Positions 1 through 64,000 of a stretch of DNA of 64,000 nt are shown piece after piece. How positions within the stretch are numbered: the stretch's first letter is position 1; every line of letters begins with the position of its first letter. The notes below the pieces were generated by a model. The model saw only the letters and a program-made list of their open reading frames with translations, was not told where the DNA came from and ran no database searches. The translations under genes and the position numbers were made by a program. Location of the stretch: the NCBI GenBank assembly GCA_965277805.1, contig OZ255842.1, positions 2,976,001 through 3,040,000 on the forward strand, written 5' to 3'. Source of the DNA: Candidatus Lustribacter sp. (GTDB lineage Bacteria; Vulcanimicrobiota; Vulcanimicrobiia; Vulcanimicrobiales; Vulcanimicrobiaceae).

Positions 1-26
1 CTCCGGCGCGTCGTCGTGCAAGGCGG

Positions 27-1631
27 CTAGATCGACCAGCTGCGGATATCCCACGTTTCGACGACGGGGTTGGGGTCGAAGCCGTGCAGGTCAGGATTCA
101 GGACTTGGATGTTGCGGAACCACCACAAGAAATCGATCGGCGCGTCGTGGATGACCAATGCTTCGATCGTTGCGTAGGCGCGTTTCCGCTCGGGGATGTC
201 GTAGTTGGTGAGCGCCTCCGCCTGCGCGGCATCCATCGCAGGCGAGCAGTAGTATGACTGATTGTAGCCGCCGGGAGGACGGCTCGAGCACAAGAGCGTT
301 GCCGAGTTGTCCGGGTCGATGCCCGAGTACCATTGGTAAATCGCGATTTGGTAGTTGCCGCGTGTGAGCGTCCCGCCCGCGGCGTAGCCGGCGTACATTT
401 GCGTGCTCAGTTGCGCGCGCGCGTGGACCTCAACGCCGATACCGTGCAGTGCCTCTTGGATCTGCACGGCCAGCGAGCGCGAAACGGCCTGACTCTGCTC
501 GTACACCATATCGAGCACGAGCGGCTTCGCCGCGGTATAGCCGAGCGCGGCGAGCTGCCGGCGTGCTTCGTCGGGCGCATAGGGCAAGTTGCGCAGTTGC
601 GGATCGTATGCCCACATGAAGGCGGGCAGGTCGCCGGTGGCAACGGTGCCGGCGCCATACGTGAGATCGCTCGTGAGCCGGACCTTGTCGAGCGCCATCA
701 CGAGCGCGCGGCGCAGTCGCGGATCCGCGGTCGGCCCGCGGCCCGAATTGATCATCAACCCTTCGTAGCCGTTGACGTTCGGCAACACGACGGCGACGTC
801 GGGGATCGCGCGGATCGCGTTATAGGCACCGACCGAGGCCTCGTACATCCAGTCGGCTTCGTGCGCCCGCATCTGCTGCATCTCGGTATTCTCATCCGGT
901 ACGAACCGCCAAATGAGATGTTTGATCTTCGGCGCGCCGAGATAGTACTGCTCGTTGCTGACGAACTCGATGCGGTCGCCGCGCACCCAACGCACGAACT
1001 TGAACGGACCCGTCCCGATCGGCGCCGAGTTGAACGGCACGTCGTTGAGGCTCGCGAATTTCACCAGGACGTGGGCGGGCAGAACGCCGTACGGGCTATC
1101 GCTCTCGCCGAACACCACCGAAACGAATGGCGCGAACCGTTTGCGCAAATGGAAGCGCACGGTTAGCGGATCGGGCGTGTCGACGCTACGCACGATGTCG
1201 TATCCGTGGCGAGAGATCACGTCATTGGCCGGATTCATGATTGCGTCGTAGGTGAACTTCACATCCCGGCTCGTGAACGGAACGCCGTCCTGCCAGCGCA
1301 CGCCCGGCCGAAGATGATACGTGATCGCCAGCCCATCCGCACTGATCCCGCCGTTCGCGCGCGACGGAATCTCGCGCGCCAGCCGCGGCACCAACGTACC
1401 GTGCGCATCGGCGGAAACCAGAATATCGGTCGTCAACCGCCCGATCGATGCTTCAACCGTCTGCGTCGCCAGAATCGGATTGAGCGTACGCGGAATATTC
1501 GCCGAGATAACCCGCAGCGTATCCGGAATCGTCCACGTATGCCGCACCGCCGCGGCGCCCTCCGGCGCAACCCGCGTACACCCCGCCAACGCCGCGAAGA
1601 GCAGCGCTGCCAAGACCCGCGCGGTGCTTAT
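27..1631 (-). CDS. Peptide ABC transporter substrate-binding lipoprotein (SBP family 5)
   Basis: Lipobox LAGC; WQDGVPFTSRDVKFT and PIGTGPFKF motifs. Track start is TTG 1613; an in-frame ATA at 1631 overlaps the upstream TAA stop, so the start is uncertain. Confidence 0.9.
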   Translation of the reverse strand: MSTARVLAALLFAALAGCTRVAPEGAAAVRHTWTIPDTLRVISANIPRTLNPILATQTVEASIGRLTTDILVSADAHGTLVPRLAREIPSRANGGISADGLAITYHLRPGVRWQDGVPFTSRDVKFTYDAIMNPANDVISRHGYDIVRSVDTPDPLTVRFHLRKRFAPFVSVVFGESDSPYGVLPAHVLVKFASLNDVPFNSAPIGTGPFKFVRWVRGDRIEFVSNEQYYLGAPKIKHLIWRFVPDENTEMQQMRAHEADWMYEASVGAYNAIRAIPDVAVVLPNVNGYEGLMINSGRGPTADPRLRRALVMALDKVRLTSDLTYGAGTVATGDLPAFMWAYDPQLRNLPYAPDEARRQLAALGYTAAKPLVLDMVYEQSQAVSRSLAVQIQEALHGIGVEVHARAQLSTQMYAGYAAGGTLTRGNYQIAIYQWYSGIDPDNSATLLCSSRPPGGYNQSYYCSPAMDAAQAEALTNYDIPERKRAYATIEALVIHDAPIDFLWWFRNIQVLNPDLHGFDPNPVVETWDIRSWSI

Positions 1632-1897
1632 TCCCAGCCGACCTTATCGACGAAGCACCACTTCCAGTTTTCGCCCGGCTCGAGGGATCGGATGATCGGG
1701 TGTTCGGTGATGCGGAAGTGTTTTGTGGCGTGTTTGTTCTTTGAATCGTCGCAGCAGCCGACATGGCCGCACTCGAGGCACAAGCGCAAGTGCACCCACG
1801 TGTCGCCCATCTTGAGACACTCTTCGCAGCCGTGCGTCTTCGGGTGCACCGGACGGATGGTGTCCAAGTGCGTGCATGGAACCGGATCGTTGAGCAT
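1628..1897 (-). CDS. UBP-type zinc finger protein
   Basis: CEEC..WVHLRLCLECGHVGCCDDSKNKHATKH..WKWC pattern; ATG 1897. Confidence 0.9.
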   Translation of the reverse strand: MLNDPVPCTHLDTIRPVHPKTHGCEECLKMGDTWVHLRLCLECGHVGCCDDSKNKHATKHFRITEHPIIRSLEPGENWKWCFVDKVGWE

Positions 1898-1902
1898 GCT
1901 GC

Positions 1903-2808
1903 CTAGGACACCGGCGGTATTGGGGCGAGTTCCACGTCGCCGCGCGCGACGAGGCGGCCGAGCAGCAAGTGGTAGTAGAGCATGCCGCGCTGATCGCCGA
2001 GGCGGCCGAGGAGTTCCTCGACGTCGACGTTGGTGCTGCCGGAGAGGTCTTTCACGCTGCGCGCAACGCCGGAATCGTTCATGGGGAAGAGATCGAGGCG
2101 GCCGAAACCGCGTAAGGCGATCACGGCGGCGGTCCACGGGCCGATGCCGCGGTGGGCGGCCAGCGACGCCATCAGTTCGCCGGTCGGTAGCAACGTCAGC
2201 GCCGCTTCGTCGATCTCACCATCGAGGATCGCGCGCGCGACCGCACGCAGCGATGTGACCTTGTTGATGCTCAACCCTTGCTTGCGCAATTCCACGGCAT
2301 CCGCGTCGATGATGATTTGCGGACCGGGAAAAACGTAGAGCGCTGCGTCGCCGAGCGGCACGGGCGCAGCGAAACGCTCGATCGTACGGCGCAGGATCGC
2401 GCCGGCCGCGTGAATGCTGATCTGCTGGTAGACGATCGCGTTGACGCACGCTTCCCAGACCGTGGGGTAGCGCGGCGGCTTTACACCGCGCGCGCCCGCA
2501 ACGAGCGGCGCGAGCCACGCGATGCTCTTGGCGGCGCGGTAGAACGGCTCGAGATCGACGTCGATCCCGAGCATGCGTTCGACCAGCACCCGCGCATCGT
2601 ACGCCGCACCGGAGCTTTCGATCTCGGCCGTGAGTTCGGCCGGGCCGGTTTGCGAGACGCTCAGCAGCGCCGGTGACGTGGCATCGCCGATGAGCCGCCG
2701 GTACGTCGTACCGTCGAAGTGGTCGACCACGTTGGTCGAGAGCCGGCGCAGCACGTTGGCGGTGAGATCGAGCCGGTACGGCTCGCGCACGCCGATGCGA
2801 ATGGACAC
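1903..2808 (-). CDS. alkA: DNA-3-methyladenine glycosylase (AlkA/HhH-GPD)
   Basis: AIVYQQIS, HhH GIGPWTA and FPMND motifs. GTG 2808 chosen because the longer track ORF overlaps the divergent gene. Confidence 0.8.
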   Translation of the reverse strand: MSIRIGVREPYRLDLTANVLRRLSTNVVDHFDGTTYRRLIGDATSPALLSVSQTGPAELTAEIESSGAAYDARVLVERMLGIDVDLEPFYRAAKSIAWLAPLVAGARGVKPPRYPTVWEACVNAIVYQQISIHAAGAILRRTIERFAAPVPLGDAALYVFPGPQIIIDADAVELRKQGLSINKVTSLRAVARAILDGEIDEAALTLLPTGELMASLAAHRGIGPWTAAVIALRGFGRLDLFPMNDSGVARSVKDLSGSTNVDVEELLGRLGDQRGMLYYHLLLGRLVARGDVELAPIPPVS

Positions 2809-2862
2809 GGTGAGGCCTTCGGGTCCCAGGGATGCCTTTCCGGCGCAGACAACCGGGAAGCG

Positions 2863-3675
2863 GTGGTACACCGGCGATCCTATTTGACCACGTACGCACG
2901 ATACTGGCGCATCAACCTGCTCACCATGCTCGAGTATCGCGCCAACTTCCTGATGTGGGGCGGGTTCACGGTGATCTACCACGCGACGGCGATCGTCGCG
3001 CTGTGGGTGACGCTGCGCAACTTTCCCTCGATCAACGGTTGGAATTTCCGCCAGACGGCGTTCATGTATGGGCTGTGGTTTCTCGGCCACGCCGTGCACA
3101 ACACGTTCTTCTTCTCGGTCGGCAATGTGCCCGAGTTCATCCGCGAGGGGCGCTTCGATCGCTTCCTCGTGCGCCCGCTCGATACGCTGTTTCAAGCGAT
3201 GACGGTGCCCCAGCAGATCTGGCCCGACGAGCTGATCCTCTCGTTCGTCTACTTTGCCGTGGTCGTGCCGTTCAGCGGCGTGCACGTCGACGCGCTCTTC
3301 CTGGCGTACGTGCCGCTGGTGGCGATCGGCGGCGCGCTGATCGACTTCGGCATCAACCTCGTGATCGCGACGATCTCGTTCTGGTTCATCCGCATCGATT
3401 CGCTGCGCTGGGTCATCATGTCGCTCGAACAGGACTTCTCGCGCTATCCGATCTCCGTCTACCAGCGCGGCGTGCGCGTCGCGCTCGCCTTCGTCTTGCC
3501 GTTTGCGTTCATGAACTACTTTCCGGCAACGTTTCTCTTACACAAGTCTGAGACCGGGCTGAATCTCAATCCGGCGGTTGGGCTGCTCACGCCGCTCGTC
3601 GGCATCGTGAGCCTCGGCATCGCGTACGCGTTTTGGCGCATCGGTCTCGACCGGTATCAAGGCACCGGGAGTTGA
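2863..3675 (+). CDS. ABC-2 family permease (DUF990-like)
   Basis: LEYRANF, GRFDRFLVRP, RYPISVY and C-terminal YQGTGS motifs; hydrophobic. GTG 2863 follows GGGAAG. Confidence 0.85.
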   Translation: MVHRRSYLTTYARYWRINLLTMLEYRANFLMWGGFTVIYHATAIVALWVTLRNFPSINGWNFRQTAFMYGLWFLGHAVHNTFFFSVGNVPEFIREGRFDRFLVRPLDTLFQAMTVPQQIWPDELILSFVYFAVVVPFSGVHVDALFLAYVPLVAIGGALIDFGINLVIATISFWFIRIDSLRWVIMSLEQDFSRYPISVYQRGVRVALAFVLPFAFMNYFPATFLLHKSETGLNLNPAVGLLTPLVGIVSLGIAYAFWRIGLDRYQGTGS

Positions 3676-3685
3676 AGGAAGGTGC

Positions 3686-4288
3686 ATGAAGCGCTTTCTC
3701 GTCGCCGTCATTGCCGCATGGCTTTCCGCCGCGGCGATGGCCCGCGCGGAGGCGGTCGACGTGGTCGTCCAAGCCGGTCATGAAGGCCGGCCCGCCTCAT
3801 GTGCCCCCAATCACGTGCACGCCTGCAACATCGGCGCAAGTTCGGCGGCCGGGCGCGAAATCGCGTGGACCCCGATCGTTGCGGACGCGATGACCGCGAC
3901 GTTGCGCGCAGCCGGATTGCGCGTCGCGCGGCGCCCGGCCGACTACCCGCAGCACGATAGCGCGCGGGTCGCGATCTTCATCCACTTCGACGGCGCCGAG
4001 CCGCCGTGCGCGAGCGGGACGTCGGTCGGCTTCCCCGCCACGACCGCGCATAGCTTCGTCGCCGCGTGGGAACGCGCGTATCGCGGCTACTTCCCCTTCC
4101 ATGTTGCGGGCGAGAACATCAGTTCGAATGAAGAGCACTACTACGGTTTTCGCAAGGTCGATGCGCCGCAAAAGATGCTGATCGAGTACGGCGAGCTGAC
4201 GTGTCCCGCGCAGGCCGCGTGGCTGAAGCCGCGCCTGCGCGAGCTGGGGGAATTCACCGCCCACTTCATCATCGGGCAGTTGCGCTGA
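3686..4288 (+). CDS. Secreted N-acetylmuramoyl-L-alanine amidase-like protein (Amidase_3 fold)
   Basis: Signal peptide; VVQAGHEG, E and IFIHFDG zinc-ligand motifs, LIEYG; RBS AAGGAAGG. Confidence 0.7.
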   Translation: MKRFLVAVIAAWLSAAAMARAEAVDVVVQAGHEGRPASCAPNHVHACNIGASSAAGREIAWTPIVADAMTATLRAAGLRVARRPADYPQHDSARVAIFIHFDGAEPPCASGTSVGFPATTAHSFVAAWERAYRGYFPFHVAGENISSNEEHYYGFRKVDAPQKMLIEYGELTCPAQAAWLKPRLRELGEFTAHFIIGQLR

Positions 4289-5157
4289 TGCAGCGCAGCG
4301 CATTCATGGCCGGCAGCGCGGCTGCCCTGGCCGCACCGCGGCCCGTTCGCGCGCAGACGATTCCGGTGGCCGATCTCGTCGACCGCTTTCCGGGCGTCAT
4401 CGGCATCTACTGCCGCACGCTTACGCCCGCGCCGCCGCTCGTCTCCGTGCGCGCGAACGAAGTCTTTGCCGCAGCCTCGATCATCAAGCTGCCGATCATG
4501 CTGACGGTCTATCGCGCCTACGAACGCAAGACCGCCTCGCCCGACGAGTACGTCACGCTGCTGCCCGGCGACATTACGGAAGGTGCACCGGTTCTCGGCG
4601 ACGCGCATTCGGGCCAGCGCTGGCCGATCGGCGTGCTCGTCAACGCGATGATCAAGTACAGCGACAACATCGCCTCCAACGCCCTGATCAGCCACTTCGG
4701 GTTCACCGCGATCAACGAGACGATCCGCAAGGCCGGGATGACCAAAACGGTCCTGGCACGCCACTTTGCCGGCGAAGTTCCGCCCGGACGGCGCAACCTC
4801 AACGTGACGACGCCGCACGACATCGGCGTGCTGCTCTACGAGATCGAGCGCGGCGCACACGAAGGTATTCCGACCGTCGCCTCGCCGGCTTCATGCCGCG
4901 CGATGGTGCAGACGATGCTCGGGCAGCAGTATCGCGAGATGATTCCGGCCGGCGTGAAGCGGCACGTGCCGATCGCGAACAAAACGGGCGAGCTCGACAA
5001 TGTGCGCAGCGATGCGGCGATCGTCGACCCGCTGAGCGAGGCACCGTACATCCTGGTGCTGCTCACTCGCGACCTCGATTACCCGGGCTTAGCCTACGGC
5101 GAGGTCGCCGAGTTTGCGCAGCGCATCGACAACGCAATGCGCCGCATCAGCCACTAG
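4288..5157 (+). CDS. Serine hydrolase, class A beta-lactamase-like family
   Basis: SIIK (SxxK), SDN and KTG motifs; TGATG overlap with the amidase. Confidence 0.85.
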   Translation: MQRSAFMAGSAAALAAPRPVRAQTIPVADLVDRFPGVIGIYCRTLTPAPPLVSVRANEVFAAASIIKLPIMLTVYRAYERKTASPDEYVTLLPGDITEGAPVLGDAHSGQRWPIGVLVNAMIKYSDNIASNALISHFGFTAINETIRKAGMTKTVLARHFAGEVPPGRRNLNVTTPHDIGVLLYEIERGAHEGIPTVASPASCRAMVQTMLGQQYREMIPAGVKRHVPIANKTGELDNVRSDAAIVDPLSEAPYILVLLTRDLDYPGLAYGEVAEFAQRIDNAMRRISH

Positions 5158-5645
5158 GGTTTTTCTTCGATCGTGACGGTCGTCATGACGTCGCCCTTGC
5201 GGATCGCATCGACGACGGACTGCCCTTCGACCACGTGGCCGAAGACCGTGTACTGCTTGTTGAGAAACGGCGCGTCGCCGAGACAGATGTAGAACTGCGA
5301 GCCGGCCGAGTTCGGGTTCGAACTGCGCGCCATTGCGACCGTTCCGGTGATGTGCGGGTTGTCGCTGAATTCCGCATCGAGGTTATAGCCGGGTCCGCCC
5401 GTGCCGTTGCCGTCGGGGCAGCCGCCTTGGATCACAAAGCCGGGCTCGACACGGTGGAAGGTGAGGCCGTCGTAAAAGCCGGCCCGCGCCAGCTTGATGA
5501 ACGCCGCCGAATGTTGCGGAGCGGCATCGGGATAGAACGTGAAGACGATGTCACCTTTCTCGGTCGTGATGCGAGCGCGAGCGCTTGCTGCCTCTTTTGC
5601 GAGTTCGGTCAGTTCATCGCCGGTTGGTTTACTGTAGGTCGCCAT
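5154..5645 (-). CDS. Cyclophilin-type peptidyl-prolyl isomerase
   Basis: FYDGLTFHRV, FVIQGG, SAGSQFYI and YTVFGHV motifs. Confidence 0.95.
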   Translation of the reverse strand: MATYSKPTGDELTELAKEAASARARITTEKGDIVFTFYPDAAPQHSAAFIKLARAGFYDGLTFHRVEPGFVIQGGCPDGNGTGGPGYNLDAEFSDNPHITGTVAMARSSNPNSAGSQFYICLGDAPFLNKQYTVFGHVVEGQSVVDAIRKGDVMTTVTIEEKP

Positions 5646-5685
5646 ATAGCGGCGTTCTACGGCGCGGAAGATGAGGGTGCCCGCC

Positions 5686-5711
5686 GTTATAGGTCCCTTC
5701 TAACAGGGTAT
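5686..5711 (+). promoter_or_regulatory. SigB/SigF-like promoter (GTTATA-N14-GGGTAT)
   Basis: Resembles the GTTTAA-N12-14-GGGTAT consensus; lies upstream of an anti-sigma-like gene. Confidence 0.45.
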
Positions 5712-5773
5712 TGTAAGGATCGACGCGTTCAGGCGGCATCCCGGCGGGCGCGGGATCGGAAGCGGTGCAAAGA

Positions 5774-6244
5774 ATGACGGACAACGAGCGACGGCACACG
5801 GCGCGGGGGGCGCAGCTGCGCCTATCCGTACCCCCGGACCCGCGTCTCGGCGCGTACGTTCGCCAAGAGCTCCTGACGTTCGCCGAGGCCAACGGGATCG
5901 GCGACGCAGACCTGACCGATTTCATGACGGCGGTGGGCGAAGCGCTCGCCAACGCCATCGAGCACGCGCACAGCATCGAGCCCATCGAAGTGACCGCCTG
6001 GCTGCTCGACGACCGGCTGTTCGCCGCGGTACGCGACCACGGCGTCGGGTTCCCGGTGAACGACCGTTCACTTGCGAAGGCGCTGCCGGATGCCTTCGCC
6101 GAACGCGGACGGGGCCTGCCGATCATGCAGCGATGCGCCGACCTGTGCAGCGTCCGCAGCATCCCCGGCGAGGGAACGCGCGTCACGCTCGGCCTGCAAG
6201 TCAACCGCCAGTCGGAGCACGATTTTCAGCGCTGCGTGGGGTAG
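5774..6244 (+). CDS. RsbW-like anti-sigma/ATP-binding protein (HATPase_c_2)
   Basis: EALANAIEH, VRDHGVGF, ERGRGLPIM and GTRV motifs. Confidence 0.85.
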   Translation: MTDNERRHTARGAQLRLSVPPDPRLGAYVRQELLTFAEANGIGDADLTDFMTAVGEALANAIEHAHSIEPIEVTAWLLDDRLFAAVRDHGVGFPVNDRSLAKALPDAFAERGRGLPIMQRCADLCSVRSIPGEGTRVTLGLQVNRQSEHDFQRCVG

Positions 6245-6245
6245 C

Positions 6246-7439
6246 TCAAGCCGCCGTCAGGCGTAACGGGATCCGGGCGAAGCTGCGCAGCGAGTTGTTG
6301 AGATGAAGCACGGGCTCGCCCGCGGGCGCGATCGTGCGCACGCGGCGCGCGAGTTCGGTGAGGATGATCTCCCCTTCTATTTCCGCGAGTGCCTCGCCGA
6401 CGCAGCGGTGAATGCCTACGCCGAACGCGACGTGACCGCCGCTCTTGCGCCGGATGTCGAAGACGTCCGGGTCATCCCAGCGCCGTGGATCGCGGTTTGC
6501 CGCGGCGAAAAACACGAGCACCTTCTCGCCCTCCGTTAACGGTACGCCCGCGAGTTCGGTCGCGCGCGACGTCGTCCGGAAGAACGCTTGGACCGGCGAT
6601 TCCAGCCGCATCGCTTCATCGAACGCCGAGCGTGCAAGCGACGGCGTTTCGCGGAGCAGCGCCCATTGCTCCGGAAAGCGCGCGAACGCAACGAGCGCGT
6701 TCCCGATCGCCGCGATCGTCGTATCCAGGCCTGCCGAAAGCAGGGAACGCACGAGCATCCCGGCTTCTTCTTCGGTCGCCTCGCCCGCGTCGACCGCAGC
6801 GTAGACCTCCGCTCCGAGCCCATCCGTGGTGAGGCCGGCACGCGAGCACGATTGCATGATCCACGGGATCACCGTTCCGGCGCTCGCCATCGACTGCTCG
6901 ACTAGCGCGTTGCGCGGACCGACGGCGTTGAACACCATGTCGCCGTAGGGAGCGAGGTTCTCGCGGCCTTCGCTCGGCAAGCCGACGGCGTCGGGGAAGA
7001 CTTTCTCCGGAAACGCGCGCGCGATGTCGGCCATACCGTCGACATCGCGCCGCTCGAGCAGCGTTTCGACGAGCCGCTTCGCCTCGGCCTCGAAGACCGG
7101 CCGGAAATCGCGCAGCACTTGCGGCGTCATGACGCGCGCGAGGATCTTGTGCGTGCGCGTGTGCAACGGCGGATCCGCTTCGAGGATGATGCTCGGCACG
7201 CGCCATGGTTTTTCGTTGCGGAAATTCGCGAGGCCGACGCCCGCGCCCGATGCGAACGTTTCCCAGTCGAGGAGCACGGCGTTGACGTCTTCGTAACGCG
7301 CGACCGCCCAGCAATCGTACTGGCTGAGGCGCACGACCGGACCCAAATCGCGCAGCACCGCGTGCAGCGGATACGGATCGGTCATCGCGTCCGTCGAGTA
7401 CGGATCCACGTCGGAAACCGGAAACGTAACAGCGCTCAT
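6246..7439 (-). CDS. Cytochrome P450, CYP199A-like
   Basis: Heme motif FGVGIHRCVG; PWRVPSIILEADPP, RSLLSAGLDTT and ESPVQAFFRTT closely recall CYP199A enzymes. Confidence 0.9.
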   Translation of the reverse strand: MSAVTFPVSDVDPYSTDAMTDPYPLHAVLRDLGPVVRLSQYDCWAVARYEDVNAVLLDWETFASGAGVGLANFRNEKPWRVPSIILEADPPLHTRTHKILARVMTPQVLRDFRPVFEAEAKRLVETLLERRDVDGMADIARAFPEKVFPDAVGLPSEGRENLAPYGDMVFNAVGPRNALVEQSMASAGTVIPWIMQSCSRAGLTTDGLGAEVYAAVDAGEATEEEAGMLVRSLLSAGLDTTIAAIGNALVAFARFPEQWALLRETPSLARSAFDEAMRLESPVQAFFRTTSRATELAGVPLTEGEKVLVFFAAANRDPRRWDDPDVFDIRRKSGGHVAFGVGIHRCVGEALAEIEGEIILTELARRVRTIAPAGEPVLHLNNSLRSFARIPLRLTAA

Positions 7440-7466
7440 TTGCGCAACGCTTCCGTTCGCGGCAGT

Positions 7467-8399
7467 TCAGTCCTCCGGATGCTCCACCACGTCGATCATC
7501 GCTTCGACGACCAGCGGATCGAACTGCGTTTCGCGGTGTTTGACCAATTGGTCGAGGGCAAGCGAGGGTGACATCGCCTGACGATACGGCCTGCGCCCGA
7601 TCATGGCATTGAAGCAATCAGCGACGCTGACGATGCGCACATCCACTGTAATTTCGTCGCCGGCGAGGCGGTCGGGATAGCCCTTGCCGTCTGGCCGTTC
7701 GTGGTGGCTCGCAACCAGCGGGGCGAAGGGCCGCAGGCGTTCGACCTCGCGAACCATCGCGGCGCCGGCTGTCGTATGATCGCGCATGGTCGCGAACTCC
7801 GCCTCGGTCAACATACGCGGAGCGAGCAAGATCTCGCGCGGAGTCAGCGTTTTTCCCACGTCGTGGAGCAGCCCGCCACGCGCCACAAACAAACGCTGTT
7901 CCTCGGGAAGTCCCAACCGGAGCGCAAGCCGGCGGCACCACAGTGAAACGGCTCGCGAATGTTCGGCACTCAGCGGATCCGTATCATCGAGGCGCACCAA
8001 AAACGCCCCGATGGACTCGTCGATGCCGTCCGACATGACGTGTGTTTGCGGGTCGCCGGCGGCTTTCAGTTCAGAAAGTTTGGTTGCTATCGCGCGCTCG
8101 AGTGCCTGCAAGTCGCTCTCGAGTGAGTCACTGCCTAGCTTCCGGCGCCGCAATTCACGTTGCGCAACAGGGCACGCCGCCCGCAACAACGCTGCGATAT
8201 TCGGAAAGGCACCGTAGCGCTCGCACGCACCCTGTGCCCACTGCGCCAACTGCAATGAGCCGGAACCACTGCGGGCGTCGTCGAGACGCTCCGCAAACGC
8301 CATCGCCACGAGATGCACCATGACGGTCGGTTGGGCGTCAGTTTCCGCCACAAAGGCTGCCGCGAATTCTCGTCGCAGCGGTAGATCTGCCGCTACCAT
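7467..8399 (-). CDS. HD-GYP domain phosphohydrolase with an uncharacterised N-terminal region
   Basis: EHSRAV, LLHDVGK, HHERPDGKGYP and ADCFNAM..RPYR motifs. GTG 8402/ATG 8399 overlaps the upstream TGA stop. Confidence 0.85.
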   Translation of the reverse strand: MVAADLPLRREFAAAFVAETDAQPTVMVHLVAMAFAERLDDARSGSGSLQLAQWAQGACERYGAFPNIAALLRAACPVAQRELRRRKLGSDSLESDLQALERAIATKLSELKAAGDPQTHVMSDGIDESIGAFLVRLDDTDPLSAEHSRAVSLWCRRLALRLGLPEEQRLFVARGGLLHDVGKTLTPREILLAPRMLTEAEFATMRDHTTAGAAMVREVERLRPFAPLVASHHERPDGKGYPDRLAGDEITVDVRIVSVADCFNAMIGRRPYRQAMSPSLALDQLVKHRETQFDPLVVEAMIDVVEHPED

Positions 8400-10522
8400 C
8401 ACGTGGCGCTCCACGGCATGGCAAGCCGCCCGTATGGAATGGTCGCGATCATGCGAGCCCAGCCACCGAGCCCATTCGCGTGCATCTGTTCGAGAAGCGT
8501 CAGCAAAGACTCGCTGCGGCACTCCTGTTTTGATCCCGCAATCGCCGCCAGAACGTCGTGAAACGGGGCGAAACGCGGCCAGCGCACGATCTCCGTTGCG
8601 GTCGCATCCAGGAGTTCCCGCGCGCCGGTGATCCGCCCCAGCACGAGTGCCGCCAGTGCCAGAAGCAGTTCCGCGCGCAATGTTTCGACACTGTGCCTGC
8701 TTTCAACCGCCGCAAGTTCGCCATGCGCACATGCGAGCGCGTCGGGGGCGCCGGTCATGCCGGCGATCGCGCCGTACAGACCGATTTCCGCCCACCGAAG
8801 AGCGCGCGTCTCCGGCGAACTCTGCCTTCCCCCGCTTGCAACGAGCAGCGCATAGGCGTTGTCGAACGCACCCGACCACGTACTTTGGAGTGCCCGAGCG
8901 GGCATCAAGCCTTCCTCGACGTGCTGCAGGCTTGCTTCGATTTCTTCACCCGCAAGCTGAGCATCCAACTTCGCCAATGCAGGAGCGTTGCAGCGCTCCG
9001 CTTCGATCAGATATGTGCCGATCAGCGCGAAGCGACGAAAAATTGCGTTGCCGAGGCGCGCTGCGGCCTTGCCGATGTCGGTTAGCGCCTCGAGAGCTTG
9101 CAGCTGGTCGTCATTATATGAAAAAGCAACAACGTACGAGACGCTGCGAGCGACCGCGATGAGATCGTCGTTTCCGTGTTCCTGGGCAAGGGACGCCGCC
9201 AGTTGCGCGTGCTTCTGGGCTCGCTCAGGGTCGGCCGCGCTCAGGGCCACGAACGCCGCCCGCTGATGCACGGTCGCCCGTACGGCAACGTCGTCGATGA
9301 GCTCAAGCGCGGCAACGGCTTGGCCGACGCAGGCTTCGGCTTGCGCCTGCCGTCCGGCGCTTGCATGAGCCGTCGCGAGTGATGCCAAGATCGACACGGC
9401 GTGAGTGCCGCCCGCATGCCGCGAGAGCGCTTCAAGACGGTCGAATGCGTCGGTTCGCCCGCGCCGCAGCAGTTCGACCGCAAATGCGATGTCGATTCGC
9501 AAGCGTTGCGCTTCATCTCGCGCCAGCCGGAGAGCGTTCTCGAACCATGCCTCGGAAACGTCGTAGCGGCCGCGATAGGATTCATCGATCGCCTCGAGCA
9601 TGAGGGCGATCGGGATCTCGCGGCGTGTTTCCGGCGGAAGTGCGCTTATCGCAGCAAAGACGATGTCTGCTGCGTCACCATCGTGAAGATCGAATCCGTA
9701 ACAATCGAGGATCCGCTTCACGTCGATATGTGCTCGAGCCGCCACGTACCATTGCAATGCCGCGCCGAAATTGCCCGCCGCCTCCAATGATCGTGCGGCC
9801 GCCTCCCAGTTGCCGGCAGGAGCGCCGGGGTCTTCGCGCGGCGCGCTTACGTCGCCGGCGCCGGCGACGATCGCTCCGATGCAGCCGTCGTTGCGCTCCC
9901 GGAGCCATTCGATCAGCGCGGCGTCGGTCTCCAGTGACGCCGCAAGGTCGGGCACATCGCCGGCTTCGAACCGCAGTGCGAACTCGTCCACCGAAGCGTC
10001 CGCAAGTCCGGACGCCAGCCACCGCGGTAACGGCAACGCCGCCGTCGAACGGGTTCCGAGGATCCAGCGAACGTAGCCGCCGCTGGCTTCAGCCATGGCG
10101 ACGAGAAATCCAAACGCGGCGTCGCTTTCATCGATCCGATGTAACTGGTCGACCGCGATGACGACCGGCCTCTCGAGTTGTTCGGCCAACCACGTCGCGA
10201 TACTCCGCCACGAATTCGATTGGCGCCGCGCGCTGGAAACGGCTGCCGGCAAAAGCTTGAGCGCCCGGGGGGCTACGGGCGCCAACGCCTCCGTTAACCC
10301 GCGCGCAAACGCGGCGACGCCGGCGTGTTCCGCACCAACCGCGAACGTCACGACCGGTTCCTTGAGCATCGCGAGGTGCTGCTCGATGGCCACGCTCTTA
10401 CCGCATCCCGCGCGTCCATGAACCACCACGATGCGGCGGCGCGCCGACACGCGCAACCGCCGCGTGACGCGCGGCCGTGCAACTCGAGCCGGGGCCACAC
10501 TGCCCGGCGCTGCGGAGGTCAT
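8399..10522 (-). CDS. MalT-like P-loop (STAND-like) + TPR-type helical protein, no evident HTH
   Basis: RPRVTRRL, Walker A GRAGCGKS, Walker B-like IAVDQLH, LGTRS, LRF; long Ala/Leu helical repeats; ATGA overlap. Confidence 0.7.
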   Translation of the reverse strand: MTSAAPGSVAPARVARPRVTRRLRVSARRRIVVVHGRAGCGKSVAIEQHLAMLKEPVVTFAVGAEHAGVAAFARGLTEALAPVAPRALKLLPAAVSSARRQSNSWRSIATWLAEQLERPVVIAVDQLHRIDESDAAFGFLVAMAEASGGYVRWILGTRSTAALPLPRWLASGLADASVDEFALRFEAGDVPDLAASLETDAALIEWLRERNDGCIGAIVAGAGDVSAPREDPGAPAGNWEAAARSLEAAGNFGAALQWYVAARAHIDVKRILDCYGFDLHDGDAADIVFAAISALPPETRREIPIALMLEAIDESYRGRYDVSEAWFENALRLARDEAQRLRIDIAFAVELLRRGRTDAFDRLEALSRHAGGTHAVSILASLATAHASAGRQAQAEACVGQAVAALELIDDVAVRATVHQRAAFVALSAADPERAQKHAQLAASLAQEHGNDDLIAVARSVSYVVAFSYNDDQLQALEALTDIGKAAARLGNAIFRRFALIGTYLIEAERCNAPALAKLDAQLAGEEIEASLQHVEEGLMPARALQSTWSGAFDNAYALLVASGGRQSSPETRALRWAEIGLYGAIAGMTGAPDALACAHGELAAVESRHSVETLRAELLLALAALVLGRITGARELLDATATEIVRWPRFAPFHDVLAAIAGSKQECRSESLLTLLEQMHANGLGGWARMIATIPYGRLAMPWSAT

Positions 10523-11892
10523 GAGTTGAAGGCTTGATTACCGTTCGGCGCGCCGATCCCGGTGGGTCCGTCGTAGCCGGGCTGGGACTGGCAAAAGTAC
10601 GCTATTGCGCACGTGCCGTTGCTTCCCGACGTGATCGAAAAGAACGTGTTTGCATGATTGTAGAGTTGCTGCGCGCCGGCGTAGTGTTCCGGATGCGGTC
10701 CCATGGCAATGATCGCTGAAACGATCGGAGACCCGATACTCGTTCCCCCAATGACAGTCCAGCCGCCGCTCGAACCATTTAAGATACTGTCGTACACGGC
10801 CATCCCGGTCGACGGGTCGGCGACGACGGCGAGATCGTTCATCACTCGCATCTTGCATCCGGGATCGTGCTGCCAATTCGGCTTCTTGATGAACGCGCTG
10901 CACCCACTGTTCGTCAACGGCCAAACGACTTCAGAGAGCCCGCCCGCTGACTCATACAGTGTCGTTCCGCCGACCGCAATGACGTACTCCGAGGAAGCGG
11001 GGAACATGGCCCCATAGCCGCGGTCTCCGGCAGAAGCGACCACTGCGACGCCCGGGTGATTGTAATGCGAGTCGTATTGGACGTTGTCCGAGGCTTCGGG
11101 AACACCGTAGCTGTTACTGATCACCTTCGCGCCGGCGGCTGCTGCACGGTCGACAGCCGCTGCGAGATCGGGAATGTTCGAGCTCGACGCTTCAACCAGC
11201 ATGATATTGCAGGCCGGGCAGACCGCAGAAACCGTCTCAATGTCGGTGGCGGCCTCGACGGCCCAGCCAACGTTCAGCGCCGGATAATTCGTGCTACCGT
11301 CCTGAGCTATTTTCTTAAAGCATCCATTCGCGGTAGTGCATGGCGGCAACCCGAAGGTGTTGCGATAGACGGCGAGGTCGGCTTCGGCCGCCGGATCGTC
11401 GAAGGCTACCACGACGGCCACCGTTACGTGTGCGCCGTCGTTGAGATTGAGCGGGGGTAAGTTGTAGATCTGCTGGATCCAGCCCGGCAACATACCGCTG
11501 AGCAGTTCGGCCGGCGTAGAAGAGGGCTGAATAGGCACATCGGTGCGAACCTTCGCGTGACAGCCAGCCGGGCCGGGCGTGTTTCCCGCGAGGGTACATA
11601 GAGCGCTGCTGGTCGTTCCGTTGACTTGACCGATGGCCGGAAACGCGCTTAAAGGTGCCGGAAATGCACTCAACGGCGCGGGAAACGCGCTCAACGGCGC
11701 GGGGAAAGCGCTTAGTGCTGCAGTATCCCGGCGATCGATCGTTTGGGTGGAGACCGATGCGAGCGGCCGGTGTGCCGATAGGGCGGCGGATTCGAAAGCG
11801 GACGTCGTCGCAGTCGTCGTGGGTAATCCGCCGGCGCATCCTGCGCACATCACGACAAAAACGAGGCCCGACATTGGCCAGCGAAAACGCAT
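10519..11892 (-). CDS. S53 (sedolisin-family) serine peptidase, probable lipoprotein
   Basis: WAVEAATD (ExxxD), SAGD, GGTS and the calcium loop YDGPTGIG; RBS AGGAG before ATG 11892; signal peptide ending CAGC. Confidence 0.85.
   Translation of the reverse strand: MRFRWPMSGLVFVVMCAGCAGGLPTTTATTSAFESAALSAHRPLASVSTQTIDRRDTAALSAFPAPLSAFPAPLSAFPAPLSAFPAIGQVNGTTSSALCTLAGNTPGPAGCHAKVRTDVPIQPSSTPAELLSGMLPGWIQQIYNLPPLNLNDGAHVTVAVVVAFDDPAAEADLAVYRNTFGLPPCTTANGCFKKIAQDGSTNYPALNVGWAVEAATDIETVSAVCPACNIMLVEASSSNIPDLAAAVDRAAAAGAKVISNSYGVPEASDNVQYDSHYNHPGVAVVASAGDRGYGAMFPASSEYVIAVGGTTLYESAGGLSEVVWPLTNSGCSAFIKKPNWQHDPGCKMRVMNDLAVVADPSTGMAVYDSILNGSSGGWTVIGGTSIGSPIVSAIIAMGPHPEHYAGAQQLYNHANTFFSITSGSNGTCAIAYFCQSQPGYDGPTGIGAPNGNQAFNS
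11635..11715 (-). repeat. 21-bp coding tandem repeat: (LSAFPAP)3-LSAFPA
   Basis: Four units read directly from the sequence; all differences between units are synonymous. Confidence 0.95.
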
Positions 11893-12022
11893 AGTCTCCT
11901 CTGCATTTGTACGTTGGGAATCAGGTAAACGCCCAACCCTCATGGTCAAGCGATGGGTTGAGTTATTACCCCCCTGCTTGCCGCATAAACCGCCTAAACA
12001 TTTTCGCGATGTTCAAAGATTG

Positions 12023-12044
12023 CAATGCGACACGCGTCACATTG
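12023..12044. promoter_or_regulatory. CRP/FNR-family binding site
   Basis: aaTGCGA-cacgcg-TCACAtt versus the TGTGA-N6-TCACA consensus, in an AT-rich intergenic region. Confidence 0.55.
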
Positions 12045-12075
12045 TAAAGCTCGCTTTAAAAAACTCTGCGGACCC

Positions 12076-13056
12076 CTATAGATGGACCGGCACGAATTTA
12101 CGCGTGATCAGCGTCTCGGGATCGGGCTTCTTGTCGAGAATCCCGAGATCGACGAACGAAGCGGCGAGCACTTGGAGCGCGGCGTTATCCCAGGCGCCGT
12201 TGCTCGACATCATGTTCATGATCGCATCGTACGATTGCCCCATCGACGCCTCGCTGACTTCCTCGTATTTTGCCGCGATGCTGATCGTCTGGGCGCGGTG
12301 GCTTTTCATGTAGCCAACCGAACGGAACCAGCCATCGAGGAACTTCTTGACCTGATCGGGGTGCGCCGCCACGAAATCATTGCGCGCGAAGATGACATGC
12401 GTGATGAAATGCGGCACGGTCGAGCCGAAGTTCATCAGAATGCGGCCCTGCTGATGCTCTTGCATGTCGTAACCGAGTTCGGTGGCCGCGATGAAGCCGT
12501 CGACCTCGCCCGTCTTCAGCGCGGCCGTCTGGGCTTTCGTGTCGCCGAGCGCGACGGTCGCAATGCCCGTCGGACCCCATTGATTCTTCACCGCAATCTG
12601 TTTCGCGAGCCAGTCCGTCAGCGAGCCGGCCGTGGTCACGCCGATGCGTTTCCCCTTCAGATCGGCGGCGCTCTTGATCGGGGAGTCGCTCGAAACCATC
12701 AGCGCCATGTTGTACGGCGAAGCGGCCAGTTCGGCGACGCCGATCGCCGGCACGCCTTTGGCGAGAAACCCGAGTCCGGGTCCCGACCCCAGACCGATCT
12801 CGATGTTCCCGGACGTCAGAGCCTGCTGCACTTGACCGTCTCCGCGCAGCGCGGATGACTGCACCTGAATGCCTTCGCGCTGCCAGATGCCGGCCGCTTC
12901 GCCGACCTGGATCGCGAGAAACGCGAGCGACACCGCTTGCGCCGTACCGACGCGAATGACCGGCAGATCGGCGCCCGGCAGCCGCGCCGGCACGAGTGCG
13001 AGGCTGAGCGCGCACACGGCGATCACCGCGGCGATGGTTGGACGAAGAGCACGCAT
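12076..13056 (-). CDS. ABC substrate-binding protein, NitT/TauT (SsuA/NMT1-like)
   Basis: Signal peptide; SPIKSAADLKGKRIGVT and ALKTGEVDG motifs. Confidence 0.85.
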   Translation of the reverse strand: MRALRPTIAAVIAVCALSLALVPARLPGADLPVIRVGTAQAVSLAFLAIQVGEAAGIWQREGIQVQSSALRGDGQVQQALTSGNIEIGLGSGPGLGFLAKGVPAIGVAELAASPYNMALMVSSDSPIKSAADLKGKRIGVTTAGSLTDWLAKQIAVKNQWGPTGIATVALGDTKAQTAALKTGEVDGFIAATELGYDMQEHQQGRILMNFGSTVPHFITHVIFARNDFVAAHPDQVKKFLDGWFRSVGYMKSHRAQTISIAAKYEEVSEASMGQSYDAIMNMMSSNGAWDNAALQVLAASFVDLGILDKKPDPETLITRKFVPVHL

Positions 13057-13066
13057 ACGAATCTCC

Positions 13067-14005
13067 TTAGCGGGGTGCAGCGGCGTTTTCGCGGGGCACG
13101 GCGTGGAGATCGGCGCTTTTTCCGGCCTTCATCACCATCCCCGATATGGTATGTCCAACGATTTCTTCGGCGAGCTTCGCGCACGCGATCAGCGCGTCGA
13201 TGTCCGCGTCTATCGAATATCCCATCTGGACCGCCATGTGCGCGAAGTCCTCCGTCGAGATATTCCCGACCGCGCGCGGCGCGAACGGGCAGCCGCCGAG
13301 CCCGCCGATCGAGCTTTCGAAATCACGCACCCCGAGTTCGAGTCCGGTCAGCGCGTTGGCGATGCCCAGACCGCGTGTGTTGTGCAGATGCAAACCGAAC
13401 GTCATCTGCGGGAAACGCGGCTTCAGCATTTCGAGCGCCGCCCGGATCTCGCGCGGGCTCGCCATGCCCGTCGTATCCGCGAGGTACGTGAGCTCGATGC
13501 CGAGCTCGCCGTAAACTTCGACGATGTAAGCAACGCGCTCGACGTCGACCGGCCCCGAATATGGGCAGCCGAAGGCCGTGCCGACCACACCCACTAACCG
13601 GCTCTTGCTGCCGGCGGCAAGCGATGCGATGTCGCGCAAGACGGCGAGGTTTTTCTCCAGCGGCATGCGCACGTTCAGCTCGTTGAATGCATCGCTCGCC
13701 GCGCTGCCGACTTTGAGATCGTTGACCTCGGCGGCGAGGGCTGCTTCGGCACCTTTGGCGTTGGGAACGAACGCGCCGAAGCGCGTGCCCGGACGGCGCG
13801 CGATCCCGCGCATCACCTCGATCGCGTCGCTCATCTGCGGTACGACCTTCGGATGAACGAAGCTCGCGGCTTCGACCCGCTTGAGGCCGGTCGCACTCAA
13901 GGCGTCGATCAGTTCGATCTTGCGCTCCGTCGGAATAAAGGCGGCTTCGGTTTGGATCCCGTCGCGCGCGCCGACCTCGCTGATCGTGATGTGCTCAAAC
14001 GGCAT
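13067..14005 (-). CDS. Hydroxymethylglutaryl-CoA lyase family (DRE-TIM) protein
   Basis: EVGARDGIQ, FGCPY, LADTTG, HLHNTRG and GLGGCPFAP motifs; GGAGGAG RBS. Confidence 0.9.
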   Translation of the reverse strand: MPFEHITISEVGARDGIQTEAAFIPTERKIELIDALSATGLKRVEAASFVHPKVVPQMSDAIEVMRGIARRPGTRFGAFVPNAKGAEAALAAEVNDLKVGSAASDAFNELNVRMPLEKNLAVLRDIASLAAGSKSRLVGVVGTAFGCPYSGPVDVERVAYIVEVYGELGIELTYLADTTGMASPREIRAALEMLKPRFPQMTFGLHLHNTRGLGIANALTGLELGVRDFESSIGGLGGCPFAPRAVGNISTEDFAHMAVQMGYSIDADIDALIACAKLAEEIVGHTISGMVMKAGKSADLHAVPRENAAAPR

Positions 14006-14909
14006 GCGACGCTCCTCCGGGAAGCGCGGCGGCAACGGCCGTCGCGATATCGTCGAAGTGGTCGACCACGATCGCACCCGCATCGCGCAAATCGGCGCGC
14101 TTGTCTTCCGCCGATCCGCGGCCGGCCGAGATCACGGCGCCCGCGTGGCCGAAGCGCATGCCTTCGCGCGCGTAGCGACCGCCGATGTAGGCGATCAGCG
14201 GCTTCGTGAATCCGCCGCGGCGCAGCAAGTCGGCCGCACCTTCCTCGTTGCTGCCGCCGATCTCGCCGTAGCACACGACGGCCTTGGTCTCCGGATCGGC
14301 CTCAAACTTCTCGAGCAACGTCGCCCAGGTCGTGCCGATGAATCCGTCACCGCCGACGCCGACGGCCGTGCTCGTGCCGTAGCCCGCCTTCGTGAGATAA
14401 TACGCGATCGTCATCGTATTGCCGCCGCTGCGCGAGATGATGCCGATCGGACCGGGTTTGAACGCGGTGTTCATCATCTCGAGGCGTCCGCCGAGCCCGC
14501 CGAGCGTCGCCTTTCCGGGACTCAGCACCCCGGGACTATTCGGGCCGATGAAAAGACAGCCGCGTTCGCGCGCGAACGCGATCACGGCCATCGTATCTTG
14601 TTGCGGCACGCGCTCGGGCATGAAGTGGATCATTTTCACGCCCGCATCGATCGCTTCGAACGCGGCCTCCTTGGCCAACCGGGCCGGCACGAGAATGAAG
14701 CTCGCGTTGATCTCAGGATGATGTTCGCACGCTTCGCGCACCGTGTCGTACACCGGGATGCCCTGAAAGGATTCGCCGCGGCGTCCGGGCGTGACGCCCG
14801 CGCACACGACCGTGCCGGCTTGGACCATGAGCGCCGTGCGCAGGCGGCCTTCGCGCCCCGTCATGCCCTGCACGCAGACGCGCGTGTTCTCATCGATGAG
14901 GATCGCCAT
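13995..14909 (-). CDS. Succinyl-CoA synthetase alpha-subunit-like CoA ligase subunit
   Basis: VQGMTG, IGPNSPG, SRSGG, GEIGG and phospho-His motif RFGHAGA. Confidence 0.88.
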   Translation of the reverse strand: MAILIDENTRVCVQGMTGREGRLRTALMVQAGTVVCAGVTPGRRGESFQGIPVYDTVREACEHHPEINASFILVPARLAKEAAFEAIDAGVKMIHFMPERVPQQDTMAVIAFARERGCLFIGPNSPGVLSPGKATLGGLGGRLEMMNTAFKPGPIGIISRSGGNTMTIAYYLTKAGYGTSTAVGVGGDGFIGTTWATLLEKFEADPETKAVVCYGEIGGSNEEGAADLLRRGGFTKPLIAYIGGRYAREGMRFGHAGAVISAGRGSAEDKRADLRDAGAIVVDHFDDIATAVAAALPGGASHAV

Positions 14910-14910
14910 G

Positions 14911-15240
14911 TTACCAGCCCCTTCCGGGCGCGTCGCCGGCGGCGCGCAGCGCGTCCAGGTAGGCATCGGTTTCCGGTGTCGGCAACACGAACGAAAGCGC
15001 GCCGAGGCCATCGGCTGCACACGCTAAGTCGCAAGCCAGGCACTCGATGCAGCCGCCCTTGGCGGCCCGGTCGGGCGAGATCGCCAACGCCGGCAAACCG
15101 TCTTCTCCGAGCTTGAGGGCCGAACCGAGATTCGGCACGTTGCATGCGCTCACGCACGCCTTCGTCGTGCAGCCGGTGCAGACGTCGAGATCGATCGTGA
15201 CGGTGCCGCCGGAAAAGACGTTCCACGCCAACGCGTTCAT
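14911..15240 (-). CDS. 2x[4Fe-4S] ferredoxin-like protein
   Basis: CTGCTTKACVSAC and CIECLACDLAC; ATGA overlap with the beta subunit. Confidence 0.75.
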   Translation of the reverse strand: MNALAWNVFSGGTVTIDLDVCTGCTTKACVSACNVPNLGSALKLGEDGLPALAISPDRAAKGGCIECLACDLACAADGLGALSFVLPTPETDAYLDALRAAGDAPGRGW

Positions 15241-16511
15241 GCGACCGCCGTTCCGCGCTGCGAACGCCAGCACGCATGTAAGTCTTTGAAGGCTTCGGCG
15301 AGCTCCCGCTCGGTGGAATCCCGTCCCAACACGCGCACCCACGGATGCGCGCTCAGACCGTGCACGCGGAACAGCTCGATCGCCACGTCATCCCAGGCGC
15401 CGCGAAACGAAAAGACGCACGGGATCGTCGGCGCACCGCCGTGCGGCGCGAAGATCTCCTTGAACGCTTTGATCAGTCCGCGCGCCGTCACATCCAGTTG
15501 CTGGCTCGAAAGGCACGATGCGAAAACGTACCCTTCGATCAACGGCTGCGCCAGGATCGCCTTGGTGATGCGGTACAGCTTCGAGGCAGTCGGATTGCCG
15601 GAAGTATCGCAGAAGTTCATCGGCAGAAAACCCAGCGGCACGAGTTCGTCCATCACCGCCATGCTGACGCCGGTGCCGATGCCGTCGAATCCGATCGACA
15701 CCTTGCCCTGCGCTTTCGCGAGCGAACCATCCGGATCGATCTGCACGAAATGCGCCGAGCCGCGATGATCGTTCTCATCGATCTTCGCCGCCGCGAGTTC
15801 GAGCGCCGTCGGCAGCCGGTCACCGACCTCTTGGCTGCTCTCGATATTCAGCTCCGGATGACGAAACAGCGCGTCGTCGTCGACGGCGATGCGTGCGTCG
15901 AGCGCAACGAGTCCGTCCGCAGTTACAGCCAACGGATTGATTTCGGCCAACGTGCAATCGTAGCCGCTGTACACGTCGTAGAGCTTCGAGAGCACGCCCG
16001 CCAACGCGACCAGCACGGGCTCCGGGAGCGTCAGCGAACGCACGAGATCGAGGCACCAGTACACCGGCGCGCCGCGGCGCATGTCCACCGCGCCGCTGAC
16101 GGTCTCGCCTATGCCGGCAGCCGCCGCTTCTTCGATTTCAACGCCGCCGCTCGTCGACACGACCATGAGCGGCGCCCGCGCCATCGTATCCGATACGACT
16201 GCCACGTAGAGCTCGCGCTCGATCGTGCACTTCGCTTCGACGAGCAGCGTCTCGACGGTGCGTCCGTAGAGCGTACTGCCCAGCAGCGCAGCCGCTTTCG
16301 CTTCTGCCTCGGACGGATCATCGGCGAAGACGACGCCGCCCGCAAGTCCGCGTTTACCGGCCAAAATCTGGGCCTTCAGCACCACCGGTCCGCCGATCGT
16401 GCGAGCGGCTGCAGCAGCGCCGCTCGCGCCATCAACGGTTTGCCCCGCAGGCGTAACGATGCCCGCTCGCCGCAGGAGTTCTTTGCCCTGGTGCTCGGGT
16501 AGTTTTGCCAC
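15237..16511 (-). CDS. Succinyl-CoA synthetase beta-subunit-like ATP-grasp protein (divergent)
   Basis: LPEHQGKELL, VLKAQILAGKRGLAGGV, EINPL, ALDA and DDDALFRHP motifs; atypical ligase domain. Confidence 0.85.
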   Translation of the reverse strand: MAKLPEHQGKELLRRAGIVTPAGQTVDGASGAAAAARTIGGPVVLKAQILAGKRGLAGGVVFADDPSEAEAKAAALLGSTLYGRTVETLLVEAKCTIERELYVAVVSDTMARAPLMVVSTSGGVEIEEAAAAGIGETVSGAVDMRRGAPVYWCLDLVRSLTLPEPVLVALAGVLSKLYDVYSGYDCTLAEINPLAVTADGLVALDARIAVDDDALFRHPELNIESSQEVGDRLPTALELAAAKIDENDHRGSAHFVQIDPDGSLAKAQGKVSIGFDGIGTGVSMAVMDELVPLGFLPMNFCDTSGNPTASKLYRITKAILAQPLIEGYVFASCLSSQQLDVTARGLIKAFKEIFAPHGGAPTIPCVFSFRGAWDDVAIELFRVHGLSAHPWVRVLGRDSTERELAEAFKDLHACWRSQRGTAVA

Positions 16512-16559
16512 GATGGCGCAAGCATACGAACATGGCCCCGGATCGGCCTTGCGTAGGCC

Positions 16560-16988
16560 TTAGCCGGCCTCGGCGAGGGCGAGAATTGCAGCCGCCTGCT
16601 CTGAAGTGAGCCGTTCGGTCAGGTGACGGCGAACGGCGACCGCATGAACCGGCCGTGCACGGTCGACCGCCTTGCGGCCGGCCGGGGAAATGACAACCCG
16701 CGAACCGCCTTCCGGCGTCTTCGAACGAGTCAACAGATTACGTGCTTGCATGCGCGTGAGTTGATGCGAGATGCGGCTCTTGTCCCAACCCATGGCGATC
16801 GCCAACTCGCGCTGGCGCAATTGCCCATTGCCGAGATCGATAAGGCGCGAAAGCACCCCGTAATCGGCGGCAGAAAGACCGGTCGCTTCGGCAACGTCGT
16901 GACCGACCTGGGAGAAAACGGTTTCGCTAAAACGCTCCCAGGCGTGCCAGAGCCGGAGTTCGCGTGGTGTCAGCGGCTTGGTTGACAT
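16560..16988 (-). CDS. MarR family regulator
   Basis: GLSAADYGVL, wHTH WDKSRISHQLTRM; ATG 16988. Confidence 0.88.
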   Translation of the reverse strand: MSTKPLTPRELRLWHAWERFSETVFSQVGHDVAEATGLSAADYGVLSRLIDLGNGQLRQRELAIAMGWDKSRISHQLTRMQARNLLTRSKTPEGGSRVVISPAGRKAVDRARPVHAVAVRRHLTERLTSEQAAAILALAEAG

Positions 16989-17028
16989 GACAACCGCAGT
17001 ATGACACAATGAAGTTGACATGACAACC
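16980..17028. promoter_or_regulatory. Twin palindromic operators and overlapping divergent sigma70-type promoters
   Basis: GTTGACATGACAACC at 16981 and 17014; TTGACA-N17-CACAAT on + and TTGTCA-N17-CATACT on -. Confidence 0.7.
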
Positions 17029-17733
17029 CCCACGGTAACCACTGTCCAGAAAGACGTCCTCATTCTCGGAGCTTCGCGCGGGCTCGGCCTGGCAATCGCG
17101 GAGAACTATCTCGAGCGTGGAGCGCACGTCGTCGCTACCGAGCGCGCCGGATCGCACTCGAAGCTGCACGACCTCCTCACGCATTCGGAAGGACGGCTCG
17201 AAATCGAGACCGTCGACGTTACCGTGCCGGAGCAAGTGACGGCGTTGCGCACGCGCCTGCAAGGCCGCACCTTCGACCTCGTCTTCGTGAACGCCGGCGT
17301 CAAAAACGACGATCGCGAGACGATTGCGGACGTCTCGACCGAAGAGTTCGTCCGCGTCATGGTAACCAATGCGTTGAGCCCGTTACGCGTAATTGAGACC
17401 TTCCAGGATCTCGTGCGTCCCAATGGGACGATCGGTGTGATGACGTCGGGTCAAGGGAGCGTGTCCAATAATACCAACGGCGGCTATGAAGTGTATCGCG
17501 CGAGCAAAGCCGCGTTGAACACGCTGATGCGCAGTTTTGCCGCCCGTCATGCCGGCGACGGGCGCACGCTGCTCCTGATGGCGCCGGGCTGGGTGAAAAC
17601 CGATATGGGCGGGGCGGAAGCGACGTTCACCGTCGATGAGAGCATTCCGAAGCTCGTCAGCACGATCGACGCGCAGCACGGAAAGCCGGGGCTGCAGTAT
17701 CTCGACTATCAGGGACGTACGGTTCCGTGGTGA
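17020..17733 (+). CDS. SDR oxidoreductase (CsgA/C-factor-like)
   Basis: GASRGLG, NAG, YRASK and PGWVKTDMGG motifs. Confidence 0.92.
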   Translation: MTTPTVTTVQKDVLILGASRGLGLAIAENYLERGAHVVATERAGSHSKLHDLLTHSEGRLEIETVDVTVPEQVTALRTRLQGRTFDLVFVNAGVKNDDRETIADVSTEEFVRVMVTNALSPLRVIETFQDLVRPNGTIGVMTSGQGSVSNNTNGGYEVYRASKAALNTLMRSFAARHAGDGRTLLLMAPGWVKTDMGGAEATFTVDESIPKLVSTIDAQHGKPGLQYLDYQGRTVPW

Positions 17734-17738
17734 TAACA

Positions 17739-18290
17739 TTATGGGATCATTGCGGCTAGTTCGGCGGCCATAGTGGTGATGTCGGCGACGAACGGGGCTA
17801 GGGCTTCTTCGATCGCGATGAACTTTTTCTCGCTGTCGAGTTGGGTGACGTTGGTGTTTAGGGCCGGGTTCGTGGTGGTGTTGCGCATGTGGAGGCCCTG
17901 CAGCACGGTTTGCATCTGAGCCGCGGCACGGCCGCCGCCTTTCGTACCGTAGGTGACGAGCGCCGCCGGCTTGTTCGCCCATTCGGCGTATAAGAAGTCG
18001 AGCGCGTTCTTCAATACGGCCGGGTAACCCCAGTTGTACTGGGGGAACACGAACACGAACGCATCGTAGGAAGCGACGAGGCGGCTCCAGCGCTTCGTGT
18101 GTTCGTGCACGTAAACGCCGCGGGCTGCGAGTTCCGGTTCGTCGAGGAACGGCAGCGCGATTTCGCGCAGGTCCACGATCTCGAACGTCAGCGCGCTATC
18201 GCGTTGTGCGTTCTCGCGCACCCATTCGGCGATCTCGGGACAAATGCGCTGCGGGCGGTTGCTGCCGACCACGACGGCGACGCGAGGCAT
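17739..18290 (-). CDS. NADPH-dependent FMN reductase
   Basis: GSNRPQR and PQYNWGYPAVLKNALD motifs. ATG 18290, alternative TTG 18299. Confidence 0.9.
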   Translation of the reverse strand: MPRVAVVVGSNRPQRICPEIAEWVRENAQRDSALTFEIVDLREIALPFLDEPELAARGVYVHEHTKRWSRLVASYDAFVFVFPQYNWGYPAVLKNALDFLYAEWANKPAALVTYGTKGGGRAAAQMQTVLQGLHMRNTTTNPALNTNVTQLDSEKKFIAIEEALAPFVADITTMAAELAAMIP

Positions 18291-18302
18291 ACGATCCAAT
18301 CG

Positions 18303-18587
18303 CTAGCCGGCGAGCCCGTCGATCGTTTGCGCGAGGGCGAAGTCGCGGTCGGTCAGACCCTTGGCGTCGTGCGAGGAGAGGCGCACGGTGACGCTGTTCC
18401 ACGAGATCGCGATGTCGGGGTGATGGTCGGCGGCGTTGGCGGCACCAGCGACCGCGTTGACGAACGCGATCGACCCGTTGAAGTTGCCGCGATCGAACAC
18501 GCGCACGATCTCCTCGCCTTCGCGCTTCCAGCCCGGCAGCGCGGCGAGTTTGCGCACGATGGCATCTTCAGGTAAGGGCTGCGGCAT
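18303..18587 (-). CDS. Pterin-4a-carbinolamine dehydratase
   Basis: DHHPDI, SHDAKGLTDRDF; GGAGG RBS before ATG 18587. Confidence 0.9.
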   Translation of the reverse strand: MPQPLPEDAIVRKLAALPGWKREGEEIVRVFDRGNFNGSIAFVNAVAGAANAADHHPDIAISWNSVTVRLSSHDAKGLTDRDFALAQTIDGLAG

Positions 18588-19866
18588 GAGCGACCTCCAG
18601 GAGCCCGCGCGATTCGAGGGCTTCGAACGACTCGCCGATCGCGGCGACGGTCTCGTCGATGTCGGCATCGCTGTGTTCGGTGCAGAGGAACATGACCTCG
18701 TTTTGCGAGGGCGGCAAAAGGATGCCGCGTTCGCGCATCTCGTGATAGTAGGCCGCATACGTGGTCCGGTTTGCCGCCCGCGCGTCGTCGTAGTTGCGGT
18801 TCGGGCCGCCGCGGCGAAACTTGAAGTCGACGATGCTTTCGAGCTGCGTGACGGCGATGTCGCAGCCGCGCTCGCCGACCACGGCACGAATGCCGTTCGC
18901 GAGGCGCTGTGCGCGGCGGTCCATGGCCGAGTACGCGTCGGGATGCTGTTCGAGCCGGTCGAGCACGCGCAGCCCCAGCGCGACGGCGAAAGGATTGCCG
19001 GCGTGCGTTCCGCCGGTGAAGCACGGTCCATCGGGCGCCAGCACCGCCATCACGTCGGCGCGGCCGCCGAACGCCGCGATCGGAAAGCCGCCGCCGAGGA
19101 TCTTGCCGATCGTCGTGAGATCCGGAACGATTCCGTTGCGTCCTTGCGCGCCGCCGAGACCCAGCCGCAGCCACGTGATCACCTCATCGAAGATCAGCAG
19201 CGCCTTGTGCTCGCGCGCGCGCCTCTGCAAGCCTTCCAGAAAGCCGGCGTCGGGAACGACCAGACCCATGTTGCCGACCACCGGTTCGACCACGATCGCC
19301 GCGAGACGATCGCCGCAACGCGCGAGGTGCGCGTCGACGTCGTCGAGATCGTTGTAGCGCGCGACGGCGAGATCGTGCGTGACGGCGCGCGGGATCCCCG
19401 ACCGTTGCGGCGTGTCGGTGTGCGCCGAGGCCCCGGCGTCTTGGAGCGCGAGATCGAAGTGGCCGTGGTAATTTCCGGCAAACTTTAAGATCACATCGCG
19501 CCCGGTGAACGCGCGCGCGACCCGGATCGCGCTTTGCACGGCTTCGCTGCCGGTCGTCGTGAAACGCAGCCGTTCCATCGACGGCAGATGGCCGCGGATG
19601 CGCTCGGCCAGCAGCAGCTCGTCCGGATGCGTCGAGCCGGTAACGGCTCCGCGCTGCGCGATGACGTCGAGGCCGGTCGAAAGCGCCGGATGGCCGTGCC
19701 CGAACAAGAGCGGGCCGTACGCCATCACGTAGTCGATCGTCCTCGTTCCGGCGGCGTCGTAACTGTACGCCCCCGCGCCGCGCACCGCAACGTACGGCGC
19801 GCCGCCGACGGCCCAGCCCGTGCGGACCGGCGAACTCGCACCGCCGGCCAGAGCCGGGGCTGTCAC
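18568..19866 (-). CDS. hemL: Glutamate-1-semialdehyde 2,1-aminomutase-like class III aminotransferase
   Basis: SSPVR, YGPLLFGH, YHGH, EPVVGNMG, LIFDEV, GKILGGGFP and PSQNE motifs. Confidence 0.7.
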   Translation of the reverse strand: MTAPALAGGASSPVRTGWAVGGAPYVAVRGAGAYSYDAAGTRTIDYVMAYGPLLFGHGHPALSTGLDVIAQRGAVTGSTHPDELLLAERIRGHLPSMERLRFTTTGSEAVQSAIRVARAFTGRDVILKFAGNYHGHFDLALQDAGASAHTDTPQRSGIPRAVTHDLAVARYNDLDDVDAHLARCGDRLAAIVVEPVVGNMGLVVPDAGFLEGLQRRAREHKALLIFDEVITWLRLGLGGAQGRNGIVPDLTTIGKILGGGFPIAAFGGRADVMAVLAPDGPCFTGGTHAGNPFAVALGLRVLDRLEQHPDAYSAMDRRAQRLANGIRAVVGERGCDIAVTQLESIVDFKFRRGGPNRNYDDARAANRTTYAAYYHEMRERGILLPPSQNEVMFLCTEHSDADIDETVAAIGESFEALESRGLLEVAHAAALT

Positions 19867-21044
19867 TTCACGTGGCCGCCGCGTTTGCTGACGTCGTTGA
19901 ACGTGTCTTTGGCCGGATCGTAGCGCACCATCACGACGCCGTTTTCACCGATACCGTGTTGCGTGCCGTCGCGGAAGTCATAGATGCCGTTGATCCCGGC
20001 GAATCCGTGCAGCGCGTTGATGTACTCGCGAAATTGCGCCGCGGTCGCGTTGTTGCCGAGGTGGCGATACGCATCGATGATGATCATCGCGGGATCCCAT
20101 GACAGCGTGTTCGGGAAGTTCGGGATTAAGTTGGCTTCTTTGAAGGCGCTGTAGAATACGTCGATCGCATCTTTCACCGGGCCCTTGGACAAACCGCCGC
20201 GACCGAACGCCAGCACCGCGCTGAACAGCAGTTCTTTGGGCATGAAGCCCTTATAGCCGTTGAGTTGCTCGACGATCATGTCGCCGTTGCTCGCATAGAC
20301 CGGGACGTCGAGCCCGGAGTCGACGATGCCGTGGAGTTCCGTACCGAAGCCCGAACCGACCGAGAACGTCAAGAGCGCCTGCGGATTGGCCGCCTTGATG
20401 CGCGACATTTGCGCACCGATGCTGACGTCGGTGAGGCCGAAGTGTTCCTGCGCAACGAAATCGACGTCGCGGTTCTCCGGCAGCGTCTTCGCGTGCGCCC
20501 AATCCCGGTCGGCTTCTTGGCCCGTTGCATCGGTCGACGATAGGATCGCCAAACGCTTGAAACCCCGTTCGCGCAAGTAACGCACGGCAACGTCGTTGAG
20601 ATCCTTGGCGCTGATGCTCGTCGACCAGATGTAGCCGCCGGCCGGCGGATTGATCGCGGGGCTCAGGCAGTAGTCGGCGGGACCGTTCGCTTGAAAGAGC
20701 GGCGCGACGGCCAGACACTGCTGCGTGAGCGTCGGCCCGATGACGATCGGGGCCTTCGAGGCGATAACTTGGTTCGCGAGCTGGACGACGGTCTGCGGAT
20801 TCGTTCCATCATCCAGATATTCGAAATGCAAGGGACGGTGGTTGATCCCGCCGTGCTGGTTGACGAGCTTCTCGATGAGCACGAGCGACTGCTGATCGCT
20901 CTTGCCGATGAACGAGGCGGCACCGGTAAGGGAGATGAGGACCGGGATGACCACCGGCGCCTGCGCCTGCGCGCGCAGCGGCACGGGCAGCGTTGCCAGC
21001 AGAACGGCTGCAGCCGCGAGCGAGATCACGGAACGGATACGCAC
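19863..21044 (-). CDS. Branched-chain amino acid-type ABC substrate-binding protein
   Basis: SLTGAASFIG and NQHGGINHRP motifs; GGAGG RBS. Confidence 0.85.
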   Translation of the reverse strand: MRIRSVISLAAAAVLLATLPVPLRAQAQAPVVIPVLISLTGAASFIGKSDQQSLVLIEKLVNQHGGINHRPLHFEYLDDGTNPQTVVQLANQVIASKAPIVIGPTLTQQCLAVAPLFQANGPADYCLSPAINPPAGGYIWSTSISAKDLNDVAVRYLRERGFKRLAILSSTDATGQEADRDWAHAKTLPENRDVDFVAQEHFGLTDVSIGAQMSRIKAANPQALLTFSVGSGFGTELHGIVDSGLDVPVYASNGDMIVEQLNGYKGFMPKELLFSAVLAFGRGGLSKGPVKDAIDVFYSAFKEANLIPNFPNTLSWDPAMIIIDAYRHLGNNATAAQFREYINALHGFAGINGIYDFRDGTQHGIGENGVVMVRYDPAKDTFNDVSKRGGHVK

Positions 21045-21072
21045 GGATACCTCCAGCTTCAGAGTTCGACGG

Positions 21073-22248
21073 TTAGACGCGCTCGAAAATCGTCGCTATC
21101 CCTTGACCGACCCCGATACACATCGTCGCGAGGGCGTATCGTCCCTTGCGGCGGCGCAATTCATGCAGCACCGTTCCGGCGAGCCGCGCGCCGCTGCACC
21201 CGAGCGGGTGCCCGAGCGCGATCGCGCCGCCGTTGACGTTGGTCTTGGCCGGGTCCATCTTCAGATCGCGCATGCACGCGATGCTCTGCGACGCAAACGC
21301 CTCGTTGATCTCGTAGAGGTCGATGTCGCCGATCGTGAGACCAGCCCGCGCGAGCGCCTTTTGCGTCGCCGGAATCGGCCCCAGGCCCATGTACGCCGGA
21401 TCGACGCCGGCCACGGCCGAGGTCACCACGCGCCCCAGCGGCTCCCAACCGTTCTTCGCCGCCACATCGGCCGAACACAACAGCAGTGCCGCCGCGCCGT
21501 CGTTGATACCCGACGAATTACCGGCCGTCACGGTGCCCGTTTTCTTGAAGGCCGGCTTGAGCTTCGCGAGATCTTCGATCGTCGTTTGCGGACGCGGATG
21601 TTCGTCGGCGGCGAGCTGCGGCAATACGACGATCTCCGCCGCGAACGCGCCGCGCTCGACCGCCGACTTCGTTTTCTGCTGCGAGGCCAGCGCAAACGCG
21701 TCTTGCTCTTCGCGCGTGATCTTATATTGATCGGCGACGTTCTCGGCCGTCTCGCCCATCGAAACCGTGTACTCCACCGGCATGTTGGGGTTGACCATGC
21801 GCCACCCGAGCGTGGTGTCGAACATCTTGGGCGAGCGGTCGTAGACCTTGTCGGCCTTCGGCATCACGTACGGCGCGCGGGTCATCGATTCGACGCCGCC
21901 GGCGATCATGATGTCGCCGCAGCCGCTCGCGATCGCCTGTGCCGCCGAGTTGACGGCTTGCAAACCGCTCGCGCACAAGCGAGTGACCGTGGTCCCGGGA
22001 ACCGTGATCGGCAACCCCGCCAAGAGCGAGGCCATACGGGCGACGTTGCGGTTGTCTTCGCCGGCTTGATTCGCCGCGCCCCAGAACACGTCGTCGATGC
22101 GGTCGGGGTCGACCTTCGTGCGCGCGACGAGTTCGCGAATCGTGAACGCGGCGAGGTCGTCGGCGCGGACCGTGGCCAGCGCGCCGCCCCAGCGACCGAT
22201 CGGGGTTCGTAACGCGTCGACGACGACGACTTCACGCAATTCTGCCAT
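21073..22248 (-). CDS. Thiolase (PcaF/PaaJ-like)
   Basis: NQAGEDNRNVARM, RLCASG, NEAFA, GHPLG and CIGVGQG motifs. Confidence 0.92.
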   Translation of the reverse strand: MAELREVVVVDALRTPIGRWGGALATVRADDLAAFTIRELVARTKVDPDRIDDVFWGAANQAGEDNRNVARMASLLAGLPITVPGTTVTRLCASGLQAVNSAAQAIASGCGDIMIAGGVESMTRAPYVMPKADKVYDRSPKMFDTTLGWRMVNPNMPVEYTVSMGETAENVADQYKITREEQDAFALASQQKTKSAVERGAFAAEIVVLPQLAADEHPRPQTTIEDLAKLKPAFKKTGTVTAGNSSGINDGAAALLLCSADVAAKNGWEPLGRVVTSAVAGVDPAYMGLGPIPATQKALARAGLTIGDIDLYEINEAFASQSIACMRDLKMDPAKTNVNGGAIALGHPLGCSGARLAGTVLHELRRRKGRYALATMCIGVGQGIATIFERV

Positions 22249-22256
22249 GCTGGATG

Positions 22257-23099
22257 CTACAACCCTAAAACGCGCTCGGCGTTGCCGTGAAAGATGCCTT
22301 CCATGACCTCATCCTTGTAGCCGAGTTCGGTCCACTCGCGCAGGATGCGCTCGTACGGCAGACTTGGGTAATCGCTGCCGAACATCACCTTGTCTTTGAG
22401 GCGCGCGCGAATGTCGACTTTGAGCTGCGCCGGAAAATACTTGGGCGCCCAGCCGGAGAGTTCCCAATAGACGTTGCCCTTGTGCAACGCCACCGCCGTC
22501 ATTTCGTCGACCCACGGATACCCGGGATGCGCGGCCAAAATGGTGAGGTTCGGAAAATCAGCGGCCAGCTCGTCGATCGCGGCGGGATGTGCGTGCCGGA
22601 TTTTCGCGCCCATGCCGCCCGGCATGCCGGCGCCCATGCCGGTGGTGCCGACGTCGATCATCACCGGCACCTTGAGCGCATCGATCGTCTCGAAGAGCGG
22701 ATAGAGCGCGCGATCGTTGACCGCATAGTGGCCCATGATCGGATGGAAGTGGAAGCCGAGCATGCCGAGGTCTTCGATCGCGTGTTTGGCTTCGCGAATC
22801 GCCTCCTCGCCCTTGAACGGATCGACCGACGCCCAGGCTTGGATGATCCGTTCGGGATGACGCTTTTGCATCGCCGACACGTAGTCGTTGGAACACGGCG
22901 GGGTGTGCACGGTCGTTTCCAAATCGAGCGCGACGAGCACCGACTCGACGCCGGCGTCGGTGAAATCTTGCACGACGGCCGCTTCGTCTTTGGCCACCCA
23001 GCCGCGGCCCCAGTACTTCGCGAGCGCATCGACGTAGGGTTGCTGACACGCAATCCACTCTTGGGTGTTGGGATAGGTGTGCAGGTCGATGATCCGCAC
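22257..23099 (-). CDS. Amidohydrolase_2 family protein (aryl beta-ketoacyl-CoA hydrolase-like)
   Basis: IDLHT, NVYWELSGWAPKYF and FGSDYP motifs. Confidence 0.8.
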   Translation of the reverse strand: MRIIDLHTYPNTQEWIACQQPYVDALAKYWGRGWVAKDEAAVVQDFTDAGVESVLVALDLETTVHTPPCSNDYVSAMQKRHPERIIQAWASVDPFKGEEAIREAKHAIEDLGMLGFHFHPIMGHYAVNDRALYPLFETIDALKVPVMIDVGTTGMGAGMPGGMGAKIRHAHPAAIDELAADFPNLTILAAHPGYPWVDEMTAVALHKGNVYWELSGWAPKYFPAQLKVDIRARLKDKVMFGSDYPSLPYERILREWTELGYKDEVMEGIFHGNAERVLGL

Positions 23100-23100
23100 G

Positions 23101-24744
23101 CTACCCCGCCGCAGCCATCTTCGCGGAAACCGTCGCGACCAGATCTTTCTTCGAGACTTTGCCGAACGTCGAGAGCGGGAAGTCGTCCATGATCTCCATA
23201 CGTTCGGGCAGCTTGTACTTAGCGATCTCTTTGCCGGCCAGGAACGTCTTGAGCTCGTCGAACGTCAGCGTTTGGTTGTCGCGCAAGATGATGCACGCGC
23301 ACATCCGCTCGCCCAGATCCTTATCGGGGACCGCGATACAGGCGACGTTTTTCACCGCCGGATGCGAGAGGATGAGATTCTCGATCTCCTCGGCGCTGAT
23401 CTTCTCGCCGCCGCGGTTGATCAGGTCTTTTTTGCGACCCTCGACCATATAGTTGCCCGACGGATGCTGTTTGAACAAGTCGCCGGAACGATAGAATCCG
23501 TCGGCCGTGAACTGGCGCGCATTATACTCGGGGACACCGTAGTAGCCGCGCAGCGTGTAGGGCCCGCGGCAGCACATCTCACCGACTTCGCCGGGTTTGA
23601 CGATGTTGTCGTCCTCGTCGAGAATCATCACTTCGTCGTCGGGGCAGACGGGCCGCCCGACCGTTTCGAGCCGCACGTCTTCGGGATCATCGCGCCGCAC
23701 GAACGTCAAAAGACCCTCGGACATGCCGAAGTTCTCTTGCACGAACGCGCTCGGGATGAGCTTGCGCGCGAGCAGCCGCACTTCGGGCTGCATCCGCTGG
23801 CCGCCGCTCTGAATCGTCGTGAGCGACGAGAGGTCGTGTTTCGTCACGGCCGGATCGTTGAGCAGCCGGATCAGCAGCGCCGGCACGACCTTGAGGTGCG
23901 TGACCTTATGGCGTTCGATCAGCGAGCACATGTCCTCGGGCTTCGTGCTGGCGCTGATCACGACGCGCGCGCCGTTGAGCATGTACCCCTGAATGCCCGG
24001 GCACGCGAGCGGCAGGTTGTGCGCGATCGGAAGAACGACGAGCAGCACGCCGTCCTGATCGACGCCGCACACTTGGGCCGCGACTTTCGAGTTGTACGCG
24101 TAGTCGTTGTGCGTGCGCGGAATGAGTTTCGGAATGCCCGTCGTTCCGCCGGAGAGTTGAAATACCGCCGGGTCGGTGGGATCGATGACGATCGATTCGA
24201 GTTCGTGCCGCGCGAGGGTGGCCGGCCGCTCGATCAGATCGACGAGCGAGGCCGAACCGGCCGGTGCCTCGCCGAGGACGATTGCGTGCTTCAAAGCCGG
24301 CGTCGCTGCTTGAATGCGCGCCACCATGGCGGTGTAGTCGAAGTCGCGCGACTTATCGGGCGTCACCACGGTCGTGGCGCCGGAGAGTTCCGCGAACTGG
24401 GTGATCTCAGCAAAACGGTGGGTGACGAGCGCGGCAATCGGGATCGCGCCGATCTTCTGCAGCGCGAAATACAAGATCACGAATTCGGCGACGTTCGGCA
24501 ATTGCACGACGACGCGGTCGAGCGGCTTCAGGCCCAACTCGAGCAAGTTCAGCGCGAGGTTGGTCGAGAGCCGGTTGATGTCGGCGTATTCGTAGGTGCG
24601 CTCGCCGTCGATCAGCGCAACGCGCTCCGCGAAGCGCGCAAACATCGCCCCGAACTCCTCGCGCAGCGCACGGTCTTCCCAATACCCGGCGGCGCGATAG
24701 CGCGCGGCGAACTCGGGCGGGAACTTAACGACCCCTTCTAACAT
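23101..24744 (-). CDS. EntE/DhbE-like aryl acid adenylation enzyme / aryl-CoA ligase
   Basis: ARYRAAGYW, QLSGGTTGIPKLIPRTHNDY, FGMSEGL, FYRSGD and KDLINRGGEKI motifs. Confidence 0.88.
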   Translation of the reverse strand: MLEGVVKFPPEFAARYRAAGYWEDRALREEFGAMFARFAERVALIDGERTYEYADINRLSTNLALNLLELGLKPLDRVVVQLPNVAEFVILYFALQKIGAIPIAALVTHRFAEITQFAELSGATTVVTPDKSRDFDYTAMVARIQAATPALKHAIVLGEAPAGSASLVDLIERPATLARHELESIVIDPTDPAVFQLSGGTTGIPKLIPRTHNDYAYNSKVAAQVCGVDQDGVLLVVLPIAHNLPLACPGIQGYMLNGARVVISASTKPEDMCSLIERHKVTHLKVVPALLIRLLNDPAVTKHDLSSLTTIQSGGQRMQPEVRLLARKLIPSAFVQENFGMSEGLLTFVRRDDPEDVRLETVGRPVCPDDEVMILDEDDNIVKPGEVGEMCCRGPYTLRGYYGVPEYNARQFTADGFYRSGDLFKQHPSGNYMVEGRKKDLINRGGEKISAEEIENLILSHPAVKNVACIAVPDKDLGERMCACIILRDNQTLTFDELKTFLAGKEIAKYKLPERMEIMDDFPLSTFGKVSKKDLVATVSAKMAAAG

Positions 24745-24754
24745 GCGGCGATCC

Positions 24755-25522
24755 TCACGTCGACGAGGCGAAGCCGCCGTCCACGACGACGATCTCCCCG
24801 TTGACCATTTTGTTGGAGACGAGCAGGTTTACGATGACTTCCGCAACGTCGTCGGCATCGATCACTCGTTTGAGCGGCGTGGCCTTCGCGCGGCGCGTCA
24901 TCAGATCGTCATAGCGATCGGCGAGCGTCCGCTGCATCCAGTCGCCCTCCATCCAGCCCGGCGCAACCGCGTTGACGCGGATCTCGGGCCCGAGGTTGAT
25001 GGCAAAAAGTTTCGTCAGGCTGACCACCGCGGCTTTGCTCGCGGCATATGGGAGCGGCTGCAGGCCCGGCCGCAGGCCGACGATGCTGGCCGTGTTCACG
25101 ATGCTGCCGCGCGCAGCTTTGAGCATCGGCACCGCGGCCCGCGTGACCTGAAACATGCCGCGCACGTTGACGGCGAACACGCGATCCCACTCTTCCGGCG
25201 TCATCGCGTCCATGTCTTTGGGACCGATCTCGCTCGTGATCCCGGCGTTGTTGACGAGCGCGTCGAGGCGTCCGAACGTCGATTCGACTGCGGCAAGCAT
25301 CGCCTTCACGCCCGGATCGTCGCTCACGTCGCACTTGAGGAGCAGCGTCTTCGCACCCTTGGCCTCGGCGAGGCGCACGGTCTCGAGCGCGCTCTTCTCG
25401 CTCGAACTGTAGTTGATGGCCACGTCAAAGCCATGGGCGGCCAGGGCGACGGCCGCGGCCCGGCCAATGCCGCTCGAGGCGCCCGTCACCAGCGCGATGG
25501 GTTTCGTATCGGTCGTGCTCAC
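24755..25522 (-). CDS. SDR oxidoreductase
   Basis: TGASSGIG, NNAG and YAASK motifs; GTG 25522 lies 9 nt after TACTAT. Confidence 0.9.
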   Translation of the reverse strand: MSTTDTKPIALVTGASSGIGRAAAVALAAHGFDVAINYSSSEKSALETVRLAEAKGAKTLLLKCDVSDDPGVKAMLAAVESTFGRLDALVNNAGITSEIGPKDMDAMTPEEWDRVFAVNVRGMFQVTRAAVPMLKAARGSIVNTASIVGLRPGLQPLPYAASKAAVVSLTKLFAINLGPEIRVNAVAPGWMEGDWMQRTLADRYDDLMTRRAKATPLKRVIDADDVAEVIVNLLVSNKMVNGEIVVVDGGFASST

Positions 25523-25531
25523 GTGAGCGAG

Positions 25532-25552
25532 ATAGTAACGCAAGGAAACTAT
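25532..25552. promoter_or_regulatory. Candidate operator ATAGT-N11-ACTAT overlapping the -10 of the SDR operon
   Basis: Inverted repeat in a divergent intergenic region; a MarR gene lies nearby. Confidence 0.4.
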
Positions 25553-25603
25553 TTCCTTCACGGGAAGCCCGTGACCACTCTCAGCACGGTATTAGGAGCA
25601 AGC

Positions 25604-26515
25604 ATGGGCTATAAAATCGTTACGTATGACGCCGGCAAAGGCTCGCGAGCCGGAATCGTCGCCGGCGACCGGTTGATCGATGCCGCCGAAGCGAGCGGCA
25701 ACGCCGCCTACGCAACGACGCTCGGCATCTTCGCCGACTGGGAGGCCGCCGAGGCGAAGCTGGCCGCGCTCGCCGCCGACACGAACACTAAAAGCACGGT
25801 GCTCGACTGGTCTCAGCTTCAAGCGCCCGTTCGGCCCGCCGCGATCTACTGCGCCGGTGCCAATTACAGCGACCACGTGACGGAGATGAATGCCGCGCAA
25901 GGCAAGGGTCCCGAGCCCGACCCTCACACGCTCGGCCTGAAGCCCTGGCACTTCATCAAGTCTGCGCATGCGATCGTCGGGCCCGGCGTCGCGGTCAAAA
26001 TTCCGCCCGAAACGCAAAAGATGGACTGGGAAGTCGAGCTGGGCGCGATCATCGGCAAGACGGCGAAGCGCGTCTCCGAAGCGGACGCGCTCAAGTACGT
26101 CGCGGGCTACACGGTCACCAACGACCTCTCCGCACGCGATCTCGGCTGGCGCCCGCCGGTGCCGAACACCTCGCCCTTCTACAGCGATTGGCTCGCGCAC
26201 AAGAGCTTCGACGGCTCGGCACCGATCGGTCCCTGGATCGTTCCCGCAAGCGAGATCGGCGATCCGCAGAACCTCGGTATCCGGCTATCCGTGAACGGCG
26301 TGGTCAAGCAAGACTCCAACACCAAGAACATGATCTACAACCTGGCCGAGCAGATCGCGCAACTCTCGCTGCGCATCACGCTGCACCCCGGCGACCTGAT
26401 CATGACCGGCACGCCCGCGGGCGTCGGCGCGGGCCGCAACGAGTTTCTCAAACCCGGCGACAGCCTCGAACTCTGGTGTGAAAAGGTCGGCACGCTCAAA
26501 CACACGATGGCATAG
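25604..26515 (+). CDS. Fumarylacetoacetate hydrolase family protein
   Basis: GANYSDH, DWEVEL, NDLSARD, KSFD and MTGTPAGVG motifs; AGGAG RBS. Confidence 0.92.
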   Translation: MGYKIVTYDAGKGSRAGIVAGDRLIDAAEASGNAAYATTLGIFADWEAAEAKLAALAADTNTKSTVLDWSQLQAPVRPAAIYCAGANYSDHVTEMNAAQGKGPEPDPHTLGLKPWHFIKSAHAIVGPGVAVKIPPETQKMDWEVELGAIIGKTAKRVSEADALKYVAGYTVTNDLSARDLGWRPPVPNTSPFYSDWLAHKSFDGSAPIGPWIVPASEIGDPQNLGIRLSVNGVVKQDSNTKNMIYNLAEQIAQLSLRITLHPGDLIMTGTPAGVGAGRNEFLKPGDSLELWCEKVGTLKHTMA

Positions 26516-27016
26516 ATGCCTGGGCGACACCGCCTGCGCACCCCGACCCTCGTAACGAAGCGGCCGAAGGCCTCGAACATCGATCGGGAGCGTCACGAGC
26601 ATCTTGGGTGGCTGCTCGGACGCGTCGATTTGCTGTTTGCCGAAGGGGTGACGCGCCGGATGCACGCGCGCGGCTTCGCCGGCATCCGGCTCGTGCACAT
26701 CGCGCTGATTCGCAACGTCGACGAGAACGGCACGCGCATCAGCGAAATCGCGCGCCGCGCCGGCATGACGAAACAAGCGACGGGGCAACTCGTCGCCGAG
26801 TTCGTCGACCTCGGTTTCATCCGGCTCGTCAACGATCCGAGCGACGGACGCGTGAAGATCGCACGCTACACTGCCAAAGGCCGGCGGCTGCTGATCGCAA
26901 TCGTCGGCTCGATCGAGGAGACCGAGACGGCGGTGGCCACAACGATCGGCGCTTCCAAACTCGCGACGCTCAAGAAGACGCTCGGGCTCGTCCTCGCGCA
27001 CGAGCACGACGGCTGA
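26516..27016 (+). CDS. MarR family regulator
   Basis: ISEIARRAGMTKQATGQLV and DPSDGRVK motifs. Confidence 0.85.
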   Translation: MPGRHRLRTPTLVTKRPKASNIDRERHEHLGWLLGRVDLLFAEGVTRRMHARGFAGIRLVHIALIRNVDENGTRISEIARRAGMTKQATGQLVAEFVDLGFIRLVNDPSDGRVKIARYTAKGRRLLIAIVGSIEETETAVATTIGASKLATLKKTLGLVLAHEHDG

Positions 27017-27605
27017 ACCACACCGTCCAGAGCGCCAGCAAACCCATGATGCCGTAGCCGACGAACGGGCTAACCAGCAGATACGTTTTGATCGGCAGCG
27101 CGAACACGAGCACGCAGGCGACGGCAGTGGCGGCCAGCAGGCCGAATCCCCACACCAGCGTCATGAACGTCATCGTGCGGCGAAAAGACACGTTGTCTTT
27201 GAGGTTCACCAGTTCGGCTGCCGCGGCGGACGATTGCCGCGCCGCGCCGGCCACCGCGAGCTGATAGATGACCGGTTTGCCGATCGCCGCCGAGCCGAGG
27301 AACACGAGCCCGATCGCACCGGTGACGAGGTTCTCGCGCAACTGCAAAAACTTCACCGAACCGCCGCCGATGAACGCCACGAGCGAGAGCGCGATCCCGA
27401 GCAGCACGAACAGCGAGACCGCATCGACGCGCCGCTTGCGCGCGAACTCGGCCAGGCTCCACAGGATCGGCGGCGCCGACGATGCGAGCAGCGCGCGCAC
27501 GTCGCCGTAGCGCGGCTGCAGCAGGCTGTACACGCCGTACGGTAACGCGACGTTGACGACGATCTCAACGAGAAAGCCGCCGCCGTGTTTGCGGACCGCA
27601 TTCAC
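26970..27605 (-). CDS. Membrane protein (VC0807-like)
   Basis: NVALPYGVY, LRENLVTG, FLGS..GKP and MTLVWG; GTGA overlap at 27605. Confidence 0.7.
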   Translation of the reverse strand: MNAVRKHGGGFLVEIVVNVALPYGVYSLLQPRYGDVRALLASSAPPILWSLAEFARKRRVDAVSLFVLLGIALSLVAFIGGGSVKFLQLRENLVTGAIGLVFLGSAAIGKPVIYQLAVAGAARQSSAAAAELVNLKDNVSFRRTMTFMTLVWGFGLLAATAVACVLVFALPIKTYLLVSPFVGYGIMGLLALWTVWFSRRARARGRARASS

Positions 27606-29293
27606 GGCAGTTCGGCTTCGGTCATCCCATAGTCGCGCAGCGCTGCCGCGCGCGTCACGTAGCCGTTCTGCACGTCTTCCGCCACGGTTGCCCGCGGGCG
27701 TTCGTGCGGATCGCCGTAACCGCCGCCGCCGCCGCTTTCGATCACCAGCACGTCGCCCGGCTTGAGCGGCTCGCCCTCGAGTTTGCCGTTGCCGTTCGAG
27801 AACGATTCGCCGCCGGCGCGTTCGAGATGCACGCGGTTGGGCAGCGCTTCGCTCCCGCCGTTGAGTCCCCACGGCGCGCACTTGGTGCGCTCGACGTGAA
27901 CGTTCGTGCGCATCGGCGCTGCCGCGCGCACGCGCAGCTCCAACCCAAGTCCGCCGCGTCGTTCGCCCGGGCCGCCGGAGTCGGGCCGCAGCGCGTACCG
28001 CTCGATCACGATCGGGTTCTTGGCCTCCAGCGCCTCGAGCACCGCATTGTGCGTGTCGCCGTCGTTGATGCACACGACCGCGCTCATGCCGTCGCCGCCG
28101 GCCGTTGCGCCCCAGCCGCCGCCGGGCGGATTCGTCGATCCGACGTAAAAGCGGCCGGTGCGCGGGTTGATCCCGTACATCGTGCCGACGCAGAGATCGG
28201 CGTGGTGACCGGCCGCCACGCGCTCCGGAATCGCCGGCGCGAGCGCGCGGAAGATCGTATCGACAACGGTCATCGGAATCGTCATCCACCAGCGCATCGC
28301 CGCGGGTTTGGTGGCGCTGACCACGCGCCCGGGCGGCAAGATGATGTCGAGATTACGAAACGCGCCGTCGTTGATCGGGTACTGCGTCGGCGTCGTGACG
28401 CATTTGAACGCGACTTGCGCGGCCGACCGCCCCGCCGTCGCACCGGAGTTAAAGTAGCCTTGCACTTGCGGGCTGACGTCGCTCAGATCGATCGTCATCC
28501 GGTCGCCCGCGACGATCACCTTCACCTTGATCGGAATGCGCGCGTCGGTGATGCCGTCGTCGTCCATGTACGATTCGGCTTCGTAGGTGCCGTCGGGAAT
28601 GGCGGCCACGGAGGCCCGCGCGAGGCGTTCGGTCAGCGCGTAGACCCCGGCGATGCTGCCGTTCACCGCGGCCAGTCCGTACTTGTTCAAGAGCGCGCCG
28701 TAGCGCTGTTCGCCGGTGCGGATCGCCGCGATCTGCGCGCGGAAATCACCCATGGCGAGTTCGGGCACGCGCACGTTGGTGCGGATGATCCGCGTCAGCT
28801 CGTCGTCCTGAACGCCGCGCTTGAAGATCTTGACGATCGGCAGCTGCAGGCCTTCGGAGTAGATGTCTTGCGTGCGCGCGCCGAGCGTGCCGCCGATGTC
28901 GATCCAGTGCGCCATCGACGACGAGAACGCCACGATCTTGCCTTCGTGAAAGATCGGCACCGTGAAGATCATGTGATTGAGATGGCTGCCCATGATGTAG
29001 GCATCGTTGGTCAGCAAGATGTCGCCCGGTTCGATGCCGTCGCGGCCGTAGAACTCGAGTTTCGCCTTGATCGCATCCGAGAGGCCCCGGATGAACATCG
29101 GCAAGCCGAGGCCGATCGACACCGTGTCGCCGTTGGCATCGAAGAGCCCGACCGTGTAATCGAGCGCTTCGTAGATGATCGGGTTATAGGCGGTCCGCAT
29201 GAGATTGGTCTTCATCTCATCGGTGATTGCGATCAGCGCGTTGCGGATGATCTCGGCGGTAATGGGGTCGTGGTCGTTGCGCGCGGTCGTCAT
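27602..29293 (-). CDS. Hydantoinase B / 5-oxoprolinase subunit
   Basis: RTAYNPIIYE, ND..GSHLN, HWIDIGG, DSGGPG..RGG and GGGGYGDP motifs. Confidence 0.92.
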   Translation of the reverse strand: MTTARNDHDPITAEIIRNALIAITDEMKTNLMRTAYNPIIYEALDYTVGLFDANGDTVSIGLGLPMFIRGLSDAIKAKLEFYGRDGIEPGDILLTNDAYIMGSHLNHMIFTVPIFHEGKIVAFSSSMAHWIDIGGTLGARTQDIYSEGLQLPIVKIFKRGVQDDELTRIIRTNVRVPELAMGDFRAQIAAIRTGEQRYGALLNKYGLAAVNGSIAGVYALTERLARASVAAIPDGTYEAESYMDDDGITDARIPIKVKVIVAGDRMTIDLSDVSPQVQGYFNSGATAGRSAAQVAFKCVTTPTQYPINDGAFRNLDIILPPGRVVSATKPAAMRWWMTIPMTVVDTIFRALAPAIPERVAAGHHADLCVGTMYGINPRTGRFYVGSTNPPGGGWGATAGGDGMSAVVCINDGDTHNAVLEALEAKNPIVIERYALRPDSGGPGERRGGLGLELRVRAAAPMRTNVHVERTKCAPWGLNGGSEALPNRVHLERAGGESFSNGNGKLEGEPLKPGDVLVIESGGGGGYGDPHERPRATVAEDVQNGYVTRAAALRDYGMTEAELP

Positions 29294-31344
29294 GCGTCCA
29301 CCGTGAGGATCATGTGGCCGGAAGATTGTACGTCGACGCGCACGTTGGGCGGGATGACGGTGGCCGAACCGTCTTCCTGTACGATCGCCGGGCCGTCGAA
29401 TGAATCGCCGCCGAGCAGGTGCTGCCGGTCGTAGACCTGCGCTTCGATCTCGGTGCGCGGATCGAAGCGTACGCGCCGCTTGCCGATCAGCGCCTTTTCT
29501 CCCGGGATGCCGTTGCCGTCAGCCAGCCCCGCCAGCACGGGTTTGCTGAGCCGGCCGACGATCGAGACGCGCGCCGCGATGATCTCCGCCGGCTCTTCCG
29601 GCGCGTTGTGGCTGTACCGTAACTGGTGCGCTGCGTCGAAGGCGCTCTTCACGGCTGCGTGAGCGCTTCCCGGCGCGAGCGGAATCGTCACCGAGTAGTT
29701 CTGGCCGACGTACCGCACGTCGATCGCGTGCTCGAGCAGCGTGTGTTCGCTCGGCACGCCGGCCGAGCGCAGCCAGGCCGACGCTTCGGTTTCCAGTGTC
29801 TTGAAGAATTCGGTCGTGCCGCGCAAGCCCTCATCGGTCAACGGCGCGCGATAAGTTTGCGCGTACTCGCGCCGCAGGTCGGCCGTGAGCATGCCGTAGG
29901 CCGAGAACGTGCCCGGCGCTTGCGGAATCACGACCGTGCGGATCGCCAACTCGCGCGCCACGTCGACGGCGTGCAGCGGCCCCGCTCCGCCGTAGGCGAT
30001 CAAGGCGAAATCGCGCGGATCGAGCCCGCGCTCGGTCGTCACCGCTCGTACCGCGTTCGCCATGGCAGCCGTCGCGATCGCCACGATGCCGCCGGCGGCC
30101 AGCGGCACGTCCAGACCAAGCGGCGCCGCGATGTGCTCCTGCACTGCGCGCGTTGCGGCGCCGACGTCGAGCGCCATACGGCCGCCGAGAAATCGTTCCG
30201 CCGCGAGATGTCCGAGCAGCAGATGCGCGTCGGTGACGGTCGGCAGCGTGCCGCCGTTGCCGTACGCCGCCGGCCCCGGACTCGCGCCCGCGCTTTCCGG
30301 GCCCACGTGCAAACCGCCGGCTTCATCGACCGACGCGATGCTGCCGCCGCCGGTGCCGATCTCCTTGATGTCGAGCACCGGAATGCGGATCGCCAGACCT
30401 TCGTTGTAGCCGCCGATGAAGTAATCGCTCGAAAGCGCGGCCGCGCCGGCTTGCAAAACGCACGCCTTAGCGGTTGTGCCACCCATGTCGAAGCAAATCA
30501 CGTTCTCGAGCCCCATAACCGCGCTAACCGCCTGTGAGGCCACTACACCGCCGGCCGGTCCCGACTCGAGCATCTGAATGCATTGCTCGCGCGCGGTTCC
30601 GACGTCGCACAATCCGCCGCTGGATTGCATGATCAAAAGGTTACCGTTGAAGCCGTCATCCGCGAGATGCTTTTCGAGGCGAGCGAGATACGTGCTGACG
30701 CGCGGGCCGACGTAGGCGTTGGCGGCGACGGTCGAGGTCCGTTCGTACTCGCGCTGTTCGCGCGAGACGTGGTGCGACGCCGTAATGAACGCATCGGGTA
30801 GCGCCTCGCGCAGCAGCTCGACCATGCGCTGCTCGTGCGCGACGTTGACGTAGGAGTGCAAGAACAGCACCGCCACCGCCTCGATGTCCTGCGCCTTGAC
30901 GGCTTGCGCCACGCTGCGCGCATCGGCTTCATCGATCGGCTTCTCCACCGATCCGTCGTAGAGCATCCGCTCCGCGACTTCGAACCGCAGCGCGCGCGGG
31001 ATCAGCGGCACGTGCTTGCGGAAGGCGAGGTTGAACGAATCGGGCCGGTTGACGCGCCCGATCTCGTACACGTCGCGAAAGCCCTGCGTCGTGACCAGGG
31101 CGGTCTTCGCGCCCTTGCGCTCGAGGATCGCGTTGATCGCGACGGTCGAGCCGTGAATGATGAACTCCGCATCGCGCGGCGGCCGGCCGGTTACGCCGAT
31201 CGCATCGAGGATGCCGCGCACGAGATCGTCGGGCGTGCTCAAGGACTTGCCGAAGGTCACCGAACCGTCGCTCGTATCCATCACGGTCACGTCGGTAAAC
31301 GTGCCGCCGATGTCGACGCCGATCCGGAGGGCTTTACCGCTCAC
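29290..31344 (-). CDS. Hydantoinase A / 5-oxoprolinase ATP-binding subunit
   Basis: DIGGTFTD, SGPAGG, DMGGTT, GGGSIA, GPESAG and YGGAGPLH motifs. Confidence 0.93.
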   Translation of the reverse strand: MSGKALRIGVDIGGTFTDVTVMDTSDGSVTFGKSLSTPDDLVRGILDAIGVTGRPPRDAEFIIHGSTVAINAILERKGAKTALVTTQGFRDVYEIGRVNRPDSFNLAFRKHVPLIPRALRFEVAERMLYDGSVEKPIDEADARSVAQAVKAQDIEAVAVLFLHSYVNVAHEQRMVELLREALPDAFITASHHVSREQREYERTSTVAANAYVGPRVSTYLARLEKHLADDGFNGNLLIMQSSGGLCDVGTAREQCIQMLESGPAGGVVASQAVSAVMGLENVICFDMGGTTAKACVLQAGAAALSSDYFIGGYNEGLAIRIPVLDIKEIGTGGGSIASVDEAGGLHVGPESAGASPGPAAYGNGGTLPTVTDAHLLLGHLAAERFLGGRMALDVGAATRAVQEHIAAPLGLDVPLAAGGIVAIATAAMANAVRAVTTERGLDPRDFALIAYGGAGPLHAVDVARELAIRTVVIPQAPGTFSAYGMLTADLRREYAQTYRAPLTDEGLRGTTEFFKTLETEASAWLRSAGVPSEHTLLEHAIDVRYVGQNYSVTIPLAPGSAHAAVKSAFDAAHQLRYSHNAPEEPAEIIAARVSIVGRLSKPVLAGLADGNGIPGEKALIGKRRVRFDPRTEIEAQVYDRQHLLGGDSFDGPAIVQEDGSATVIPPNVRVDVQSSGHMILTVDA

Positions 31345-31640
31345 GAACAGCGATGGGTGGAGAGAAAGTCGCGCAGCCAGCCGTTCCAGGCAGCTTCGAT
31401 CGCGGCCTCGGCATCCGGCGCCGGGCGCGTGACGATGCGCAAGTCGGCGTCGGCAAGATGAATATCGGGAGCGGGTTTGGTGACGATGATGATCTCTCCA
31501 CGTTCGACGAGCCGCTCCAGCGCGGCGGCGAATTCCACGGGGTCGCGCTGCGGCGAAATCCCGTATTGCACTTCGGTCACAAACAGCGCGGTTTCCGAAC
31601 GGCGTTCGAAGACGTCGACGATCGCCTCTTCCGCAGTCAT
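31341..31640 (-). CDS. Hypothetical 99-aa protein ending WLRDFLSTHRCS
   Basis: Fills the gap between the binding protein and hydantoinase A; GTGA coupling to hydantoinase A. Confidence 0.7.
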   Translation of the reverse strand: MTAEEAIVDVFERRSETALFVTEVQYGISPQRDPVEFAAALERLVERGEIIIVTKPAPDIHLADADLRIVTRPAPDAEAAIEAAWNGWLRDFLSTHRCS

Positions 31641-31647
31641 GCGCAGC

Positions 31648-32589
31648 CTACCGGTAGAAATACTCGGGCGCAGGAAACGTTTTCGGCAACACGCCGTACT
31701 TCGCGGCCACGTCGATGACCGGCTGGTAATCCGAAACGAGCAGCGTCTCGGCGAATTGCCCATGCTTGATCCGGTCGACGACAGCCTGCGGAAGCTTGGT
31801 GTATTTCGCCAGGATGACTCCGGCCGCGGCGGGATTGGCGTTGGCCCATTGCGCCGTCTCTTTGATCGCGGCGATGAATTTTGCGGCCGCCGCCGGATTT
31901 TTTGCCGCCCAGTCCTTGGTCGTGAAGAATCCCGAGAGGATGTAGCGCGGCGCGATGGCGTTCTTGTCCATAAATATCGCGCGCAGCCCCTTGTCGGCAC
32001 CGAAGGTGATGAAGGGCTCGCCGGTTACGGCGGCGTCGACCTTGCCGGCCGAAACGGCATCGTTCTCGTTGAAGATCGGAACTTCGATCCACTTGACGGT
32101 TTTCGAGTCGCCGCCGTTCTTATCGATCCACGCTTCGACCGGCAGCATCGTGATGTTGTTGATCCCGTTGACGGCGATCGTCTTGCCGTTGAGGTCCTTC
32201 GCGTCGTGGATCGGGCCCGTACCGTTGACCAGAATCGCGAGCGTGGGCGCCGCGTAGCTGTTGAGCAACGCGGGCGCGAGATAGATCAAGGGCAAGCCGC
32301 GCTCGTGCGCGTTCGAAATCGAGACGGTGTCGGCGAAGCCGGCATCGAGCGATCCGCCGGTGACGGCCGCCGCGATCGCGGCGCCGTTCTGCATGATCTG
32401 CAGGTCGACGTCCAGGCCCTGTTTCTTGAAGAAGCCCATGTCGAGCGCGTAGAACGCCTCGGCCGCCGCTTCCACCGTGATGACGCCTAAGCGAATCGTC
32501 GCCGGCGAGGCCGGGCTGCTCTGAGCCGAGGCCCCAAAAGGAACCAGCGCGAGGCAGACGGCCAGCAGGGTTACCGCAAACAAACGCAT
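31648..32589 (-). CDS. ABC substrate-binding protein, NitT/TauT family
   Basis: Signal peptide; GFFKKQGLDV and DLNGKTIAV motifs. Confidence 0.85.
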   Translation of the reverse strand: MRLFAVTLLAVCLALVPFGASAQSSPASPATIRLGVITVEAAAEAFYALDMGFFKKQGLDVDLQIMQNGAAIAAAVTGGSLDAGFADTVSISNAHERGLPLIYLAPALLNSYAAPTLAILVNGTGPIHDAKDLNGKTIAVNGINNITMLPVEAWIDKNGGDSKTVKWIEVPIFNENDAVSAGKVDAAVTGEPFITFGADKGLRAIFMDKNAIAPRYILSGFFTTKDWAAKNPAAAAKFIAAIKETAQWANANPAAAGVILAKYTKLPQAVVDRIKHGQFAETLLVSDYQPVIDVAAKYGVLPKTFPAPEYFYR

Positions 32590-32628
32590 TTCAAGAGGAT
32601 GCGTTAGTCCGTGGCATTTTCCTCGCCC

Positions 32629-33516
32629 CTAGCGCAAAAGGCGGAAGGCGGTCAGGATCTTGGCGCTGAGCGGGACGAATGCGCGGCGGCTGAAGACGTC
32701 GTAGCGGTTGGATTCGATCGCGTCGAGGATGCCGCGGTAGAGGTGCAGCGCTAGGCGCACGGCGTAGCGGCTGTCGGGCTGCAGCAGCGCGATGCCGGGT
32801 TCGGCTTCGCGATAGAGCGCGCGGGCCCGTTCGATCTCAAACCGCATCAGCGCGACGAATCGCGCGTCGACCGCCCCGGCGAACAGGTCGTCCTCGCAGT
32901 AGCCGAAGCGGTGCAGATCTTCGGCCGGCAGGTAGATGCGGCCCAATTGCGCGTCTTCGCCGACGTCGCGTAGGATGTTGGTCAGCTGCATCGCCTGACC
33001 CAGCAGGACGGCATACCGCGGAGCCTCATCATCGAGCGCGCCGAGAATCGGCGTCACCAGCACGCCGACGGTCGAGGCGACGAGGTAGCAGTAGCCGGCG
33101 AGTTCGCGGTAGGTTGCGTAGCGGTTGACGGTGACGTCCATGCGCGCCCCGCGCAGCAGATCGAGTGCGGCGTGCAGCGGCATATCGAAGCGTGCGGCCG
33201 CGTCGGCAAGGGCGATGAAGACCGGCGTGCTCGCGCGGCCCCCATAGGCTGCGTGCAGCTGCAATTCCCACGCGTTGATCGCATCCAGACGGCCGCCGGG
33301 ACTCGTATTGCGGTCGACGATGTCGTCGGCCGTGCGGCAGAACGCGTAGACGGCCCACACCGCGCGGCGTTTTTCATATGGCAAGAAGCGCGAGCTGAGG
33401 TAGAACGACTTTGACTTGAGGCGCGCGATCTCACCGCAATGCGCGTAGCAGCCGTCGAGCGTGAGGGCGCCCTCGATTTCCGGCGGCGCCGCCGTCAGCG
33501 CGTTATCGCGGAGCAT
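32629..33516 (-). CDS. crtB: Phytoene synthase
   Basis: SKSFY, YAFCRTADDIVD, YCYLVASTVG and QLTNILRDVGED..GRIYLP motifs; next to a desaturase. Confidence 0.85.
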   Translation of the reverse strand: MLRDNALTAAPPEIEGALTLDGCYAHCGEIARLKSKSFYLSSRFLPYEKRRAVWAVYAFCRTADDIVDRNTSPGGRLDAINAWELQLHAAYGGRASTPVFIALADAAARFDMPLHAALDLLRGARMDVTVNRYATYRELAGYCYLVASTVGVLVTPILGALDDEAPRYAVLLGQAMQLTNILRDVGEDAQLGRIYLPAEDLHRFGYCEDDLFAGAVDARFVALMRFEIERARALYREAEPGIALLQPDSRYAVRLALHLYRGILDAIESNRYDVFSRRAFVPLSAKILTAFRLLR

Positions 33517-34924
33517 GCGTGCGCGCGAGTACGGCGTCGGCGACAGCGCGCGCGCTGCGCATTGCGCCTTCGATGCTGGCGGGGAAACGGTGGTTGGTGT
33601 AGCAGCCGGCGAGAAACAGGTTCGCGACCGGCGTGCGCGAGCCGGGACGCAGCTTCTCGGCGCCGGGACTCGCGCGGTACACGCTCTTGGGCACGCGCAC
33701 GAGTTTCGCTTTGACCAGCGTCTCGTTCGTCGCGAGCGGATAGAGCTTCGTCATGTCGGCGAGCACCCGCGCGATCACGGTGTCGTCGTCAAGCGCCATC
33801 AGGTCGTCGGCCGGCGCGATGCACACTTCGAGGAACGACTTGCCCGGCCAGCCGCAGCCCGGCGACGCCTGACCCAAATCGGCGTGCACCGGCAGCAGCG
33901 TGCCGGCGCCGAAGATCAGGTTCGTGTGCGGCGAGATCGGGCGGTCGAACCAGAAGTGGCCGTTGATCACCGGCGATGACGTCAGCTTGCCGACGCCGTG
34001 TACGAGCGGATCGCGCAGCATTTCGGCGGGCAGCAGCTTCGCCGCGTCGTGCACCGGCGTCGCAAGGATCACGTTGTTGGCCTCGTAGGTGCGGCCGTCG
34101 TCCGTGCGCACGCCGCTGCAGACGCCGCCGGAGAACAGCAGCTCCGCAACGCGGGCGGTTCGTTCTATCCGCACGCCTTGCGCTTGCACGTGCGCGGCGA
34201 TCGGTTCGATGAGGCGTTCGTTCGGCGGTCCATCGAGAAAGCCGGCCCGGCTCGCATCGCGCGAGCTTGCGAAGTAGGCCATCACGCGCAGCATCGCTTC
34301 GGCGGAGATTGCCTCGACCGGCGTGAAGTTCAGCGCGAGCGCCATCGGTGCGAAGAACGTCCGCAGCATGTGATCGGACATCCCCCGCCGGCGGTGCCAC
34401 TCGGCGTACGTGATATCGTCCTGACGATCGGCGTACGCGTGATCGCCGACGAGAATCGGCAGCGTTCCGGCGGCGAAGAGTACTTTCTCCCAGGCGTTGA
34501 AGACGTAGCGCGCGTTGAGTACCGCGCCGATGCCGTTGAACGGCGAGGGCGCATCGACGAAGTGAAACGCCTCGAAAACGGGGTCGGCACCGACACGCTG
34601 CGAGAAACCCGGCGGCATGGCAAAGGTCAGCGTGTGCGGTTGCCAGCGGACGTGGTGCGAGATGCCGACGTCGCGCAGCAGCGCGTGCACGGTATCGTAG
34701 CCGCCGAAGAACGAGTGCAGCCCCGTCTCGAGCACGTCGCCGTCGCGGTCGCGCCACGACGAGAGCTTGCCGCCGAGCATGGGCCGTTTCTCGAGCACCA
34801 GCGCCGAGCGTCCGGCGTCGGCCAGGTACTTGGCGGCTGCTAGTCCTGCCGGGCCGCCTCCGACGATGATCGCATCCAGCGGCGCCGTCGGTCGGGGAGA
34901 ATCAAAAGCAACGTTCGCCTGCAT
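33503..34924 (-). CDS. crtP: CrtP/PDS-type phytoene desaturase
   Basis: GLAAAKYLADAG, LGGKLSSWRDRDGD..ETGLHSFFGGY, FFAPMALALNF and ASIEGAMRS motifs; start uncertain. Confidence 0.72.
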   Translation of the reverse strand: MQANVAFDSPRPTAPLDAIIVGGGPAGLAAAKYLADAGRSALVLEKRPMLGGKLSSWRDRDGDVLETGLHSFFGGYDTVHALLRDVGISHHVRWQPHTLTFAMPPGFSQRVGADPVFEAFHFVDAPSPFNGIGAVLNARYVFNAWEKVLFAAGTLPILVGDHAYADRQDDITYAEWHRRRGMSDHMLRTFFAPMALALNFTPVEAISAEAMLRVMAYFASSRDASRAGFLDGPPNERLIEPIAAHVQAQGVRIERTARVAELLFSGGVCSGVRTDDGRTYEANNVILATPVHDAAKLLPAEMLRDPLVHGVGKLTSSPVINGHFWFDRPISPHTNLIFGAGTLLPVHADLGQASPGCGWPGKSFLEVCIAPADDLMALDDDTVIARVLADMTKLYPLATNETLVKAKLVRVPKSVYRASPGAEKLRPGSRTPVANLFLAGCYTNHRFPASIEGAMRSARAVADAVLARTHAPR

Positions 34925-34943
34925 GCCGAACAGTTGCCTTTCC

Positions 34944-36029
34944 ATGTCAACAGCCATTTCCATCGGTCCCGAGACGAACATCCGCGAACTCGTCGGCGCG
35001 CTCCCCATCGCCGAGGACGTGCTGGTCCGCTTCGGCCTCCACTGTTCGGGCTGCGGCGTGAACAAATACGAGACGATCGCCCAAGGCGCCGCCGCGCACG
35101 GCCTGCGCGCCGAGCCCATCGTCGCCGCGCTGAGCCAAGCGCGGCTCTCGGGCCGGGTACCGACGATCAACAACGAGGATCTCGTCCCGCACCGGCGCGC
35201 GCCGGGCGAGTTCGCGCGGCGGGCACGTTTCGCGCACGTCATCCCGGTCATGTCGGGCAAAGGCGGCGTCGGCAAGTCGCTCGTCACCGGGCTGCTGGCG
35301 GTAGGCTTGCGGCGCGCCGGCAAACGGGTGGGCATCCTCGACGGCGACATCACCGGACCGTCGATCCCGCGCCTCTTCGGTTTGACCACGCCGCTCGGCA
35401 TCGAGAGCGACCCCAACACGCCGGCCGGCACGCAGCCGCGCCCGCTGATGACGCCGGCCGTCACGCGTTCGGCGATCGAGGTCGTCTCCGCGAACCTGCT
35501 CACCGACAAGGAAGACACGGCGATGATCTGGCGCGGCCCGATTCTCTCCGGTGTCATCCGCCAATTCTACGAGCAAGTGCTCTGGAGCGACTTGGACTAT
35601 CTTTTGATCGATCTGCCGCCGGGCACATCCGACGCGCCGCTGACGGTGCTGCAGTCGCTCGCCGTCGACGGCGTCGTGCTGGTGACGATGCCGCAAAAGC
35701 TCGCGACGATGATCGTGCGCAAGGCCGCGAACTTGATCCATCAGTTGAAGAAACCCATCCTCGGCGTGGTCGAGAACATGTCGTACTTCGTGGCGCCGGA
35801 TACCGGCGTGCGCTATGACGTCTTCGGGCCCTCGTACGCCGACTCGGTGGCCGAACTCGCGGGCGCGCCGATGCTCGGACGCCTCCCGATCAACCCGTAT
35901 CTGGTGGAAAAGGCCGATGCGGGTTTGGTGGAAGAAATCGACGATCCGATCGTCGACGAGCTGGCAGCCGCGCTCGAGCGCGCGGTCGCAGCAATGCCCA
36001 AAGTAAAAGAAACGATTTCGATCATTTGA
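34944..36029 (+). CDS. DUF1858-fused Mrp/NBP35 Fe-S carrier ATPase
   Basis: N-terminal FGLHCSGC..ETIAQGAAAHG; SGKGGVGKS, DITGPSIP, WRGP, DLPPGTSD and VENMS motifs. Confidence 0.85.
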   Translation: MSTAISIGPETNIRELVGALPIAEDVLVRFGLHCSGCGVNKYETIAQGAAAHGLRAEPIVAALSQARLSGRVPTINNEDLVPHRRAPGEFARRARFAHVIPVMSGKGGVGKSLVTGLLAVGLRRAGKRVGILDGDITGPSIPRLFGLTTPLGIESDPNTPAGTQPRPLMTPAVTRSAIEVVSANLLTDKEDTAMIWRGPILSGVIRQFYEQVLWSDLDYLLIDLPPGTSDAPLTVLQSLAVDGVVLVTMPQKLATMIVRKAANLIHQLKKPILGVVENMSYFVAPDTGVRYDVFGPSYADSVAELAGAPMLGRLPINPYLVEKADAGLVEEIDDPIVDELAAALERAVAAMPKVKETISII

Positions 36030-37228
36030 GCAACCGGGTTCCCTTCGCACGCTTCGCCCTCGGCATCGCCTCCGGGCTGACGATCGGCTATACCCTAGAG
36101 CGCGTCAGCGACATGCTGGCCGACCGCTCATCGCCCGCACCGGCGAAAGAGCGCGATCCCAAACGTTACGGCGATACGCGGCGCCTGTTGATGGTCGTCG
36201 GACACGCGCGCGCCGCGGCTGCCGGCGCAATGTGGGCGTTCGGTCTGTCCGACGTGTTCGAGCGCGCGCTCAAGTGGGTTCCACTTCCGCTGCGCTTGCC
36301 GGTGTTCGTCGGGCTAATCACCGCGATCGAAACCGCGCGCGATTGGCCGATCGAATACATCGAAGAGTATCAGCTCGAACGGATTTTCGGAAACAGCGAA
36401 CGCACGCCGGAAGCATGGGCCAACGACCGTCTCAAAGCGACGCTCGTCGGCGGCGGCGTCGGCATGGTGCTCGCCGGCGTCGCCGGCACGATCATGCGCC
36501 GCGCGCCCAAGCGCTGGCCATGGATCGCGATCGCCGGGACGCCCGCACTGATGGCGTTTGCGAACGTCGTTGCGCCCACGTTCATCATGCCGCTGTTCAA
36601 CAAGTACATTCCGCTCGAAGGGCGGCTCGAGCAGAAAATTCGCGAACTCGCCGCGCGCTACGGCGTCGGCGGCGCCACGATCTTGCGCTTCGACATGAGC
36701 CGGCAAACGAAGAAAGCCAACGCCTTCGTGACCGGCGTGTTCGGCACCGAGCGAATCGCGATCGCCGACACCCTGCTCGATGAATTCGAAGAAGACGAAA
36801 CGCTCTTCGTCGTCGCCCACGAACTCGGCCACTACGTCAAACGCGACCCATGGGTGGCGATCGCGCTCGGAACCGGACTCATCGCGCTGCCGCTCTTGAT
36901 CGGCAACGCCGTCGTGCGGCGCAGCACGGGCCGCGACGCCGGTGACATCGGCACCTCGATGCGCTTGGGCTTCTACCTCTCCATCGGCCAGCTCGCAGCG
37001 CTCCCGATCGCCAACGCGTTCTCGCGCATGATCGAGCGCCGCGCCGACCGCTTCGCCGTCGCCGCCACAAACGACCCGGCCAGCGGAGCGCGCGCTTTCC
37101 GTCGCCTGCGCGATCAGAACCTCGCCGAAGACGAAGGCCCGAAGTGGGCGGAAGTCCTGTTCTCCTCCCACCCCTCCCTCGGCTCCCGCATCGCCGCCCT
37201 AGAAAAAACCCCAACCAACTTGTCATAG
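36026..37228 (+). CDS. M48 family zinc metalloprotease (Ste24-like)
   Basis: PLFNKY, ANAFVTG, HELGH, ERRAD and SHP motifs; TTGA overlap. Confidence 0.9.
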   Translation: MSNRVPFARFALGIASGLTIGYTLERVSDMLADRSSPAPAKERDPKRYGDTRRLLMVVGHARAAAAGAMWAFGLSDVFERALKWVPLPLRLPVFVGLITAIETARDWPIEYIEEYQLERIFGNSERTPEAWANDRLKATLVGGGVGMVLAGVAGTIMRRAPKRWPWIAIAGTPALMAFANVVAPTFIMPLFNKYIPLEGRLEQKIRELAARYGVGGATILRFDMSRQTKKANAFVTGVFGTERIAIADTLLDEFEEDETLFVVAHELGHYVKRDPWVAIALGTGLIALPLLIGNAVVRRSTGRDAGDIGTSMRLGFYLSIGQLAALPIANAFSRMIERRADRFAVAATNDPASGARAFRRLRDQNLAEDEGPKWAEVLFSSHPSLGSRIAALEKTPTNLS

Positions 37229-37350
37229 CGAACGTCTCATAGCGAACGTCGAAATATTCCACTGCTTCCGCGTTCGCGGTCGCACGCTAATCGGCGAGAT
37301 TATGTCGGTCCCTCGACGTCGCGCCTTCGGCGCTTTGCTCGGGATGACAA
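37220..37350. repeat. REP/MITE-like intergenic element with TTGTCAT...ATGACAA ends
   Basis: 7-bp terminal inverted repeat; 14-bp tandem duplication at 37223-37250; GCGCC-TTC-GGCGC hairpin; right arm reads TGTCATCCCGAGC..GTCGAGGGAC on -. Confidence 0.55.
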
Positions 37351-37357
37351 ATAGTGG

Positions 37358-38068
37358 CTAGTCTTCGTACTCTTCGAAGGCCGCGTTGACGAGTGGCGTA
37401 GCTACCGCGTCGAGATAGGCGACGAACGGGGCGCTGTCGCGGATCGCTGCTGCGAAGGAAGCGTAGGTGCCGTTCTTCGCTATTTCGTCATCGGTGAACG
37501 TGCGGCGGACGATGTAGTTTCGGGCGCGGATCAGTTCGCTGCGCGGATGATCCTTCGGGAAGCCGCGCGGCATGCGAATGAGCGCATCGGTACGCAACGG
37601 CAGATACGGGGCCAGCGACTTTGCCTTGAGGATGCGATCGAAGGGGCGCGCATCGGCCGCCATATTGCGGCGTAAGGCTTCGAGGACCGGCTTTTCGGGT
37701 GTGTAGATGCCGGCGGCAAAGCGTATGCCCCCGGGCTCGACGTGCACGTAGTAGCCCGCGTTAGCGCCGCTTTTCCCCAGCGGTGAGAGCCAGGCCGAGA
37801 CGTGGGTCTTGAACGGCGTCTTGTCGTTGGAGAACCGGATGTCGCGCGCGAGCCGAAACAGGCACTTGCGCGGATCGACGAAGGCGAAGCGCTCGTCGAA
37901 GCGTACGGCCGACACCAGCAACGCGGTGACGAGGTCTTCCCACTCGGGGCGGATGTGCTCGTCGTAGGTGTCGCGATGCGCCGCAAACCATGTGCGGTCA
38001 TTGTTCTTCTTCAGCGCACGCAGCCAGCGCAACGCGCGCGCCGCATCGAACGGTTCTCGCCTTTTCAC
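37358..38068 (-). CDS. DUF2461 (TIGR02453-like) protein
   Basis: KNNDRTWF and FRLARDIRFSNDKTPFK motifs; GTGA overlap. Confidence 0.88.
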   Translation of the reverse strand: MKRREPFDAARALRWLRALKKNNDRTWFAAHRDTYDEHIRPEWEDLVTALLVSAVRFDERFAFVDPRKCLFRLARDIRFSNDKTPFKTHVSAWLSPLGKSGANAGYYVHVEPGGIRFAAGIYTPEKPVLEALRRNMAADARPFDRILKAKSLAPYLPLRTDALIRMPRGFPKDHPRSELIRARNYIVRRTFTDDEIAKNGTYASFAAAIRDSAPFVAYLDAVATPLVNAAFEEYED

Positions 38069-39123
38069 GCGAAGAGCTGGCTCCACATGCGGCCGAAGAC
38101 GGCATCCCACGTACGATTTGCGGCGGCGGCGAAGCCGCGTTCGATGCGTTCGCGCGGCGCGTCGAGCGCTTCCATCACGGCCGAGACGAACGCTTCCGCC
38201 CCGGCAGCGACGTACACGATGTCGCCGTATTCGGCGACGACATCGGCGATCGGGGTGGAGACGACCGGACGGCGCGCGGCGAAGTATTCGAGCGTCTTGG
38301 TCGGTGAGATAGACGCGGTTGCGCGGTTGATCGCGAACGGCATCAGCGCCACGTCGACGCCGGCCAAGAGCGACGGCAACGAATTGTAAGGCAGCCGTCC
38401 GGTGTAGTGCACGTTCGCGCGTTGCGGCAAGTGCGCCGGATCGACTTTCACGATCGGCCCAGCCAGCATGACATGGCCGCGCGGAAATGCATCCGCCAAC
38501 GCGGCGATCAGCGCGTAGTCCAAGCGCTCGTCGATCACGCCGGCGTACGCCATTACCGGCGCGCTCAACATCGCCGCGAGCGGATGCGGCCCGACGTCGG
38601 CGGCGAAGCGGTCGACTTCGACGCCGCTCGGATGCAGGTGCAGCTTCGCTCCGAGCGCGCGGCGGTTCTCATACAGCGTTCGGCCGCCGGCGAAGACGAT
38701 GTCTGCGCGCGCGAGCAACGCCGCTTCGCGCTCGCGCATCCCCGGCGGCGCGAAGTCGAAGTTAGCTAGATCGTCCATCACGTCGTAGACGACCGGCGCG
38801 GCTGCGAACGCGTCGATCAGCTCGCTCATCATCGGCGTGTAGAGCCAAGCGCCGGCACGCCGCGTGCCGGCCAGCTCGCGCGCCGTTGCGAGCGCCTGCC
38901 CGTCGATCAGCGGCTCGCCCCAGCCGCGCCGGCGCAGCGGCCTGACCAGCGTCAGGTTACCGAACTGCCGGATTTCGTCGCGATCTTCGGCCGCGCCGTA
39001 CGGTTCCTCCACGACAATCACCGGCAGCCGTTGCGCGAGCCGCGTGAGCAGATGGTGCGGGCGCTGCCAGACGCCGTCCCAACGCAAGTGCAAGCCGGCG
39101 ACGAAGATCTCGGGCGCGTTCAC
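38065..39123 (-). CDS. Glycosyltransferase (GT4-like)
   Basis: HLRWDGVWQRPHHL, YDVMDDL, GVIDERLD and ISPTKTLEY motifs; GTGA overlap. Confidence 0.88.
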   Translation of the reverse strand: MNAPEIFVAGLHLRWDGVWQRPHHLLTRLAQRLPVIVVEEPYGAAEDRDEIRQFGNLTLVRPLRRRGWGEPLIDGQALATARELAGTRRAGAWLYTPMMSELIDAFAAAPVVYDVMDDLANFDFAPPGMREREAALLARADIVFAGGRTLYENRRALGAKLHLHPSGVEVDRFAADVGPHPLAAMLSAPVMAYAGVIDERLDYALIAALADAFPRGHVMLAGPIVKVDPAHLPQRANVHYTGRLPYNSLPSLLAGVDVALMPFAINRATASISPTKTLEYFAARRPVVSTPIADVVAEYGDIVYVAAGAEAFVSAVMEALDAPRERIERGFAAAANRTWDAVFGRMWSQLFA

Positions 39124-40442
39124 GCCGGTGCTTTGCCGGCCGCGCGCAAATGATCGCCTTCCGCGCGTCCCGCATCGCGCATCGCGACCAGTTCCGTCAA
39201 CGGCAACGCGCGATCCGCGCGCTCCCACCAGCCGCGCACGCCGGTATCGGCGATCTGCCCGTGCGCTGCCAATTCGCGCAGCGCGTCGGCCACGACGGTC
39301 GGTTGCGGCGTTCCGTCCCGTCCGGCAAACGTATAGATGCCGTCCTCAACCACGCTGCCGCGCTCGCGCAACAGCGAATGCCAATCCACCATGCCGAACG
39401 CCGCCCACGCACCGAGCGCACGCACGTCCACGCCGTCAGCGCGCAACGCCTGCACGTCGGCCGCGTGCTGCACGAGCCAGCGGATGCGCTCGGGTGCCGG
39501 CGCATGGACGTGCACTTCGCCCACCGCCAGCGGCAACTGCAACCGCTCGGCGGCCGCGCGCAGCATCGGCCCGATCGCCGGCGCCGGTTCGCCTTCGACG
39601 TAGACAGCCGGAACGTCACCGGCCGCCTCGGCTTGCGAAAACAAGTACCGCTCGGAGTGCGGGTAGTGATTGAACGCGACCAGATCGGGCACGGCCGCGT
39701 CGCGCTGCATCATCGCGAATTCCAGTTCGTTCACGCCGCAGTGTTCGGTGAGAAACTCCGCCAGCGGATGCGCGTCGCCGACGCGGCCGGCCACGAGTTC
39801 GGCCGATAAGAAGACCCGCTCGCGCAAGAACGCAACGTAATCCGCGACGCCGTCGTCGCCGGCCGTGAACCGCTGCAGATCCTCGGTGAGAACGAACTGC
39901 GCGTCCGGGATGACCTTGCGGATGCGGCGCAGCGCCGCTTGCTGGGCGAGCGTTTGGTTCACCATCGCGCGCCCGAACCCGCGATCGTCGCGCATGTTCG
40001 GATACCACACGCCGTCGAGCGTCGAGAAGCGCGCGGTCGTGAGCGGTTCGTTGATCGGCGTCCAGCGCCGGACCCACGGAAATGCGCGCGCCGCCGCCTC
40101 GGCGTACTGGGCGAACCACAACGGAAATGCGGGATCGAGTAAATCCGTGTACTGCGGTCCGCTGCCGTGATGCAGCAGCGTCACGATCGGCTCGATGCCC
40201 GCCGCGCGCAGCGCGTTTAGCCGGCGCTCGGGTTCGGTGAAGTCGTGCTCGTGCGGGCTATCCGGAGCGACGCGCTCCCACAACACCGGCGTCCGCGAAG
40301 CCGTCACGCCGAGCGCGGCGATCCGTTCCGCATCGCCCGACCGGACGTCGAGCCCCGTCTCCGCCGCTTGATCGCGCGTCGTGTTCGCGTCGATGCGGGC
40401 GAACGTCGGCTCGGGCGACGCCCAAAGTTCGAGCGGCAGCAC
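39120..40442 (-). CDS. Family 1 glycoside hydrolase-like protein
   Basis: TLLHHGSGP, WTPINEP (acid/base), NHYPHSER and GEVH motifs. Confidence 0.8.
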   Translation of the reverse strand: MLPLELWASPEPTFARIDANTTRDQAAETGLDVRSGDAERIAALGVTASRTPVLWERVAPDSPHEHDFTEPERRLNALRAAGIEPIVTLLHHGSGPQYTDLLDPAFPLWFAQYAEAAARAFPWVRRWTPINEPLTTARFSTLDGVWYPNMRDDRGFGRAMVNQTLAQQAALRRIRKVIPDAQFVLTEDLQRFTAGDDGVADYVAFLRERVFLSAELVAGRVGDAHPLAEFLTEHCGVNELEFAMMQRDAAVPDLVAFNHYPHSERYLFSQAEAAGDVPAVYVEGEPAPAIGPMLRAAAERLQLPLAVGEVHVHAPAPERIRWLVQHAADVQALRADGVDVRALGAWAAFGMVDWHSLLRERGSVVEDGIYTFAGRDGTPQPTVVADALRELAAHGQIADTGVRGWWERADRALPLTELVAMRDAGRAEGDHLRAAGKAPA

Positions 40443-40597
40443 TACGAACGCGTCGCCTGGTTGACGCTATCGATCCAAAACACGTACGGATCGGAGCCGG
40501 GCGTGTTTTGGATCAGCGCACGGCCCAGTTCTGCCCAGATCGCGCCGCGGGTCGGAACGAGGACGATGACCGGGCGCGCGGGCGGCGCCGGGTTCAC
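40442..40597 (-). CDS. Small hypothetical protein, 51 aa (not in ORF track)
   Basis: MNPAPPARPVIVLVPTRGAIWAELGRALIQNTPGSDPYVFWIDSVNQATRS; GTGA and TAGTG overlaps at its two ends. Confidence 0.6.
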   Translation of the reverse strand: MNPAPPARPVIVLVPTRGAIWAELGRALIQNTPGSDPYVFWIDSVNQATRS

Positions 40598-42072
40598 GAC
40601 AGAACGGGCGAAGGCCGCGTACCGAGCCAGGTGGCGATGTCGGTCTTGGCGTCGACGTGCACGCCGTCGCGCAGTTCGCGCCGGAACTCACCGAACAGGC
40701 CGAAGGCCTCGGCAAACGCATCGTGCTTGTGGATCGATTCGTAGTTCACTTGCGTCGCGCTGATGAACGTGTCGTCGGGGAAATCCGCATACACGTCGAG
40801 CGCGCGCGCGAGGATGCCGCGCACGACGTCCTCGACGAACTTCGGATTCTGATGTGCTTTGTTGACGATGAAGAATTCGTCGGGCCGTTTGAGCAAGTCG
40901 TAGGTTTCGCTCGACATCGAGTTTTCGACGATCTCGACCAGATCTTCGGCGCGCAGGTGATCGGCGAATTCGCCGTCGGTGCCGATCAGCACCGAGCCGC
41001 GGCCGCGCTGGTTGTGGGTTGCCACCGGCAACGCATCGAGCGCGCGGTTCGCCTGTTCGGTCGTGAAGCCGGCCGCCTCGAGTTCGTGCAGCGAGTGTTC
41101 GCGCACCATCAACTGCGCGCACGGGCACGCGGTCATGCCCTCGGCCTCAATGCCGACCAGCCGCCGCGTGCGCGTCGCATCGGCGTGCGCGATCCCGACC
41201 AGCGTATACGTTTCTTCGGTGCGTTTGCCGCTGACCGGCGTCCAGCGTTCGAGCGCGAACTCCGCGCGCACGCGCACGTCGGCCCGGATCGCATCCTGCG
41301 AGGTGACGATCTCGCGCGCGATTTGCGCCACCAGATCCTCGACGCGCGCGGGACGATCGGGACGCCCGAGCACGTCGAGCGTCGCGGCTTCGAGCAGTTC
41401 GGAGAAACGCGACATGTGCACGCCGGCTTTGTCCGGGCGCAGGTCGGCGACCATCGTGAAGTCGGCGTTGAACACGCGCTCGGCGCCGCCGACGTTGAGC
41501 CGGATGATGTGCTTGACGCTCGAGACGCCGACGCGGTTGAGCGAGAGCCGCACGTCGGGTGCTTCTTCTTGCCGGTTGGCAAAGAAGTGCATCGCGCGGG
41601 CCTTGCGCGCGATACCGCGTACGTCTGCCGCATCGGCGATCTCGCGTATCGTCCGGCCGAGCCGCGGGTCGCGGTGCTCCGGGGCGATCTCGGCCAACGG
41701 CACGAGGTTGAACGGACGCGTCGCGATATAGCGATGCGGAACTTCGAAGCGGCCGAAGTCGGCCACCAGATCGTCGAAGTAGAGAATGTCGATGTCGATC
41801 GGGCGCGCGCTCAAGATCGCGGTCTGCTGCCGTCCAATCGCCACCTCGACCCCGCGCACGAACGTCTCGAACGCCTGCGCGTCGAGTTCGGTCGTGACAC
41901 GGGCGGCAACGTTGAGGAACGCCGGTCCCGCGACCCCGCCGGCCGGCGGCGTTTCGTAGTAGGACGACACGGCCTCGATGCGCGCTTGGCGGCGCAGCTT
42001 TTGCAGGGCACCGAGAATCGTGCCCTGGCGATCGCCGAGATTGGAGCCGAGGCCGATCAGGACGGAATGCAT
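40594..42072 (-). CDS. Fused HPPK (FolK) - GTP cyclohydrolase IB (FolE2/MptA-like)
   Basis: GLGSNLG, FLN and RPIDIDIL, followed in the same frame by HMSRF, TACPCAQ, HNQRG, LLKRPDE, FVEDVVR and ESIH. Confidence 0.88.
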   Translation of the reverse strand: MHSVLIGLGSNLGDRQGTILGALQKLRRQARIEAVSSYYETPPAGGVAGPAFLNVAARVTTELDAQAFETFVRGVEVAIGRQQTAILSARPIDIDILYFDDLVADFGRFEVPHRYIATRPFNLVPLAEIAPEHRDPRLGRTIREIADAADVRGIARKARAMHFFANRQEEAPDVRLSLNRVGVSSVKHIIRLNVGGAERVFNADFTMVADLRPDKAGVHMSRFSELLEAATLDVLGRPDRPARVEDLVAQIAREIVTSQDAIRADVRVRAEFALERWTPVSGKRTEETYTLVGIAHADATRTRRLVGIEAEGMTACPCAQLMVREHSLHELEAAGFTTEQANRALDALPVATHNQRGRGSVLIGTDGEFADHLRAEDLVEIVENSMSSETYDLLKRPDEFFIVNKAHQNPKFVEDVVRGILARALDVYADFPDDTFISATQVNYESIHKHDAFAEAFGLFGEFRRELRDGVHVDAKTDIATWLGTRPSPVLS

Positions 42073-42079
42073 ACGCGGC

Positions 42080-42991
42080 TTAGACCGCCGCTGAAGCACC
42101 GGAGTTGCCGCCCGGCGTGCCCGGCATGACGTCGGCGAGATCGAGCGTCGCGCGCCGGCCCGGCGCGATCGCGGCGAACATCCGCGCCAGCTGCACGGTC
42201 TCTTCCACGTCGTGCACGCGCAGCAGCCGCGCGCCGGCGGCGATGCCGATCGCGGCCGTGGCGAGCGAGGGCACCAGCAACTCCTTGGCCGGCCGCCGGA
42301 AGATGCGCCCGATGAAGCTCTTGCGCGAGCTGGCGAAGAGAATCGGATAGCCGAGCTCGCGCAGTTCGCCGAACCGGTCGAGGATCTCGAGATCCGTGCG
42401 CGGTTCCTTGCCGAACTCGAGGCCCGGATCGATGACGATCGCATCGCGCCGCACGCCTGCCGCGATCGCGCGGTCGGTGCGCTCGCGCAAGAACGCGATG
42501 ATCTCGCGCATCACGTCGACGTAGGTGTAACCGGCCGGATCGCGGACGTTCAGTTCACCCTTGAGGTGCATCACCACGAGCGCCGCATCGTGTTTAGCCA
42601 CGACGCCGGCGAGATCCGGATCGGAGAGCCCGCTGCAATCGTTGATGATGTCGGCACCGGCAGCGAGGGCCGCATCGGCAACGCTCGCCTTGAACGTGTC
42701 GATCGAGATCGTCAGATCGATCCCGGCCGCGCGAATCGCTTCGACCGCCGGCACCACGCGCTCGCGTTCCTCATCGGCCGTGATGCGGCGGTTCCACGAC
42801 GCGTACGACTGGCCGCCCACGTCGACCAGCGCGCCGCCCGCCGCGGCAATCGCACGCGCCCGCGCGACGACGTCATCGAGTCCCGCCGCGCGATCGTAGA
42901 ATGAATCCGGGGTCACGTTGACGATCCCCATCACGCGGGCTTCGTCGCGCAGATCGAGCGTGCGATCCCGCAGACGTAAGGAGCCGGTCAG
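42080..42991 (-). CDS. folP: Dihydropteroate synthase
   Basis: MGIVNVTPDSFYD, SIDTFK, DPGLEFGK, SRKSF and RVHDV motifs; probable CTG start in a CTGA overlap. Confidence 0.9.
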   Translation of the reverse strand: MTGSLRLRDRTLDLRDEARVMGIVNVTPDSFYDRAAGLDDVVARARAIAAAGGALVDVGGQSYASWNRRITADEERERVVPAVEAIRAAGIDLTISIDTFKASVADAALAAGADIINDCSGLSDPDLAGVVAKHDAALVVMHLKGELNVRDPAGYTYVDVMREIIAFLRERTDRAIAAGVRRDAIVIDPGLEFGKEPRTDLEILDRFGELRELGYPILFASSRKSFIGRIFRRPAKELLVPSLATAAIGIAAGARLLRVHDVEETVQLARMFAAIAPGRRATLDLADVMPGTPGGNSGASAAV

Positions 42992-45804
42992 AGCGGCCGC
43001 GTCGAGCTGGGGTGAAGGCTCGTATCGATGCGCGACCGCAGATCGTCGATGTGCGCGCGCGTCGCAACATCGGTCGCTGCGCGGTAAGCAGCGTCGAGGC
43101 GGCCGCGTACCTGGCGCAACTCGTAGCGCGAAAGAGCTTGGATCTCGCGCGGCACGCCGAGCTGATCCATCGAACCGCTGCTCAGAAACGCGATCTGTAT
43201 TTCCAGATCGGCAAAGCGCCGCTGCAGATCCTGATGCGGGGCCGGGATCGTGTGGGCGCCGAGATCGTCGAACACCGCAGCATTCGTCCACTCGAAGAGA
43301 TCGGACAAGCTCATCGTCTGACCAGGGTGCGCTTCCTTGAGCGACTCGTTGGCGATGCGCGAGATGCTGGCCGGATTGAACAGTTCGGAGATCGCCGCAT
43401 CCTGGAGTTGGGCCACGACCTCGCGGATCGGGAAATCGGTACGCCGGATCCCGCCCGTGCTCCAATCGGCGCCGTAACGAATCGGCGAAACGTCGTTGAG
43501 CAGCTCCGGCGAATATTTCAGCGCGTGCGAGGAAAGCACGTAGCGGTCGATCAGATCGAACGCCTTGCGCTGCTCGGCGCGCGGAATCGCGCTGAACGGC
43601 GGCAAGCCGCCGGGCTGTCCGCGATGCGAGCGCGAAGTGTACACGCCGCCCACGTAACGCGCCGCCATCGAAATGTTGGCGAGGTCGTTATTGAGCACGC
43701 TGATCAGCGTTTGGCGCAAATCCTGATAGCTGCGCGAATCGCCTTTATACGGGTGGGTCAGTTTCGCGGCGAGGTCGTCGTCGATGCGGAACTGGTCGCG
43801 GGCAAAGGCCAGCGGATCGTTCGAGAGGTCGAAGCGCTGGATGCGCGGATCGACCGCGTACGGATCGATCGTATCCTCATCGGTCCCGTAGGCCAGGCCC
43901 GGTTCGGTCGAACGCGCGGCGATCTTGTGCAGGTACGGCTGTTCCGCATCCGAGCTGTGCTGGTGGAGCGGCGAGTAGCCGTACGCGATCGCCCAATAGT
44001 CGTACGGACCGAGCTGGTTCGGAAAGTAGTCCGCTTGCCGCTCGCCGGGCGCGGCGATATTGGCCGGCGTGTAGTCCATCACCGAGCCCGTCGTGCCGTG
44101 CTCGTGCGTGAACGCGGGGTCGTGCAGCTCGGCGTACGTGAACGCCGTCGAGCCTTCGAAGTTGTGGCGCAAACCGAGCGTGTGCCCGACCTCGTGCATC
44201 ACGGTCGAATACAGGAAGGCTTGCGCATACGCTTCGCGCTTGGCGACGGTGCCGTGCTGCTGACCGATCAGCATCTCCATGCCGAGCGCGGCCTGATTCG
44301 CTTCGCTCTCTTCCGCATCGCACGTCATGTCGCCGGAAGTCATGAAGTCGTTGGTGGTCTCGGTCACGGTTGGTTGAAGCTGGTTCATCGCTTCGAACGC
44401 GTTGCGTTTGATCTGCAACACCGGCAACACGCGGTCCACGTAGCCGCGGCGCACCGCGCGCATCGATTCGCCGTCGACGACCACCTCGGTGCGGATGATC
44501 TGACCGGTATCGGGGTCGGAAACGTGCGGGCTGAGCGCGACGAAATCGGGCGCGTCCGACGTAATCCACCGTACGCTGTTGTAGCGCGCATCTTCGGGAT
44601 CGAACTTGGGATCGGTGGGCGGATCGTTCACGACGATCGCGTGCGGGTAGCCGATTCTGGCGAACGCCGCATTCCAGGCCAAGATCCCGCGCCGCACGGT
44701 GTTGCGGTAGATCGGCGGGATTTCGTTGGTCAACGTGAAGACGATCGGGCCGGCATCGAGATTCCAGCGATCGATGAACCGTTGCGTCGGCAGCGTCGAG
44801 ACGTCGTTGCCGAAATGCTTGCGCGCGGTGATGAAGTAGCCGACGCGGTCGTCGGCATAGCGTGGAACGTAGTTGGGATCGTGCGCGGGCGGCGCTACGA
44901 TGCTGTAGTGCACGACGAGCGGAATGCCGCGGCCGTCGGGCACGGTGGGCAGCGCGGCGGCCGGACCGTTGAAGGTCAGGTTGACCGAGATCTCGTCGTT
45001 GAGCGGAAAGCCCTTCGTACTCAGGTAGTACGACTTCGTTGCGTCGACGCTGAACGACGGCCGCACGCTGATTATCAGTAAGCCCGGCAACGACGGCGGC
45101 GCGGCGACGCTCTTGCCGAGATCGGTTCCGATGCCTTCGAAGTCCGAGAGAAAGATCGTCGGTTCGATGACGACGTGCGACTTATCGGGATCTTCCGCGA
45201 TGACCGGCGTCGCCTGAATCACCGAGTCGGCAACGCTCACGGCGAGCGACGCGGCCGCCGACGTTCCCTTGTCGGCAATGTAGTGCGTATTCGGCGTAAC
45301 CCACATCACGCGTTTGCCGACGCGCTTGAAAATCACGACCAGCGGATCGTACACGCGGCCGGCAAAAGCGTCGCCGCCGACGCCGCTCGTGATCGACGGC
45401 AAGATGATGAACGGCTTGCCGAAGTCCGCGGGCTTGAGGTCGAGATAGAGCTGATCGTCCTTGCGCACGAAGTCGATGACGCCGTCCTGGTGCTCGGCGC
45501 CTCGCATGAACGCCGCATAGCTCTGCGTGGGCGCGGCACTGGCACCGCCGAGGGGGACGAGCGCGCGCAAGACCGACGGAAAGTTCGTAATCCCGGCGGG
45601 CGGTGCCGAGCCGGACGGGGAGGCCGCGACGCTCGGCTCGACGCGCGGCGGCGAGGGCAGCGGACCGGTGGAGGCGCTAGCGGCCGGCGAGGGCGACGCG
45701 ACGACCGGGGCGACGTCCTCCGGGGCGCCGAGACCAGCCAGAGCAAGCCCTAGGCTCGTCCCGACCAAGGCCAAGAATCCGACGACCAAACGACGCGCGA
45801 CCAT
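42988..45804 (-). CDS. Secreted zinc-dependent metalloprotease (DUF5117/EcxA-like)
   Basis: PRYADDRVGYF, HEVGHTLGLRHNF, SVMDY and GPYDYWAI motifs; signal peptide and Pro/Ser linker. Confidence 0.88.
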   Translation of the reverse strand: MVARRLVVGFLALVGTSLGLALAGLGAPEDVAPVVASPSPAASASTGPLPSPPRVEPSVAASPSGSAPPAGITNFPSVLRALVPLGGASAAPTQSYAAFMRGAEHQDGVIDFVRKDDQLYLDLKPADFGKPFIILPSITSGVGGDAFAGRVYDPLVVIFKRVGKRVMWVTPNTHYIADKGTSAAASLAVSVADSVIQATPVIAEDPDKSHVVIEPTIFLSDFEGIGTDLGKSVAAPPSLPGLLIISVRPSFSVDATKSYYLSTKGFPLNDEISVNLTFNGPAAALPTVPDGRGIPLVVHYSIVAPPAHDPNYVPRYADDRVGYFITARKHFGNDVSTLPTQRFIDRWNLDAGPIVFTLTNEIPPIYRNTVRRGILAWNAAFARIGYPHAIVVNDPPTDPKFDPEDARYNSVRWITSDAPDFVALSPHVSDPDTGQIIRTEVVVDGESMRAVRRGYVDRVLPVLQIKRNAFEAMNQLQPTVTETTNDFMTSGDMTCDAEESEANQAALGMEMLIGQQHGTVAKREAYAQAFLYSTVMHEVGHTLGLRHNFEGSTAFTYAELHDPAFTHEHGTTGSVMDYTPANIAAPGERQADYFPNQLGPYDYWAIAYGYSPLHQHSSDAEQPYLHKIAARSTEPGLAYGTDEDTIDPYAVDPRIQRFDLSNDPLAFARDQFRIDDDLAAKLTHPYKGDSRSYQDLRQTLISVLNNDLANISMAARYVGGVYTSRSHRGQPGGLPPFSAIPRAEQRKAFDLIDRYVLSSHALKYSPELLNDVSPIRYGADWSTGGIRRTDFPIREVVAQLQDAAISELFNPASISRIANESLKEAHPGQTMSLSDLFEWTNAAVFDDLGAHTIPAPHQDLQRRFADLEIQIAFLSSGSMDQLGVPREIQALSRYELRQVRGRLDAAYRAATDVATRAHIDDLRSRIDTSLHPSSTRPL

Positions 45805-45869
45805 CTGTCTCTATTTTATCGGCCTAAAACTCCAGCCTGCGCAGTCCGGGCGGAAACTTTCCAATTAAC

Positions 45870-46808
45870 CTAACCGACGAGCGTCAGCCAATTCCCAGGA
45901 GCCGGGCGGTTGCCTCGCACGATGTCCGAGTACGTGGTGCGCAAACGGTCGGTGATCGGACGCTCTTCCGGCATGATGCGGCTGTCGATGCGCACGATCG
46001 GCACGACTTCCGCCGCGGTACCGGTGAAGAACGCTTCATCGCACGTCTCGAGATCGGCGCGCGTCAACGTGCGAACGTTCGAGGGGATGCCGAGCTCGCG
46101 CGCGATGTCGAGCACCGAACCGCGCGTGATGCCTTCGAGAATATCGGATCCGCCGTCGTTCGTCGTCAACACGCCGTCGCAAATGACAAAGATGTTTTCG
46201 CCGCTGCCTTCGGCGACGTTGCCGCGATCGTTGAGCAAGATCGCTTCGTCGAAACCGCGTGCCAGCGCATCGGAGAGCGCGAGGATCGAATTCGTATAGT
46301 GGCCGCCGGCTTTCACCCACGACGGCAATGCGGCCGACGGCGACTTCATGATCGGTGAAACGGTCGCCGCGCAGCGCGGCGCTTCTTCACCCTTGATCAA
46401 ACCGCTGAACGGCAGCACCGCCACGAGCACGTGCGTTTCGCAGACGTGTGCCGGCGCGAGACGCACCGTGTCGCCGCCGTAGAACGCGAGCGGCCGGATG
46501 TAGGCCGCATCGCGTCCGCTCGCCTTTGCTACCTCGACGATGATCTCGCAGAAACGTTGCGCCGGATACGGCATCTCCAATCCGTAGGTGCGCGCACCGC
46601 GATAGAGGCGGTCGACGTGATCTTGCAAGCGGAAAATCGCCGGACCGCGCGGCGTCGGATAGAGCCGGATTCCTTCGAACACGCTCGACCCGTAATGCAG
46701 CGCGTGGGTGAGGCCGTGGATGGCAACGGACGCGTCGGGTTGCAGCTGCCCATCGAACCAGACAGTGGTGGCTTCGTCAAGTGAGGCCGGCGGTGGGGTC
46801 GTCTGCAT
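45870..46808 (-). CDS. ilvE: Branched-chain amino acid aminotransferase (class IV)
   Basis: ALHYGSSVFEG, KAGGHY, EGSGENIF, LEGITR and FFTGTAAE motifs. Confidence 0.85.
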   Translation of the reverse strand: MQTTPPPASLDEATTVWFDGQLQPDASVAIHGLTHALHYGSSVFEGIRLYPTPRGPAIFRLQDHVDRLYRGARTYGLEMPYPAQRFCEIIVEVAKASGRDAAYIRPLAFYGGDTVRLAPAHVCETHVLVAVLPFSGLIKGEEAPRCAATVSPIMKSPSAALPSWVKAGGHYTNSILALSDALARGFDEAILLNDRGNVAEGSGENIFVICDGVLTTNDGGSDILEGITRGSVLDIARELGIPSNVRTLTRADLETCDEAFFTGTAAEVVPIVRIDSRIMPEERPITDRLRTTYSDIVRGNRPAPGNWLTLVG

Positions 46809-46839
46809 TTCGCGAACGTAACATGCGCTACGTCCTCGG

Positions 46840-49245
46840 TCAAGGGCTCGAGCGCCGCCAGCGCGCACGAACCGTCGTTCCGCCGGCGGGAACGGCTTCG
46901 ATCGTCATCTCGTCGGCCAGCTGTTGCACGAGGTGCAAACCGCGCCCGCTCTCGGCCAATCCTTCGGGTGCGTGCAATGCCGGGTGCATGCCCGGGCCGT
47001 GATCGCTCACGCTGAGTTCGGTGCCGTCGCGGGTTGCGATCAGGCGCACCTCGAGCGGTCCGGACGCATGCCGGACGACGTTGGAGAACAGCTCGCCGAA
47101 AGCGAGTTCGCCCGCATGCCGGTACGCGTCGTTGCCCGTCCACGCGGCGACCAGCGCGCCGACTTCATGCCGCACCAGCACGGCGGTGCTCTCGTCGCTG
47201 GACGAAAACTTCCAGCCGCGCATTTCGTCATATGCGCGTTCCGGTAATGCGCGAATCGTCGCGGTGAGGATCGCGATGTCGTCGGTGGCCTGATCGTCGC
47301 CCAACACGCGCTGCATGATCGTGGCGGCGATCCCTTCGCTCACGCCGTTCAGCGAAACGATCGCGTTATCGAGACGCCGCTCGCCCTCGGCCAAATCGCG
47401 CCCGAACTCGATCAGGCCGTCGGTATAGAGCACGATCGTGCACGCAGGCGGCAACGCCAGCGAAAAATCCACGCCTTCGCCGTCGCGCAGACCGATCGGC
47501 AGCCCCGATCCCGACAAGCGCTGCAAGGTGTGGCCGTCGTAGACGACCGGTGAGGGATGACCGGCCGTCGCGTATTCGAACGCGCCGGTTCGCGGATCCA
47601 ACACACCGTACACGGCCGTGACGAACACGGACCGGCCGCTGACAACGAGCAGCCGGCTCGCGTGATCGAGAATCTGCGATGGAGCCGCGTCCTCGAACAT
47701 CGCAACGGCGCGCAAACTCTGACGAATCTCGCCCATGATCACCGCGGCCTCGAGACCGTGCCCGGTGACGTCGCCGATCGTCAGCGCGACGCGCCCGTTC
47801 GGCAGCATGAACGCGTCGTAGAAATCACCGCCGACGCGGCGCGATTCGCTCGCCGCCGAGTAGCTCGCCGAAAACGCGACGTTCTCGAGACGCGGCAGCA
47901 CGGCCGGCAGCACCGCGCGCTGAAACGAGTCGGCCGTCGTACGCTCGACCTGATAGCGGCGGGCGTGGTCGAGCGCGAGCGCCGCGCGGCGCCCGAAGTC
48001 ACTCGCGATGGCGATGTGCTCGACGTCGGGATGGGCCGGATCGGCGTAGACGAGCGTCAGGGTGCCGAGCGGCGCATCGCCGCTCACCAGCGGCACCACC
48101 ATCGCGCGGCCACCGAGCGCCGGCGCACCCAGCAGTTCCAGATCGCCTTCGATCACCGGCTCACCGCCGGCCAGCACTTCGGCCAGCCGCGCGGCGCCCG
48201 GCGCGCCGTCGAAACGGCCGTTTTCGCCGACGAGATCGACGCGCGACCAGCCGACGATCGTGCCGGCGAGCACGTCGCTGATCGTTGCGACCGTCGTCTG
48301 GAGATCGAGCGAAGCCGAAAGCCGGTTTCCGGCAGCGGCGAGAAACGCCGCCCGCTCGCGCGTGCGCCGCTCGAGCGAGCGATAACGCTGCTCGCCCTCG
48401 GCATTGCGGCTGGCGAGCCGCACGATCAAATCGTTGATCTTGACCAAAAAGACAGCCAAGATCACGGACGCGCCGACGAAGACGAACGAACGGCCGCTGT
48501 ACCACCCGAGCGAATATCGCGAGCCCGAAAACACGCTGTTGACCATCGTCTGGCAGAAGTACAACAATGCCACGACCAGCAGCCAAACCTGCGTCACCGT
48601 ACGCATGCCGCTCGTGGCCAGCATCAGCATGGCGATCAATGCGGTGATGACGTTGAGCGGCAGTAGCCAACGATTGAAGAACGCGCTCGTGTGCACGCCC
48701 GTTGCCAATTCCGGCAGCGGCGCCGCGACTGCGACGGCGACGAGGAGCGCGAGCAACACCGCCACGCCGCCCGCGAGCCGGCGGACTTGCGCGCGCCCGG
48801 TCGACCAGCCGAAGCGGTCCGCGAGCGCGAACGCGATCAAGAACGCGCCGAAAAGCTCGCGCTCGAACACCGAGAGCCACGGCGCGGTCTGCGGCGTCGC
48901 ATGCAGCAATCCGGTTGCCGAGAAGACGCCCGGAAACGTGAGCATGAAGCCGAGCGTGAGGACGGCCGTCGACGCGTACGCGAGCGAGAGAACCGCAAGC
49001 TGCAACTGCCGCGCGACGCGATACTGCACGTAGAAGAGCAGCGCCGTCAGAATCTGCGCGAACACAGCCGCGCTGAGCACCGCCGGAACGAATGCCGTCG
49101 TCGGTGCGTATTGGAGTCCGCTGAACGGAACGAGCGCGATGAACGCAACGAGTATGCCGCCGGCGACCCACGTGGCTACGATGCGGTCTTTCCGGGAAGC
49201 CGGAGCCGTCGCGATGTTTTCCATCGCGCGGACGTCAAACGCCAT
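46840..49245 (-). CDS. Membrane sensor: MASE4-like TM + GAF + SpoIIE/PP2C phosphatase + RsbW-like HATPase
   Basis: About 8 TM segments with RYSLGWY; VGGDFYD, IGDVTGHG and YTDGL; DDIA; ELFSNVVRH and ESGRGL. Confidence 0.85.
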   Translation of the reverse strand: MAFDVRAMENIATAPASRKDRIVATWVAGGILVAFIALVPFSGLQYAPTTAFVPAVLSAAVFAQILTALLFYVQYRVARQLQLAVLSLAYASTAVLTLGFMLTFPGVFSATGLLHATPQTAPWLSVFERELFGAFLIAFALADRFGWSTGRAQVRRLAGGVAVLLALLVAVAVAAPLPELATGVHTSAFFNRWLLPLNVITALIAMLMLATSGMRTVTQVWLLVVALLYFCQTMVNSVFSGSRYSLGWYSGRSFVFVGASVILAVFLVKINDLIVRLASRNAEGEQRYRSLERRTRERAAFLAAAGNRLSASLDLQTTVATISDVLAGTIVGWSRVDLVGENGRFDGAPGAARLAEVLAGGEPVIEGDLELLGAPALGGRAMVVPLVSGDAPLGTLTLVYADPAHPDVEHIAIASDFGRRAALALDHARRYQVERTTADSFQRAVLPAVLPRLENVAFSASYSAASESRRVGGDFYDAFMLPNGRVALTIGDVTGHGLEAAVIMGEIRQSLRAVAMFEDAAPSQILDHASRLLVVSGRSVFVTAVYGVLDPRTGAFEYATAGHPSPVVYDGHTLQRLSGSGLPIGLRDGEGVDFSLALPPACTIVLYTDGLIEFGRDLAEGERRLDNAIVSLNGVSEGIAATIMQRVLGDDQATDDIAILTATIRALPERAYDEMRGWKFSSSDESTAVLVRHEVGALVAAWTGNDAYRHAGELAFGELFSNVVRHASGPLEVRLIATRDGTELSVSDHGPGMHPALHAPEGLAESGRGLHLVQQLADEMTIEAVPAGGTTVRARWRRSSP

Positions 49246-49315
49246 CGCGCTATCTTCGCGTTACGGCAGGCTTACCATCGCACGCCTCGCGGCGTGCTCC
49301 AGAGGTACGAGCGGC

Positions 49316-49519
49316 CTAGCCTGCGAGCGAGAACGTCGCGGCGTGCTTAGCGCACGGCTTGCAGACGTAATCGGTGCCCGTGCCCTCGGCGCGGCAACCG
49401 CAGTTCCAGCTCAACTTATAGGTCATGATCGTCGCGCCGGCGACCGAGTCCATCTCCATCGATGACGGCTCACCTAAACGTGAGTTCAACAGGGAGGACG
49501 TCGTGCGGACCGTTGTCAT
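49316..49519 (-). CDS. Small Cys/His-rich hypothetical protein, 67 aa
   Basis: AAGGAAG RBS before ATG 49519; WNCGC...CKPCAKH. Confidence 0.6.
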   Translation of the reverse strand: MTTVRTTSSLLNSRLGEPSSMEMDSVAGATIMTYKLSWNCGCRAEGTGTDYVCKPCAKHAATFSLAG

Positions 49520-49652
49520 GTCTTCCTTAGGTTGGCACGAAACGCAGCCGGTTTCAAGCCCTTTACTGAGGCTTGATTGACGAGCGCCCGGCCGCTTGGA
49601 CAATCAGCCGGAGAGCCGGCCCCGGACTCGACAAAAGGCGGAGGTTTTTTCG

Positions 49653-50714
49653 TCAGTCGGGGATGCCGAGTTCACGCCGGACGATCTTCGTGCCCTCGAC
49701 CAGCGCGCAAAGCTTTTTGAACGCAGTTGCGCGCGGGAGATACTTCATGCCGCAATCCGGAGCCAGCATCAGCCGGTCGGGTGTGATGTGCGTCAATGCC
49801 GCGCGGATCTGCGCGGCCACCGCGGCGGGCGTCTCGACTGCGGCGTTGTCGTCGAGATCGATGACCCCGAGCACGACGCGCTTGTGCGGCAGCGACGCCA
49901 GCATCGCGAGATCGACCTTCTGCTGCATCGATTCGATCACGATCTGCTGCGCCGCGGAGGCATCGAGTTCGGCCAGAAACGGATAGCCTTCGGGACGCGC
50001 GTGAACGACGTGCGCGTAACCGAAACAGGTGTGCAGCGCGGTGATGCCGTCGATGCCTTCGAGCGCGCGGGCGATCGCCGGCAACGCGTATGCGTGCGCT
50101 TCCGCGGAACGCGCTTGCAGATACGGCTCATCGATCTGAACGATATCTGCACCGGCGCGTTTGAGATCGCGCAACTCGTCGTTCACCGCTTCGGCGAATC
50201 CGAGCGCGGCCGCGGCCAGGTCGGGATAATAATCGTTCTGCGCTTGCTGCGCCATCGTGAACGGCCCGGGGATCGTGAACCGGATCGGCAGATCGGTATT
50301 GGCGCGCAAGAACTCCACGTCGCGCACCATCACGGGCTCGCGCCGCCGGATCGGTCCGACGATGCGCGGCACGGGGTTGGCGTGACCGGTGCGGTCGAGA
50401 GCGGTCCCGGGGTTGTCGATGTCGATCCCGTCGAGGGCCGTGGCAAAGCGGTTGGAGTAGCTCTCCCGCCGGATTTCGCCGTCGGTGATCAGGTCGATGC
50501 CCGCGCGCTCGAGGTCGCGGATGGCGAGCAGCGTGGCGTCATCCTGCGCCTGCTCGCGCCAGGCATCGGCCACCCGCCAGATCTCGTTGGCCCGCACGCG
50601 CGGTGGAAGCCGGGCCCCGAGTTGCGAGCGGTCGACCAGCCAATCGGGCTGAGGGTAGCTCCCAACGACGGTCGTGCGGAGCGGGGCAGTGAACGGAGAC
50701 CGGGTCGCAGCCAT
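49653..50714 (-). CDS. Single-domain cobalamin-independent methionine synthase-like protein (MetE C-terminal family)
   Basis: VVGSYPQP, TDGEIRRE, IQIDEP-like VQIDEP, LHTC and PDCG zinc ligands. Confidence 0.85.
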   Translation of the reverse strand: MAATRSPFTAPLRTTVVGSYPQPDWLVDRSQLGARLPPRVRANEIWRVADAWREQAQDDATLLAIRDLERAGIDLITDGEIRRESYSNRFATALDGIDIDNPGTALDRTGHANPVPRIVGPIRRREPVMVRDVEFLRANTDLPIRFTIPGPFTMAQQAQNDYYPDLAAAALGFAEAVNDELRDLKRAGADIVQIDEPYLQARSAEAHAYALPAIARALEGIDGITALHTCFGYAHVVHARPEGYPFLAELDASAAQQIVIESMQQKVDLAMLASLPHKRVVLGVIDLDDNAAVETPAAVAAQIRAALTHITPDRLMLAPDCGMKYLPRATAFKKLCALVEGTKIVRRELGIPD

Positions 50715-50775
50715 TCCGGGCGGTTACGGCGGGGCCCGATAAAGGTCCGTCTACCGATTGCCGACTCTTAAGAAC

Positions 50776-52383
50776 ATGGCTCCCCTCGCGGTCCTCGCCT
50801 GCGAACCGGCGGCGGCTGCGGCGACCCTGCGCGAAGCGGTCGCGCTGCGGCGCGCCGGAACGCACTTCGCCCTCGCGCTCACCCTGGAAGACGCGCGCGC
50901 GCAACGCATCCGCGACTACGTACGCGAGCTCTGCGCGACGTATGCAAGCTGGGATGAGGTCCGGCTGATGTTCGACGGCTTCGGATCGACGGTCGCCGAC
51001 TTGCGCACGGCGGTCTCCGCGAACGAACGCTCGCAGCTGCTCGAGGCGCTGCGCCTCGCCGACGTCGTGACCGTCGGTTCCTGGAATGAATACGCTCGGC
51101 TGACCGACGCGCTCGGGGCCGTGCCGTGCGAGGTCGAGATCGCGATCGCCGCCGATACAGCGATTCCGGCGACCGTTGCCGACGAACGGTCCACGGTCGT
51201 GGTGTACGCGCCGGCCGATCGTGCCGACGAGCTCGGACATTTCGTGACCGCACTCGGCGACTACGAGGTGCCGGTGACGATTATCGCGCGCGATGCGCCC
51301 ACGATCCCCGGACGCGTAGCGTTCGTCACACCCGCCGGCGCCGCCGATGCGCTCGGACGCGCGCGCGTCATCGTCGATGCGAGCCGCAACGGGCCCGCCG
51401 CCGCGCACGCGCTCGCCGCACTCGGACGCCCGCTCGCCGTGTCGTCGTGCAGTGGAGCACGCGAAGTCTTGCAGGGCGTGCAGATCTACGATCCGTGGAA
51501 CCGGCGCAGCATCCTCGCAGCGGTGGCCAACGCGTTGGGCGCCCCGGCGCCAGCGGTGCGCGCGCTGCACTGGACGAGCGGCCCGCAGGAACGTGCGCAA
51601 TCGTCGTTCGGCGCCGGCGCGCCGCTGATCTCGGTCGTCGTCGCAACGCACAACCGGCCCGTCCTCTTGGGCGAAACGCTGGCGGCGATCGAACGTCAGA
51701 CGTATCCGCACCTCGAGATCATCGTCGTCAACGATGCGGGCACCGACGTCCGCGACGTGGTTGACCGGTTTCCGCGCGCGCGCCTGCTCGAGCAACCGCA
51801 GAACCGCGGTCCGGCCGCCGCACGCAATCGCGGGCTGGCCGATGCGCGCGGAACGTTCGTCACCCTCTTCGATGACGACGACGAGATGTTTCCGGATCAC
51901 CTTGCAGCGCTCGCCGGCGCGCTGATCGCGAGCGAACTCGACGTCGCGTACGGACAGATGATCAACGCCTTCGTGCGTCGCGCGGAAGACGGGCGCTGGG
52001 AGATCGAATCGTTCGCCGCGCACGAAGCGCTGCTCGACCACGCCGACATTCAGTGGGCCGGCGCGCTCGCCACGACCGCCGTGATGTTTCGCCGTTCGCT
52101 GCTCGACTCGATCGGCACCGTCGATGAATCGCTGACCGCGGCTGAGGACTACGAGTTCTGGTACCGGTTGGCCGAGGGCCGCGAGTGGGCGCGCGTACCG
52201 GACGTCACCTCGATCTACTACGTGCGGCTTGACGGCTCGAACCGCTCCAACACCGGCGCGCGCCGTTACTTCGTTGCTCACCAGGCAATCTATGGGAAGC
52301 ATCCTTCAGCGCGGCCGCTCGTTGCGGCGGGCCGTCAAGCGATGCTCGAACTCTTCGCGCAAACAGCCGCGCCCGCAAACTAA
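50776..52383 (+). CDS. Glycosyltransferase family 2 with an N-terminal extra domain
   Basis: ISVVVATHNR, EIIVVND, NRGPAAARNRG, FDDDD and EDYEFW motifs. Confidence 0.85.
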   Translation: MAPLAVLACEPAAAAATLREAVALRRAGTHFALALTLEDARAQRIRDYVRELCATYASWDEVRLMFDGFGSTVADLRTAVSANERSQLLEALRLADVVTVGSWNEYARLTDALGAVPCEVEIAIAADTAIPATVADERSTVVVYAPADRADELGHFVTALGDYEVPVTIIARDAPTIPGRVAFVTPAGAADALGRARVIVDASRNGPAAAHALAALGRPLAVSSCSGAREVLQGVQIYDPWNRRSILAAVANALGAPAPAVRALHWTSGPQERAQSSFGAGAPLISVVVATHNRPVLLGETLAAIERQTYPHLEIIVVNDAGTDVRDVVDRFPRARLLEQPQNRGPAAARNRGLADARGTFVTLFDDDDEMFPDHLAALAGALIASELDVAYGQMINAFVRRAEDGRWEIESFAAHEALLDHADIQWAGALATTAVMFRRSLLDSIGTVDESLTAAEDYEFWYRLAEGREWARVPDVTSIYYVRLDGSNRSNTGARRYFVAHQAIYGKHPSARPLVAAGRQAMLELFAQTAAPAN

Positions 52384-52438
52384 TTCTTCGCGCCCGCTAG
52401 GCGTACGGTGGGGCTTTGCTGGGTAGAGCCTTAAGGTA

Positions 52439-52858
52439 ATGTTGACGTACCGGGCCAGCCTGCCACGAGGACACAATTCCGTTCGGCAAGCCCGGCGCGC
52501 GCTTCGCACGTTTGCCGAGAAGTGCGGCTTTCGCGACACGCCGCTCGCCGACGTTGAAAATGCGGCCGGCGAAGCGCTTGCGAATGCCGCCGAACACGGC
52601 GAGGTCGCCGGCAACCCCGGTTTCGACATCTCCGCGACGTTCGACGGCGACCGCTTGGTGATCGAGATCGACGATCACGGATGCGGTTTCGACGCCGCTG
52701 CGGCGCTCGCGCGGCCCGCGCCGGACGCCGGCGGTTATCGCGGCTTCGGCATCTATCTCATGCGCACGCTGATGGATGAGGTCGCATACGACGGGTGCGG
52801 CGCGCGGATCCGGCTGATCAAGCGGCTCGACGGTCGCCCGCTTACTTCTTCTCGCTGA
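52439..52858 (+). CDS. RsbW-like anti-sigma/ATP-binding protein
   Basis: EALANAAEHG, DDHGCGF and RGFGIYLMRTLMDEV motifs. Confidence 0.85.
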   Translation: MLTYRASLPRGHNSVRQARRALRTFAEKCGFRDTPLADVENAAGEALANAAEHGEVAGNPGFDISATFDGDRLVIEIDDHGCGFDAAAALARPAPDAGGYRGFGIYLMRTLMDEVAYDGCGARIRLIKRLDGRPLTSSR

Positions 52859-53816
52859 ACGGTTCGTGACCCCACGTGTTCTCGTAATCGCGTTGCTGTG
52901 AGGCCGGCACGAACCGTTCGAGCTCGCGAATGCGCGCGTTGCCGGTGATCGTGCGATGGTTGACGCGGCCCCACTTGCCGGCATTGGCGCGCGCGGCATG
53001 GTCGGCGAGCGCCGGCGTTCCGCGATCGTAGAAATCGTTGAGAAGTTCCCACGCGCCTTGCGCGCCCGAGGTTGCCGCCAGCGTCGGATAAAGCGCGATG
53101 CGCAAGCCGAGTTCGCCGTACTCTTCGATCGTCGGCGCGGCCTCGACCGTGCCGCCCCAAATCGCCAGCACCGGACCCGGAACCTCACGGCACACGGTGC
53201 GCAATTCTTCGCGCGACTGCACGGAGTTCAACCACACGAGATCGGCGCCGCCGTCGCGCACGTAGGCGATGCAGCGTTCGAGCGTTGACTCGAACGTGCC
53301 GCCTTCGGCTCCGAGTTCGTCGCAGCGCGCGCAGATCACGAACGACGGGTCGATTTCGTCGCGCGCTTCGACCGCGGCCTTGATCTTGCCGACCGCTTCA
53401 TCGATCGGAATGCAACGCCGGCCGGCTAGAGTGCCGGATTTTTTCGGCGCTTCCTGATCTTCGATCTGCAGCCCGGCGACGCCCGACCGGATCACTTCGC
53501 CGACCGTGTAGTGCACGTTGACCGCGTTGCCGAATCCGGTGTCGGCGTCGACCAGGATCGGAATCGATGTGCGCGCGGCGACGTGCCGCACGTGGTCGAC
53601 GAGATCGCGCAACCCCATGATGCCGTTGTCGGGCACGCCGAGCAGAAACGCCGACATCTGCGAGCCCGCGACGAAGAAGCACTCGAAGCCGATCTCCTGG
53701 CACATGCGCGCGTAGAACGGGCTGAAGCCGCCGGGCATCACGGTGACGCCGGGCCGAGCGAGAATTTCGCGGAACTTCAGCCGCGCGGTACGGGGATCGT
53801 TGTCGTTCGCTGCCAT
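52842..53816 (-). CDS. Isocitrate lyase/PEP mutase family enzyme
   Basis: GVPDNG, DADTGFG, IEDQ..PKKSG and ARCD motifs; ATG 53816. Confidence 0.88.
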   Translation of the reverse strand: MAANDNDPRTARLKFREILARPGVTVMPGGFSPFYARMCQEIGFECFFVAGSQMSAFLLGVPDNGIMGLRDLVDHVRHVAARTSIPILVDADTGFGNAVNVHYTVGEVIRSGVAGLQIEDQEAPKKSGTLAGRRCIPIDEAVGKIKAAVEARDEIDPSFVICARCDELGAEGGTFESTLERCIAYVRDGGADLVWLNSVQSREELRTVCREVPGPVLAIWGGTVEAAPTIEEYGELGLRIALYPTLAATSGAQGAWELLNDFYDRGTPALADHAARANAGKWGRVNHRTITGNARIRELERFVPASQQRDYENTWGHEPFSEKK

Positions 53817-53875
53817 GAGGGCGCATTCTCGCGCCGGTTCGCGGAATGCCTTCGCCCGCGACGAAGGTCGCGCGG

Positions 53876-55273
53876 ATGGATGAAGCAGCGTTTGACGTCG
53901 TCGTCGTGGGGCACGGCGCGGCCGGCCTCGCGGCCGCACTAGCGGCGGCGGAAGCCGGCCGCGGCGCGGCTCGCGTGCTCGTCATCGAGCGCGCACCGCA
54001 GGCAATGCGCGGCGGCAACACGCGCTGGAGCCCGTCGTACATGCGGCTCGAAGCGCCCGACCGGCTGGCGCCGCGCTTCATTGAAGACATGATGGAGACG
54101 TCGGGCGGCCGTTCGGATCCGGCGTATATCCGCCGGCTAGCCGGCGACGCGGCCCCGGTGCTGGCGTGGCTGCAGCAGCACGGCATCACGTTCGACCGGC
54201 CGCCCAATTATTTCTTGACCGCGGCCGCACCGCGCATTCAGCCGGTGGGTGCCGGGGCGGCAATCGTCGACGCACTCGCGCGCGCGGCCGAAGCGGCCGG
54301 CGTCGCCTTCCTCTACGAAACCGAAGCGCGCGCGATCGAACTCACCGCCGCCGGAGCGGTGGCGGCCGTTCATGTGAGCCTCGCCGGCGGCGCGAGCCGC
54401 CGCCTCGCCACGCGCGCGCTCGTGCTCGCCTGTGGCGGCTTCGAGTGCGACCCGCTCGCAATGCGCGAGCATCTCGGCGACGGCGCCGAGAGCATTCGCC
54501 CGATCACCGCGGGCACGGCCTACAATACCGGCGGCGGAATCCGGCTGGCGCTGGCGGCCGGCGCGCGCACCGCGGGCGATTGGAACGGCATGCACGTCGA
54601 GCCCGTCGATCCGCGCAGCGACCGGCCGGAAGCCGTCGTGCTGACGTATCCGTACGGCATCGTCGTCGATCGAACCGGCCGGCGGTTCTTCGACGAAGGC
54701 GGCGGCCGCGTCGACGAAACGTGGGAAACGCTCGCGCGGACGATCCACTTCGGAACGCCGGGCCGCATCGCGTATGCGATCTTCGACGCCTCGCTCGAGG
54801 ACATTCCCGGTTACGGCCGCGCCGTGTGCACCGATCGCGAACCGCTGCGCGGCGCGACGCTCGCCGAACTCGCCGCCGCGCTCGAGATCGATGCCGGTGC
54901 CCTCGCGCAGACGGTCGCCGCCTACAACGCCGCCGCCCCGGCCGGCGCCGCCGCGTTCGAAGCGACCCGCACCGACGGTCTCGCCACCGCCGGGCTCACG
55001 CCGCCCAAGTCCAACTGGGCGCGCCGCATCGAACGACCGCCGTTCACCGCGTACCCGCTGGTCTGCGCGATCTGTTACACGTTCGGCGGAATCGCGACCG
55101 ATGACGAAGCCCGCGTGCTCGGCGCGAACGGCGTGATTCCCGGTTTGTTCGCCGCGGGCGAGATCACCGGGCAGTTTTACGGCAAGGCGCCGGGCGGCAC
55201 GTCCGTGCTGCGCGCGCTGGTGTTCGGGCGCATTGCGGGCAAGCGCGCGTTTGATCGTCGGCCAAACGGGTAA
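53876..55273 (+). CDS. FAD-dependent oxidoreductase, TcuA/flavocytochrome c flavin-subunit-like
   Basis: VVGHGAAG, RGGNTRWS, LACGGF, YPYGIVV, PPKSNWA, TFGG and GLFAAGE motifs. Confidence 0.8.
   Translation: MDEAAFDVVVVGHGAAGLAAALAAAEAGRGAARVLVIERAPQAMRGGNTRWSPSYMRLEAPDRLAPRFIEDMMETSGGRSDPAYIRRLAGDAAPVLAWLQQHGITFDRPPNYFLTAAAPRIQPVGAGAAIVDALARAAEAAGVAFLYETEARAIELTAAGAVAAVHVSLAGGASRRLATRALVLACGGFECDPLAMREHLGDGAESIRPITAGTAYNTGGGIRLALAAGARTAGDWNGMHVEPVDPRSDRPEAVVLTYPYGIVVDRTGRRFFDEGGGRVDETWETLARTIHFGTPGRIAYAIFDASLEDIPGYGRAVCTDREPLRGATLAELAAALEIDAGALAQTVAAYNAAAPAGAAAFEATRTDGLATAGLTPPKSNWARRIERPPFTAYPLVCAICYTFGGIATDDEARVLGANGVIPGLFAAGEITGQFYGKAPGGTSVLRALVFGRIAGKRAFDRRPNG
55249..55273 (+). promoter_or_regulatory. 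SigB/SigF-like promoter GTTTGA-N13-GGGTAA
   Basis: Near-consensus match upstream of the histone-like gene. Confidence 0.55.
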
Positions 55274-55313
55274 CGCTGCAAGTAATCAACCGCTGCCCAT
55301 CCGGAGGTTTTTC

Positions 55314-55646
55314 ATGGCGGCTAAAAAGTCTGCAGCAAAGAAGAAAACAGCCAAACCCGTCGCGCGCGCAAAGAAGGCCGCGAAACGCGTCGCTTCGACC
55401 GCGAAAAAGGCGACGAGCTCGGTCAAGAAGGTCGCAAAGAAGGCATCGACGGCCGCGCACACCGCTACGCGTCGCGCGACCAACATCGGCAGCACGCTGG
55501 AAAAGGTCGGCCGTTTCATCGAAGGCGGCGCGGCCGCCGTTGAGAGCACGATCAACGCCGTCGAAAAGCGCGTTAACGTACGCAAGAAGACGGCGAAGAA
55601 GTCGACCGCCAAAAAGACGGCCAAAAAGACCGCGCGCAAGAAATAG
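55314..55646 (+). CDS. Histone H1-like Lys/Ala-rich protein
   Basis: GGAGG RBS; repeated AKK/TAKK at both termini. Confidence 0.75.
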   Translation: MAAKKSAAKKKTAKPVARAKKAAKRVASTAKKATSSVKKVAKKASTAAHTATRRATNIGSTLEKVGRFIEGGAAAVESTINAVEKRVNVRKKTAKKSTAKKTAKKTARKK

Positions 55647-55651
55647 CCGCC

Positions 55652-55678
55652 CGCCGCGCGCCGGGCCGGCGCGCGGCG
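55652..55678. terminator. GC-rich hairpin between convergent genes
   Basis: Perfect inverted repeat CGCCGCGCGCCGG-G-CCGGCGCGCGGCG; only a weak U tract. Confidence 0.55.
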
Positions 55679-55680
55679 AT

Positions 55681-56307
55681 TTACGGCGATCCGCTCTCGC
55701 TCGCCGCGGCGATGCGGCTTTCGTGACGGGCGAACTCGAACGCTAACAGCATGAATCCCGCGAACATGATCGCACTGCCGCCGATCCACATCAGCTCGCC
55801 ACCGGCCTGCTGATCGGCGAGCGCCCCGGCGCCGCAGATCCGAACGTAGTGCGCGTAGAGCGGCAGGCGATCGGAATAGAGCACGAAGCCGAGGAAGCCG
55901 GTCAGCGGCATCGCGAGGAACACGTAGCCGAGCCGCGCCGCGTGCGAGAGCCGTTGCGGATCGAACACCGGCGCCCACATCAGGAATCCGGCGATCAGAA
56001 ACAGCGCCTGCACCACGACGTTGGCCGGCGCGCTTTCCAGCGAAGCTTCGAACAGCGGGCCGAAGTGGATGCCCCAGATGATCGCGAGCGACGCGAAGAG
56101 CGCGAACGGCGCGGGGATGACGCGGAACGGCCGCGTTAGGAGCGGGATGCCGAACAGCACTAGCGGCGGCACGATATCGGTGTGCACGAGATGCTGCACC
56201 ATGTGACCCACGAGCGAACGGTGCGCCCACGCATCCATCGGCGGCAGCACGGCGGCGATCGCGATCGCGCAGCCGGCCGAGAATGCGTACGGGCGTTGAA
56301 TCCTCAC
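55681..56307 (-). CDS. ctaG: Cytochrome c oxidase assembly factor (caa3-type CtaG)
   Basis: HMVQHL, WGIH and DQQAGGELMW motifs. Confidence 0.82.
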   Translation of the reverse strand: MRIQRPYAFSAGCAIAIAAVLPPMDAWAHRSLVGHMVQHLVHTDIVPPLVLFGIPLLTRPFRVIPAPFALFASLAIIWGIHFGPLFEASLESAPANVVVQALFLIAGFLMWAPVFDPQRLSHAARLGYVFLAMPLTGFLGFVLYSDRLPLYAHYVRICGAGALADQQAGGELMWIGGSAIMFAGFMLLAFEFARHESRIAAASESGSP

Positions 56308-57047
56308 GGCTCGCGCTTTCCCGCCGTGCCGCGACCGATGCAGAGAACGAAGACAATGAGCAGAACGATCGCCAGGTAGCCCAACGCGCCTTCGGGTACG
56401 GGCCCGGTCGACGGAGACGGAATGCCGCCGTTGCCCGGCTGCGCGGCATCCATCGACAGGACGAACCCCGCCAGATCGTCGAGATCGGACGGCGTGAGTT
56501 GCCGCTCACCGAAGCGCGGCATCTCGCCCGGCCCCGCGCGCACGGCATCGGCGACCTCGTTGATGGTCGCTTGATGCAGCGCCGGCGCCCAATCGGCGCG
56601 CCCGATGCTGCCGCCGGTTCCGCCGACGGCATGACACTGCTGACAATTGATCTGATACAGCAGCTGTCCGCGATCGGGGTGTTGCCCGTCGATCACTTCC
56701 GGCAGCGGCGGTCCGCCCGCCACAACCGGCGCGAGGTAGGCTTCGAGCGCGCGGATCTGTTCGAGCGGCAACTGCTGCCCCGCGCGTTCGTCGCGATGCG
56801 CGACCTCTACCCACGGCGCCGCGGCCGGCATCCGGCCCGTCGTGAGATAGAAATCCACGTCGGCCAGACCGACGTGCCGCAGCGATGGACCGTCGGCCGA
56901 ACCCTGCTGCTGCGCGCCGTGACACGACGCGCAACTCTCGGCGTAAATGCGCGCGCCGGGCGATGACGCGCCCAGCACCGCTGCAAGCAGCACGGGCAAT
57001 GCGAACAGTACCATCGCGTCAGCCCGCCTGAGGCTCTTCTTCGTCAT
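56304..57047 (-). CDS. qcrC: Diheme cytochrome cc subunit of the bcc complex
   Basis: CASCH, TGRMP, CQQCH, GPGEMPRF, GPVPEG and a C-terminal TM. Confidence 0.85.
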   Translation of the reverse strand: MTKKSLRRADAMVLFALPVLLAAVLGASSPGARIYAESCASCHGAQQQGSADGPSLRHVGLADVDFYLTTGRMPAAAPWVEVAHRDERAGQQLPLEQIRALEAYLAPVVAGGPPLPEVIDGQHPDRGQLLYQINCQQCHAVGGTGGSIGRADWAPALHQATINEVADAVRAGPGEMPRFGERQLTPSDLDDLAGFVLSMDAAQPGNGGIPSPSTGPVPEGALGYLAIVLLIVFVLCIGRGTAGKREP

Positions 57048-58344
57048 AGCCGCCCCGCTCGTTGCGCACGAGCACGACGACGTCCGGCGCCGGGTCGCGT
57101 CCGGAGCGGCGCGCGCGCATCTCCGCTGCGATGCGCGCGACCAGCACGCCCGTGACGATGGGGCCCGCGACGAGCAGAATGCGATACGTCCACACCAGCG
57201 CGTCGAGCGAGACGTGCAGAGTGGCGGCGGTTTGGTCATCACCGGCCGCGAGGGTGAGCAGCAGGCCGTCGAAGATCAGCGCCGCGCCGACGCCGGCGCG
57301 CAAAGGCACCTGCGAGGCGCCTTGCAGAACGTCATGCGAAGCGAGATCCCCGGTCACGCGCGCCTCGATGAACGGCCACAGCAACAGGAACAAAAACGTC
57401 AGCGACGGCAGCACGAGCCCTGGCCAGAAGACCGGCGGGATCGGATGACCCGCGATGCGCAACTCGGTCGCCGGTCCGAGGCGCAGCGCTCCCTCGAGAA
57501 ACGCCGCATACCAGTCAGGCACGGCGCCGTTCATCACGATCCACGTTCGATACACGCCGTAGTTCGCAACCGGATTGATCTCGAAAAACGCCGCCAGCAG
57601 CGTCAGCACGGCCAGCGTCGCGCCCAACGCCGCCACCGTGCGCAACGCATAGTCGGGCCAGAAACGGCGCCCGACGACGTGCTGCGGATCGCGCACGAAC
57701 TGCGTGTGCTTTTGGTAGATCACGAGGAACAGGTGCAGACTCAGCAGCCCGGCAATCGCGATCGGCAGAAAATACACGTGCAGCGTGTAGAGGTGCGTCG
57801 TCAGCAGCGGCGCCGGAAAATCGTCGCCGCCGGCAAACACGCCGGCCGCCCAGCGGCCGATGAGCGGGATCGATAACGCCACGCTGTACGCGATGCGCAG
57901 ACCGGTGCCCGAGAGGCCGTCGTTGGGCAGCGAGTAACCGGTGAAGCCTGTCAACGATGCGAGCATCAGCATCGTCAAGCCCACCATCCAGTTGAGCTCG
58001 CGCGGTTTACGGAACGCGCCGGTGAAAAAGATGCGCGCCATGTGCACGAGGATCGCGGCGACGAAGCAGACCGCGGCCCAGTGATGGATCTGGCGGATCA
58101 CGTAGCCGATCGGATGCCGGCGATCGGCCAGCACGAGTACCGACGCATATGCGTTCTGTGAGCTCGCGTCGAACGCGAACGTAAGCCAAATGCCGGTGCC
58201 GACCAGCACCATGAAAAAGTAGAGTGCAAACTCGCCGAGATAGAACGACCAGTGATCCGGATAGATCTTCTTCAACGCCGCGTGCACGAACGCGTTGGTG
58301 CCGAAGCGCGCATCCAGCCAGCCGGCCGTGCGGCGAACGATCAT
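57019..58344 (-). CDS. qcrB: Cytochrome b subunit of the bcc complex
   Basis: YPDHWSF, RQIHHWAA, FRKPRELNW, GYSLP and PDWY motifs. Confidence 0.9.
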   Translation of the reverse strand: MIVRRTAGWLDARFGTNAFVHAALKKIYPDHWSFYLGEFALYFFMVLVGTGIWLTFAFDASSQNAYASVLVLADRRHPIGYVIRQIHHWAAVCFVAAILVHMARIFFTGAFRKPRELNWMVGLTMLMLASLTGFTGYSLPNDGLSGTGLRIAYSVALSIPLIGRWAAGVFAGGDDFPAPLLTTHLYTLHVYFLPIAIAGLLSLHLFLVIYQKHTQFVRDPQHVVGRRFWPDYALRTVAALGATLAVLTLLAAFFEINPVANYGVYRTWIVMNGAVPDWYAAFLEGALRLGPATELRIAGHPIPPVFWPGLVLPSLTFLFLLLWPFIEARVTGDLASHDVLQGASQVPLRAGVGAALIFDGLLLTLAAGDDQTAATLHVSLDALVWTYRILLVAGPIVTGVLVARIAAEMRARRSGRDPAPDVVVLVRNERGGYDEEEPQAG

Positions 58345-59093
58345 AGCACCCGGTCCCAATCGTCGGGACCGACCGGCGCATCAAAGTCGCCGCGCGCAAC
58401 GAGGTAGCCGCCGGCGTCGACGCTCAGCGGCAGGCCCGGCAGCGGCCGCGGCGCCGGCCCGGATATGTTTTTCGCGCCGTCGTTCACGTCGAAGATCGAC
58501 TGATGGCACGGACAGATCAGCTGATGCGACGCGTGCCGGTACAGCGCGACCGGACAGCCCGCGTGCGTGCAGACTTTGGAGAACGCGCGATAGGTGCCGT
58601 CGTCGCCGCGGATCAGCACGGCCGGTGCTTCCGGCAGATCGGCCGAGCCCTGCGGAAAGACCGTTTCGATGCCGCCGGGCACGAGCCGGTCACGACCGAT
58701 CGGCGCGTTGTTTTCATCGACGAGCCGAATGCCCGCGCCCCAACCGGTACGCATCGAACGACCGGGTTTGCGTGCTAGCGCGATCAGGGGAACGAGTCCG
58801 AGCAGCGCCAGCGCGCCTGCCGCACCGAACCAGAGACCGGCGAAGCGCGGCCGCGTGACGCGTACATCGTCCGGCAGCGGCGGCGGGTGCGTCGGACCGT
58901 GCGGTGTGCGCGGCTCTTGCAAGTCGCTCGGCGCGTGCAGCGCGCTCGCCGCCGCACTGCACGCGCCGGCAATGCCGATGAACGCGAGCGCGAGCGCTCC
59001 CGCGAATGCACTCGGCGGCGCGCCCGATGCGGCGGCAGCCATGGCACCGAGCGCGCCGGCAATGGTGAGCACGAGAAACGCGGCCGCAATCAT
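58341..59093 (-). CDS. qcrA: Rieske Fe-S subunit with three TM segments
   Basis: CTHAGC, CPCHQS and GPAPRPLP motifs; ATGA overlaps on both sides. Confidence 0.88.
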   Translation of the reverse strand: MIAAAFLVLTIAGALGAMAAAASGAPPSAFAGALALAFIGIAGACSAAASALHAPSDLQEPRTPHGPTHPPPLPDDVRVTRPRFAGLWFGAAGALALLGLVPLIALARKPGRSMRTGWGAGIRLVDENNAPIGRDRLVPGGIETVFPQGSADLPEAPAVLIRGDDGTYRAFSKVCTHAGCPVALYRHASHQLICPCHQSIFDVNDGAKNISGPAPRPLPGLPLSVDAGGYLVARGDFDAPVGPDDWDRVL

Positions 59094-59647
59094 CGGATCA
59101 AGAAGATCGTCGCGTAGAGCGCCAGCCAAACGACGAAGACGAAGTGCCAATAGTAGGCGACGGCCTCGACCGCCGCATGATGATCGCGCGTGAACGCCGG
59201 CATGCGCAGAAAGATCGCGACCGCCGCCAGCAGCACGACCCCCGCCAACACGTGCGCGAAGTGCGTGCCGGTCAACACGTAATAAATCGTTCCGTATGCC
59301 GAACCGTTGATGGCGAAGTTTGCGTGCGCCCAATCGCTCCATTCGAGCGCGAGGAACGCGATCGCTACGAGAATCGTAAGCGCCAGCATCGCGCGCGCCA
59401 AAACGCGGCCACCGCGCATCGCCGCGTTCTGAGCGATGGTCATCGTTACGCTGCCGGCAGCGAGCAACGCAGTGCCGATCGTCATGCTCGCCGGATCGAG
59501 TTCCGCGCCCGCCGGCGGCCATGCCGCGGTCATTCCCCGCAAATAGTAATACGCGGCGAGCAATGCCGCGAATACCATCGATTCCGAAGCGAGGAATACG
59601 ACTGTGCCAAACACGAGCGGATGCGCTCGGATCGCAACTGATCGCAT
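59090..59647 (-). CDS. ctaE: Cytochrome c oxidase subunit III
   Basis: FLASESMVF, LTGTHFAHV and YWHFVFVVW motifs. Confidence 0.9.
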   Translation of the reverse strand: MRSVAIRAHPLVFGTVVFLASESMVFAALLAAYYYLRGMTAAWPPAGAELDPASMTIGTALLAAGSVTMTIAQNAAMRGGRVLARAMLALTILVAIAFLALEWSDWAHANFAINGSAYGTIYYVLTGTHFAHVLAGVVLLAAVAIFLRMPAFTRDHHAAVEAVAYYWHFVFVVWLALYATIFLIR

Positions 59648-59656
59648 GGGTGCACA

Positions 59657-59689
59657 CTACCCGGGTTCATAGCTGGCGAAACCGGGTAC
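59657..59689. promoter_or_regulatory. Overlapping divergent SigB/SigF-like promoters
   Basis: + strand GTTCAT-N13-GGGTAC-N9-GTG; - strand GTTTCG-N14-GGGTAG-N9-ATG. Confidence 0.6.
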
Positions 59690-59698
59690 GGTCGTCTC

Positions 59699-60355
59699 GT
59701 GCACGGTCCGTCCTGGCCTGCGGTCAGCAGTACGCAGGCATCAGCGCTGGCGCAAGACTGGGTAATCTTCACCTGCGCGGCTCTGAGCCTGGCGATTTTG
59801 GTGTGGGCGCTCATTATCGTGGCTGCGATTCGCTTCCGCCGTACGGAGCGAAACCCCGAACCACGCTCGCAGCGTGCCAACAACGTGCCGCTGGAGATCG
59901 CATGGACGATCGTGCCGCTGCTGATCGTGGTCGGTCTCTTCATCTATACCTATCGCATCGAGGCCGGCGTCGAAGCGTTGGCCGCCGACGCACCGGTACG
60001 CGTGACCGTCAACGGTTTCCGCTGGGGCTGGACGTTTGCGTACGCCGGCGGACCGACGATCGACGGCACGTCGCTCCATCCGCCGCAAATGGTGTTGCCG
60101 GCCGGGCGCACTGCCGCGATCACCGTTACGTCGAGCGACGTCATCCACTCGTTTTGGGTCCCCGACATGCTCTTCAAGCGCGACGCCGTTCCGGGACGTG
60201 CAACGACGTTCGATCTCACGCCCACCACGCCCGGAACGTACCTCGGGCGGTGCGGAGAATTCTGCGGCCTCAATCATGCGTTGATGACGTTTTCGGTGCG
60301 GGTCGTTTCGCCGGCCGAGTACGAGCGCTGGCGCACCTCCGAGGCAACGCAGTGA
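59699..60355 (+). CDS. ctaC: Cytochrome c oxidase subunit II
   Basis: LEIAWTIVP, DVIHSFW and the CuA motif CGEFCGLNHALM. Confidence 0.92.
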   Translation: MHGPSWPAVSSTQASALAQDWVIFTCAALSLAILVWALIIVAAIRFRRTERNPEPRSQRANNVPLEIAWTIVPLLIVVGLFIYTYRIEAGVEALAADAPVRVTVNGFRWGWTFAYAGGPTIDGTSLHPPQMVLPAGRTAAITVTSSDVIHSFWVPDMLFKRDAVPGRATTFDLTPTTPGTYLGRCGEFCGLNHALMTFSVRVVSPAEYERWRTSEATQ

Positions 60356-61959
60356 TCGCGCCGGCCGAGCGCCACGACATCCTCTCGTGGTTCACCGCTA
60401 CCGATCACAAACGCGTCGGCATCCTCTACATGGGCACGAGTTTGCTGTTCTTGCTGGTCGCAGGCTTGCTCGCGATGCTGATCCGCACGCAGCTCGCGCG
60501 CCCCGATGCGACCTTGCTCGGGCCCGAAGCGTACAATGCGGTGTTCACGCTGCACGGCACCGCGATGATCTTTCTCGTTATCGCGCCGTTCGGATTCGGG
60601 CTCGCGAACTATCTCATCCCGCTGCAAATCGGCGCGCCGGACATGGCCTTTCCGCGCCTCAACGCAACGTCGTTCTGGGTGTTTCTGTTCGGGGGATTGA
60701 CGGTGTTCGCCGGTGCGGCGGCAAACGACGGTGCGGCCGCCGCCGGTTGGACCGCGTATGCGCCGCTATCGGAGATTACGGTTTCGGCCGGCATAGGCCA
60801 GGACATGTGGATCATCGGCATCGCGATGGTGTCGGTCGCTTCGATCGCCGCCGCGGTGAATTTCGTGACGACGGCATTCGTGCTGCGCGCGCCGGGCATG
60901 ACGATGTGGCGGCTGCCGATCTTCACCTGGGAGATGATCGCCACGTCGCTGCTCGTCTTCATGGCATTTCCGTCGCTGACCGCAACGCTGCTGTTGCTGT
61001 TCGTCGACCGCCACTTCGGCGGCCACGCCTTCGACCCGGCCTACGGCGGCAGCCCGATCCTCTACCAGCATCTCTTCTGGTTCTTCGGCCATCCCGAAGT
61101 CTACGTCATGATCCTTCCCTACTTCGGCATCATGAGTGAAGTGATCGCCACGTTTTCCGGCCGGCCGATCTTCGGTTACACCGGCATGGTGCTGGCGGCC
61201 ATGGCGATCGCCGGGCTCTCGATGGGCGTCTGGGCGCATCACATGTTCACGACCGGCGCCGTCAACGATCCGTTCTTCAGCTTCGTCTCGTTCTTGATCG
61301 CGGTACCGACCGGAATCAAGTTCTTCAACTGGATTGCGACGATGTGGGGCGGTTCGATTCGCTACACGACCGCCATGTGGTACGCGCTCGGCTTTCTGAT
61401 GAACTTTTTGCTCGGCGGCGTAACCGGCGTGATGGTCGCCTCACCGCCGGTCGATTTCCAGGCCCGCGATTCGTACTTTCTGGTCGCGCACTTTCACTAT
61501 ACGCTCGGCGGCGGCAGTTTCTTCGCGCTCTTCGCCGCGCTCTTCTATTGGTGGCCGAAGGTGTACGGCTGGTTTCTCGACGAGCGGCTAGGCAAGATCG
61601 GCTTCGCGCTGACGTTCGCCGGCTTCAACCTGACGTTCTTGCCGATGTTCTTCATGGGCATCTTCGGCATGTCGCGGCGCGTGTTCACGTATCCCGATAC
61701 GGGCGCGCTGCCGGGGCTGAACTTGGTCGCGAGCTGCGGCGCCGCGTTGATGCTCGCCGGGGCGATCGTGTTCGTCGCAAACGTGATCGTCTCCGCACGG
61801 CGGCGCGTGCCGGCCGGTGACAACCCGTGGCAGGCGTATACGCTCGAATGGGCGACCACTTCGCCCCCGCCCGAACACAATTTCACGCAGCTGCCGCCGA
61901 TCCGTTCGTTCCGGCCGCTGTGGAACGTGGAACATCCGGAGGCCCCGCAAACGCCGTGA
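60352..61959 (+). CDS. ctaD: Cytochrome c oxidase subunit I (A1 type)
   Basis: TDHKRVG, DMAFPRLN, WFFGHPEVY, WAHHMF and AHFHY motifs; GTGA overlap. Confidence 0.95.
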   Translation: MIAPAERHDILSWFTATDHKRVGILYMGTSLLFLLVAGLLAMLIRTQLARPDATLLGPEAYNAVFTLHGTAMIFLVIAPFGFGLANYLIPLQIGAPDMAFPRLNATSFWVFLFGGLTVFAGAAANDGAAAAGWTAYAPLSEITVSAGIGQDMWIIGIAMVSVASIAAAVNFVTTAFVLRAPGMTMWRLPIFTWEMIATSLLVFMAFPSLTATLLLLFVDRHFGGHAFDPAYGGSPILYQHLFWFFGHPEVYVMILPYFGIMSEVIATFSGRPIFGYTGMVLAAMAIAGLSMGVWAHHMFTTGAVNDPFFSFVSFLIAVPTGIKFFNWIATMWGGSIRYTTAMWYALGFLMNFLLGGVTGVMVASPPVDFQARDSYFLVAHFHYTLGGGSFFALFAALFYWWPKVYGWFLDERLGKIGFALTFAGFNLTFLPMFFMGIFGMSRRVFTYPDTGALPGLNLVASCGAALMLAGAIVFVANVIVSARRRVPAGDNPWQAYTLEWATTSPPPEHNFTQLPPIRSFRPLWNVEHPEAPQTP

Positions 61960-62333
61960 TGATCGCGCTGCGGCTCTTCCTTTCATCGGCCGCGTTCACT
62001 GCGGTCCTCGCGGTGTCGTACTGGCTCGTCGCGCACGATCCGGCCGGCACGGTGCTGCTCGCCTTCATGACGGCAGCTTTGCTCGTGATCGCGATCTACA
62101 TGATCGTTGCCGAGCGTAACGCCGGACTCTTTGCCGACGACGAAGACGCCACACCGTCCGGCGCGCGCGGCGAGCGCATCGGCACGTTCGTCCTGCACTC
62201 CCCGGCGCCGTTTTGGATCGGTCTCGCGCTGGCCGGTCTGCTGCTCGGCCTCGTCGTCGCGCCGGCGGCCGCCGGACTCGCCATCGTTGCGCTCTGTTTT
62301 CTCGGTGCGTTGATGATCGTGCGCAGCCGCTGA
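61959..62333 (+). CDS. ctaF: Cytochrome c oxidase subunit IV (CtaF-like)
   Basis: Small multi-TM protein with D-P-A-G-T; coupled to ctaD. Confidence 0.65.
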   Translation: MIALRLFLSSAAFTAVLAVSYWLVAHDPAGTVLLAFMTAALLVIAIYMIVAERNAGLFADDEDATPSGARGERIGTFVLHSPAPFWIGLALAGLLLGLVVAPAAAGLAIVALCFLGALMIVRSR

Positions 62334-62334
62334 C

Positions 62335-62682
62335 TTAAAGCGACTCTACGTAGGCGGCGACGTCTTGGACGTCTTTTTGCGATAGCGGAGCGGGGTAGAG
62401 CTTCGGCATCGGCGGATCCGGCGCTTCGATCCAAGCGACCGTTTGATCGTAATTCTTGCGCTGTTTTTCCTTGACGAGCGACGGCCCGACCCCGGCGGCC
62501 GCGCCGTTCGCGGTGTGACAGACCGCGCAGTTCGCGCGAAAAACCTCCGCGCCGCGCGACTGGTCGCCGAGTGCGGCTCCCGCCGCCGGCGTGGATCCGG
62601 CAGCAGTTTGCGCGTCGCTGTGCGCGCACCCCGCCGCCAACGCAGCAACGAACACGGCGAGCGGTATGAACCGGCGAAACAT
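62335..62682 (-). CDS. Lipoprotein monoheme cytochrome c
   Basis: Lipobox LAAGC; CAVCH, GPSL and distal Met in PMP. Confidence 0.88.
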   Translation of the reverse strand: MFRRFIPLAVFVAALAAGCAHSDAQTAAGSTPAAGAALGDQSRGAEVFRANCAVCHTANGAAAGVGPSLVKEKQRKNYDQTVAWIEAPDPPMPKLYPAPLSQKDVQDVAAYVESL

Positions 62683-62739
62683 GCACGCTGATTACCCGCA
62701 ACACGACTCGTTACCCGTTTCGTGGGGTACATCACACAC

Positions 62740-63645
62740 GTGACGCCGCGCATCGGTCTCGATCTCTTCAAAGAAACGCTGGCCGCCTGGAACGCCGACA
62801 AGGCGCCGCGGCTGGCGGCAGCGATTGCGTACTCGACCATCTTTGCGATCGCGCCGCTCCTGATCATCACGATCGCGATCGTCGGGGCCGTGCTGGGCTT
62901 CACCGGAACCACCCATCCGCACACGGCCGTCGAGAATTCGCTGCTCGCGCAAATCTCGCGCGCCGCAGGGACGCAGGCAGCGCAGATGGTGCGCACGATG
63001 GTTGACGCCAGCTTCGGCCGCCCGCGGCAAAACGTGCTCGCGCAGGTGCTCGGCTGGATTGCGTTCGCCGCCGGTGCATCGGGGTTGTTCGCCTCGCTGC
63101 AGGATGCACTGAATACCGTCTGGGAAGCGAAGCCGCCGCCGGCGCATCAGAACATCCTGATCATGCTCCGCGACCGCGCGATGTCGCTCGTGATGCTGCT
63201 CGTCATCGGTTTTCTTCTGATGGCGTCGCTGCTGCTCAACGTCGCGATCGCCTTCGCCACGTCGCACCTCGCGAACGTCCTTCCGGCGGCGGGCGCGGGG
63301 CCGCTCGTGGCCGGCGTGAATTGGCTCGTCTCGATCGGCGTCATCACCGTGCTCTTCGCGTTGATCTTCCGCATTTTGCCCGATGTCGAGATTCGCTGGG
63401 GCGACGTCGCCGTCGGCGCGTTCATCACCGCCATCCTCTTCGTCGTGGGGCAAGCCCTGATCGGTCTGTACATCGGTCGCGCCGGCGTCGCATCGGCGTA
63501 CGGCGCCGCCGGGGCCTTGCTCGCCGTGCTGATCTGGATCTATTATTCGGCGGCGATCCTCTTACTCGGTGCCGAGTTCACCAAAATCTACGCACACCAC
63601 AGGCACACGGAGGGTAATGTCGTTACGCCGATGCAAGCCGCATAG
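62740..63645 (+). CDS. YihY/virulence factor BrkB family membrane protein
   Basis: RLAAAIAYSTIF, LQDALNTVW, SAYGAAG and WIYYSA..LLGAEF motifs. GTG 62740 preferred over the track start 62722. Confidence 0.9.
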   Translation: MTPRIGLDLFKETLAAWNADKAPRLAAAIAYSTIFAIAPLLIITIAIVGAVLGFTGTTHPHTAVENSLLAQISRAAGTQAAQMVRTMVDASFGRPRQNVLAQVLGWIAFAAGASGLFASLQDALNTVWEAKPPPAHQNILIMLRDRAMSLVMLLVIGFLLMASLLLNVAIAFATSHLANVLPAAGAGPLVAGVNWLVSIGVITVLFALIFRILPDVEIRWGDVAVGAFITAILFVVGQALIGLYIGRAGVASAYGAAGALLAVLIWIYYSAAILLLGAEFTKIYAHHRHTEGNVVTPMQAA

Positions 63646-63673
63646 CGTGACCTACCGCGGGTATCTTCGGGCG

Positions 63674-63952
63674 ATGGATATGGCAATGCGTCTGCGGACG
63701 CGCGCCGTAGCGATCAAATTCGACAACATTAAAGCGACCTGGACCCTCGGCGAGCATCAGGTTCGCGCCAGCGAAACCGACGGCACCGCCGTTCGTTTTC
63801 AGCTCTACACCGTCGGCAAACGCGAGGCGCTGGTCGGCAGCTACTCGGGGACGATCGGATCCACACCGCAAGAGGTCGCCCAGTACTTGGTGTATTTCCT
63901 CGAAACGGGCAAGCCGTGGCACCAGGGACTTGCCAAAAAAGGACTCGCTTGA
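63674..63952 (+). CDS. Hypothetical protein
   Basis: Host-like codon use; ATG lies 9 nt after GGGTAT. Confidence 0.6.
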   Translation: MDMAMRLRTRAVAIKFDNIKATWTLGEHQVRASETDGTAVRFQLYTVGKREALVGSYSGTIGSTPQEVAQYLVYFLETGKPWHQGLAKKGLA

Positions 63953-64000
63953 CCCCACTCGACTTGCGCACGCACCGGCCGCGGCCCGTGCGCGCGACGA

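Follow-up and report, generated by a model that had tools for sequence, protein, structure and literature searches.

MalT and the related LAL-type STAND regulators combine an N-terminal P-loop NTPase (AAA_16/MalT type) with a TPR-like superhelical sensor and a LuxR/GerE HTH at the C-terminus. MalT senses maltotriose, and the inducers of MalT-like STAND regulators are, to our knowledge, mostly unknown. The RRNPP systems (PlcR-PapR, NprR-NprX, Rap-Phr, Rgg-SHP) rely on a short unmodified peptide that is made outside the cell, re-imported, and recognized by a cytoplasmic TPR receptor encoded nearby; receptor and peptide diversify together, several parallel modules are present per genome, and NprR-NprX adjoins a protease gene. 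HD-GYP proteins such as RpfG of the DSF system, PmGH, PA4781, and V-cGAP3 share the HD and HHExxDGxGYP motifs and are for the most part controlled by a receiver (REC) domain or another sensor domain at the N-terminus; RpfG links c-di-GMP breakdown to a cell-cell signal. According to PMC4381067 and PMC6468293, MalT-type proteins are expected to bind their inducer at the sensor, exchange nucleotide, and multimerise. PMC7564271 and PMC12998947 treat quorum sensing by peptides and cytoplasmic receptors as characteristic of Bacillota, and the concept of multi-copy signalling-peptide precursors is outlined in part of PMC5850478. In such precursors, represented by yeast alpha-factor/Kex2 and neuropeptide polyproteins, identical peptide copies are carried in one protein and are selected to stay identical. 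The abstracts retrieved in a literature search mention no S53-STAND-HD-GYP or S53-LAL module, no repeat-bearing sedolisin lipoprotein, and no STAND-HD-GYP protein.

The window analysed here, a stretch of 64,000 nt from Candidatus Lustribacter sp., carries on its reverse strand three genes coding for an S53 peptidase, a STAND protein with a TPR-like sensor, and an HD-GYP protein (Table 1). With a probability of about 0.45, they represent a novel bacterial cell-cell (or self-) peptide signalling system of Eremiobacterota, in which copies of the signal, borne on the tether of the lipoprotein protease that would release them, would be recognized by a STAND/TPR receptor, organized in pherotypes and connected to an HTH or HD-GYP output; it would be an analogue of RRNPP quorum sensing of independent origin.

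The S53 and STAND genes overlap by ATGA at 10519-10522. The STAND and HD-GYP genes meet at GTGATG (8397-8402), where the STAND stop TGA occupies 8399-8401 and HD-GYP may start at ATG, overlapping by 1 nt, or at GTG, overlapping by 4 nt; a further in-frame GTG at 8522 would give a longer protein, and the HD-GYP starts of relatives adjoin the STAND stop. GAGGAG is situated just 5' of the S53 start codon (ATG, 11892). The intergenic stretch upstream has a G+C content of 48.6% compared with 65.4% in the window, a value within the bottom 0.05% of all windows of 183 nt. A promoter scan of the region upstream of the S53 gene revealed no sigma-70 consensus site, and a terminator scan yielded two weak terminator-like sites, both intragenic and fewer than in shuffles. 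GC3 of the trio is 0.70-0.72 vs 0.75-0.85 in the 19 flanking genes examined, in agreement with a sequence-only reading of this DNA that had noted an excess of A/T-ending codons. The other elements it had listed, namely the overlaps, the repeats, the AT-rich region, the HTH-less STAND protein, and the HD-GYP protein, are likewise all present.

Table 1. Features of the S53-STAND-HD-GYP locus; positions are those of the window
Feature	Position	Strand	Size and basis
S53 (kumamolisin-like) peptidase, probable lipoprotein	10519..11892	-	457 aa; translation, Peptidase_S8 clan match
MalT-like STAND protein without HTH	8399..10522	-	707 aa; AAA_16, AAA_22, weak MalT N-terminal match
HD-GYP protein	7467..8399 (ATG) or 8402 (GTG)	-	310 aa from ATG 8399; HD_5
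AT-rich intergenic stretch 5' of the S53 gene, presumed operon promoter/regulatory region	11893..12075	-	GC content
Signal peptide ending in lipobox-like CAG|C (MRFRWPMSGLVFVVMCAGC)	11836..11892	-	read from sequence
Four tandem heptapeptide units, LSAFPAP x3 + LSAFPAI	11632..11715	-	translation
S53 catalytic domain	10537..11472	-	aligned to kumamolisin-As residues 13-349
P-loop NTPase domain, Walker A GRAGCGKS	9848..10522	-	AAA_16/AAA_22, sequence reading
TPR-like sensor domain, residues 231-707	8402..9832	-	sensor profile matches PDB TPR proteins
HD-GYP catalytic domain (LLHDVGK ... HHERPDGKGYP)	7512..7991	-	motifs and HD_5
Hyper-divergent island vs sister genome G003: trio and upstream region	7450..12170	.	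DNA identity

The NTPase domain of the STAND protein was recognized by Pfam as AAA_16 (E 3.3e-9) and AAA_22 (E 8.2e-9). The MalT model aligns over its residues 15-136, but full-length MalT, with 29.6 bits, fails its cut-off of 537. Pfam identified neither a GerE/HTH domain nor a TPR in the window protein itself, and its sequence searched singly against PDB sequences gave no match at E 0.01. When a profile of the sensor domain was compared with PDB, LGN (E 3.4e-7), the TPR sensor of the STAND protein PH0952 (0.0044), and MalT domain III (0.023) were matched, and RapI (E 0.61) was the sole RRNPP match; TPR_12, TPR_2, and TPR_MalT matches were found in relatives of the sensor. These profiles predict a TPR/SUPR-like sensor of the kind present in MalT/LAL STANDs. 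The similarity to MalT/LAL extends to 40 of 105 relatives of the window protein, which also end in a LuxR/GerE HTH. The window protein differs from MalT/LAL in having no HTH and no winged-helix/arm segment, in the HD-GYP output, and in the proposed inducer, a peptide from the neighbouring protease gene.

Kumamolisins are the best solved relatives of the S53 protein, with kumamolisin-As at E 2.8e-14. The E-x-x-x-D motif (VEAATD), the oxyanion Asp (SAGDRG), and the Ser (GGTSIGSP) are conserved in this alignment, and with the catalytic positions numbered as we take them to be in kumamolisin, the predicted product has the Ser-Glu-Asp triad and oxyanion Asp of family S53. A classic lipobox, LLAGC, is present in the G003 orthologue, and L-A-[AG]-C occurs in nearly all S53 relatives linked to STAND genes. 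The Pro-kuma_activ pro-domain (PF09286) was not matched by Pfam in the window S53 protein. For this reason the repeat region is taken not for a sedolisin pro-domain but for the tether that joins the lipobox Cys to the catalytic domain. The identical short peptides that had been proposed for the exported protease are thus where a lipoprotein tether is predicted, and the pro-region did not hold up as their source. In this respect the protein differs from the sedolisins and kumamolisin (MEROPS S53), as it has a peptide-repeat tether and a probable lipid anchor but no activation domain. The pro-kumamolisin domain was found in all five tested neighbouring S53 genes (589-645 aa) of loci with a GerE-type sensor.

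A word-based homologue search with the window STAND protein recovered only 16 proteins, and a search for related loci with its sequence alone only the MAG record equivalent to G003; an HMM search of representatives was far richer. The sensor was found in 80 of 113 genomes of one Eremiobacterota family and in none of 87 genomes from 20 other families. Among 151 genomes of the family, 105 matched the sensor domain, a single genome as often as six times, and 117 had S53 homologues. Locus counts in the family are based on tblastn coordinates. Of the 150 sensor places listed, at least 56 lie within 5 kb of a listed S53 gene, on the same strand in 55 of the 56; the figure is a minimum, since re-examination of 47 "unpaired" sensors revealed S53 near 16 of them. 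The linkage is kept in several gene orders (S53-STAND-HD, STAND-HD-S53, and STAND(GerE)-S53). No further partner gene is conserved in the loci examined, and no transporter is found in the module. Within the genomes searched, sequence comparison identifies the trio as one variant of a larger system confined to one family of Candidatus Eremiobacterota. The proposal of a new S53, STAND, and HD-GYP trio is confirmed as far as synteny in many other genomes is concerned, but not as a stand-alone invention.

The 105 sensors, from 103 loci, are connected with HD-GYP only (65), with a fused GerE only (37), or with both (three, all of one genus), and none was without either. In-frame STAND-HD-GYP fusions are present in four loci (L022, L027, L051, and L062), and a C-terminally fused HD_5 in 10 of 14 long database representatives tested. 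GerE HTH and HD-GYP are thus swapped as predicted outputs on one sensor scaffold. The idea of an HTH-less receptor relaying to HD-GYP instead of DNA is strongly backed by the 102 of 105 sensors with one output and by the existence of fusions. The S53 lipoprotein gene is located within 4 kb of 35 of 37 GerE-type and 39 of 65 HD-GYP-type sensors; as 26 of the latter have none at this distance, S53 is not obligatory there.

The window repeat array reads LSAFPAP, LSAFPAP, LSAFPAP, LSAFPAI. At the DNA level, a 21-nt period with 3.7 copies is seen at 11636-11712 (82% matches), and the first three copies differ by 17 synonymous and 0 non-synonymous changes. The same LSAFPAP units were found in G003, whose peptide repeats do not differ from those of the window. 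Linked S53 relatives have tandem repeats of 7-8 residues with a core A-[LFIM]-P and variable flanks, in 2-9 tandem copies per tether. A tandem-repeat score of at least 10 was reached by 24 of 35 GerE-linked and 10 of 35 HD-GYP-linked S53 genes, compared with two of 45 unlinked ones, namely a PT-rich low-complexity case and a close relative of the linked S53s. The remaining 25 HD-GYP-linked genes have no clear tandem repeat, and many of them have a single copy of a similar motif. In the HD-GYP class, S53 is optional and clear repeats are in the minority. In the S53 tree, linked and unlinked genes fall apart.

Between copies within the same gene, 654 synonymous and 56 non-synonymous differences were counted in 34 repeat-bearing genes (pS 0.63, pN 0.02), and 28 of these have zero non-synonymous difference. 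The low pN is partly built in because the repeats were detected by amino-acid identity, and the high pS is the informative figure. It follows that the copies are old and did not arise by recent slippage, and the peptide sequence itself appears to be under selection.

Repeat type follows the sensor domain. In 22 GerE-type loci, the distance between repeat units correlates with that between sensors (Mantel r 0.35, p ~0.0008; partial r 0.35 with the S53 catalytic domain controlled for). No correlation was seen with distances between NTPase domains (r 0.14, p 0.14) or between S53 catalytic domains (r 0.14, p 0.13). Three sensors with GTPQALPG are 72-75% identical to each other vs 46-57% to those of other peptide types, and 64-67% to those with the similar unit NTPEALPG; NTPase (59-89%) and S53 (63-78%) identities form no blocks by peptide type. 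The sensor tree resolves the peptide classes as clades (support 90 and 91), and their monophyly is not clearly rejected by the NTPase (AU p 0.125 and 0.046) or the S53 tree (AU p 0.29). Units were expected to covary with the sensor, and they do vary between lineages while staying constant within a protein. No specific covariation can be read from HD-GYP-type loci, where the four parts have all diverged in step. Part of the correlation could be due to shared ancestry combined with more rapid evolution of the sensor. In GerE-type loci, sensor and repeats are DNA neighbours and could have been inherited together on one recombination tract instead of being matched in function.

The strongest competitor of peptide signalling, although unlikely, is a protease regulon with nutrient sensing. 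The STAND protein would then sense a small molecule or peptide from external proteins digested by S53, or an unrelated cytoplasmic metabolite, as MalT does with maltotriose. S53 would be a co-regulated target, and the repeats would be a tether or spacer, or a built-in pseudo-substrate by which a sedolisin without pro-domain is silenced up to its cleavage. GerE-type sensors lie directly upstream of S53 and two more canonical pro-kumamolisin peptidase genes, a typical layout of a regulator with its regulon, and the 25 of 35 HD-GYP-linked S53s without clear repeats also suit this explanation. An alternative inhibitory segment is plausible since the linked S53s have no Pro-kuma_activ pro-domain, but unlinked S53 lipoproteins do not have it either, and 43 of 45 are repeat-free. 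Moreover, a mere spacer would not keep all copies identical across saturated synonymous divergence, the sensor clusters by repeat type, and HD-GYP-type sensors, which have no DNA-binding domain, retain S53 in their operon, an arrangement more in keeping with S53 as an input component than with S53 as a target.

It is more doubtful still that the repeats are unreleased docking sites for an extracytoplasmic partner, or modification sites, on a surface protease whose linkage to STAND is co-expression only. Purifying selection on each copy suits any sequence-specific recognition, not only release, and the A-[LFIM]-P core with variable flanks could be a binding motif. Against this, the covariation is with a cytoplasmic sensor domain, repeat-bearing S53s are essentially confined to STAND-linked clades, and no gene that might encode the partner is conserved among the loci.

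The winged-helix/arm segment between NTPase and sensor is missing in both the window STAND protein and its G003 orthologue, whereas 46 of 48 compared relatives have ~35-125 extra residues between these blocks, and this segment carries an RYHDLF-type motif. Without it, the window protein may switch unlike a canonical STAND. The loss of ~75-100 residues from both genomes could also indicate a decaying remnant with an inactivated STAND protein, which would have ceased to signal. The comparison with G003 makes this quite improbable. The trio lies in a sharply bounded island, which includes the AT-rich intergenic stretch, with 64-85% DNA identity vs ~95% in both flanks; dS of the trio is 0.89-1.23 vs 0.21-0.22 in the flanks (4-6x), and dN/dS is 0.09-0.16. 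The trio is a hyper-divergent cassette under purifying selection. All three ORFs are intact, the deletion is common to both genomes across dS of about 1, and the peptide repeats have stayed the same.

The third protein matched HD_5 (PF13487) with E 7.8e-37, and among solved structures those of V-cGAP3 (E 7.7e-31), PmGH (2.3e-21), and PA4781 (5.9e-21) matched it best. The domain is a canonical HD-GYP, a predicted phosphodiesterase of c-di-GMP or 3'3'-cGAMP. The ~135 N-terminal aa gave no family match in Pfam, and the best ESM Atlas value (0.76) is below the useful level. The window genome has a c-di-GMP network, with 34 GGDEF and 13 HD_5 matches, and given the GGDEF matches c-di-GMP should be available as a substrate. 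Known HD-GYPs differ in their partners, which for the window protein is a STAND/TPR protein, separate or, in the family, fused. An Avs-type conflict or defence system, composed of a STAND NTPase with HD nuclease-like and protease effectors, is rejected as highly improbable. In its favour, defence systems commonly combine STAND NTPases and TPR sensors with HD or protease effectors, GC3 is atypical in this hyper-divergent island, and Cas3 HD models match HD-GYP weakly (E 2e-6 to 5e-4). Against it, PADLOC matched 0 families for S53 or STAND, the GYP motif is complete and the closest solved structures are those of phosphodiesterases of cyclic dinucleotides, a LuxR HTH is the other output, and an exported lipoprotein protease would be out of reach of a cytoplasmic sensor.

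Peptide signalling through the trio would proceed in five steps. Given its signal peptide and lipobox, the S53 peptidase would be exported and lipid-anchored. Peptides, here LSAFPAP with the conserved A-[LFIM]-P-x end, would then be cut from the tether by the peptidase or a paralogue. The recognition of Pro-containing dipeptide motifs by kumamolisin, mentioned in PMC8053163, fits the invariant Pro near the end of each repeat unit. The peptides would be taken up again, and 17 matches of OppA-type binding proteins are present in the window genome. Inside the cell they would bind, by homology, to the TPR-like sensor of the cytoplasmic STAND protein, leading to a switch and multimerisation. A complex prediction of the sensor domain with S53 residues 73-111 (four repeats), run without controls, scored 0.01 vs the mark of 0.32, which speaks neither for nor against binding. 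In many relatives the activated STAND would act through its own C-terminal LuxR/GerE HTH. In the class of the window, this HTH is replaced by a downstream or fused HD-GYP, so that the signal would lead to breakdown of c-di-GMP (or 3'3'-cGAMP) and not to DNA binding, with substrate and direction of control being presumptive. The best reading of the trio, at about even odds, is a pherotype-like circuit that would sense peptides and act on c-di-GMP or cGAMP, with release, re-import, and binding of the peptide and control of phosphodiesterase activity as its presumptive steps.

As proposed, the system resembles RRNPP in the re-imported short unmodified peptide, in the cytoplasmic TPR receptor encoded nearby, in the joint diversification of both, and in parallel modules per genome. 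It differs in that the receptor is a STAND ATPase, with an NTPase domain foreign to RRNPP proteins, in the candidate peptide, which is carried in 2-9 tandem copies within the tether of its putative maturation protease and not in a small separate gene, in the phylum Eremiobacterota, and in an output that can be a cyclic-dinucleotide phosphodiesterase. With the multi-copy precursors it has in common that one protein carries several identical copies of a short peptide, kept so by selection; it differs from them in that precursor and presumed processing protease are one polypeptide, which is bacterial and a lipoprotein.

Pherotype-like sets, e.g., GTPQALPG vs DNPSALPG, are suited to work on specificity, and the HTH/HD-GYP alternatives with their natural fusions make the step from STAND to effector directly testable. 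If true, peptide quorum sensing would have been invented independently in an uncultured soil phylum, with signal peptides made from a single protein that is both precursor and protease. It would also provide a natural ligand class for MalT-like STAND regulators and a STAND hub driving a cyclic-dinucleotide phosphodiesterase.

The trio lies on the minus strand and consists of an S53-like lipoprotein gene, a MalT-like STAND gene and an HD-GYP gene. The overlaps claimed in the sequence-only reading are present, with ATGA at 10519-10522 (S53/STAND) and GTGATG at 8397-8402 (STAND/HD-GYP), and the domain identities proposed there (S53, STAND without HTH, and HD-GYP) hold, with kumamolisin, AAA_16/AAA_22 and HD_5 matches, respectively. 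The signal peptide of the S53 protein ends in a lipobox-like CAGC, followed by three LSAFPAP units and one LSAFPAI, and in the DNA the repeats have a 21-nt period, 3.7 copies and 82% identity. The protein aligns with kumamolisins (E 2.8e-14), catalytic residues included; no pro-kumamolisin domain was found in it by domain search. Pfam gives no TPR call in the STAND protein, and the profile of its TPR-like sensor domain (residues 231-707) matches TPR proteins in PDB. The HD-GYP protein matches HD_5 at 7.8e-37 and has the motif HHERPDGKGYP; its nearest solved relatives are V-cGAP3 and c-di-GMP phosphodiesterases. Coordinates are collected in the table.

Coordinates of the trio, its neighbours and related features in other loci
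Feature	Position	Strand	Remark
S53-like gene	window 10519-11892	-	ATG at 11892 preceded by GAGGAG
STAND gene	window 8399-10522	-	AAA_16 + AAA_22, without HTH
NTPase/sensor junction of STAND gene	window 9830-9850		
HD-GYP gene	window 7467-8399/8402	-	HD_5
Region upstream of trio	window 11893-12075		
Cytochrome P450 gene	window 6246-7439	-	
OppA-type (SBP_bac_5) gene	window 27-1613	-	
Beta-lactamase2-family gene	window about 4201-5157	+	
Orphan repeat-bearing S53	L077:4498-5517		G017
Orphan repeat-bearing S53	L078:4660-5685		G082
STAND-S53, then canonical S53	L030:9698-11617		GerE-type
STAND-S53, then canonical S53	L037:5005-8749		GerE-type
STAND-S53, then canonical S53	L042:9751-13451		GerE-type
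Small GerE protein	L074:5523-6200		
Small GerE protein	L118:9219-9833		
Small GerE protein	L125:4508-5101		
Small GerE protein	L129:9335-9988		
Small GerE protein	L143:9204-9818		
Small GerE protein	L145:4249-4812		
HD_5 site outside window	G000:C1:2677510-2681845		
HD_5 site outside window	G000:C1:1920320-1925448		
HD_5 site outside window	G000:C1:2717374-2718217		
HD_5 site outside window	G000:C1:2032194-2033079		

When conserved synteny was checked with the 150 best places each for sensor and S53, 56 sensor places had an S53 place no more than 5 kb away, 55 of them on the same strand. The loci fetched, in which domains were mapped by tblastn, were 52 paired ones, 48 of the 94 sensor places not paired with a listed S53 (in rank order) and 40 of the 88 S53 places that had no listed sensor nearby. 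As 16 of 47 sensors in the 'unpaired' sample do have S53 nearby, the pairing of 56 in 150 is a lower bound. The gene order is S53-STAND-HD in the window, and STAND-HD-S53 or STAND(GerE)-S53 elsewhere; the order varies yet linkage is kept, which argues for functional coupling. Within the family, 105 of 151 genomes have a match to the sensor domain (E<=1e-15); in a phylum-wide sample, the matching genomes are 80 of 113 from this family and none of 87 from 20 other families (E<=1e-10). These figures come from genome samples and are valid for the sensor query alone. Searched against a library with 1.84 billion representatives, the sensor profile gives 362 matches at E<=1e-30. In 117 of the 151 family genomes there are S53 homologues, which occur in multiple copies.

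The 103 loci hold 105 sensors, of which 65 have only an HD-GYP gene behind them, 37 only a fused C-terminal GerE/LuxR HTH, and 3 both; none has neither, and Pfam confirms GerE in 19 of the 50 STAND proteins scanned. An S53 gene lies within 4 kb of 35 of the 37 GerE-type sensors, 39 of the 65 HD-GYP-type sensors and none of the three with both, which come from one genus (L121, L122 and L126 of genomes G137, G098 and G159). STAND and HD(-GYP) are joined in a single open frame in four loci, namely L027 (1121 aa), L051 (1109 aa), L062 (982 aa) and L022 (995 aa; its HD domain is degenerate), and a C-terminal HD_5 follows the sensor in 10 of the 14 long representatives from the database that were tested. 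These fusions, together with the nearly complete alternation between HD-GYP and GerE, indicate that HD-GYP takes the position of the HTH, and they bear out the earlier proposal of an HTH-less receptor with a probable HD-GYP output. With 34 GGDEF and 13 HD_5 matches in the own genome (G000), c-di-GMP is a plausible substrate, and 3'3'-cGAMP may be an alternative, judging from the likeness to V-cGAP3.

In six loci, directly after STAND-HD-GYP pairs without S53, a conserved small GerE-HTH protein of 188-226 aa is encoded, with an N-terminal domain of no known family. It could be a transcriptional reader of the HD-GYP output, e.g., a cyclic-dinucleotide-responsive LuxR-type factor. HD_5 genes of G000 outside the window adjoin more distant MalT-like STAND genes or small LuxR-type genes, and in this lineage it may be generally the case that HD-GYP is paired with a STAND or LuxR partner. 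In three GerE-type loci, STAND-S53 is followed by canonical S53 genes (589-645 aa), with a Pro-kumamolisin activation domain in two extra genes of L037, two of L042 and one confirmed in L030. These are likely regulated cargo; a protease regulon responding to a non-self ligand was also considered as an explanation of the system.

Nearly all linked S53 proteins, i.e., those encoded near a STAND sensor gene, have a lipobox, and in many the stretch from the lipid-anchor Cys to the catalytic domain contains 2-9 tandem units. Units of GerE-type loci are 8-mers of D-x-x-x-A-L-P-G type (DNPSALPG, GTPQALPG, DAPSALPG, DTATGLPG and others), and those of HD-GYP-type loci are 7-mers or 8-mers (LSAFPAP, LRAFPAP, LTAVPWP, GARAIPI, NGAMALPG), with A-[LFIM]-P as the common core. 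A repeat score of at least 10 was reached by 24 of 35 S53 genes linked to GerE-type sensors, 10 of 35 linked to HD-GYP-type sensors and 2 of 45 that are unlinked. One of the two unlinked positives is PT-rich low complexity; the other (L078) belongs to a linked clade, as does the borderline L077. L077 and L078 hold orphan repeat-bearing S53 lipoproteins with LSAYPIG-like and SISAFPI units, and no STAND gene was found within 4.5 kb of either. As STAND-HD-GYP pairs that lack S53 are present at other places in these two genomes, protease and receptor may work together in trans. Repeat-less HD-GYP-linked tethers often keep a single motif like the unit of the sister clade (L031, L049, L027, L062, L081, L058), e.g., ARAIPITSP or LHAVPIGSP compared with GARAIPI; a tether seems to hold between 1 and 9 copies. 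In a quick maximum-likelihood tree, linked S53s stand apart from the paralogues without linkage, with the GerE-linked genes in a single clade (support 99).

Within-gene copies from 34 genes differ at 654 synonymous versus 56 non-synonymous sites (pS 0.63, pN 0.02), the low pN being partly built in because repeats were detected through amino-acid identity. Non-synonymous differences between copies are absent in 28 of the 34 genes, including the window gene with 17 synonymous ones. Given the near-saturated synonymous divergence, the copies must be old, and recent slippage or conversion is not the cause of their identity; identity kept in this way would not be needed by a mere spacer. A role of the repeats as docking or pseudo-substrate elements was considered.

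In 22 GerE-type loci, the repeat-unit distance correlates with the sensor distance (Mantel r 0.35, p ~0.0008; significance is overstated on related sequences), with partial r of 0.35 given S53 and 0.34 given NTPase. It is uncorrelated with the distance of NTPase (r 0.14, p 0.14) or the S53 catalytic domain (r 0.14, p 0.13) in these loci. Identity blocks by peptide type are seen in the sensor only, which is a DNA neighbour of the repeats. Sensors of the three GTPQALPG loci, each of a different genus, share 72-75% identity with one another; their identity is 64-67% to sensors with NTPEALPG, a similar unit, and 46-57% to every other type; sensors of five DN(P/A)SALPG/DSPSALPG loci are 55-70% identical. 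No such blocks appear in NTPase (59-89%) or S53 (63-78%) identities. Both classes are clades in the sensor tree (support 90 and 91), where other sister pairs also share similar units; the same groupings are not clearly rejected by the NTPase tree (AU p 0.125 and 0.046) or the S53 tree (a single AU p, 0.29). HD-GYP-type loci show parallel divergence of all their parts, a pattern that carries no sensor-specific signal.

The 151-genome and phylum-wide tallies include unpublished genomes (G015, G042, G044, G051, G052, G064, G118, G121, G130, G154, G162, G276), from which loci L020, L028, L040, L069, L070, L075, L083, L085, L087, L123 and L157 come. Without them, 57 sensors have HD-GYP only, 36 GerE only, 3 both and 0 neither (n=96), and repeat-bearing S53s are 23 of 34 GerE-linked, 10 of 34 HD-GYP-linked and 2 of 41 unlinked. 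L028 is included in the Mantel, identity-matrix, synonymous-site and tree counts.

In comparison with the sister genome G003 (locus L011), which carries the same repeats, the trio genes are 76-82% identical with dS 0.89-1.23 (4-6x flanks) and dN/dS 0.09-0.16; for P450 and NMT1 on the flanks the values are 98% identity and dS 0.21-0.22. The bounds are sharp, at ~7450 and ~12170, with DNA identity of 64-85% inside and ~95% on both flanks. Thus, the trio with its presumed promoter region behaves as a cassette with its own history and under purifying selection; that the window trio is a decaying copy was considered. This history also accounts for the GC3 of the trio, which on checking was 0.70-0.72 versus 0.75-0.85 in 19 flanking genes. 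The upstream region, noted as AT-rich, has 48.6% GC, within the lowest 0.05% of such windows. As at pherotype loci, such an island points to allelic replacement or a long-standing polymorphism. The window STAND and its G003 orthologue are without the winged-helix/arm segment of ~75-100 residues between NTPase and sensor that most relatives have, several with a RYHDLF-type motif; in G090, the next relative, the segment is present and the motif absent.

Flanking genes belong to unrelated metabolism (P450, NMT1-type binding protein, HMGL-like, CoA ligase). The P450 gene begins 27 nt past the HD-GYP stop, outside the island, and no terminator-like site was found between them; read-through from the trio is possible, but P450 is not part of the cassette. 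Neither the OppA-type gene, ~6 kb from the trio and one of 17 in the genome, nor the Beta-lactamase2 gene is conserved with the module.

The analysis showed linkage, alternating and fused outputs, repeat peptides that are under selection and confined to linked S53 clades, and sensor clustering by peptide type. The most economical reading of the trio is a peptide-sensing circuit; a defence system was considered as well. The circuit would resemble RRNPP quorum sensing in operation, though its components differ. Linkage is kept with either output, DNA binding or HD-GYP, which would place S53 on the input side. After export, its tether would be cleaved as the source of identical peptides, which would be taken up, bound and read by the STAND sensor, with HTH or HD-GYP as the output and the signal presumably turned into phosphodiesterase activity in the latter case. 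The invariant Pro near the end of each unit fits a kumamolisin-type site as outlined in PMC8053163. Abstracts of the literature searched hold no description of the S53-STAND-HD-GYP layout. The component families are known; to our knowledge, their wiring and the protease-borne peptide repeats are new.
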